DNA of 33,172 nt, from NCBI GenBank assembly GCA_043819135.1, contig JBDRFG010000029.1, forward strand, positions 1 through 33,172, in the 5' to 3' direction. Each line of letters opens with the position of its first letter. Within the stretch, counting starts at the first letter, position 1. Under the pieces are notes generated by a model. The model searched no databases and was not told the origin of the DNA. It worked only from the letters and a program-made list of their open reading frames with translations. Both the position numbers and the translations under genes were made by a program. Of the stretch, positions 1 through 33,172 are shown one piece after another. Source of the stretch: Candidatus Eiseniibacteriota bacterium (lineage in GTDB: Bacteria; Joyebacterota; Joyebacteria; Joyebacterales; Joyebacteraceae).

Positions 1-2
1 CG

Positions 3-2171
3 CAGCAGGTCTCGCTGCAGCTGTTCGACTCGTCGGGCGATCCGGAGCCGTCGGCCGTCGTTCCGATGAACGCGCAGAACGGAGTCTGGACAGCCATCGG
101 CCGGCCCGACTGGAAGGGGAAGTTCTACCTCTACGACGTCACGGTCTTCGTGCCCCGCACGGGCGCCGTCGAGCACAACGTGGCGACCGACCCGTACTCG
201 CGCAGCCTCTCCACGGACAGCCGCAGGAGCCAGATCGTGGACCTGTCGGATCCAGCGCTCATGCCGGAGGGCTGGAACGAGTTCGAGAAGCCGGGCCTCG
301 AGGCGCCGACGGACATCGTGATCTACGAGCTTCACGTCCGCGACTTCAGCGCGAGCGACCCGACTTGCCCGGACGAGTTCGTCGGAACCTACAGGGCGTT
401 CACGGTCGAGTCGAACGGGACGCGTCATCTCTCGGCGCTCGCGGAGGCCGGGCTTACTCACCTGCACCTGCTGCCCGCCTTCGACATAGCCTCGGTGAAC
501 GAGGACAAGTCGACGTGGCTGTATCCCGGCGACCTCACGCAGTTCCCCGCCGATTCCGACAAGCAGCAGGAGGCCGTCTCGGACATCAACGGTCAGGACC
601 CCTACAACTGGGGCTACGACCCCTACCACTACGGCGTGCCAGAGGGCAGCTACTCGACCGACCCCGACGGGGCCCAGCGCATCCTCGAGTTCCGCGAGAT
701 GGTCAAGGCGCTGTCTGACATGGGCCTCAGGGTCGTCATGGACGTCGTCTACAACCACACGCACGCGAGCGGCGTCAGCGACAAGTCCGTGCTGGACAAG
801 GTCGTGCCGGGCTACTACCACCGCCTGAACAAGGACGGGCTCGTCGAGACCAGCACGTGCTGCCAGAACACGGCGACCGAGCACGATATGATGGAGCGTC
901 TCATGGTCGACGACCTGGTCCACTGGGCGACCGATCTGAAGGTGGACGCGTTCCGGTTCGACCTGATGGGCCACCACATGGTCTCGAACATGGAGAGGGC
1001 GCGCGACGCCCTGCACGCGCTCCGGCCTGAGACGGACGGGGTCGACGGCGAGGCCATCTATCTCTACGGAGAGGGATGGGACTTCGGAGAGGTCCAGGGC
1101 GGCAAGCGCGGCAGGAACGCGACGCAGTCCAACATGGCGGGTACCGGCATCGGCTCGTTCAACGACCGCATCCGCGATGCCATCCGTGGTGGCAGCGCGT
1201 TCAGCGACCGACGCGAGCAGGGGTTCGCGACGGGCATGTTCCTCGACCCGAACGGTTTCAACCAGGGGACGGGCCCCGACAGGGGCACGCTCCTCAATCA
1301 GTCGGACAGGATCAGGATAGGCCTGGCGGGCAACCTCTCCGCCTACCGGTTCATCGACCACACGGGGCGCGAGATGCGCGGCGGGATGTTCGAGAGCGTT
1401 GGCTACGCCGCACAGCCGTGCGAGGCCATCAACTACTGCTCCGCGCACGACAACGAGACGTTCTTCGATAAGATACAGTATTCGGCCGCACCGTCGGCGA
1501 CGCTGGCCGACCGCGTGCGCATGCAGAAGATGGGTCTCTCGATCGTGGCTCTCGGCCAGGGCATTCCCTTCTTCCACGCGGGCAGCGACATGCTCCGCTC
1601 GAAGTCAATGGAAGCGGACAGCTACAACGCCGGCGACTGGTTCAACAGACTGGACTGGAGCTACGAGTCGAACAATTTCGGCGTCGGGCTCCCGTCGGCG
1701 GAGAAGAACCACGACCGATGGAGCATCATCCGTCCGCTTCTCGCGCGAGAGGACATCAGGCCCGGCCGCGATGAGATCCTCGCGACCGTGCATCACTTCC
1801 GCGAGATGCTTAGCATAAGAAAGAGCTCGCCGCTCTTCCGCCTGTGCACGGCCGAGGACGTGATGGCTCGAGTGAGGTTCCTGAACACCGGCGCGAAGCA
1901 GGTGCCGGGGCTCATCGTCATGGAGATCAAGGACGAGATGGACGGCCTGAAGCCGCTCGACCCGGCGAACCGGCGCATCGTCGTCCTCTTCAACGCGGCG
2001 AAAGAGGCGGTCACCTTCGATCACGTCGACTTCAAGGGAGTGGAGTTCATGCTCCACCCCGTGCAGACCGTGTCCAAGGACGAATGGGTCAAGCAGTCGA
2101 GCTACGACGCGCAGAAGGCGAAGTTCTCCGTCCCTGCGAGAACGACCGCCGTCTTCGTGGAGCGCGGGTGA
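3..2171 (+). CDS. pulA: Pullulanase-type alpha-1,6-glucosidase (GH13), 5'-truncated by the window edge
   Basis: The frame is open from position 3. Pullulanase motifs: [24 protein letters not shown] (nucleophile), YGEGW (acid/base), NYCSAHDN. Confidence 0.93.
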
Positions 2172-2247
2172 CCGGGTCCGGGCTGGAGAGGTGCGTAGCG
2201 TCCGCGCGGCGGGAGGAGAGACCGGCACCGGAGGAGCCGAGCCGGAC

Positions 2248-2337
2248 ATAGAGCGGGCGACTGGAGGATAGGTTCGCAACCGATCCAGCCGCCCGGGCAG
2301 GAGCGAGAACGCGCTAGACGCCCTCTGCTCCCTCTAC
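2248..2337 (-). ncRNA. Candidate ~90 nt small RNA (three-way junction), no family recognised
   Basis: Starts after a 6 nt spacer from a TTGACA-N17-TAGATT promoter. Folds as P1 GUAGAG/CUCUAU, P2 GGAGC-A-GAGGGCG/CGUUCUC-GCUCC, P3 CGGGCGGCUGGA/UCCAGUCGCCCG. All 4 non-Watson-Crick pairs are G-U on the minus strand and would be A-C on plus. Confidence 0.6.
2255..2333. repeat. Direct repeat copy 1 (79 nt)
   Basis: Hand alignment to 2848-2925 gives 67/79 identical (11 substitutions, 1 gap). Confidence 0.92.
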
Positions 2338-2343
2338 TTGCAC

Positions 2344-2372
2344 AATCTACGGAGCGCGCCGTATTTTGTCAA
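2344..2372 (-). promoter_or_regulatory. Sigma70 promoter for the candidate sRNA
   Basis: Minus strand TTGACA (2372-2367), 17 nt spacer, TAGATT (2349-2344). Confidence 0.75.
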
Positions 2373-2623
2373 GAGAAACCCGACGCGAGGGCCTGTTGCG
2401 CCGGGAGCCCAGCCCGTGGAGCCGAGTGCACGGCCGGAGCCGCGCCGACACCGGACCTCTGCAACGTAGATGCGAATGAGGAGAGTCGGTTCAGCGCGCC
2501 GCGGACCGTGTGCGGTGAATGACGAGTCAATCGTTGTTTCCTGCGTTGCACGTGGGGTCTCCCGGGGACTCGATGTCATTGGTTCCATGGCGCGATCTCG
2601 GTGTCCGAACGGCACCTTTGCTA

Positions 2624-2652
2624 TTGACCAGTTGACGAAGTTTTGGTACCCT
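2624..2652 (+). promoter_or_regulatory. Putative distal sigma70 promoter
   Basis: TTGACC (2624-2629), 17 nt spacer, TACCCT (2647-2652), in an AT-enriched stretch. Confidence 0.45.
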
Positions 2653-2762
2653 CCTATCCAGTGTTGCTTGAATGCGGATATGTCGTGGACGACTCGCGGT
2701 AGCAACTGGAATAGATAGCAGGCGTCGCTCTGCTAGGCTTCAACCTTAGTGTGCAATACTTG

Positions 2763-2791
2763 TTGACCGTGGCATGCATGTTTGATAGACT
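2763..2791 (+). promoter_or_regulatory. Sigma70 promoter for the com-like/pilus transcript
   Basis: TTGACC (2763-2768), 17 nt spacer, extended -10 TGa-TAGACT (2786-2791). Confidence 0.65.
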
Positions 2792-2847
2792 GCCCACGCT
2801 GTGTTGAACGTGGGTCACACGTAGTGAAGTACGAGGCAGTAGAACAA

Positions 2848-2925
2848 GGGCGATCGGGGATAGGCTCGCAACCGATCCAGTCGCCCGGGCAGGAGTGAGG
2901 ACGCGCTCAGCGTCTTCTGCTCCCT
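2848..2925. repeat. Direct repeat copy 2 (78 nt), in the predicted 5' leader of the com-like gene
   Basis: About 85% identical to 2255-2333 and keeps both hairpins. The GGAGU-GAGGACGC/GCGUCUUC-U-GCUCC helix has two G-U pairs on the plus strand. Confidence 0.92.
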
Positions 2926-2964
2926 TATTGCGTGGACCGGGGCAGTGGAGAGAGGAGGTAGATC

Positions 2965-3000
2965 GTGTCCTGTCTCCTGACCCGGGTTCATGCCGGTTGA
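2965..3000 (+). other. Possible 11-aa upstream ORF (MSCLLTRVHAG)
   Basis: SD AGGAGGT (2953-2959), 5 nt spacer, GTG start, TGA at 2998-3000. Confidence 0.3.
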
Positions 3001-3060
3001 GCGGACTCGAGCGTCTGCAGAACTCCGCCGCCGCCAGCAACCGACCGCGAGGAACGATTG

Positions 3061-3249
3061 ATGGAGCACCGCGCCGAGAGTGTTGCCGAGGTGGAAGTGT
3101 CTGATGTGCGCTGTCCGAATTGCGGATTGCTGCTTGCGAGGAGAGACGGCGGTCAGCTGGTCGTTCGTTGGAAGGAGCTTCGCGTCAGCGTCGTCGGAGG
3201 CGCCACGAGGATCAACTGCCGTCGATGCGGCACGGAGTGCGAAGCCTAG
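3061..3249 (+). CDS. Small zinc-ribbon protein resembling phage Mu Com (translational regulator family)
   Basis: 62 aa with D-V-R-CPNC-G-LLL-A ... I-N-CRRC-G, the Com-type RCxxCxxLL...IxCxRC pattern. GAGGA SD at 3049-3053. Alternative TTG start at 3058. Confidence 0.7.
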   Translation: MEHRAESVAEVEVSDVRCPNCGLLLARRDGGQLVVRWKELRVSVVGGATRINCRRCGTECEA

Positions 3250-3337
3250 CCGGTGATCCTGTGCGGCCGGTGGACCGTGCGGCCACAATGAGCGTGTCCT
3301 CTTAAGGTGTCGGTGCCTTTCCGAGGGAGAGAGAACA

Positions 3338-4402
3338 GTGACCAGAGGTTCGAGAAGCCCGAAGCACCCACGGAGGAGTCTGGCGTGCCCGCCGCGTCCC
3401 TGCTCTCACGATGAGGCAGTGCGTGGCTCTTCTTGTCTGGGGCCAGCGCCGTTCAGACTCGGCGGGCTCCGTGCAGTCGCGGTGGTCGCTGTGGCCCTGC
3501 TTGCTTGCGCGCCGGTCCGCGCGCATGCCGACCCGAGCTTGACGATGGATCCGCCGCTCGTTCATCTGGGCTCCTTCTCGACACTGGAGCCGCTTGAATC
3601 CGACCTCGTGTCGGGGACAACCGACATCGTGATCATATCGACCGAACCCTGGTGGCTCGAAGTCCAGGTGGCCGGTCCCATCCATCGGATTTCCGACGGG
3701 CTCGAGCTGCCAATGGAGCGCGTGCCCGAGGCCTACCCGGGCATCCCGGATGAGATCATCAACCTGCAGCCCTACATCTACAACTGGGCCTCGGGATCGG
3801 AATCGCCCGTGATCATCAGCGGCGAGTGGCTGGAACTCTCAACGATCGTGGAGGCGTACCTTGAGCCCGGCGATCCGCCGGGAACGTACGAGGCGGTTCT
3901 GTTCGCCCGGCTTCTGGACAGCGATGGGAGTCCGGTGACCGGCTACGAGACACTGACGATGCAGTTCGACGTGGAGCCGTGGGTGGATCTGGTGATGACC
4001 ACCCTGCCGGACTATGAGATCAGCGTCCCCGATGGGACGTTCGAGGGTGAGGGCGATGTCGTGCTGGTCAGCCTGGCCAGCAACACGAGTTGGGTTCTCT
4101 CTGTCCGCGGAACCGGAGACCTGTTGGACGAGCAGGGCGGCGGCGCAATAGGAGTGAGTGCCCTGTCGGTTTGTGGTGAGGAGGTTGGCGGAGGAATCAC
4201 ACGGAGGCCCTGGAGGTCCGGGTGTGAGACGGTTCAGTTGAGTCCGACTGCTCTGGCGGCGGGCGGCGAACCGGATCCATTTACCGTGTCTCTGGTGGAG
4301 ATTCCGATATTCTTCCGCTTCGAGGGCGAACCACCGCTCCCGGCCGGAAGGTATGGTGCTTCCTTGGTGTTCGAGGCAACGGCGAATGGGTTCGCGCCAT
4401 GA
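3338..4402 (+). CDS. Secreted two-domain pilin/adhesin-like subunit
   Basis: Hydrophobic signal core ending AHA-D. Two beta-rich repeats each end in a pilin-like last strand (PPGTYEAVLF, PAGRYGASLVF). Sits next to chaperone and usher genes. Start codon uncertain. Confidence 0.6.
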   Translation: MTRGSRSPKHPRRSLACPPRPCSHDEAVRGSSCLGPAPFRLGGLRAVAVVAVALLACAPVRAHADPSLTMDPPLVHLGSFSTLEPLESDLVSGTTDIVIISTEPWWLEVQVAGPIHRISDGLELPMERVPEAYPGIPDEIINLQPYIYNWASGSESPVIISGEWLELSTIVEAYLEPGDPPGTYEAVLFARLLDSDGSPVTGYETLTMQFDVEPWVDLVMTTLPDYEISVPDGTFEGEGDVVLVSLASNTSWVLSVRGTGDLLDEQGGGAIGVSALSVCGEEVGGGITRRPWRSGCETVQLSPTALAAGGEPDPFTVSLVEIPIFFRFEGEPPLPAGRYGASLVFEATANGFAP

Positions 4403-4660
4403 TGCAGCCAGAAGAAAGGGGGGGTGTCTAGGGGCAGGTTGCTTCACGTTCGGGCGGTCCCGGACGGTGGTGGAACCACCGGCTGAGGCCACGCTGGCGA
4501 CGAGGGCTCTGGAGGAGCGCCGACACGGAATGACGATCGGAGCACCGAGCAAGGGACCCGCCGCACGCGCGACTTCTCAGCCGAGAGTGCCGAGGCGACG
4601 AGCAGGAATCTGTGGCCTCGGCGGCAGAAACCGTTTGACCTACCAAGGAGGATTGCGAAA

Positions 4661-5212
4661 ATGAAGTGGATTATCTCACTCGCGTGCCTGGCCCTCATGT
4701 TTGGAATCGCCGTGGCAGACGAGACCGACGAGGCCCTGCTGGAAGTGTTCGTCGAGGTGGACGCCAACATGACAGTTGCCCCGGGTGCCCCTTTCATCGA
4801 CCTGCAGTCAGTCCAGGTCGGCCCGATCACGGGGTACATTCCGTTCATCGTCGACGCGAACACGCAGACCTGCATGTTCTACGCTGCCGCGTCGAGGCTC
4901 TACAAGGGCGATGATCCGATCAGCCCCGAAGTTCCGCCGATCGATCTTCTCGAGGCGTCCGGGATCAACTTCAGCGTCCCCGATGGCGATCCCACGGGCG
5001 GCGCGGACAACAACGCCTGCTACATGGGCGACACCGTGATCAACGGGTTCCCTGGTAAGTTCTGCGAGTGGATCGAGTTCGAGAGCTCACAGAACAACCG
5101 CTTCAGCCAGACGATGACGCTCGAAGTGACGTGGTTCCAGGACAACCCCGAGAAGCCGATGGGCGAGTACAGCGGCTTCGTCGAGTTCTTCGCCATGATC
5201 GTTCTCCCTTAA
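4661..5212 (+). CDS. Putative major pilin subunit 1
   Basis: Strong SD AAGGAGG, Sec signal peptide (AVA-D), 183 aa, C-terminal GEYSGFVEFFA strand typical of chaperone-usher subunits. Confidence 0.7.
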   Translation: MKWIISLACLALMFGIAVADETDEALLEVFVEVDANMTVAPGAPFIDLQSVQVGPITGYIPFIVDANTQTCMFYAAASRLYKGDDPISPEVPPIDLLEASGINFSVPDGDPTGGADNNACYMGDTVINGFPGKFCEWIEFESSQNNRFSQTMTLEVTWFQDNPEKPMGEYSGFVEFFAMIVLP

Positions 5213-5352
5213 GGGGAAACCCCTGGGTTGAGCGAGGAGGGACGTGGCCGCGGAGCTGCGCCGCGGGCTTGTCATCTTGGACTGCGGCAAGGTGTGCGAG
5301 AATTGCCGCCGGGCGTTCACTCCAAAGCAGTAATCGGATGCGGAGGCAGACC

Positions 5353-5381
5353 CCCCGGTCGGGCACGGCGCCCGACCGGGG
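5353..5381 (+). other. 12-bp GC-rich hairpin downstream of pilin 1 (stabiliser or attenuator)
   Basis: CCCCGGTCGGGC-acggc-GCCCGACCGGGG with no U-tract. Confidence 0.55.
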
Positions 5382-5519
5382 CCGCCGCCGACAGATGGCG
5401 TCCGTGCAGTCCGCGCCGGGAAGAGAGCGATCGCTTCTTCCGCCGGGCGCGGGAACCGTCAACCGTTCCAGTTGACCTGACGACCGTCCCGGTGAACAGG
5501 TCCCATGAGGCCAATAGAA

Positions 5520-6380
5520 ATGAGACATCTTTCACAAGTGGCTAATAGAGTGCTCCGAATCTCCGGAAGAACTGCCGGCCTGTTGGCGCTGCTCGCGCTT
5601 CTTCTGCCATCACTGGCGGGGGCCACGCTCTCGATCGAGCCGGCGTTCGTCGAGCTGGCGCTGGACAAGGGCAGGCCGTCAGCCGTCATCACGGTCACCA
5701 ACGTGACCGATCAAGAGACCCGGTATCGCGCCCAGCCCGCGCACTTTGTCTACAAGACGGACGGAAACTTCGAGCTGCAGGAGCCTGATGGTCAGTCGCT
5801 GGCACTCTGGTTGAAGTTCAATCCTCGTGAGTTCACGCTCGCTCCCAAGGAGAGTCGTGCGATCCGGCTGAGCGTCGTTCCCCCCAAGAACCTGGATGAC
5901 GGCGAATACTGGGCGGCCCTGCGGTTCGAGCCGCTGGAGGGGATCATTTCCAGGGGCGACGATGGCGCCGGACGCTCGGTGGCGGTAGAAGTGCGGGCGA
6001 ACATACTGGTCCCGATAGTGGGGCGCGTCGGCGAGCAGACGTATGTCTGCGACTTCAAGGACCTCAAGGCCTGGAGAAGCGACGAGGGTGTCGCGATCGT
6101 CGCGAGTATTGTCAACACCGGCACCGCACGTGTTCGCGTGAACGGCAGCTACGAGATCGTGGACTCCGCCGGGAACGAGGTGGCCGGAGGGGTGTTCGGT
6201 GAGGCCACGATCCTGGCGGGCGGCGAGAGAGTGTTCTCGCAGGTGGTCGAGGGCGAGTTCCCGGATGAGAACTACGACGTCCGCATTCGCTACACGTCGG
6301 AGACACTGAAGGACGATCTTGCGGGCCTCACTCACGTTCGCAACGAGGCTCCCGCCGACCTTCCGGGCGATGAACACTAG
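5520..6380 (+). CDS. PapD/EcpB-like pilus assembly chaperone
   Basis: Signal peptide, then LSIEPAFVEL...ITVTN...WLKFNPREFTLAPKESRAIRL...GEYWAAL, then a second Ig domain with NTGT. Alternative start at 5505. Confidence 0.82.
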   Translation: MRHLSQVANRVLRISGRTAGLLALLALLLPSLAGATLSIEPAFVELALDKGRPSAVITVTNVTDQETRYRAQPAHFVYKTDGNFELQEPDGQSLALWLKFNPREFTLAPKESRAIRLSVVPPKNLDDGEYWAALRFEPLEGIISRGDDGAGRSVAVEVRANILVPIVGRVGEQTYVCDFKDLKAWRSDEGVAIVASIVNTGTARVRVNGSYEIVDSAGNEVAGGVFGEATILAGGERVFSQVVEGEFPDENYDVRIRYTSETLKDDLAGLTHVRNEAPADLPGDEH

Positions 6381-6474
6381 ATTGCGGATCTTCCATCCTG
6401 AGGCGGCGGTCAGTCTCGTCGATCGGGAGCCATCCCAGCGGCCCCCAGCTTCTGTGAGGCCCAGAGGCCTGACC

Positions 6475-9400
6475 ATGGTGACGGAAAGCACGGGCAACAC
6501 GAGCGAGCGTCGACGGAAGTCGAGAAGCGAGGCGCGGTTCTCGCAACGCGCGAGACACGCGGCCTTCGCGGCGTCCTCCCGGCCAGGGTGTTCCCGGCTC
6601 CTCGTCGGTGTCCTGACGTTCGCCATCGTCCTTTCTGCCTGCACGTTCGCCTGGGCCCAGAACTCTGATGTCACCGCCCAGGCTGCAGACTCGCTTGCCC
6701 GGCAGCCGCGACTCGCCCGGGCCGCGCAGTCGGTGATCGAGACGACACTGGCGGGCCTCACGCTGAACGGGAGGGCTCGCTGGGAGAGACTCGTCCTGTC
6801 CGACCTCGACATCGTGGTGCGGGAGGACGGCACGCGGTTGTTGCCGCTCCTGCGGATACTCCGTGCACTCCACATTGATGTGGCCGACTCTGGGGGATCC
6901 CTGACCTTTCACCCGGAAGGTGCGAGCAAGGTCGTGCTCGACTACGAATCGGGTGAGGTCGCCTTCGGCCAGACGTCGCGCGAGGTGACACTGGTCGTCG
7001 GTTTGTCCGATCTCACTTTCGAGCCCGAGGTCTACGTTCCAGACGATCTGGTTGTGGAGCTTCTGGCGATCGACTCGCAATGGGACGCACAACGCTACGA
7101 GTACACCCTCTCCGCGGAACGCGAGCTGAGTGTCTTCCGGGAGAGGGGTCGCACACCCTCTCTTCTCGCGCGCTCGCGTGGGCCGGTGAGCATCGACCTG
7201 CCGGGCAATCTCCCGCCCGCCCCCGTCGATCGATCGCTGGCTCCACGTCTCGACTTCGCAAGCGTCCGGACGCGGTCAAGCGTCATCACTCGCGAGAACG
7301 ACGACAAGCTCTCGGGGGCGTTCTCCCCCCCTCGCCTCGAGATGTGGGGCCGCGTGCTCGGAGGGAGACTGAGCGCCGCGGTGAGGCAGAACGACACGTG
7401 GCCGACCGAGGGGTACAGCGTCGACCGAACATCGTGGCACAGCTGCTTCAGCAACGTGGAGGTAGAGGTTGGAGCCAACAGCCTCGGGCTCTCGCAGTTT
7501 GCGTTTCCGTCGATGAACCTGCTCGGTGCGAGGATCAACGGGAGCTTCGGAGGGTCGGGCGACGATCGTGGTCGAGACCTATCACAGATGGGGAGGCGTC
7601 AGAGGTACCAGCCCACGCAGATCGTTGAGGGGTATGCACCTCTGGGTTCGGAAGTCACGCTCGAGATCAATGGACAGACGGTCGACGTTCAGATCGTTGA
7701 GGACGAAGACGGAGCTCCTCCCGGGGAGGGGATCTATCGCTTCGACGGCTTCAATCTGTTCACGAGTCGGCTCAACAGCGTTCGCGTGATAGTGGTCGCC
7801 CCCGATGGGACGGTCGATGAAACTGAACGCCAGGTGCTTGGGTCGGATCAGCTGGCCGACGAGGGTGACATGACATTCATGGGCGCCGTCGGCGGGAGAC
7901 GACTCCCGTCTACCGACGGTCTGTCCTCACAGGGCTTTTTCGCCGGGGGGCGGCTCAGCTACGGGCTCAGCAGCAACCTGACGCTCGGCGCAACGGCGGC
8001 GATCCAGGATGGGCTCTACGAGGAGGACACGGCGATAGCCTACGTTGGGGCGGAGAGCGATACGCTGCCCTCGAAGAGCCTCCACGCGGGGTCGCGCTGT
8101 GTCTGGCGCCCCTTCGGTCCCCTCCTGGTTCAGGTGGAGGGTGCCGGAAGCCGCGTCCCCGATACCTCGGAGAGCGACTGGGCGGGCAAAGCCGGCGCAG
8201 AACTGCACGTCGGCGGCGCGCGCCTGTACCCCGCGCTCTTTCGGTATGGTCCGTCGTTCTTCGACGGCCGGAACGCCGAACTCCGGGATGTGTTGGGCGG
8301 GAGTGCGAGTCTTGTCTGGCGCTCCGTCGGTGGGAACGAGGTGGCTGTCGGTGCCTGCCGCTCGCGGGACAACCTGGACCGGCACCAGGAGGAAACGACC
8401 CAGCTCACCGATTTCGCTTTCAACGTCGACGCACGCACGCTCATTCCCCGATCGACTCTATCCCTGGGCACCAACGTGCTCTGGATAGGAGAGGATTCAC
8501 CGCTGCGATTTGACGTACTCGGCCTGAACACGGGTCTGCCATCCGGTTGGTCTCTCCGCAGCCGTTTCGTTCTCGGAGACGACCTCCGGGCCGCGTTGCG
8601 AGATGAACTCCCTGACGGTTCGTCGTCTCGGTTCGACAGGATTCGCAGGCAGGCCGCGGCGTACGATGCGCGTTCCGCGCTGGGATCGAGCGTCCTCGGC
8701 ACGAGAGTCGAACTCAGGCGCAGGCTGAGTTCGAGTTGGCAGCTGGCCCTCTCTCACAGGACCTCGCCGAGTCTCACGCGCACCTCGGCTGATCTCACTC
8801 GGAACCGCGCGGCCGACGGCCGCTGGCAATGGCGGCTCACGCCGGGGTACGACTGGGACCGGCAAACCCCGTACCTGCAGAACCGCCTCGAGTACCTCGT
8901 CGACTCCGGCCACCGCAATCGCATCGTTCTCGAGACCCAGTTTGTCGAGAACGACTGGTTCGCCCGTCTGTCCATCCAGATGCAGTTCGATGTCGGGTTT
9001 GTCGGCAATCGCCCGGTGTCTCTTGGAGACAGCTACATGAATCCCGACGTTGGAGGAGTCAAGGGCAGGGTATTTGTGGATTTCAACGGCAACGGGCTTC
9101 CCGACGACGGCGAGCCGGGACTGGAGGAAGTTGACGTCACGTCGGACATGGGGCTCCAGGTCTCGTCAAAGAAAGGGGGCCTGTTCGTTATTCCGAACAG
9201 CTCTCACCGGCGTGGGGCGACCGTCGGCCTCGTGCCCGAAACTCTGCCGGCAATCTACACACCGACGCAGGCGACTCAGGAGGCCATCCTGCGGCCGGGG
9301 ATGCTCACCGAGATCAACCTCGGTGTGGGCGCCTTCGGTTCGATCACGGGGTGGGTGCGAGCCCGGAGCGACGGGGAGGAGCCGCAGGGCGTCGGCGGCG

Positions 9401-9702
9401 TGGGGGTCGTGCTGGTCGGCGCTGACGGACGGGTCGTCGGCGCGTCGATCACCGCCAGCGACGGGAGCTACTACCTGGGTGAAGTCAGACCGGGCTCGTA
9501 TGTCGTCACCGTCGCGGACGGGGGGCTTCCCGAGGGTCTCGAGCTTGATCAGACAGAGATTCCCATTGATGTCTTTCCGAACGCCGAGTTCTACGAGATC
9601 GAAGACGTGAATCTGACCGGCGTGTACGCGGCTCCGCCTGAGGAAGAAGCCGGGGAGCATCAGGAAGAGGGAGAGGGAGTCGAGTACAGGGTCTTCGACT
9701 AG
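6475..9702 (+). CDS. Large usher-like outer membrane protein with C-terminal SdrD-B/carboxypeptidase-regulatory-like domains
   Basis: Signal core ending AWA-Q, alternating beta-strand barrel segments, plug-like EGYAPLGSEVTLEING, SYGLSSNLTLG, then GRVFVDFNGNG..D.GE and DGSYYLGEVRPGSY. Directly follows the chaperone. Confidence 0.72.
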   Translation: MVTESTGNTSERRRKSRSEARFSQRARHAAFAASSRPGCSRLLVGVLTFAIVLSACTFAWAQNSDVTAQAADSLARQPRLARAAQSVIETTLAGLTLNGRARWERLVLSDLDIVVREDGTRLLPLLRILRALHIDVADSGGSLTFHPEGASKVVLDYESGEVAFGQTSREVTLVVGLSDLTFEPEVYVPDDLVVELLAIDSQWDAQRYEYTLSAERELSVFRERGRTPSLLARSRGPVSIDLPGNLPPAPVDRSLAPRLDFASVRTRSSVITRENDDKLSGAFSPPRLEMWGRVLGGRLSAAVRQNDTWPTEGYSVDRTSWHSCFSNVEVEVGANSLGLSQFAFPSMNLLGARINGSFGGSGDDRGRDLSQMGRRQRYQPTQIVEGYAPLGSEVTLEINGQTVDVQIVEDEDGAPPGEGIYRFDGFNLFTSRLNSVRVIVVAPDGTVDETERQVLGSDQLADEGDMTFMGAVGGRRLPSTDGLSSQGFFAGGRLSYGLSSNLTLGATAAIQDGLYEEDTAIAYVGAESDTLPSKSLHAGSRCVWRPFGPLLVQVEGAGSRVPDTSESDWAGKAGAELHVGGARLYPALFRYGPSFFDGRNAELRDVLGGSASLVWRSVGGNEVAVGACRSRDNLDRHQEETTQLTDFAFNVDARTLIPRSTLSLGTNVLWIGEDSPLRFDVLGLNTGLPSGWSLRSRFVLGDDLRAALRDELPDGSSSRFDRIRRQAAAYDARSALGSSVLGTRVELRRRLSSSWQLALSHRTSPSLTRTSADLTRNRAADGRWQWRLTPGYDWDRQTPYLQNRLEYLVDSGHRNRIVLETQFVENDWFARLSIQMQFDVGFVGNRPVSLGDSYMNPDVGGVKGRVFVDFNGNGLPDDGEPGLEEVDVTSDMGLQVSSKKGGLFVIPNSSHRRGATVGLVPETLPAIYTPTQATQEAILRPGMLTEINLGVGAFGSITGWVRARSDGEEPQGVGGVGVVLVGADGRVVGASITASDGSYYLGEVRPGSYVVTVADGGLPEGLELDQTEIPIDVFPNAEFYEIEDVNLTGVYAAPPEEEAGEHQEEGEGVEYRVFD

Positions 9703-9772
9703 GCCCAGCGGACGTTGTATCCGAGACATTCGAGGCCCAGCCGGACGAGAGGGAATCCGGTGGACGAGGCCC
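9700..9772 (+). repeat. Three AGGCCC repeats about 33 nt apart upstream of pilin 2
   Basis: TAGGCCCAGC-GGACG (9700), GAGGCCCAGCCGGACG (9732), GAGGCCC (9766). Confidence 0.65.
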
Positions 9773-9796
9773 GCGCAATCCTCGAGAGGGGACAAG

Positions 9797-10378
9797 ATGA
9801 TGAGGCAAACGCTCCTCCTGCTGATGCTTGCAGTGTTCGTCACGGGCGTCACAGGGACAACCTTCGCCGAGACGGACGACGATGCGGTCACCGCAGTGTT
9901 CGTCCGCGTTCTCCCAACCATGGTCGTAGAGCCGGGCGCCAGCTTCTTTGACATGGGCAGAGTCGGTGTGGGCGAGATCCGTGGCTACATGCCGTTCGTG
10001 GTCGATTCCAATGTCCAGACAGTGGCGTTCATGGCATCAGCGTCTCTCCTCTTCAAGGGTGCCGATGCGGTCGACCCCGAGGTCCCTCCGATCGACCTCT
10101 TAGCGGACGCGGGTGTCAGCTTCTCCATCGCGGACGGGGGGCCTACCGGAGGCCACGACAACATCGCCGCGTTCACGGACCTGTGCGACGTCAACGGGTT
10201 CCCGGGGCTGGAGACGGAATGGGTCGAGTTCGAGAGCTCGCAAAACAACCGCTTCAGCCAGGGCGTCATCATGGAAGTCACGTGGATCCAGGACGACCCC
10301 GAGAAGCCCAGGGGCGAGTACACCGGGTTTGTCGAGCTCTTCGCGATGGTTACCGAGGAGGGACTCCCCACTCGCTAG
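9797..10378 (+). CDS. Putative pilin subunit 2, paralog of 4661-5212
   Basis: Signal peptide. Shares PEVPPIDLL, PTGG.DN, NGFPG, EFESSQNNRFSQ, EVTW.QD.PEKP.GEY.GFVE.FAM with pilin 1. Confidence 0.75.
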   Translation: MMRQTLLLLMLAVFVTGVTGTTFAETDDDAVTAVFVRVLPTMVVEPGASFFDMGRVGVGEIRGYMPFVVDSNVQTVAFMASASLLFKGADAVDPEVPPIDLLADAGVSFSIADGGPTGGHDNIAAFTDLCDVNGFPGLETEWVEFESSQNNRFSQGVIMEVTWIQDDPEKPRGEYTGFVELFAMVTEEGLPTR

Positions 10379-10558
10379 GGGCACAGCGCGGCCTGCAGGG
10401 AGTGCCGCGCGGACGTGACAGGAACTTGGTGCATCCGGGAGTGCGGGACCACGGTACCTGCGCTGCGGATACGCCGGGATAGGCGGGCGGCCCGGATAGG
10501 TGTCGCCCGTCTCCCGTCGTGTGCCCGGGTGCGCGCATGCGTGATCGTACGGAGCCGG

Positions 10559-10587
10559 TTGACGTCCCGGGCCGCACCCGGTAGGCT
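10559..10587 (+). promoter_or_regulatory. Sigma70 promoter for the hydrolase
   Basis: TTGACG, 17 nt spacer, TAGGCT. Confidence 0.6.
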
Positions 10588-10631
10588 AACGCTTCAACGG
10601 GTGCTGCAGCGTGTCCCCCGGAGGAGGAAGG

Positions 10632-11792
10632 ATGACACGGAAGACGACACGGCTCGTCGTTTGGCTGGCGCTCGCCGCCATCGTGTTGGTCCTGGCTCCG
10701 CGCCTGCGCGTCGCCTACCTTACCACGCTCCTCCTGCTCGAGCTGCCTACACCCGAGGTCGATGGTGTCATCGTCTCGTGTCTGCCCGACCCGCTCGTGG
10801 AGCGCGTGACGTTTGAGGCGGCGGGGAAGGCGATAGTCGCCGACGTCTACCGGCCGCCAGGCGACGGGCCGCATCCCGGCATTGTTCTCAACCACGGCGT
10901 CTCAGCCAGAGGAATGAACGACGTAAGGCTCATCAACTTCGCCGACGCTCTGGCGCGGTGCGGATACGTTGCGCTTGTGCCCGAGTTCGTCAACCTCAAG
11001 GAGTTCCGCGTTCGTCCGACCGATGTTGACGAGATCGTGGGCGCGTATGAGTACCTCGAGCGGCTTCCCGACGTCGACCCGGAGCGGATGGGGTTCTTCG
11101 GATTCAGCTACGCGGGCGGGCTCGCCGCGCTTGCCGCGAACGACCCTGCGATCGCGGAGCGCGTCCGGTTCTGCTTCATGCTCGGCAGCTATTACGACCT
11201 CAGCAGCATCGCCATCTACGCGACGACCGGGTACTATCGCGAGAACGGCGAATGGATCTACATGGAGCCCCGGCATTCGGGCAAGTGGACATTCCTGAAG
11301 AACATGCTCGAGTTTGTAGACGACGAAACGGACCGTGCGCTTCTGTCGCGCGTCGCCGACGCGAAGCTGGCGGGGGAGGCGCGCGACCTTTCGGCGACGG
11401 CCGAGTTGCTCGGTCCGGAGGGCTCGCGCCTCTACGACTTCATGACCAACGACGACCCCGACCGGGCCACCGGTCTCATCGAGAGCCTGAGCCCGCGTAT
11501 CCTCGACTTCTTCGACCTGCTGTCCCTCCGCGGCAACATCGACGACGTGACCGCCCACCTGATCATCGTCCACGGGCGCGACGACAACCTGATGCCCTAC
11601 ACGGAGAGCATTCTGCTGGCCGATAACGCGCCGCCCGGTGCAACGGTGCAGCTGCGGATCCTCGACTCGTTCCAGCACGTGGATCTGAATTTCAGCTGGG
11701 AGGGCGGCCCCGCGGAATGGGCGGCGACGATCGCCGAAGTGGGGAGGGTCTACTCGGTCGCGCACGCGCTGATCGCGCAGGGGAAGCTCTAG
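10632..11792 (+). CDS. Membrane-anchored alpha/beta hydrolase
   Basis: SD GGAGGA, N-terminal hydrophobic segment, nucleophile elbow GFSYAGG, HGRDD (Asp) and FQHVD (His). Confidence 0.85.
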   Translation: MTRKTTRLVVWLALAAIVLVLAPRLRVAYLTTLLLLELPTPEVDGVIVSCLPDPLVERVTFEAAGKAIVADVYRPPGDGPHPGIVLNHGVSARGMNDVRLINFADALARCGYVALVPEFVNLKEFRVRPTDVDEIVGAYEYLERLPDVDPERMGFFGFSYAGGLAALAANDPAIAERVRFCFMLGSYYDLSSIAIYATTGYYRENGEWIYMEPRHSGKWTFLKNMLEFVDDETDRALLSRVADAKLAGEARDLSATAELLGPEGSRLYDFMTNDDPDRATGLIESLSPRILDFFDLLSLRGNIDDVTAHLIIVHGRDDNLMPYTESILLADNAPPGATVQLRILDSFQHVDLNFSWEGGPAEWAATIAEVGRVYSVAHALIAQGKL

Positions 11793-11826
11793 CGGCTCGG
11801 CGGGGGCATGAGGGTCGCCCGAACGA

Positions 11827-11858
11827 AGAGGCGGCCCGTCCACGGACGGGCCGCCTCT
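11827..11858. terminator. Hairpin between convergent genes, probable bidirectional terminator
   Basis: AGAGGCGGCCCGTCC-ac-GGACGGGCCGCCTCT perfect inverted repeat. Confidence 0.75.
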
Positions 11859-11885
11859 CCATGATCTGTCGCCGAACCGCGGGCG

Positions 11886-14372
11886 CTATCTCAGCAGTAC
11901 GACCTTCTTCGAATCGCGCTCGCCTTCCACGTCCATAGTGATGAAGTAGACGCCCGATGCCAGCGCGCTCCCGCCGCCGCCCGTTCCGTGCCACGTGACC
12001 GTGCTCCGGCCGCCTGCGTGAGTCCCGTCGGCGAGCACCGCGACCTCCCGTCCCGCGACGTCGTAGACGGCGAGCCGGACATGCCGCTCTTCCGGCAGCT
12101 CGAATGCGATGGTAGTGCGCGGATTGAAGGGGTTGGGGTACGCCCCGAGCAGGCGCGGCGCCTGCATTTGCTCATCGCCGCCGTCCTCGACCCCGGTGCC
12201 GTCGCCCCACGTCAGGACGATGAGCGCCATGCTCGGGATCGCGACGGCCTTCGACTGAGAAAAGCCGTCCGCGCTGATGGCGTCGGTCGTGATGACGCCC
12301 GGGTTGGTCATGCCGCTGCCCTCGTACTCCGTTGCCTGGCTGTTGATCTCCTCCACCCATTCGCCCGCCTGTGGCATTCCGATGCGGTAGCTCGAGTAGT
12401 CCGTGCTGCCGAAGTTCGCGACTACGACGTGAACGTTCCCCGAAAGGTCGTACCGCTGGAACGCGAGGATGTTGGCGCCCTCGTTCAGGTGGTAGACGTC
12501 GACGCCAGCGTCCGCCCGCAGGGCGGGGGAGACGCGTCTCAGAGTGATGAGGTCGCTGTAGTAGGCGAAGATGCCCGAATACGTCGCTTTTTTCGACCAG
12601 TCTATGCGGTTCCCCGAGTCGGTCCCGAAGTCCGTGTCGTCGAGCCATTCGGTGCCCTGCAGTATGGCCGGGATGCCCGGCGCCGTCAGCACGAGGCCCT
12701 GCGCGAGCTTGGTGCGGCCCTTCGCCCACTGGTCGTCGTGTGGGGCCGTCGTGTCTATCGACCTGACGATGCGCTGGCCTCCGCTCGTCGGCCAGCACTC
12801 ATCGTGAAGCTCCAGGTAGTTGGTGACGTAGCGGCCGTTCAGATAGTCGCCGCCGCCGTTGATGATGTTGCGGATCTTCCACATCTCCGGGTCGCCCGAC
12901 GCCGAGTCGAAGATCTCGTCCCGCAGACGGTCCGTGAACTCGTCGTAGTACTGTGAGTCGAACCCGGCGCCCCCGAGGCTCGTCGGCCGCGTGACCCACG
13001 AATCGTCGGGCAGCTGCTCGGCGATCGCTATCTTGTCGACGAAGCGACCGTCCATCGCGTCGTTCATCTCCTGCATGAGGCTCCAGCCCGCGGCCTCCTG
13101 CGGAGCGATGTTCATGTAGTCGGTCGCGTCCATCCGGAAGCCGTCCATCCGGAACTCGTCCAGCCAGTAGAGCGCGCTGTCCAGGAGGTAGCTCCGCACG
13201 GCGTCGCGGTCAAAGTCGGCCTGACTGCCCCACGGTGTCTGCACGTCGGGGTCGTCGAAGTAGATCTGCGTGCCGTCGTAGTCCCACAGGAAGTTGTCGC
13301 TGTATGAGAAGTGGTTCCAGACGATGTCCAGGAGCACCGCAATGCCGTACGAGTGCAGCGTGTCTATCATGTACTTGAGGTCGTCGGGCGTGCCGTATTT
13401 CCACTCCGGTGACCACGCCGTGACGGGATTGTATCCGGCGGAGTAGTCGCCCGGGAACTCGGTGATCGGGTTGAGCATGACCGCATTGATTCCGAGTTCC
13501 GCGAGGTGCGACGCCCTGTCGGCCACGTCGACGTAGCGTGCGGGGAACGGCGAAGAGCCGTAGGGGTCGTTTCTGCCCGAGAACGTCCCCACGTGCAGCT
13601 GGTAGACGATCATCTGCTCGAAATCGGGCACGTCGAAGTCGTCGATCTGCCAGGAGTAGGTGAACGGGTCGAGCAGATAGGCGTTGTAGTTGTTGCCGGC
13701 GTTGAGGGCTCGCGCCCGCGCGTCTGTGTTCCAGTACGTGTTCTGGAAGAAGTACTTGTACATCTGGCCGACGTTGGCCTCGGGGACGCGCGCGACGAAG
13801 TGCTCGCCGATCTTCGTCATCGGGTCGCCGGTGCCCCACCCGTTGAAGTCGCCTCGGACGTGGGCGACGGTCCTGGTCGGGGACCAGACTCTGAACACTG
13901 CGCCGCCGCCGGGTAGGGGAGTGGCCCCCACCGGAGCGTGCTCGAGCGTAGCGAAGTCCAGGACGAAGCCGCCGTCCGACGGCGTGCTGGCCGACATGCC
14001 CCCGACGCTCAGGAAGTCCGTGTCGGTCCCGTCGGTGAGTTCGATGTAGTAGGAGAGTGTGGATGATCCCGTAGCGGGGATGCTCGCAGACCAGACATCG
14101 TACGGCCCGCGCACAGCAGTCTTCGAGGCAGCCGTCCAGGCGGCGGTGCCATCGTCAACGCGCACGCGGGCCGCGGTGAGGTCGTCCGCGTATGTCTGGA
14201 AACGTACGTCGAACGTCTCACCGTCCACGGGGCAGACAGGGGTCCTGTCCAGCCACGTGACGTGCGAGGCGCCGTCCCATTCGACGGTGTTGTCGTTCGA
14301 AGCGGCCACGACAGGCGCGGCCGCGGTCACGGTGACGAACAGAGCCAACAGCAGAGCGGAGTTCCGGCGCAT
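11886..14372 (-). CDS. Secreted GH13 alpha-glucan enzyme (branching-enzyme/trehalohydrolase-like core, CBM48-like module, C-terminal FlgD-Ig/T9SS-like domain)
   Basis: Start MRRNSALLL with SD GAGGAG and a signal peptide. Motifs FRVWSP, YQLHVGTF, LLDIVWNH, DGFRMDA, IAEQ, ELHDE, and C-terminal YPNPFNPRTTI...SGVYF...KVVLLR. Confidence 0.88.
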   Translation of the reverse strand: MRRNSALLLALFVTVTAAAPVVAASNDNTVEWDGASHVTWLDRTPVCPVDGETFDVRFQTYADDLTAARVRVDDGTAAWTAASKTAVRGPYDVWSASIPATGSSTLSYYIELTDGTDTDFLSVGGMSASTPSDGGFVLDFATLEHAPVGATPLPGGGAVFRVWSPTRTVAHVRGDFNGWGTGDPMTKIGEHFVARVPEANVGQMYKYFFQNTYWNTDARARALNAGNNYNAYLLDPFTYSWQIDDFDVPDFEQMIVYQLHVGTFSGRNDPYGSSPFPARYVDVADRASHLAELGINAVMLNPITEFPGDYSAGYNPVTAWSPEWKYGTPDDLKYMIDTLHSYGIAVLLDIVWNHFSYSDNFLWDYDGTQIYFDDPDVQTPWGSQADFDRDAVRSYLLDSALYWLDEFRMDGFRMDATDYMNIAPQEAAGWSLMQEMNDAMDGRFVDKIAIAEQLPDDSWVTRPTSLGGAGFDSQYYDEFTDRLRDEIFDSASGDPEMWKIRNIINGGGDYLNGRYVTNYLELHDECWPTSGGQRIVRSIDTTAPHDDQWAKGRTKLAQGLVLTAPGIPAILQGTEWLDDTDFGTDSGNRIDWSKKATYSGIFAYYSDLITLRRVSPALRADAGVDVYHLNEGANILAFQRYDLSGNVHVVVANFGSTDYSSYRIGMPQAGEWVEEINSQATEYEGSGMTNPGVITTDAISADGFSQSKAVAIPSMALIVLTWGDGTGVEDGGDEQMQAPRLLGAYPNPFNPRTTIAFELPEERHVRLAVYDVAGREVAVLADGTHAGGRSTVTWHGTGGGGSALASGVYFITMDVEGERDSKKVVLLR

Positions 14373-14448
14373 AGTGTGCTCCTCTTGTTCCCGCGCACGC
14401 CGCGACGCCAGGGGGCGTCGATCCGCCGCGCATTTGGCCTTCTTGACT

Positions 14449-14477
14449 ATTATGGACTTTTCTGAAGCAGAAGACAA
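14449..14477 (-). promoter_or_regulatory. Sigma70 promoter for the GH13 gene
   Basis: Minus strand TTGTCT, 17 nt spacer, CATAAT. Confidence 0.6.
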
Positions 14478-14809
14478 GGAGGGCTGCCTGCCCCGCCCGG
14501 AATGCCCCGCTCCAGGGACGCTCTGCCCGAGCGCGTCCAACCCCGTCAGTGCACGATGAGGCCACCCAGAGCCCCATCTGACGCCTTCAGCCTGTGGAGT
14601 GTGCACCCTTTTGGATGCGGGTTTCCCCTTTACAGGTTCACACGCCGGTGATAGGGTGCGGCTCGGTGGGTCGGGGGGAGCGACACCATCTCTGGCAGTC
14701 GGTATGGTGCGCTGCTTCCGGGCTTGCTGAAGGCCTGGTTCAGCCAAGGAATCTTCGGCCGTCCTACGTAGCGAACGAAGTTGACTTCGTTCGCCGTCCC
14801 CCCTCACCG

Positions 14810-14842
14810 CGGGAGCGTCAGCGGCCGGGCGCTCCCGTATTT
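14810..14842 (+). terminator. Intrinsic terminator-like hairpin
   Basis: CGGGAGCGTC/GGCGCTCCCG 10-bp stem followed by TATTT. Confidence 0.5.
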
Positions 14843-14919
14843 CGTTCGGCCGCCGGCGCGCAGGCCCGGGGCGGATGGAGATCGGGTTCCCGACGCCCTG
14901 GGCGCTGGTCTCCGGCTGC

Positions 14920-14949
14920 TTGACTTCGTCTTTCGAAGCCTGCTAACAT
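14920..14949 (+). promoter_or_regulatory. Sigma70 promoter for the yajC-def-fmt operon
   Basis: TTGACT, 18 nt spacer, extended -10 TGc-TAACAT. Confidence 0.6.
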
Positions 14950-14985
14950 CTTCGGGGCCAAGGTGGTTCCACGAACGGGGGAGAT

Positions 14986-15252
14986 GTGCCTCTCAGGAAG
15001 AAGCGCAAGACGACAGATGAGACTGAGGGCAAACCCAGGTCGGGACTGATTCTGGTGAAGGACGGTGTCCAGAGGGAGGTGTCGTTCGAGGAGTTGGCCC
15101 TCTCGAACACGCTTTCTCTCGAGGCGCTGGTCCGGGTGCTGTCCCGCAACGGGAACGTCGATCCCAACGAACTGATGAGCGAGATGGACAAGGTCAAGGC
15201 GGAGCGATTCCGGGACGGCACGCCGCTCCCGGACGACGACGTCACTCACTAG
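14986..15252 (+). CDS. Small helical hypothetical protein
   Basis: 88 aa, GGGGAG SD, host-like codon usage, 12 nt upstream of yajC. Confidence 0.7.
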   Translation: MPLRKKRKTTDETEGKPRSGLILVKDGVQREVSFEELALSNTLSLEALVRVLSRNGNVDPNELMSEMDKVKAERFRDGTPLPDDDVTH

Positions 15253-15264
15253 GGGGTTCTTCCT

Positions 15265-15597
15265 ATGCTGCTAGTCACACTGCTCGGCCCCGAGACGGCG
15301 CACGCAATGGGCGCGACAGGCGCCCAGGGCGAGGCCGGCGGGGGCGGTACCAGCATGCTCATCATGCTGGTCGCCATATTCGCCATCTTCTATTTCCTGA
15401 TGATCCGACCCGAGTCCAAGCGGCGCAAAGAGCGCCAGTCGATGATCGACTCGCTTGCGAGAGGCGACAAGATAGTGACCATCGGTGGCCTCTACGGCGA
15501 GGTGCAGGATGTTCACGACGACAAGCTCGTCATTCGCATAGCAGAGAACCTCAAGGTCGAGGTTGCGAAGACCGCAGTCAGCAGCAAGAGGAACTAG
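15265..15597 (+). CDS. yajC: Preprotein translocase subunit YajC
   Basis: IFYFLMIRPE, GDKIVTIGGLYG. Confidence 0.96.
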   Translation: MLLVTLLGPETAHAMGATGAQGEAGGGGTSMLIMLVAIFAIFYFLMIRPESKRRKERQSMIDSLARGDKIVTIGGLYGEVQDVHDDKLVIRIAENLKVEVAKTAVSSKRN

Positions 15598-15605
15598 CGC
15601 ACTGA

Positions 15606-16121
15606 ATGGCAATACTCCCGACCATAAAGCACGGCGCCGCGGTTCTCACGGCCCGCATTGAGCCCATCGAAGACGTGACCGACGAGATTCGGACGCTCAT
15701 CGATGACATGATAGACACCATGCGGAAAGGGGAGACGCCGGGGGTTGGACTCGCGGCCCCTCAGATCGGCAGGGCGCTCTGCATCATAGTGGCAGAGCCT
15801 CCCCCCGACTACGAGGGGACTGAGGCCCTCCACGACGGCGCCGTCGTCCTTATGAATCCAGAGATCGTCTACGCCACGGGTCACACGGTCATCGAGGAGG
15901 GCTGCCTCAGCTGTCCGGGCGTGACGTCCGATGTCGCGCGTCCCAGTCACATCGTGATCAAGGGGCTCGACCGAAGCGGCAATGCGGTCAAGCTGGAGGT
16001 CGAGGGCGCGCTGGCGAGGATCTTCCAGCACGAAGTCGACCACCTGCACGGCAAGTTCTTCTTCGATCACCTCAATCCGATCAAACGGCAGCTCGTCAAG
16101 GCGCGGATCCGAAGAACATAG
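15606..16121 (+). CDS. def: Peptide deformylase
   Basis: GVGLAAPQIG, EGCLS, QHEVDHLHG. Confidence 0.98.
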   Translation: MAILPTIKHGAAVLTARIEPIEDVTDEIRTLIDDMIDTMRKGETPGVGLAAPQIGRALCIIVAEPPPDYEGTEALHDGAVVLMNPEIVYATGHTVIEEGCLSCPGVTSDVARPSHIVIKGLDRSGNAVKLEVEGALARIFQHEVDHLHGKFFFDHLNPIKRQLVKARIRRT

Positions 16122-16178
16122 ACCGGTGCGCTGACGCCCCGCGTCTGGCGCCGCCGCCGGTCCCAGTGAGTTGCCCAA

Positions 16179-17138
16179 ATGCGCATAGTTTTCATGGGGA
16201 CCCCCGACTTCGCGGTCCCGTCCCTCAGAAAGCTGCACGAGACCGGCCACGAGGTAGTGCTCGTGGTCACCCAACCCGACCGCCCCGCCGGCAGGGGGCG
16301 TGCTCTGCGCAGCCCGCCCGTCAAGGACGCGGCGACAACGCTCGGACTTTCCCTCGAACAACATGAGACGGTCAACACCGACGAGTTCGCGGAGCATCTC
16401 CGGACGCTGGCGCCAGACGTTCTGGTGGTCGCGGCGTTCGGCCAGATACTCCGCGAGGACATCCTCGAATGCCCGCCCAAGGGGGCCATTAACATTCACG
16501 CGTCGATTCTCCCCCGCTTCCGCGGCGTTGCGCCGATCAACTGGGTCATCATGACCGGCGAGACGGAGACCGGCGTCACGACCATGTTCATGGCGAAGAA
16601 GGTCGACGCGGGCGAGATCATCCTTACAAGGAAGACGCCCATCGGTGACATGGAGACGGCCGGCGAACTCTACGACAGGCTGGCCGTACTGGGGGCGGAC
16701 CTGCTCATCGAGACGCTGGAACTCGTCGAGAAGGGTGCGGCGCCCAGGATAGCTCAGGATCCGGCCGGCGTGACCTACGCGCGGAAGCTCAGGAAGTCCG
16801 ATGGAGAGATGGACTGGTCGGGGGACGCCGGCCGCGTGTACGACCACGTCCGCGGAACGACCCCGTGGCCCGGAGCGTTCACGTGGTATCGAGGGAAGGT
16901 GCTCCGTGTTCTTACGGCGGCGCGCGGGGAGAGCTCCGGAACCAGAGGAGAGCCGGGTGAGATCCTCACGCTGGACGACGAGCGGGGTATCGAGGTCGCG
17001 GTCGGCGACGGCAGTGTATGGTTGACTCGTCTTAGACCCTCGGGAAAGGGCGCCATGGACGCCGCCTCGTTCGTGCGGGGCTACAGGCCCGAGGTGGGAA
17101 CGCGGCCGTTCGTGCGTCCAGGTGAGGAGGCGGCGTGA
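16179..17138 (+). CDS. fmt: Methionyl-tRNA formyltransferase
   Basis: MRIVFMGTPDFA, VVTQPDRPAGRG, INIHASILPRFRG.AP. Confidence 0.98.
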   Translation: MRIVFMGTPDFAVPSLRKLHETGHEVVLVVTQPDRPAGRGRALRSPPVKDAATTLGLSLEQHETVNTDEFAEHLRTLAPDVLVVAAFGQILREDILECPPKGAINIHASILPRFRGVAPINWVIMTGETETGVTTMFMAKKVDAGEIILTRKTPIGDMETAGELYDRLAVLGADLLIETLELVEKGAAPRIAQDPAGVTYARKLRKSDGEMDWSGDAGRVYDHVRGTTPWPGAFTWYRGKVLRVLTAARGESSGTRGEPGEILTLDDERGIEVAVGDGSVWLTRLRPSGKGAMDAASFVRGYRPEVGTRPFVRPGEEAA

Positions 17139-17905
17139 CGGTGATGGAACTCCGGGAGAAAAAGCTCTTCATCGCAGTCAGCGCGGGCGGTCTGATTCTC
17201 CTTGCCGTTCTTGCAGCGGTAGCGTGGTATCTTGTCGCGCCGCGCCTGTCGGGTCTGCACGAGGACCTGCCCGGGATCGTCGGCGCGGCCCTTCTGCTCG
17301 CGTTCGCGGCCATCGCAGTCGGACTCGGGATGATCGCCCTGTCCGCCGTCACTGGCAGGCGCGTGCTCTTCAGTCAGCGGATCACGTCGACGGTCGTGCG
17401 CGTCCTCTTTCCGCTGGTCCTCATGCTCTCGCGCATCATCGGCATCGAGAAGGATCACGTCAAACGTTCGTTCATCGCCGTGAACAACGCGCTGGTCGGT
17501 GCCGGACGTGACGCGCTCAGAGAGGGAAGGGTGATGCTCCTCCTTCCGCACTGCCTGCAGTCGACCGACTGCGGGAACAGGATCACAGGAGGGCTCATCG
17601 AGAACTGCCAGGGCTGCGGCAAGTGCGTCATATCGAGCCTGCTCACGCTGGCGAGCGAGCACGATCTGGCGCTGGCCGTGGCGACGGGCGGCACGCTGGC
17701 CCGGCGCGTCATCGGCGAGGTGCGGCCGACCGCCATCATCGCGGTCGCCTGCGAGACGGATCTGACCAGCGGGATACAGGACAGCTACCCGCTCCCGGTC
17801 TACGGTGTTCTCAACGAGCGGCCTAACGGCCCCTGCCGTGACACGACCGTCAATCTTGATCGAGTGAAGGAAGCGATAGTCTTCTTCGCTTCCGCCGGAA
17901 AGTAG
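17135..17905 (+). CDS. DUF116 family membrane protein
   Basis: Two N-terminal TM segments, LLLPHCLQ, CxxCxxC, VATGGTLAR, AVACE.DL, GPC.DT. Lies between fmt and rsmB. Confidence 0.88.
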   Translation: MTVMELREKKLFIAVSAGGLILLAVLAAVAWYLVAPRLSGLHEDLPGIVGAALLLAFAAIAVGLGMIALSAVTGRRVLFSQRITSTVVRVLFPLVLMLSRIIGIEKDHVKRSFIAVNNALVGAGRDALREGRVMLLLPHCLQSTDCGNRITGGLIENCQGCGKCVISSLLTLASEHDLALAVATGGTLARRVIGEVRPTAIIAVACETDLTSGIQDSYPLPVYGVLNERPNGPCRDTTVNLDRVKEAIVFFASAGK

Positions 17906-19372
17906 GTGCCATTGGACGCACGGAAGACAGCTCTCCTGAGCCTGACGGAGTGGGAATCCGGCGACCGGAACATTGACGTGGTTCTCGAACGTCGTCTCGC
18001 CGGCGCGACCCTGGACTCGCGGGACACGGCGCTCACTCAGAATCTGACCTACGGCGTCATCCGGTGGAAGGGCAAGCTCGACTGGGTCCTGGACCAGTAC
18101 GTCAAGGGAGGTCTGACGTCGCTGCCGGTCCCGATCCGGAACGCGCTGAGGCTGGGACTCTATCAGATAGACTATCTTGACCGCATACCGCCGCGCGCCG
18201 CCGTCAACGAGTCGGTAGAGCTGGCGAAGGAGTTCGGGCACAAGGGGACCGCCGGTCTCGTGAACGCCGTGCTGCGTAACATTCTCACGTCGCTCAGACC
18301 GGACTATCCGGACATGCGGAAGGACCCGGTAGGTCACATCAGCGTCGTCTACTCCCACCCCGCCGTACTGGTCGAGAGGTGGATCGCTCGGTACGGCGTG
18401 GAGATGACGGTCATTTTCTGCGAATACAACAACGAGGTGCCGCGTCTGGTGGCACGCGCCAACGGACTGAGCGCGACGGCAGCGGCCCTGGCACGGGCCC
18501 TCAAGGCCGAGGGACGGGAGACGCGTCCCGGGCGCTACTTCGACGAATGCCTGGAGATCCTCACTGGAGGGGACGTGTCCGGACTGAACAGCTTCACGAG
18601 CGGCATGATGCAGATCCAGGACGAGAGCACGCTTCTTGCGGTGAAGCTCCTGGACCCGCGTCCGGGCGAGGACATCATCGACATGTGCGCCGCGCCGGGC
18701 GGCAAGACGACATACATCGCCGAGCGCATGCTCGGGGAGGGGACGATCAAGGCGTTCGAGATATCGGAACCTCGTGCGGACAAGCTGGCCAGCAACATAG
18801 AGAGGCTCTCGATCGGGAACTGCAGCGTTTTCAGGAGCGACGCGATCGTCGAGGCCGACGGTCCCGTCGACGGTGTCCTGGTGGATGCGCCGTGCACCGG
18901 CACGGGCACACTGGGGCGGCGAGTCGACTCCCGCTGGAAGTTCGATCTGCACGCGCGCGAGCGAGTGCGTTCGGACATCGAGGAGCTCAAGCGAATGCAC
19001 CCGAGGCAGATCTTCGCTCGTCAGGTCGGACGCCAGCTGCGGCTTCTCTTGAAGGCGGCGACCCTGGTGGACGACGGCGGCAGGGTCGTATACAGCACCT
19101 GTTCGATGGAGCCGGAGGAGAACGAGCAGGTGATTGCGAGGTTCCTCGAGAGGCGTCCGGACTTCGCGCTGGATGACGCCGCGGACTTCGTCCCGCCGAT
19201 GTTCGTGGACGGAGGGTTCGTGCGCGTGCTTCCGCACAAACATGCGATCGACGGCGGGTTCGCCGCGAGGCTGGTCAGGAGCGGGCGCGCGCCACTGGCA
19301 ATGGAGGCGGGGGAGTCCGCCGAGATGGTGATGGAGGCAGAGGGAGTTGGATCATTCGACCTCGAGGCGTGA
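17906..19372 (+). CDS. rsmB: 16S rRNA m5C967 methyltransferase RsmB
   Basis: NusB-like N-terminus (AAVNESVELAK, GLVNAVLR), QDE, DMCAAPGGKT, DAPCTGTG, YSTCS. Confidence 0.95.
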   Translation: MPLDARKTALLSLTEWESGDRNIDVVLERRLAGATLDSRDTALTQNLTYGVIRWKGKLDWVLDQYVKGGLTSLPVPIRNALRLGLYQIDYLDRIPPRAAVNESVELAKEFGHKGTAGLVNAVLRNILTSLRPDYPDMRKDPVGHISVVYSHPAVLVERWIARYGVEMTVIFCEYNNEVPRLVARANGLSATAAALARALKAEGRETRPGRYFDECLEILTGGDVSGLNSFTSGMMQIQDESTLLAVKLLDPRPGEDIIDMCAAPGGKTTYIAERMLGEGTIKAFEISEPRADKLASNIERLSIGNCSVFRSDAIVEADGPVDGVLVDAPCTGTGTLGRRVDSRWKFDLHARERVRSDIEELKRMHPRQIFARQVGRQLRLLLKAATLVDDGGRVVYSTCSMEPEENEQVIARFLERRPDFALDDAADFVPPMFVDGGFVRVLPHKHAIDGGFAARLVRSGRAPLAMEAGESAEMVMEAEGVGSFDLEA

Positions 19373-20204
19373 CAACCCGGTGACGATCCTGCTCGGGAGG
19401 GTGCTGCGGCGACGCGGCTTGCGTGGCGAATCCGCCGATGCGCCCGAGGATCGCGGCGACGAGCGCAGGCCGCTCGGCGAAGTGGTCCGACGCGTCCTGC
19501 TCCATCTTTCGGCCGTGCTCGCGGCCGCGGTCTGCGCCGCACTTCTCGTCAATTACGTCATAATGCCGGTCATCGTCCGCCGGGGTGACCTCACGGTGGC
19601 TCCCAACATGGTCGGAGTGCCGGTAGTGGAGGCCGAGAAGCTCGCCGAGGCCGCGGGAGTGCGCACCCGGGTCGACACCGAACGGCCGGACCCCGGTGTC
19701 CCCATGGGATCGGTCGCCTTCCAGACGCCGCAGGCGGGAACGCAGATCAAGCGGGGGAGGACGGTTGGGCTCGTCGTCAGCTCCGGGGCGGACATGAGAA
19801 TGCTCCCGAAGCTCGCGGGCCTGAACGCCCGGCAGGCGCAGCTGGATGCCGAGCATGCCGGCTTCGCCATCGAGGAGGTCGTGGAGATCCACACGGACAA
19901 CGTCGAACGGGGCAGAGTCGTCGGGACCGATCCGAGTGAGGGCGCCGTCAGGTCGCTCGGGACCGGCGTCCGGATGCTCGTGAGCCTCGGGCCGAGGCCG
20001 GCAGAACTCGTCATGCCTTCTCTGGTCGGGAAGACGGCCGAGGAGGCGAGGCTCATTGTGGAGGGACTCGGCCTCGTCATGCGGTCGGTCAAATACGAGC
20101 GTTTTCGCGGGCGGAGCTCGCGGGAGGTCGTGGTGGTGCAGGATCCCGTCGCGGGGTCGCACGTCGTTGAGGGCGAAGGCGTGACTCTGAGAATAGGAAG
20201 CTAG
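19347..20204 (+). CDS. Membrane-anchored protein with three PASTA domains and no kinase domain
   Basis: TM segment, then repeats APNMVG, LPKLAG, MPSLVG with QTP/TDP/QDP and LVVS.G. The start may be GTG 19380. Confidence 0.88.
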   Translation: MDHSTSRRDNPVTILLGRVLRRRGLRGESADAPEDRGDERRPLGEVVRRVLLHLSAVLAAAVCAALLVNYVIMPVIVRRGDLTVAPNMVGVPVVEAEKLAEAAGVRTRVDTERPDPGVPMGSVAFQTPQAGTQIKRGRTVGLVVSSGADMRMLPKLAGLNARQAQLDAEHAGFAIEEVVEIHTDNVERGRVVGTDPSEGAVRSLGTGVRMLVSLGPRPAELVMPSLVGKTAEEARLIVEGLGLVMRSVKYERFRGRSSREVVVVQDPVAGSHVVEGEGVTLRIGS

Positions 20205-20218
20205 GAGAGAGGGCGCAC

Positions 20219-20896
20219 ATGGCGGAGCGCAAGGTCCTCATTTCGCCGTCGATACTGGCGGCCGACTTCACGCGGCTCGGCGAAGAGATCCGGACCATCG
20301 AGGCCGCCGGGGCCGACATGATACACATCGACGTTATGGATGGTCACTTCGTGCCCAACCTGACGATGGGACCGTTCATCGTGGAAGCGGTACGCAGGTG
20401 CACCGACCTTCCCATTGACGCGCACCTCATGATCGCGGACCCAGCCGCGTACGCGTCGGCGTTCATCGACGCGGGGGCGGACTTCATCGTCTTTCACAGT
20501 GAGGCGTGCGAAGACCCGTCGGTGGTACTCGACCTCGTCCGGTCGCGCGGGGCGAAGCCCGGCCTGGCGGTCAACCCGCCCAATCCGGCCGAGAGCCTGG
20601 AGCCGTACCTCGCCGACATCGACCTGGCGCTCATCATGACCGTCAATCCCGGATTCGCGGGCCAGAGCTTCATCGCCGACGTGATGCCCAAGCTGGCTAC
20701 CGTCGCGCGGTGGAAGAGCGAGCGGAGCCTGGATCTTCTGATCGAGGTTGACGGAGGCATCGGGCCCTCTCAGGCCCCAACGGTAGTGGAGAACGGCGGT
20801 GAGGTCCTGGTGGCCGCCTCAGCGATCTTCGGGGCGGAGGACGCCGGTGCGGCCCTCGTGGCGCTCAGAGAGGCAGGGGAGTCCGTCCTGGACTAG
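20219..20896 (+). CDS. rpe: Ribulose-phosphate 3-epimerase
   Basis: ISPSILAADF, HIDVMDGHFVPNLT, MTVNPGFAGQ, EVDGGI. Confidence 0.98.
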   Translation: MAERKVLISPSILAADFTRLGEEIRTIEAAGADMIHIDVMDGHFVPNLTMGPFIVEAVRRCTDLPIDAHLMIADPAAYASAFIDAGADFIVFHSEACEDPSVVLDLVRSRGAKPGLAVNPPNPAESLEPYLADIDLALIMTVNPGFAGQSFIADVMPKLATVARWKSERSLDLLIEVDGGIGPSQAPTVVENGGEVLVAASAIFGAEDAGAALVALREAGESVLD

Positions 20897-20969
20897 GGCG
20901 CCTCGGCGCCGCACGCCGGGGCGACACGGACCCCAACTGGGAGTAGTGCCTGGGCCGCTCTGTTTCCAC

Positions 20970-20998
20970 TTGCGCGATATCTTCCCCTTTGGTATATT
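20970..20998 (+). promoter_or_regulatory. Sigma70 promoter upstream of ffh
   Basis: TTGCGC, 17 nt spacer, extended -10 TGg-TATATT. Confidence 0.6.
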
Positions 20999-21188
20999 CT
21001 CTAGGTTGTGTCAGTTGCGGGCCCGAAGCTTGACGGCTAGCCGGGGCGGTGAATTGCTGTACCCCTTGGGCGGGCGTCATCAGCTAGTTTGGCCTTCAAG
21101 CCCCGTAACCCTCGCATTACCGGGAACGCGCTGCTGGGTGCGTTCCGAACGGGGCGTGAGGAACCTGTACGGGAAGGCGACGCAGGGG

Positions 21189-22517
21189 ATGTTCGAGCAG
21201 CTTTCGGAGCGATTCCAAAGCGCGTTCAGGTCGCTGACCGGACGGGGAAGACTCAGCGAGGCCAACATCGAGGAGGCGCTCAGGGAGGTTCGGCGAGCGC
21301 TGCTCGAAGCTGACGTCAACTTCAAGGTCGCGCGCGGGTTCGTGGAGGACGTCAAGGCGCGTGCGATCGGCGAGGATGTTCTCAAGAGCGTCACGCCGGG
21401 CCAGCAGATGGTCAAGGTCGTCCACGACGAGCTGGTCGGCCTGCTCGGAGGACGCGCGGACCCGTTCCGGATCCCGTCGGGTGCACCCGCGGTCGTAATG
21501 GTCGTGGGGCTCCAGGGGTCGGGCAAGACGACGTTCTGCGCGAAGCTGGCGAACTACCTCCGACGCAGGGGGAAGAGCCCGATGCTCGCCGCGGCGGACA
21601 CGTACCGCCCGGCGGCTCAGGAGCAACTGGCCACGCTCGGCGGACAGCTTGGCCTGCCGGTGCACGTAGGCGAGGCGGGCGCGGACCCTGTCGGGATCGC
21701 GACGTCGGCGCTTCGTGAGGCCAGAGAGACGGGGTCGGACATCGTCATTCTGGATACCGCGGGGCGGCTGCACGTCGACGACGACATGATGTCCGAGCTC
21801 GAGCGGATTCGAACGGCCACGAGGCCATCCGAGATCCTGCTTGTCCTGGACAGCATGACCGGCCAGGACGCTGTAAACGTCGCGTCGGAGTTCGCGAGAA
21901 GGCTCGATTTCACCGGTGCCGTCCTGTCGAAGCTCGACGGTGACACGCGCGGGGGCGCAGCAGTGTCCCTCCGTGCCGTTACGGGCAAACCCATCAAGTT
22001 TGCCAGCATGGGCGAGAAGCTGGATGCGCTCGAAGCGTTTCACCCGGACCGCATGGCATCGCGGATCCTCGGCATGGGCGACGTTGTCACCCTGGTGGAT
22101 CGCGCGCAGGAGGTCACCGACCTCGACGAGGCGGCGAAGCTCGAAGAAAAGATCCGCAAAGAGAGCCTGACGCTCGAGGACTTCGCCGAGCAGATTCAGG
22201 CGCTGAAGAAGATGGGCCCTCTCGACCAGCTCGTCGGCATGATGCCCGGCATGAGCAAGATGGGCAAGGTGGACGTCGACGAACGGGCGCTGGCACGGGT
22301 GGAAGCGATCATCAGCTCGATGACGCCAGGCGAGAGAAGAAACCCGGCGGTCATCGATGGAAGCAGACGTAGGCGCATCGCGAGGGGGAGCGGGACGACC
22401 GTGCAGGACATCAATCGTCTCCTCAAGCAGTTCGACGCGATGAAGAAGATGGCAAAGCAGTTCGGGAAGCTGGGGAAGCGCGGGAAGATCCCCGGCTTGA
22501 CACCATTCGGCGTGTGA
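21189..22517 (+). CDS. ffh: Signal recognition particle protein
   Basis: MFEQLSERF start, [24 protein letters not shown], Met-rich M domain with [11 protein letters not shown]. Confidence 0.98.
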
Positions 22518-22582
22518 TGGCACTGCATGGTCCCTGGCACGCGCGGACACCGGACAAAACGAGTAGACGAGGAGGAAGACTG

Positions 22583-23245
22583 GTGGCGGTACGAATCAGA
22601 CTGCAGCGCAAGGGCGCTAAGCAAATGGCCTTCTACCGGATCGTGGTAGCCGACGCAAGAGCGCCCAGGGACGGCCGGTTCATCGAGCAGCTGGGCTATT
22701 ACGATCCGCTCAAGGAGCCCGCGGACATCAAGGTCGAAACGGAGAAGGTGCTCGACTGGTTCGGCAAGGGGGCGAAGCCGACCGAGACGGTGAAGTCACT
22801 CTTCTCTCGCGTTGGGATCATGGAGACCTGGCATCACGTTCGCCAAGGCAAGCCCTACGATGAGGTACGTCACATCGAGGACGAAGCCCGCAAGAGGATG
22901 GAGGCCGCGGCCTCCATGCAGAAGCGGACGACGGAAGTGACGAAGGCGGCGAAGAAGGCCGCCAAGACGGCCGACGAGGAGCAGGTGGAGCCTGCGGTCG
23001 ACGACGCAGGATCCGAGGCGACTGGCGCCGAGGAGGCGGCGGCAGAACCCGCGGCGGAACCGCAGGTGGAGGCGGAGGACGCTGCCAGCTCCGACGCCGT
23101 GGCGGAATCGGGTGGTGAGGAAACTGCGGAGACGCCGGAGGAGGCACCGGAGGCTGAAGAGACAGCAGCCGAGCCGGAGCCCGAGAAGGCACCGGAGGCT
23201 GAAGAGACAGCAGCCGAGCCGGAGCCCGAGAAGACCGAGGGGTAG
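22583..23245 (+). CDS. rpsP: 30S ribosomal protein S16 with long acidic C-terminal extension
   Basis: GTG after [17 protein letters not shown]...[25 protein letters not shown]. Confidence 0.96.
23144..23233 (+). repeat. Exact 45-bp tandem duplication in the rpsP tail ([15 protein letters not shown] x2)
   Basis: 23144-23188 is identical to 23189-23233. Confidence 0.97.
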
Positions 23246-23284
23246 CAGGAGTTCATACCGAGTCTCCTGGAAAGGTTCAACGCC

Positions 23285-23560
23285 ATGTTTGAGGACGAGA
23301 CCAAGACCACAGACCGTACGGACCTCTCACTTCAGGAACTGGTCGAGTACATCGCACGAGGTCTCGTGACCAGACCTGACGACGTCACCGTCACCGAGGG
23401 AACCAAGGGTGACATGATCGTCTACGAGGTCAGGGTCGCTGACGAGGACAAGGGCCGAGTCATCGGCAAGAACGGACGTACTGCGAAGGCGCTCCGTGCG
23501 ATAATCGGCGCAGCGGCGACGAAGGCCGAGAAGAAGGCAACGGTCGAGATCATTGACTAG
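23285..23560 (+). CDS. khpA: KH domain RNA-binding protein KhpA
   Basis: ELVEYIARGLV, DKGRVIGKNGRTAKALR, located between rpsP and rimM. Confidence 0.94.
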   Translation: MFEDETKTTDRTDLSLQELVEYIARGLVTRPDDVTVTEGTKGDMIVYEVRVADEDKGRVIGKNGRTAKALRAIIGAAATKAEKKATVEIID

Positions 23561-23611
23561 ACGTTCTCCGGTTTCCCTGGTGCCGGAGCGTCCACTCCCG
23601 AGGGTCGTCCG

Positions 23612-24127
23612 ATGAGACAGCTCGACGACTGGATCGAGGCGGGAGCGATAGTCCGACCACACGGTATCAAGGGAGAAGTGGCCATCGATCTGGCCAGGGA
23701 TCTGCTGGAGGTCGTCACCGAGTCGCTCGAACTCAGGGTCACCGGCCGCGGAGGCGGGGAGAGCATCCTCACCGTAGAACGCGCGCGCGATCATAAGGCC
23801 CGCAAGGTGGTGAAGTTCGAGGGCGTGGAGACCGTGGAGGACGCCGACGCCCTTCGTGGCTCGACGGTCTGGCTGTCCAGAGAGCAGATCGGCCCGCTGT
23901 CGGAGGATCGCTGGTTCGTGGCCGACATCGTCGGGATCGACGTCTACACGGACGAGGACGAGTACCTCGGGAAGCTCGCCGAGGTGATGCACATGCCGGC
24001 GAACGACGTTTACGTCGTTCGGGACGGCGAAAAGGAGATCCTGCTTCCGGTCATCGACGATGTCGTTCTGAGCGTGGACGTCGGCTCGGGCAGGATGGTG
24101 ATTCACCTGATGGAGGGATTGGCTTAG
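23612..24127 (+). CDS. rimM: Ribosome maturation factor RimM
   Basis: [20 protein letters not shown]; operon position. Confidence 0.95.
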
Positions 24128-24137
24128 GGGGCATCTC

Positions 24138-24890
24138 TTGAGGATAGAAGTTCTGACGCTCTTCCCGGAGATGTTCGAGGGCCCCTTGAGCGAGAGCATT
24201 CTCGGGCAGGCGCAGGAGTCGGGCCTGCTCTCAATAGGTCTGACGAACATCAGGGATTTCGCCAGGGACAAGCACCGGACCACCGATGACTACCCCTACG
24301 GTGGCGGCGGCGGGATGGTGATGAAGCCCGAACCGATCTTTGAAGCTACCGAGAGCGTGCTCGCGGAGGGCCCCGGCGACTCCACTGCCATCATCCTCCT
24401 GTCGGCGCGCGGCAGGCTGTTCGACCAGGCTCTGGCGGCTGAGTTCGCCAGGCGGGAGAGGCTACTCCTCATCTGTGGGCGCTACAAGGGCGTCGACGAA
24501 CGGGTCACCTCTCTGGTCACTCACGAGGTCTCCATCGGCGACTACGTTCTGACCGGCGGAGAGCTCGCGGCGATGGTCATCGTGGATGCGGTGGCTCGCC
24601 TGCTGCCGGGGGTCCTCGGTGATATCGAGTCCGCCGAGACGGATTCCCACTTCGACGGGCTGCTGGGGCCACCGACCTACACGAGGCCGGAGGATTACAG
24701 GGAGGAGCGGGTGCCCGACGTGCTCTTGTCGGGGAACCACGAGAGGATACGGCTCTGGAGACGGAAGGCCGCGCTGCGCGTGACGAAGGAGAGGCGGCCG
24801 GACCTGCTGGAAGCGACACAGCTTACCGACGAGGACATCAGAATCCTCGATGAGATAGAGCACGAAGGCGCAAACGAGAATACCGAGTAG
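24138..24890 (+). CDS. trmD: tRNA (guanine-N1)-methyltransferase
   Basis: [43 protein letters not shown]. Confidence 0.98.
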
Positions 24891-24927
24891 AAGAAACGAC
24901 GTGGGGAACGAGTCACGGGGAGTCAAC

Positions 24928-25278
24928 ATGAATGAAAGAGTGCGAGAGATAGAACGCGGCTACACGCGCGAGAACGTCACCGAGTTCCAGATCGGTGACA
25001 CCGTCCGGGTGCACGTTCGCATCCGGGAGGGCGAGAAGGAGAGGACGCAGGCGTTCGAGGGGACGGTCATCGCGAGGCAGAGCACCGGCCCCAACGAGAC
25101 GTTCACGGTGCGGAGGGTGGCGTCGGGCATAGGCGTCGAGAGGATCTTCCCGGTGTCCTCGCCGAACGTCCAGGAGATAGTGGTCACGCGCCGCGGCAAG
25201 GCGCGCAGAGCCAAGCTCTACTATCTGAGGAAGAGGACCGGTAAGGCGGCGAAGACCAAGGCTCGTGACCTGAGGTAG
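24928..25278 (+). CDS. rplS: 50S ribosomal protein L19
   Basis: [39 protein letters not shown]. Confidence 0.98.
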
Positions 25279-25306
25279 AACGTCCCCTTCGTGAGAGACG
25301 CGGGCA

Positions 25307-26359
25307 ATGGCTGAATCCGAGACCAGGCACGGTGACGGGGAAGCCTGCTCCGATGCGGCCGAGCTTGACCGCGCGCCGGGCGTCGCTCCCGAGCTTTCCA
25401 GTATGACCGTTCGAGAAGTGTGCGAGTACGTCGCCGGAGCTCCCCCCGAGCCCGGCGACTCTCTTTGGCTTGCGCTCCAGAACGACCCCCGGAAAGGGAT
25501 GCAGGGCCTGTGCGACCGGCTGGTGCGCCGCAGAGACTGCGAGCGCCACGCGCTCGAGCGAGAGGAGCGGATGCGCGGGAGCGAGGCCGAACGCTGGGCC
25601 GGGGGCGACGAGTATGTGGCCGGAGTCGACGAGGCCGGACGCGGACCTCTCGCGGGACCCGTCGTGGCCGCGGCGGTCGTTCTTCCCAGGGACCTCTCCA
25701 TCAGAGGCATAGACGATTCCAAGAAGCTGACCGCGGCGAAGCGTGAGGAGTTGTTCGGACTCATCCGCCGCGACGCCGTCGCGGTCGGGACCGGCATCGT
25801 GTCCGAAGGGGTCATCGACGAGATCAACATCCTCAGGGCCACGCACCGGGCGATGCGCGAGGCCCTCGCGGGACTCGACGTGACGCCGGACCACGTCCTC
25901 ATGGACGGGGACCCCGTTCCCGAACTCGGGTTCCCGCAGACGGCCATCAATCAGGGCGACGGCAAGTCGACCGCCATTGCCGCCGCGTCCATAATAGCCA
26001 AGGTCACGCGGGACAGGATGCTCGTGGAACTCGACGAGAGGCATCCCGGCTACGGCTTCGCCCGTCACAAGGGCTACGGCACGAAGGAGCACATCTCGGC
26101 GCTCATGCGTCTGGGGCCCTGTGAGATTCACCGCCGTTCGTTCGGCGTCGTGCTCGACGCGGCGGGCGGGATGTCGGAGCTGTATGCGGGGTTCCGGGCC
26201 GCGCTCCTGGCCGCGCCCGACCCCGAGCGCCTGGAACGGATAGCGCGCGAGATAGCGCGCGAGAAAGAGCGGCTCGCCCCCTACGAGCTCTCCAAGCTCC
26301 GAGGTCTTTACAAGCGCTGTTACGTGCGCCTGCATGCGGGCATCTCCACCAGGAGGTAG
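25307..26359 (+). CDS. rnhB: Ribonuclease HII with N- and C-terminal extensions
   Basis: AGVDEAGRGPLAGPVVAAAV, DDSKKL, AASIIAKVTRD, HKGYGT, HRRSF. The start may be ATG 25403. Confidence 0.96.
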   Translation: MAESETRHGDGEACSDAAELDRAPGVAPELSSMTVREVCEYVAGAPPEPGDSLWLALQNDPRKGMQGLCDRLVRRRDCERHALEREERMRGSEAERWAGGDEYVAGVDEAGRGPLAGPVVAAAVVLPRDLSIRGIDDSKKLTAAKREELFGLIRRDAVAVGTGIVSEGVIDEINILRATHRAMREALAGLDVTPDHVLMDGDPVPELGFPQTAINQGDGKSTAIAAASIIAKVTRDRMLVELDERHPGYGFARHKGYGTKEHISALMRLGPCEIHRRSFGVVLDAAGGMSELYAGFRAALLAAPDPERLERIAREIAREKERLAPYELSKLRGLYKRCYVRLHAGISTRR

Positions 26360-26413
26360 TGCTCTCCCCGAAGCGCCCCCGTGTTCTACCGGCATTCCCC
26401 GCGGAGCGTCTCC

Positions 26414-26791
26414 ATGTCCAACGTGCGCCTCGGCGAGTTGGCCGAGAGGATCGCCGTGGCTTTCCTTCAGATGAAGGGCCACGCCATACTCGCCACGAAC
26501 TACAGGTTTCAAAGACACGAGATCGACATCGTCTCCCAGGTGGATCGCAGGATCATTTTCGTCGAGGTCAAGTGCAGGTCCGGCCTGCGATACGGACTGC
26601 CTCGTCAGGCGGTCGGGGCCGAGAAGATGCGTCGCATCGTCCGCGCCGCGTCTGGTTTCCTCGTCGAGCGCCGGCTGACCGACAGGTCGACCCGCTTCGA
26701 CGTGGTCGAGGTGCGGGTCGAGCACGGCGGGCTGTCGCTCGCCGTTGAGCATATCGTAGGGGCGTTCGGTGCGGACATGAGGGGGTGGTGA
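26414..26791 (+). CDS. yraN: YraN (UPF0102) family nuclease-like protein
   Basis: GELAE, EIDIV, FVEVK, RFDVV; lies between rnhB and comM. Confidence 0.93.
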   Translation: MSNVRLGELAERIAVAFLQMKGHAILATNYRFQRHEIDIVSQVDRRIIFVEVKCRSGLRYGLPRQAVGAEKMRRIVRAASGFLVERRLTDRSTRFDVVEVRVEHGGLSLAVEHIVGAFGADMRGW

Positions 26792-26793
26792 CG

Positions 26794-28365
26794 ATGCTGG
26801 CGACAGTTCTCAGCGGTGGAGTGAGCGGGATCGAGGGATACGTGGTCAGGGTCGAGGCAGACGTCAGTCGCGGGCTTCCCTCCTTCTCCACGGTCGGCCT
26901 GGGCGACAGCGCGGTGCGGGAGGGGCGCGACCGCGTGGCCTCCGCGATACGGAACTCGGGGTTCAGGTTTCCGATGGAGCGTATCACGATCAATCTCGCC
27001 CCGGCGGACATCAGGAAGGAAGGAGCCGGCTTCGACCTGCCGGTAGCGCTCGGCATCCTGGCGGCGACCGGCCAGGTGGAGGTCGGAGCGCTCGGGCGCC
27101 TCGTCGTCATGGGAGAGCTTGCGCTCGACGGGTCCACCCGGCGTGTGCGGGGCGTGCTGCCGATGGCCGTTGCGGCCGCCCGCGCGGGCCTCTCGTGCAT
27201 CGTCGTGCCCCCGGCCAACGCTAGGGAGGCGTCGGCCGTGGGCCGGCTCAGGGTGCTGCCGGCAGGGAGCCTGTCCGCCACCGTCAGGATCTTGGGGGGA
27301 GGAGAGGCCGATGCCGCGCCGGACGCCTTCGACGCGACGCCCGAGCCTGCGGCGCGCGAGGAGGACCTGTCGGACGTCCGCGGGCAGGAGCACGCCAAGA
27401 GAGCCCTCGAGGTGGCGGCCGCAGGGGGACACAACCTGCTGATGGTAGGGCCGCCCGGCGTGGGAAAGACGATGCTCGCGCGGCGGATGGCCGCGATACT
27501 GCCGCACCTGACGGAGGAGGAGGCGCTCGCCGTCACGACCATTCACAGCGTCGCGGGCTTGCTTCCGGAGGCGGCCGGACTCGTGACCGCGCGGCCGTTC
27601 CGGGCGCCTCACCACACCGTCTCCGCGGCGGGGCTTGTCGGAGGGGGCAGCGTCCCGCGACCGGGGGAGGTCAGCCTCGCCCACAAGGGGGTCCTCTTCC
27701 TCGATGAGCTGCCGGAGTTCCGCCGGGACGCGCTCGAGGCGCTGAGGCAGCCGGTCGAGGAGGGGCGCATCACCATCACCAGGTCGATGTCGACGGTCTC
27801 GTTCCCGTCCGAGTTCGCCCTCGTCGCCAGCATGAACCCGTGCCCGTGCGGAAACCTCGGCCACCCGCGTGTGCCTTGCAGATGCACGCCGTCCATCGTC
27901 AGACGATATCTGTCGAAGATCTCCGGGCCTCTCCTCGACAGGATCGACGTGCGGGTTTCGCTGGGCGCACCCGCTTTCGAGGAACTGGCCGATGGTCCCG
28001 GGGTCGGCGACACGGCCGCGGCGCGCTCGCGTGTCCTTGCGGCCCGGGAGGCGCAGGAGGAACGGGCCAGGCGCGGCGCCCGGATGGCCGCGGGGCCGCT
28101 CCCCGAGCTGAACGCGAGGCTTCACGTTGCAGTTCTCGACGAGACCGTGCGCATGAGCCCCGAGGCGCGGAGCGTAGTCCGGAGCGCGGTGCGCAAGCTC
28201 GCCCTCTCGGCACGCGCCTACCACAAGGTGCTCCGTGTCGCGAGAACGATCGCGGATCTGGCCGGCGCCGGGACGGTAGCCGTCGAGCACCTGTCGGAGG
28301 CCCTGCAGTACAGAGCCGACCCAGGGTCGCCCTCGGCCCCCCGCGGCCACGCCCACGGCTCTTGA
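26794..28365 (+). CDS. comM: YifB/ComM family Mg-chelatase-like AAA ATPase
   Basis: ITINLAPADIRKEG..FDLP, GPPGVGKT, PGEVSLAHKGVLFLDELPEF, MNPCPCG, ISGPLLDRID. Confidence 0.94.
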   Translation: MLATVLSGGVSGIEGYVVRVEADVSRGLPSFSTVGLGDSAVREGRDRVASAIRNSGFRFPMERITINLAPADIRKEGAGFDLPVALGILAATGQVEVGALGRLVVMGELALDGSTRRVRGVLPMAVAAARAGLSCIVVPPANAREASAVGRLRVLPAGSLSATVRILGGGEADAAPDAFDATPEPAAREEDLSDVRGQEHAKRALEVAAAGGHNLLMVGPPGVGKTMLARRMAAILPHLTEEEALAVTTIHSVAGLLPEAAGLVTARPFRAPHHTVSAAGLVGGGSVPRPGEVSLAHKGVLFLDELPEFRRDALEALRQPVEEGRITITRSMSTVSFPSEFALVASMNPCPCGNLGHPRVPCRCTPSIVRRYLSKISGPLLDRIDVRVSLGAPAFEELADGPGVGDTAAARSRVLAAREAQEERARRGARMAAGPLPELNARLHVAVLDETVRMSPEARSVVRSAVRKLALSARAYHKVLRVARTIADLAGAGTVAVEHLSEALQYRADPGSPSAPRGHAHGS

Positions 28366-28492
28366 GTCCACACCCGGGGGCACAGCGGCCCGTCACGCCC
28401 AAAATCTACTGATACAGCCTTCAGCTGGACAGGACTATGCTATAGGGTGTATGATGATACAAAACGTCATGCACTGAACGGAGGGAGCACCC

Positions 28493-31024
28493 ATGCCGAG
28501 CGCTTTCCGACACGCGCTGATTTGCGCTGTCACGGCCGTGGCGCTGGTCTTGCTTCAGGGACCGGCACCGGCCGACACGGACAGGGTCGTCGACCCGGAG
28601 ATCGAGGCGATCCAGCGTGAGATCGATGCGAACGGGTACGGCTGGACCGCAATGCGGAACTGGACGACCGACCTGAGTCACGAGGATCTCATGGCTTTGT
28701 GCGGGACCAGGATCCCGCCGGAGGTCGCGAGACGATTCGCGGCTCTCGACCCCGATGACTTCCCCATCGCGCGCGACCTGCCCGACAGTCTCAACTGGAG
28801 GACGCTCGGTGGCGTCTCGGCAGTGACGAACCAGGGCGGCTGCGGCAGCTGCTGGGACTTCGCTGCGTTCAGCGCGCTCGAGGCGATGATCGTCATCTAC
28901 GGCGGCGTCGAACTCGACCTCTGCGAGCAGCAGGTCCTGTCCTGCGAGACGGGCGGGTACGGTTGCGGCGGCGGTTGGTACTCTTGGGCGTGGAACTACG
29001 TCAGGGAGAACGGTTCGGCCGATGAGAGCTGCATGCCCTACCAGGCCGACGACACCGTTCCCTGTGCCGACGGCCCGTGCGACAAGATCGCCACGTGCAA
29101 GACCTGGGTAGACATCCCGAACGACGTCGCCGCCATTCAGACGGCCCTTCTCAATGGCCCGGTGGCGACCACCTTCACCGTCTACAGCGACTTCGGCTCG
29201 TACGGCTCCGGCTGCTACGACCACGAGGACACCGAGTCGATCAACCACGCGGTCGCGATCGTGGGGTGGGACAACAACAAGTGCGGTCCAGGCGACGGCG
29301 CGTGGCTCTGCAAGAACAGCTGGGGCACCGGGTTCGGCGACCTCGGTGGCTACTTCTGGATCAAGTACGGGGCCGCCGCCATCGGGACGGCCACGCAGCA
29401 GGTCTTCTACTACCCCGGAGACGCCATAGTCTACGACGCGCACACGGTCGACGATTCGGCCGGTGACGGGGACGGCTGGTGCGACCCGGGCGAGCAGATA
29501 TCAATGGGCGTTGCGCTCACGAACGAGATCGTCTCGCCGGACAGGGTATCGGTGCAGGCGTCACTCTCCTGCGGAAACCCCTACGTGACCGTCACGCAGC
29601 CTACGACGAGCTACGGAAGTATGGACGCCGGTGAGACCAAGTTGGGAACGAGTTCGTTCGGCTTCATCGTCGACGAATTCGCACCCGCGGGCGTAATCGC
29701 TGAATTCGTCCTGGCCATCACCTCCGACGGGCGCTACGCCAACGCGGACACGTTCGAGGTCGTGCTAGGCCCCACGCCCATCATTCTCGTGGACGACGAC
29801 GCGGGCGAGGGGACCGAGGCATACTTCAAAGCGGCGCTCGACAACAACGGCTACATCTATCAGAACTGGGACGAGCAGATTCAGGGGGCCATCGGTCTCT
29901 CTGAACTCGAGCGCTACACCGTGGTCGTGTGGGACTGCGGCTGGGGCGGCAAGCCCGGCGACGACAACCGTCCCGTGCTCTCGTCCTTCCTCGACAACGG
30001 CGGTCGAATGCTGATATCCGGCGAGGACATCGGCTGGTCACTGGTCGACGCCGGCACCTCGAGTTCCGCGCAGTGGTACGAAGACTACCTCCACGCGGAC
30101 TACGTGCTGGACGACTCGGGCTACCGTGACGTGACCGGCGTGTCGGGCGACCCGATCGGTGACGGACTCTCGTTCACACTAAACGGCTTCGACTCTGCAA
30201 TGAATCAGGAGTACCCGAGCGAGGTCGATCCGAGAACCGGAGCGTCGGCGGTGTTCAGGTACGACGGCGATTCGGAAGGCGCGATTCGCTACAGCACCGG
30301 GCACCGGGAGGTCTATTTCGCGTTCGGGTTCGAGGGCATCACGGGCTCGGCGATGCGGGACACCGTCGTGAGGAGGAGCATGGAGTGGCTGGCCGACGGT
30401 GTGTGGCCCGACACCGAGCGGCCGACGGTGACCCTCACGTATCCGAACGGGGGGGAAGAGTTCGAGGGCGAGGCCACACCGAACATCCAGTGGACTGCCT
30501 CGGACAACGTCGGCGTGACGTCGGTAGACATCCTGAGGTCCTGGGACTCCGGGGCGACCTTCCCCGACGCCATCGCGACGGGCGAGATCAACGACGGTTC
30601 GTTCGAGTGGACCGTACCGGACAGCTTCAACGCCACGTCCCGGATTCGCGTGGTGGCACGGGACGGCGCCGGGCTGGCGCAGCACGATGACTCCGACGGA
30701 GATTTCACGGCCGGGCAGGAGACGGGAGTGCCTGACGACCTGGAGCGCAGACTGTCGCTCTTCCAGAACGCACCGAACCCGTTCGCGCTGGCAACGACGA
30801 TCGCGTACACGGTGCCGGCTGCGGCCCGCGTGGAGCTCGTGATCTACGATGTGTCCGGGCGTCGCGTGCGGACACTCGTGGACGCGCACCTCGAGGCGGA
30901 CGACTACACGGCTCGCTGGGACGGTCGCATGTCGAACGGACAGGAGGCAGCGGCGGGGATCTACCTGTACCGCCTCCTGGCCGACGACAACGAACTAAAG
31001 AGGAAGATGATCCTCCTCCGCTAG
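28493..31024 (+). CDS. Secreted papain-like C1A cysteine protease with Ig-like modules and C-terminal FlgD-Ig/T9SS-like domain
   Basis: Signal peptide, propeptide, NQGGCGSCWDF (Cys), NHAVAIVGW (His), CKNSWG (Asn), YPNGGE Ig module, QNAPNPF...AGIYLYRL...KMILLR. Confidence 0.93.
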   Translation: MPSAFRHALICAVTAVALVLLQGPAPADTDRVVDPEIEAIQREIDANGYGWTAMRNWTTDLSHEDLMALCGTRIPPEVARRFAALDPDDFPIARDLPDSLNWRTLGGVSAVTNQGGCGSCWDFAAFSALEAMIVIYGGVELDLCEQQVLSCETGGYGCGGGWYSWAWNYVRENGSADESCMPYQADDTVPCADGPCDKIATCKTWVDIPNDVAAIQTALLNGPVATTFTVYSDFGSYGSGCYDHEDTESINHAVAIVGWDNNKCGPGDGAWLCKNSWGTGFGDLGGYFWIKYGAAAIGTATQQVFYYPGDAIVYDAHTVDDSAGDGDGWCDPGEQISMGVALTNEIVSPDRVSVQASLSCGNPYVTVTQPTTSYGSMDAGETKLGTSSFGFIVDEFAPAGVIAEFVLAITSDGRYANADTFEVVLGPTPIILVDDDAGEGTEAYFKAALDNNGYIYQNWDEQIQGAIGLSELERYTVVVWDCGWGGKPGDDNRPVLSSFLDNGGRMLISGEDIGWSLVDAGTSSSAQWYEDYLHADYVLDDSGYRDVTGVSGDPIGDGLSFTLNGFDSAMNQEYPSEVDPRTGASAVFRYDGDSEGAIRYSTGHREVYFAFGFEGITGSAMRDTVVRRSMEWLADGVWPDTERPTVTLTYPNGGEEFEGEATPNIQWTASDNVGVTSVDILRSWDSGATFPDAIATGEINDGSFEWTVPDSFNATSRIRVVARDGAGLAQHDDSDGDFTAGQETGVPDDLERRLSLFQNAPNPFALATTIAYTVPAAARVELVIYDVSGRRVRTLVDAHLEADDYTARWDGRMSNGQEAAAGIYLYRLLADDNELKRKMILLR

Positions 31025-31077
31025 GTTCCTGCCCAGGCCGAGAACCAGGGCGGAAAGAGCAGTTGGCGCTGGATACG

Positions 31078-31113
31078 GAAGCCCCCACGGACGAGCCGTG
31101 GGGGCTTCGTATT
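31078..31113 (+). terminator. Intrinsic terminator
   Basis: GAAGCCCCCACGG-acgag-CCGTGGGGGCTTC followed by GTATT. Confidence 0.8.
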
Positions 31114-31163
31114 GCAGCTACCAGGAATGAACGCACACTCAGTCTCACGCATTTACGCCCTCA

Positions 31164-31183
31164 AACTGACTAGATAGTCAGTT
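31164..31183. promoter_or_regulatory. Perfect palindrome, candidate TetR-type operator
   Basis: AACTGACTA-ga-TAGTCAGTT. Confidence 0.5.
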
Positions 31184-31317
31184 GAGAGTGCATAACTATC
31201 TTTTCTTGACGACGAAACGCAAAAGCGGTACGCGTTCCTCGTCAAGGAGTGGAGCGCATCGAATGCTCCTGTTGGTAGTGCAGGTGAGCTGTGGGCTCTG
31301 ACTTGGCTCATTGGCTG

Positions 31318-32040
31318 TGACCTGCCCCCAGTAGTTGTACCACTTCTAGAGGTAGGATGCTGCCATTGGCGCTTGCCCCCAACCCTGGTCCAGACCTAGT
31401 GCCATTCTGTGGTTCGTGCCGGGTCGTCCTTGTTGCTCCAGTCGACTCTGAAGCTGGCTGGCGGTACATGTCCTAAGCTGCCGTGCGGCCGGTCGTTATT
31501 GTACTCATTCCTCCACAAGTCCAGCACGACCAAGGCCTCTGTGATATCCAAGAGGTAGTGTTGCGACAGGCACTCACGTCTGACCGTGCCGTTGAACGCT
31601 TCGTTCCGCGCATTGTCGCCTGGTGTTCCGGGGCGGCTGAAGTCCAGCATCGTCAGAAGCTTGAGCGGCCTTCCGTCCAGGGTCCGCTCGAACACGAAGT
31701 CGTAAGACCACACATGGTCCCGGTGCTCGGGCCTCAGACGCACACACGAGCCGTCCGCAAGCCACAACCGCTTACGCTTCGGCTGCTTCTTCGGTACCCT
31801 CAAGCCCTCCTGGCGCCAGATCCGCTCCACCCGCTTGTGGTTCACGCGCCACCCCTCGGACCGCAAGAGCGCTGTCACACGGCGGTACCCGTATACCGCC
31901 CGTAATCACTCGCTAACGCCACCACCCGCTCGACCAGCAGCGCCTCATCGTCGGCTACGCGGCATGCGTAACGTTGTGTCGACCGGGACTGACCGAAGAC
32001 CCGGCATGCCCGACGCTCGCTCACGTCGAACGCAATGACG
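31318..32040 (-). mobile_element. Degraded IS3-family element (IS407-group-like), right end only
   Basis: Terminal TGACCTGCCCCCA at 31318, orfB fragments present, no orfA or left end. Confidence 0.88.
31396..32040 (-). pseudogene. IS3-family transposase OrfB pseudogene
   Basis: VSERRACR..GQSRSTQRY, 2-nt frameshift near 31891, VNHKRVERIWRQEGL, VWSYDF, then directly FSRPG...EAFNG..RRECL...YNNDRPHGSLG. The segment with the second catalytic Asp is missing. Confidence 0.9.
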
Positions 32041-32120
32041 ACGTTTGGTTCGAAGGCCCGCTCGCTGGAACTCCGGTCGAGCCCGTCAGCTGGGGCAGCA
32101 TCAAGGCCATGTATCGCTAG
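32037..32120 (+). pseudogene. Orphan 3' tail of a secreted-protein gene (DDVWFEGPLAGTPVEPVSWGSIKAMYR*)
   Basis: In-frame C-terminal WGxIKxxYR motif, TAG at 32118-32120, terminator downstream. The 5' part is replaced by IS sequence. Confidence 0.8.
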
Positions 32121-32152
32121 GTAAAACTGGCTGCAGGTTGCCATACATGGGC

Positions 32153-32184
32153 AGGGGTCCGGGGTTTCGACCCCGGGCCTCTTC
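32153..32184 (+). terminator. Terminator-like hairpin after the orphan tail
   Basis: AGGGGTCCGGGGT-ttcg-ACCCCGGGCCTCT with a UUCG loop. A second hairpin lies at 32191-32220. Confidence 0.65.
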
Positions 32185-32800
32185 GTGTACGGGGGCCGCA
32201 GGCCGAGAGGCGCGGGCCCCATTCTGTTGTGGCCCTTGCTCGGCTCGGGGACCGGCGCGGGGATGCCGCCGGCTGAACAGGCCAGACTGCGGAAACTGCG
32301 CGAAGGGGCCGTCAGGCGCTGCTGGAGGCACTTCCGGAGTCTGCGCCGCCGGGGGGCGGAGTGGAACGGGCCTTGCATATATGGCCGCGAGACTTGCTGC
32401 GCCCTGGGGTGCGGCTTCTCGAGGGGAGCGGAGGGACGGCTGCAGGCCCTTCCAGAGAGGTCTTTCAGGGGCGCAGTTGCAGATTGAGCGTGAGGCATGC
32501 TCATACGCAACCTGAATGACCGTTCACTGAAACATGAAATGCGCCCGTACCGGGCCTGCCGGCCGGCGAGCGCGAGCGGGGCGACGAGCCACCCCGCGGC
32601 GAGACGAAGGTGAGTTGTCGACAATGGCCAGACTCATCGCTACGGGAGGTGCATCTATGAGGTGAGACGGTGCGACTGGGGGTCTGTTACCCGGCAGGGT
32701 ACCGTGACCGCCGAGCCGAAGGAGGGGGCCGTGAAGGACGCGGCTCCAGGGGGATTCGAAGAGGCAGTTCGATCCAAAACACCGAGTGGGAGAGCTAATA

Positions 32801-33172
32801 ATGAAGAAGATGTTCATCGTCCTGGCCGTACTGGCTCTGTTGGTGGGCACCGCTTCCTCGAAGCTGACGGAAGCCAAGCCTGTGTACGAGCTCAGCACGC
32901 CCGATCGCGGCAACGCGGTCTTCTGGTTTGATGATATGGAAGGCGACGTTAGCGCCTGGAGCACGACCGACTTCTCCGCCGGCACGGTCCCGCACTTCCA
33001 CTGGGACACCTACATGGCGTTCGCCGGTAGCTCCTGGTGGTGCGGTAACTTCGACTATGACACGGACGGTGGCTACGGCAACGCCTGGGATGACAAACTG
33101 GTCATTCCAGAGCTGGACCTGACCAGTGCCATCATTCCGGTTCTGACCTACGCGTTCCGTCATGACTCGGAG
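32801..33172 (+). CDS. Secreted protein, 3'-truncated by the window edge (immune-inhibitor-A/MAM-like beta domain suspected)
   Basis: Not in the ORF track because it has no stop. SD GGGAG, signal MKKMFIVLAVLALLVGTASS, then WFDDME...SWWCG...GGYGNAWDDKL..PELDL....LTYAFRHDSE. Confidence 0.85.
   Translation, partial: MKKMFIVLAVLALLVGTASSKLTEAKPVYELSTPDRGNAVFWFDDMEGDVSAWSTTDFSAGTVPHFHWDTYMAFAGSSWWCGNFDYDTDGGYGNAWDDKLVIPELDLTSAIIPVLTYAFRHDSE

Follow-up and report, generated by a model that had tools for sequence, protein, structure and literature searches.

What does a promoter do when no gene stands behind it? The question arises in a window of 33,172 nucleotides, the whole stretch of DNA that we analysed (positions 1 to 33,172 of contig JBDRFG010000029.1, assembly GCA_043819135.1, from a Candidatus Eiseniibacteriota bacterium), where a minus-strand promoter is found shortly past a pullulanase gene. 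A promoter-pattern scan of positions 1500-3200 returned two promoter-like sites, against 0.2 +/- 0.4 in shuffled sequences, and one of them is this promoter (named P_as), a TTGACA box followed after 17 nt by TAGATT. A 224-aa minus-strand ORF (1605-2279) overlies the pullulanase gene, and no credible ORF follows P_as on its own strand, just as an original prediction, which proposed a small structured RNA gene at this place, had stated. The predicted start also agrees with that prediction: the closing helix P1, as predicted, opens with G2337, which lies 7 nt past the -10 box. Within the spacer of P_as, the plus strand (2348-2368) can form a small hairpin with a run of T behind it, a candidate terminator for read-through from the pullulanase gene; similar spacer hairpins are visible in some loci of genus g3. 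ARAGORN detected no tRNA or tmRNA gene in the window.

The minus strand of 2248-2337 folds with a predicted energy of -48.3 kcal/mol (z = -3.57; none of 200 shuffles equalled it) and the plus strand with -39.8 kcal/mol (z = -2.54); with flanks added (2230-2345), the z score weakens to -1.82. The predicted pairs largely reproduce the helices first described, with P1 of 6 bp (2337-2332 with 2248-2253), a UGCC linker (2299-2296) and P3 of 12 bp (2295-2284 with 2254-2265) enclosing a GGUU/AACC hairpin. Only P2 differs, and in a minor way: instead of 12 bp with one bulge it has 13 pairs with one bulge and one 1x1 mismatch. The fold holds exactly four non-canonical pairs, all of them G-U or U-G in this orientation, as claimed. 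The features of this locus (copy 1) and of a second copy described below are collected in Table 1.

Table 1. Coordinates of the element copies, promoters and neighbouring genes in the window, and the loci with an inverted repeat at the sense promoter.
Feature	Position	Strand	Remarks
P_as -35 box, TTGACA	2367..2372	minus	promoter-pattern scan and conservation in homologs
P_as -10 box, TAGATT	2344..2349	minus	promoter-pattern scan and conservation in homologs
Copy 1, element including RNA promoter	2246-2372	minus	only the RNA promoter is present
Copy 1, predicted antisense RNA of ~92 nt	2246..2337	minus	putative +1 ~G2337, putative 3' end ~2246-2250
5' hairpin P2	2300..2331	minus	shape conserved, sequence variable
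3' hairpin P3, predicted intrinsic terminator	2254..2295	minus	near-invariant GGGCGRCUGG/CCAGYCGCCC stem, variable inner hairpin
Pyrimidine tail	2244..2253	minus	the family's weakest tail (4 T in 12 nt); P1 pairing with the 5' end only in copy 1
P_sense, TTGACC-17-TAGACT	2763..2791	plus	same promoter before the same operon in G013 and G016
Copy 2, element within the operon 5' leader	2832..2931	plus	without minus promoter; predicted target of the copy 1 RNA
Zinc-ribbon gene (63 aa, CxxC...CxxC), first of the operon	3058..3249	plus	weak Zn_ribbon_3 match under the cut-off; kept in G013 and G016
Four genes (3338-4402, 4661-5212, 5505-6380, 6319-9702), probable SCPU/chaperone-usher-type pilus operon	3338..9702	plus	putative regulated output
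Inverted-repeat loci	L038-L041, L047, L053, L067, L069, L070		sense promoter region

Searching with a covariance model, we found 32 copies of the element in 19 of the 31 genomes of the phylum, one to four per genome, copy 1 of the window scoring 73.9 bits; a rebuilt model (R3) recovered the same 32. The phylum as sampled here consists of one family with 8 genera, 7 of which carry the element, and the loci are related by descent, so that counts across the family are not independent. Homologs detected by BLASTN were confined to the genome's own family, and R3 gave nothing credible in 119 genomes of other families (stricter filters, 27 candidates scored per genome). Four matches outside the phylum (23-25 bits, E 0.01-0.045) were rejected, as they score at the level of reverse-strand self-matches and do not carry the P_as pattern; nor does a weak match in genome G006 that is similar to them. 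A metagenome search by exact pattern yielded 16 loci, 10 of them new distinct sequences, while viral contigs gave no match to the promoter-plus-hairpin pattern. Against Rfam 15 there was no match at E<=10 in positions 1800-2900 and none at the gathering threshold in the whole window. Both strands of 20 homologous loci returned four sub-threshold Rfam matches, none on the element, and no riboswitch match at E<=5. The Rfam comparison, which had been suggested for this locus, thus agrees with the view that the RNA lies outside the known families, and no description of it was found in the literature searched, chiefly in the form of listings.

The promoter is conserved along with the hairpins. By a strict pattern with a background of 0.36%, P_as is present in 29 of the 32 loci; two of the misses have one-base variants of the -35 box and the third is the second copy of the window, which has none. 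In the 26 homologs with a 17-nt spacer the -35 box always contains TTGAC, the spacer itself being poorly conserved, and positions 2 and 6 of the -10 box, both of which belonged to the search pattern, are always A and T, respectively. That this is a non-coding RNA gene in its own right, driven by a sigma-70-type promoter, is therefore supported, promoter conservation in homologs included, and the element appears to be a real, so far undescribed RNA family of one bacterial lineage.

The fold of that family is another one than the three-way junction originally put forward. All copies but copy 1 consist of two hairpins plus a U-rich tail: P1 forms in only one of the 32 genome copies (copy 1 itself) and in none of the 16 metagenome copies, and a 6-bp helix between 5' end and tail is possible in 17% of mismatched 5'/tail pairings. 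With a closing helix so rare and so easily found by chance, we rejected the three-way junction as the family fold. P2 is a single hairpin in all 42 distinct homologous segments (median z -3.4; z < -2 in 37 of them), in spite of a median pairwise identity of 56% and of lengths, 42-58 nt, that differ by non-triplet steps. Covariation, the other check proposed at the outset, gave a divided answer. In a model-fitted alignment of 41 sequences, which is fitted to the structure and hence leans towards it, 16 of 16 P2 pairs change on both sides and none of 500 shuffles reaches the score; in an unfitted alignment of 11 close class-b sequences the signal is not significant, 135 of 500 shuffles reaching it. 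Unfitted MAFFT alignments are mis-registered in P2, and RNAalifold finds only P3 in them.

P3 is of a different nature, with a near-invariant outer stem of 10 bp in which 7 of the 10 pairs never vary. Its single variable pair reads, on the minus strand of the 32 loci, G-U 14 times, A-U 13 times, G-C 5 times and A-C never, and the lone mismatch of the stem occurs in copy 2, the copy without P_as. The 12 nt that follow P3 contain on average 6.5 T on the RNA strand against 0.5 on the other, suggesting that P3 plus the U tail would serve as the RNA's own terminator. The argument that G-U pairs reveal the transcribed strand holds for P3 across the family but fails for P2, whose better-folding strand is the one in 16 loci and the other in 16. 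That P2 folds on both strands would be expected if both are transcribed.

The original prediction had overlooked two features: the second copy of the element in the window, and a conserved promoter opposing P_as. The latter (P_sense, on the opposite strand and facing P_as) was found in 31 of the 32 loci, against a background of 0.92%, and is absent only from copy 1; both promoters, or a near match, are present in 29 of the 32. The distance from the end of the RNA to P_sense beyond it is 76-123 nt in 30 loci; in copy 2 it is 44 nt. The metagenome loci provide an independent check, since the pattern used to find them left P_sense out: it is present in 14 of the 16, the other two ending 96 and 7 nt after the element, and in 8 of the 8 new distinct sequences that could be assessed. 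Facing promoters with overlapping predicted transcripts place the RNA antisense within a long 5' leader. Among the leaders listed, the sense start codon is 290-430 nt from the predicted transcript start, with the element crossed on the way.

The genes behind these leaders are of a recurrent type, with N-termini that, judged by eye, look like signal peptides. All seven full-length class-a proteins tested measure 1,558-1,976 aa and end in a FlgD_ig tail, five of them with a Beta_helix match, and in class-b loci the element heads operons containing a secretin. Downstream of the RNA, the extended loci have no gene on the RNA's strand. Short uORFs led by a Shine-Dalgarno sequence occur in 21 of the 32 loci and are unrelated to one another and not conserved. 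Loci L071-L080 contain tandem arrays of secreted Beta_helix/FlgD_ig proteins of 1,500-2,000 aa, and a secretin-containing, pilus-like operon of unnamed proteins, usually beside a dihydropyrimidine-dehydrogenase-like gene.

The second copy of the window was detected by BLASTN at 2848-2925, with 85% identity to copy 1 over 79 nt. Similarity between the two spans 2238-2341 and 2832-2931, which is the predicted transcript plus 4-8 nt, and the flanks align at random level (scores 16 and 32; random median 26, 95th percentile 38). They are each other's closest relatives in the family, and they are complementary in what they have lost: copy 1 has P_as only, with neither a sense promoter nor a sense gene of its own, and copy 2 has P_sense only. 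The best reading is that a cassette of the window was duplicated, each half keeping one promoter. In genomes G013 and G016 the same operon, behind the same promoter, has no element in its leader, and copy 2 could for that reason be a neutral insertion. Upstream of the operon promoter there is a further promoter-like site, TTGACC-17-TACCCT (2624-2652, plus strand), in an AT-richer stretch.

We next asked what the RNA of copy 1 could pair with. Its predicted duplex with 2835-2932 amounts to -166 kcal/mol, and a whole-genome search gave no long complement other than copy 2. Both hairpin loops are mismatched in the proposed duplex, and 7 of the 10 transitions between the copies keep G-U pairing in it, which is not significant. 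Copy 1 folds better on the minus strand (-6.2 kcal/mol) and copy 2 on the plus strand (+9.3), biases that fall inside the family range of -10.6 to +11.1. Weak indications suggest that the operon behind copy 2 probably encodes a chaperone-usher-type pilus: an SdrD_B match, an fn3_5 match under the cut-off and, for the gene at 4661-5209, a nearest named Atlas cluster with SCPU in 14% of its members. The genome of the window (G000, the window being its contig C29) is 92% complete, so that further copies of the element may have escaped assembly. Four queries for the class-a and class-b genes of the relatives found nothing in it save for a shared FlgD tail. G000 has two near-identical dihydropyrimidine-dehydrogenase loci (contigs C49 and C22), one of them cut at a contig end, and the element-bearing dihydropyrimidine-dehydrogenase locus of the relatives may be among its unassembled parts.

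Together these results lead us to the following reading, which we hold with moderate confidence: a two-hairpin antisense RNA lowers the expression of cell-surface operons and, in this window, would do so in trans. The sense promoter would produce the 290-430-nt leader of either a secretin/pilus operon or a gene whose product is a giant secreted protein, with the element some 80-125 nt into it. The facing promoter just beyond the element would give an RNA of 92-105 nt that stops at the terminator formed by P3 and the U tail, short of the sense promoter. Being fully complementary to the leader, this RNA probably starts pairing at the hairpin loops and proceeds to a long duplex, which most likely cuts full-length mRNA through RNase III cleavage, premature Rho-assisted termination or both; at cis loci, polymerase collisions would add to the repression. 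In the window, copy 1 would make the RNA and copy 2, in the leader of the pilus-like operon, would supply the target. As copy 1 would be transcribed away from the operon, collision is impossible, which leaves pairing of the two RNAs in trans as the only route for control here. The sequence itself shows the two promoters, the hairpins, the tail, the gene context and the complementarity; that the RNAs are made, that they pair inside the cell, that the effect is negative and that a nuclease or termination carries it out is our inference.

The choice of the last step is guided by folding. When the target was blocked in equilibrium folding, accessibility of the ribosome site remained almost unchanged among the leaders listed. 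As for a conserved attenuator, only 2 of 25 leaders gained more than 0.2 in formation of sense P2 when P3 was blocked, and a terminator-like site is found in only 7 of 25. With no conserved folding switch, and with RNase III and Rho both encoded, duplex cleavage or Rho-assisted termination is favoured. The invariant sequence of the P3 stem, needless for a plain terminator, hints at recognition by a protein.

The main rival, which we consider unlikely, turns to the other strand. It holds that the two adjacent hairpins of the sense leader do the work and that a protein, RNA polymerase or a ligand binds them, as in an antiterminator or riboswitch, while the facing promoter acts only by transcriptional interference and the short RNA is a by-product. 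In 15 of 32 loci sense P2 is capped by a GNRA tetraloop, against 2 of 32 for the antisense strand, which suits such a function, as do the invariant P3 stem, the very long genes in tandem arrays and the survival of copy 2 with its sense promoter alone. The P3 wobbles, however, all G-U on the antisense strand, become A-C mismatches in 14 of 32 sense hairpins, and the lack of a riboswitch match on either strand of the 20 loci points the same way. For antitermination by a NusG paralog of the LoaP/RfaH/UpxY kind no candidate was found: 26 of the 31 genomes have one NusG match (PF02357), the other five have none, and a second NusG-family protein appears in 0 of 31. Copy 1, moreover, retains promoter, hairpins and complementarity at a place where interference would have no sense promoter to act on.

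A free-standing small RNA that acts as decoy or scaffold, through a protein partner or on other targets, with the leader overlap merely coupling expression, is in our view improbable. It would account for the invariant P3 stem beside variable loops, and for copy 1 standing alone with its ends closed; by eye, the internal loop of P3 also has an anti-Shine-Dalgarno-like CCUCC in some copies, copy 1 included. Yet this motif varies (UCACC, UCUCC and CCCCC in other copies), 31 of the 32 copies lie within an opposing transcription unit, the genome offers no other long complement, and only 19 of the 31 genomes have the element at all.

The notion that the element works as DNA, being an inverted-repeat operator, a recombination site or a small mobile cassette of which the half-copies of the window are decaying duplication remnants, strikes us as quite improbable. 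The G-U versus A-C asymmetry and the one-sided U tail are features of RNA, P2 keeps its shape at 56% identity, the likeness of copies 1 and 2 ends at the transcript ends, and there are only one to four copies per genome, with no transposase-like ORF seen by eye in 12 extended loci. These weigh against the invariant 10-bp inverted arms with their 17-21-nt spacer, the position of the element before unrelated operons and its lack in the orthologous leader of G013 and G016, and the weak U tail of copy 1 and broken stem of copy 2, all of which a DNA site would explain. Finally, that the element is merely the terminator of the pullulanase gene, whose stop (2171) it follows by 75-165 nt, with a promoter there by chance, is hardly credible: conservation of P_as in 29 of 32 homologs contradicts it, promoter and hairpins are kept where the upstream genes differ, the plus strand has no U tract after P3, and the plus-strand hairpin and T run of 2348-2368, a structure apart from P3, would make the likelier terminator.

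Antisense repression of surface operons has precedents in arrangement. At icsA of Shigella flexneri, convergent promoters 120 bp apart give transcriptional interference and premature termination induced by the antisense RNA RnaG, the latter also in trans (PMC2879508). Our loci share with it convergent promoters and a predicted antisense RNA that overlaps the leader of a large surface-protein gene. RnaG is 450 nt long, single-copy and plasmid-borne and induces a defined terminator (PMC2879508), whereas the RNA here has 92-105 nt, ends in the leader before the sense promoter and is present in one to four chromosomal copies; we found no conserved induced terminator, and the likeness to RnaG is one of arrangement. 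In prgX-prgQ of pCF10, Anti-Q and Qs overlap by 223 nt, and attenuation and RNase III cleavage act across the overlap, with switch-like behaviour (PMC3181467). Like Anti-Q, the small RNA predicted here would arise at a facing promoter and match, as its complement, the long non-coding leader of a surface or conjugation operon. The antisense promoter of pCF10 also transcribes prgX, a repressor gene, and a peptide is encoded in the leader (PMC3181467); unlike Anti-Q, the RNA here has no gene after it on its own strand, the uORFs are short and unconserved, and Rfam gives no match. The RNA is thus kin in arrangement to RnaG and Anti-Q, and a member of neither. As regards the features common to antisense RNAs over leaders in cis, facing promoters are present (29/32 and 31/32 loci, and 14 of 14 testable metagenome loci), in the window on separate copies; a discrete non-coding RNA with its own terminator is predicted; and equilibrium folding revealed neither a conserved terminator induced by binding nor, among the leaders listed, hiding of the ribosome site. 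The arrangement is of a known kind, antisense over a leader, and the sequence family is apparently new.

The antisense RNAs of type I toxin-antitoxin systems (Sok/hok, RdlD/ldr, IsoA/aapA) also lie over a 5' leader. The RNA resembles them in size, in having two hairpins and a terminator, in its strong promoter and its multiple copies, and the short uORF led by a Shine-Dalgarno sequence downstream, here in 21 of 32 loci, is a further likeness. The genes downstream are, in contrast, giant secreted proteins or pilus operons, and we discarded this identity after finding a small hydrophobic toxin ORF (SD-led, 15-70 aa, GRAVY > 0.8, within 330 nt) in 0 of 32 loci. Antisense RNAs also control plasmid copy number, as do CopA, RNAI of pT181 and RNAIII of pIP501. 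They share with ours two stem-loops, the variable loops of which could give each locus its specificity; unlike them, the element is chromosomal, beside housekeeping genes, with no rep gene seen and no Rfam match.

The antisense-to-leader layout and the split copy are the interesting part of the finding. In its usual setting the RNA lies on the strand opposite the 5' ends of giant surface-protein and pilus genes, whose expression it probably lowers, which adds a structured RNA family and a probable cell-surface regulon to a phylum known here only from genome bins. Antisense control over leaders is mostly known from single plasmid or toxin loci, and a multicopy chromosomal cassette before different surface operons is unusual. 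The split copies of the window set pairing of the RNAs apart from collision of the polymerases, two effects that are difficult to distinguish at ordinary convergent promoters, and they make the window a case for the origin of a trans-acting small RNA and its target from one cis locus.

All copies share the invariant P3 stem, and the RNA of each locus could therefore bind the leaders of others as well. Predicted duplexes, with intramolecular structure ignored, are mostly -95 to -137 kcal/mol for heterologous pairs and -216 to -250 kcal/mol for cognate ones. One may speculate, as an extension of the antisense reading that we regard as rather doubtful, that the surface-coat operons of this lineage compete through a portable antisense cassette, so that giant adhesins and pili could be expressed in a switch-like or mutually exclusive manner, and that the window captures a cis-antisense RNA becoming a trans-acting one. 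The cassette would then have been grafted onto an operon that is element-free in the relatives, with duplication and reciprocal promoter loss following.

Other details of these loci deserve mention. In nine of the 32 loci (Table 1) an inverted repeat, TGTCAA-N8-14-TTGAC, lies over the -35 box of the sense promoter and is a possible operator. In genus g5 (L042, L043, L045 and L059) a strong Shine-Dalgarno sequence precedes a start-stop or three-codon uORF (M*, MTS*, MAS*, MTV*) 76-77 nt after the element. Loci L085, L090 and L095 have short-P2 variants like the copies of the window, with the sense promoter very near the element, which precedes a gene for a secreted protein with a CGDSIT motif, possibly an SGNH-hydrolase. 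Lastly, a repeated motif with the core GAGGTTCGAGAAGCC is present once in the window (3344-3361), whereas G013 and G016 have several occurrences near the zinc-ribbon gene (L083, 1209 and 1288; L068, ~3150 and 3520-3620). It may be a binding site of the small zinc-ribbon protein, which may resemble Com of phage Mu.

Follow-up and report, generated by a model that had tools for sequence, protein, structure and literature searches.

What is a small zinc finger resembling the phage Mu activator Com doing at the head of what looks like a pilus operon, and by what route could it act there? We addressed this question for a 33,172-nucleotide stretch of DNA (the window), for which an earlier note, made from the letters alone, had proposed a domesticated Com-like translational regulator of pilus genes. 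Our reading is that the zinc finger, together with a set of predicted RNA hairpins beside its gene, probably switches the pilus-like genes on at the RNA level. The gene and its cluster are as follows.

3061 to 3249, + strand: 62-aa Cys4 zinc-ribbon protein, long-spacer Com-like (C18/C21, C53/C56), from its translation, profiles, a structural model and codon comparison
3338 to 4402, + strand: orfA, a secreted protein of no known family, next to the zinc finger at 7/7 loci, with a GTG start at 3338 or 3419
4661 to 5212, + strand: pilin-like protein 1, with an Ig-like fold, whose nearest structural matches are chaperone-usher pilins
5505 to 6380, + strand: chaperone-like periplasmic protein, one homologue of which is named 'fimbrial chaperone protein' by its source
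6319 to 9702, + strand: usher-like large protein with C-terminal SdrD_B domains, its true start probably later than 6319
9797 to 10378, + strand: pilin-like protein 2, 54% identical to pilin 1

The zinc-finger ORF is indeed the first gene of this cluster, preceding all of the others listed. Its translation contains two CxxC pairs (C18-x2-C21 and C53-x2-C56) separated by 31 residues, plus C60, as well as both of the patterns that had been claimed for it, RCxxCxxLL and IxCxRC, and an SD-like GAGGA is found 8 nt upstream of its ATG. Comparison with three orthologues over 47 core codons revealed 21, 19 and 14 synonymous differences and 9, 13 and 17 non-synonymous ones, with an NG86 dN of 0.13-0.33 and a dS that was saturated in two orthologues and 1.06 in the third. 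The many synonymous changes and the high or saturated dS indicate that 3061-3249 is a real gene under coding constraint. It is also conserved, C18, C21, C53 and C56 being invariant in 55/55 aligned family sequences, and these four residues presumably bind zinc.

The surroundings of the cluster are not those of a phage. When the 27 ORFs of the window were compared with PHROGs, the eight that matched comprised seven housekeeping genes and one IS3 transposase fragment, which bears out the earlier remark that the window holds no phage or DNA-modification gene, and neither mom nor a DNA methyltransferase gene of a Mu-like prophage was present downstream of the zinc finger in the window or in the PHROGs scan. 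The two named methyltransferases in the window are the RNA enzymes RsmB and TrmD. Besides the IS3-family fragment (31396-31878, - strand), the remaining genes of the window are two for alpha-glucan enzymes, one for a hydrolase, a housekeeping series extending from yajC to a YifB ATPase gene, and one for a large protein of secreted type; at 22514-23245, ribosomal protein S16 carries a long C-terminal extension that is acidic and partly repeated. The absence of a prophage is less surprising because Com-like genes before non-mom host or cargo genes have been published (PMC6240691, PMC3899960): such genes precede llpA, tailocin cargo and levansucrase genes (PMC6240691) as well as methyltransferases in Mu-like prophages (PMC3299994).

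Kinship with Com itself was less evident from the single sequence than from the family. Searched alone, the window protein scored 15 bits (E 0.017) against PF10122, under the gathering cut-off of 22.9 bits, which denies it strict membership of this Pfam family. PF10122 ranked fifth among weak zinc-ribbon matches, other families matching equally or better (Zn_ribbon_3, E 0.0037; S27e, E 1.2e-4), and a search for the family in its own genome yielded nothing over the cut-off. The best PDB match by single sequence was likewise another zinc ribbon. These results speak for an alternative in which the protein is an unrelated zinc ribbon, eS27/HVO_2753-like or DNA-binding, and the repeats around its gene are DNA operators or chance. 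The predicted model points the same way: it is an all-beta zinc ribbon (pLDDT 75.3) for which no significant fold match was found (best BFVD match, E 7e-3 and TM 0.67; best PDB match, Z 3.5), and no Com structure was among its fold matches. Its Atlas matches were unnamed bacterial and phage clusters (0.93), and among 43 pattern matches in viral contigs no close relative was confirmed.

The family profile, however, prefers Com over other CxxC segments. A five-orthologue profile search recovered 61 representatives at E<=0.001, of which 53 were passed to Pfam, the eight longer than 130 aa being left out; PF10122 was matched at E<=0.001 by 7/53 and over the cut-off by 3/53. One close homologue is labelled 'phage FluMu protein Com' by its source, PHROG 6417 ('translational regulator') was the commonest PHROG, matched by 13/55 family members, and the 55-sequence family profile aligned with Mu Com at 93.0% probability (hhalign) with a single 16-column gap. 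In a control covering 191 CxxC..CxxC segments of the genome, three reached Com's 34.6 and the next scored 28.6, a modest margin over background that rests on about 31 columns; the three segments scoring at least 34.6 are the zinc-finger gene itself and its two paralogues. The profile match, the control ranking and the PHROG 6417 matches support the Com-like ancestry first put forward from the letters. The candidate sites described below, moreover, keep their pairing via G-U wobbles, occur on one strand only and overlap terminator-like stems or start codons, and we regard an unrelated zinc ribbon as very unlikely. These profile comparisons make the zinc finger a distant relative of Com, the RNA-binding activator of phage Mu; we read it as a Com-lineage protein with an insertion of about 15 residues before the second CxxC, outside PF10122 by that family's threshold, and there is a fair probability that it works like Com. 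The suspicion that its 31-residue spacer exceeds that of Mu Com was correct, the latter having 16 residues. The protein ends six residues past the last zinc Cys, without Com's disordered tail. A 123-aa homologue (P0013) consists of two tandem long-spacer zinc-ribbon units.

Linkage to the pilus-like genes proved consistent. Close orthologues of the zinc finger were found in genomes G013, G016, G061 (locus L014) and G078 (L050) and on the metagenome contigs L018/L019 and L020, giving, with the window, seven separate loci when the near-identical L018 and L019 are counted once, although these loci come from related MAGs and are not independent events. Weak matches (L015, L021, L022 and L023), covering 16-26 residues at one CxxC and lacking any cluster gene by tblastn, were excluded before counting. 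At all seven loci, in two phyla, the next gene is an orthologue of orfA, and pilin-, chaperone- and usher-like genes then follow to the end of each contig, so that the neighbourhood survey suggested earlier returned the same cluster at 7/7 loci. Close chaperone orthologues occurred in 3/31 genomes of the window's phylum, the same three that carry a close zinc finger, and in the second phylum both genes were found, adjacent, in the same 2/18 genomes. Neither a close zinc finger nor a close chaperone was present in seven other genomes of the window's genus (completeness 67-98%). This patchy presence, together with flanking genes that differ between most loci, suggests from gene order that the zinc finger and the pilus-like cluster form a mobile cassette. 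A second, distant chaperone-like cluster (26-28% identity) was seen in three family genomes, including L057 (G030:C205) and G024:C2 80200-84049, with the candidate small-RNA element described below at its flank in two of the three.

The label 'pilus' for this cluster is supported, not proven, mainly by the predicted pilin model. That model (pLDDT 91.2) gave chaperone-usher pilins as its top matches at Z 7-8, and its alignment with CfaE-CfaB reached a Z of 8.0 (rmsd 2.9, 117 aligned), near the level that the tool calls common; Ig-like pilin subunits with signal peptides are thus predicted in the cluster. The nearest Atlas family of the pilin was SCPU, covering 14% of a cluster. The usher-like and chaperone-like assignments come from weak matches: the usher family PF00577 was matched by one of three aligned usher-like proteins (E 4.5e-5), with no match in those of the window and L050, and the chaperone-like protein gave weak fn3_5 and WxLIP matches, with no PapD-family match and no PDB sequence match. 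A relation of orfA to the pilins was undetectable by hhalign (0.2%). The number and order of pilins vary, the window having a pilin paralogue after the usher-like gene, L050 two tandem pilins before the chaperone and L013 one pilin. In one metatranscriptome run, short contigs at depth 2-6, which cannot show transcription, strand or ends, fell on orfA, pilin 1 and the downstream hydrolase; none covered the zinc finger or its leader in that run, and two sister runs gave none from the locus.

A candidate target for the zinc finger, absent from the earlier note, emerged from the DNA alignment of the loci, in which a 15-mer, GAGGYTC-NN-GARGCC, is repeated around the gene. The predicted fold of the repeat is GA followed by GGYU[C-NN-GA]RGCC, and such a hairpin lies beside the zinc-finger gene at 7/7 loci. 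Relatives have one to three Com-type sites, and the window keeps one of three.

3345 to 3359, + strand: Com-type RNA hairpin (GA, 4-bp stem GGUU/AGCC, loop C-GA-GA), the one site still intact in the window's cluster

A descriptor of the hairpin matched 199 times in 5.39 million strand-bases of background (P 0.0055 per 150 nt); around the zinc-finger gene, it matched within 150 nt after the stop codon at 6/7 loci, with two copies at five, and within 400 nt upstream at three. The descriptor was written after most loci had been seen, but L050, fetched once the descriptor was fixed, provides an out-of-sample case, with exactly two matches on the + strand of 18 kb, both directly after the gene. Stem cells were paired in 48/48 instances over 12 sites, including the variants U-G/C-G/U-A and U-A/C-G/U-G. 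Covariation is thin, one pair having changed on both sides and the score being reached by 42/500 shuffles. No Rfam match was found in 2100-5600 of the window at E<=5.

The architecture of these sites is close to that published for Com. According to PMC6483171, the Com SELEX motif is GAGNNCC(N)2-3GAGNNCC; its CC(N)2-3GAG part occupies a hairpin loop, GA is the contact, and the closing pair is 'invariably C-G'. The 14 sites collected here agree with the motif at 7-10 of its 10 fixed positions, one of them at all ten, and the mismatches that recur fall on both bases of the loop-closing pair, which is U-A in 12 sites, U-G in one and C-G in one. Conversely, the native Mu site fits our hairpin descriptor once the first pair is relaxed. 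The SELEX match taken alone was rejected as evidence, an 8-of-10 match arising by chance in 26% of 150-nt stretches, and the candidate site derives its weight from position and pairing rather than from sequence match. On these grounds, the hairpin, built like the published Com site, is likely the RNA target of the zinc finger.

The wider family, whose contexts were taken from the 31 phylum genomes, contains variants of this arrangement. The phylum yielded 11 further family matches: six have two hairpins with the stem GGYG/CGCC, four near-identical ones have no descriptor match and one (L029), cut by a contig end, was left unscored for downstream sites. The window genome's own two paralogues (G000:C38:2737, L024/L036; G000:C107:90334-90474, L025/L039) are both followed by two GAGGYGC-NN-GACGCC hairpins, the second of which is predicted to pair up to the start codon of a gene of about 270 aa and no known family. 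The C107 paralogue lies among recombinase, AAA_24, DUF669 and ParB-methylase genes, a prophage-like element. A third group of paralogues (L033, L034, L035 and L038) stands before the same ~270-aa gene and keeps the start-codon-proximal helix, its altered sites failing the descriptor.

Folding of the pilus-linked leaders suggested how binding could be turned into control. At L013, L014, L020 and L050, the second hairpin contributes its 3' arm as the base of a long predicted stem ending in a U-run, an intrinsic-terminator-like overlap at 4/6 loci with a downstream site. Because this arm is shared, the small hairpin and the terminator-like stem are mutually exclusive in the predicted folds, and forcing the site hairpin costs 7.4 kcal/mol at L013, 10.9 at L014 and 8.2 at L020. 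The leader terminators of these three loci come from folding, a pattern scanner having missed their long, interrupted stems. Three upstream sites also pair downstream (P 0.75-1.0), with weaker U-runs.

We propose that the zinc ribbon recognises, in the transcript of its own operon, a short hairpin made up of GA, a 4-bp stem and a C-NN-GA loop. An intact cassette would carry tandem hairpins after the zinc-finger gene, the 3' arm of the second doubling as the base of the terminator, such that without the protein the terminator would form and leave the pilus-like genes untranscribed, whereas bound protein would hold the small hairpin and permit read-through into them. A further site before the zinc-finger gene at some loci could provide positive feedback. 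Antitermination of this kind, including the possible feedback, is in our view the best explanation of the locus and a moderately probable one.

The same hairpin could instead be bound by a Mu-style translational activator that frees the ribosome-binding site of the next gene. Translational activation of Mu mom is the only mechanism shown for Com (PMC6483171), and in the non-pilus paralogues the second hairpin overlaps AGGAGG while its 3' arm is predicted, as in Mu, to pair up to the next start codon in 5/5 folded loci (P ~1.0); in the window, too, a predicted hairpin covers GAGG and GTG 3419. At L013, L014, L020 and L050, however, the competing helix ends in a U-run tens to more than 100 nt before the start codon, and in the window forcing the site hairpin left the 3419 region paired in both folding windows tried. 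Since the site overlaps a terminator-like stem in the pilus-linked loci, antitermination is favoured over translational unmasking: action of the zinc finger on termination rather than on translation is more likely, and a purely Mu-style activator appears unlikely. From the earlier proposal of a Com-like translational regulator of pilus genes, the Com ancestry, the linkage and a candidate RNA target are retained, and 'translational' is given up, as the sites overlap terminator-like stems and not the ribosome-binding site. On the simplest model, one RNA-binding protein would hold a small hairpin against a larger competing helix, with antitermination as the outcome for the pilus cassette and control of translation as that for the mobile elements.

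The window itself departs from the arrangement of its relatives. No U-tract terminator was found in its leader or in that of L012, and L018/L019 has no downstream site. The sequences on either side of the zinc-finger gene contain the following features.

3360 to 3430, + strand: region corresponding to the terminator-like hairpin of L013, L014, L020 and L050, here with no U-tract; a predicted hairpin covers the candidate GTG at 3419
2624 to 2652, + strand: promoter-like TTGACC-17-TACCCT, aligned with sigma70-like sites in relatives; 8/12, below the scan threshold
2763 to 2791, + strand: second sigma70-like site, with a TG extension; 9/12
2250 to 2372, - strand: candidate small-RNA unit with a sigma70-like promoter (2372-2344), two hairpins and a U-rich tail
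2848 to 2925, + strand: promoterless second copy of the small-RNA element (85-87%), in the zinc-finger leader beside the position of the relatives' upstream Com-type site

The small-RNA element, seen in the window as a 68-nt direct repeat (2266-2333 and 2858-2925), occurs in 14/30 family genomes (loci L053, L054 and L056-L069). It comprises a variable hairpin followed by a conserved terminator-like hairpin with a strand-specific G-U pair; in 20 copies taken in the U-rich-tail orientation (seven further rows, the same copies on the other strand, were excluded), the 10-bp stem has a variable pair that is G-U in 11, A-U in seven and G-C in two, and a promoter of the form TTGAC-17/18-TAnnnT lies at a nearly fixed distance in 16/20. 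Rfam gave no match to the element other than one chance match (E 0.38) in 11 loci. These features suggest a small RNA, some 90-110 nt long, whose transcription runs away from secreted-protein genes; since the second copy of the element lies on the opposite strand in the leader, this candidate RNA would be complementary to the zinc-finger leader. At 2290-2325 of the window, the first repeat copy contains GCGCTAGACGCCC, which is near the paralogue-type Com site with the outer pair broken and may be chance.

A second alternative is that the system is a relic in this genome, its sites and terminator having decayed and control having passed on, for instance to the second promoter or to the antisense small-RNA copy in the leader. 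Two of the three sites are lost and no U-tract is present, the leader contains a copy of a conserved but unrelated element, and, as PMC3899960 states with the data not shown, interrupting the com gene ahead of the plasmid-borne lscB of P. syringae by a stop codon left levan/Lsc output unchanged. The zinc-finger ORF is nevertheless intact and constrained, and the surviving site at 3345-3359, the terminator-proximal copy, matches the family consensus perfectly, as only six sites in the genome do, so that a relic is, in our estimate, quite unlikely. The switch in the window may be partly eroded, however, and with one site and no clear terminator its function here is less certain than in the relatives. 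Counting against an antitermination switch are this eroded copy, the gaps at L012 and L018/L019, the negative com knockout and the missing Com-type tail, which may be needed for RNA rearrangement, as PMC6483171 suggests.

If the antitermination reading is true, it would add a very small type of antiterminator and a new way of controlling pili. A 2018 review states that the general role of com-like genes before other genes remains to be explored (PMC6240691), and a search largely confined to the open-access literature found no report of Com-type antitermination, of a long-spacer branch or of Com-linked pili. A 62-aa protein and a leader of some 100 nt would suffice to test the question directly, and the locus family offers matched pairs of protein and RNA site, textbook-looking terminators over the site and natural site variants; its weight is lowered by the organisms being uncultured and the window copy looking eroded. 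As a more speculative extension, which we consider doubtful though possible, the long-spacer Com branch as a whole could be a minimal antiterminator whose sites before and after its own gene make a portable, self-reinforcing on/off cassette that switches surface fibres in a subpopulation of cells without DNA inversion, with paralogues avoiding cross-talk by the closing pair (U-A in the pilus cassette, G-C in the mobile-element paralogues).

The locus recalls several known systems without coinciding with any of them. It shares with alternate/archaic chaperone-usher pili (CFA/I CfaB/CfaE, CS1 CooA, Csu, Ecp) the set of pilin, chaperone-like and usher-like genes and the predicted pilin fold; it differs in that the pilins and the chaperone have no sequence-family match, the usher matches weakly in one orthologue and Z is at most 8.0. 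In antiterminators of the BglG/LicT RAT type, the protein stabilises a small hairpin that overlaps an intrinsic terminator. The likeness to these is one of logic only: the protein fold and RNA site are different, sensing (PRD) domains are absent here and we claim no homology. In Pseudomonas, com-like genes are placed ahead of llpA bacteriocin genes, tailocin cargo and genes for levansucrase and glycosyl hydrolase; like the zinc finger here, they precede non-mom genes, often for exported products, and probably belong to mobile expression cassettes (PMC6240691, PMC3899960). These Pseudomonas genes, however, are PF10122 members, for which the accessible parts of the same two papers give no RNA site or mechanism and one negative knockout, whereas a candidate site and a terminator overlap are identified here. 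Mu Com is likewise a Cys4 zinc finger of about 60 aa with an RCxxCxxLL...[IV]E[IV]R N-terminal half, encoded by the first gene of its operon and with an RNA hairpin nearby that has a 5' GA, a 4-bp stem and a C-(N)2-3-GA loop. The two differ in the spacer (16 residues in Mu, 31 here), in the C-terminal tail, absent here, and in loop closure, which is U-A in the candidate site and C-G in the Com site. The candidate site is found in a leader between genes, where it overlaps a terminator-like stem, whereas the Mu site is inside com, next to the translation-inhibition hairpin, and the proposed targets are pilus-like host genes where that of Mu is a DNA-modification gene.
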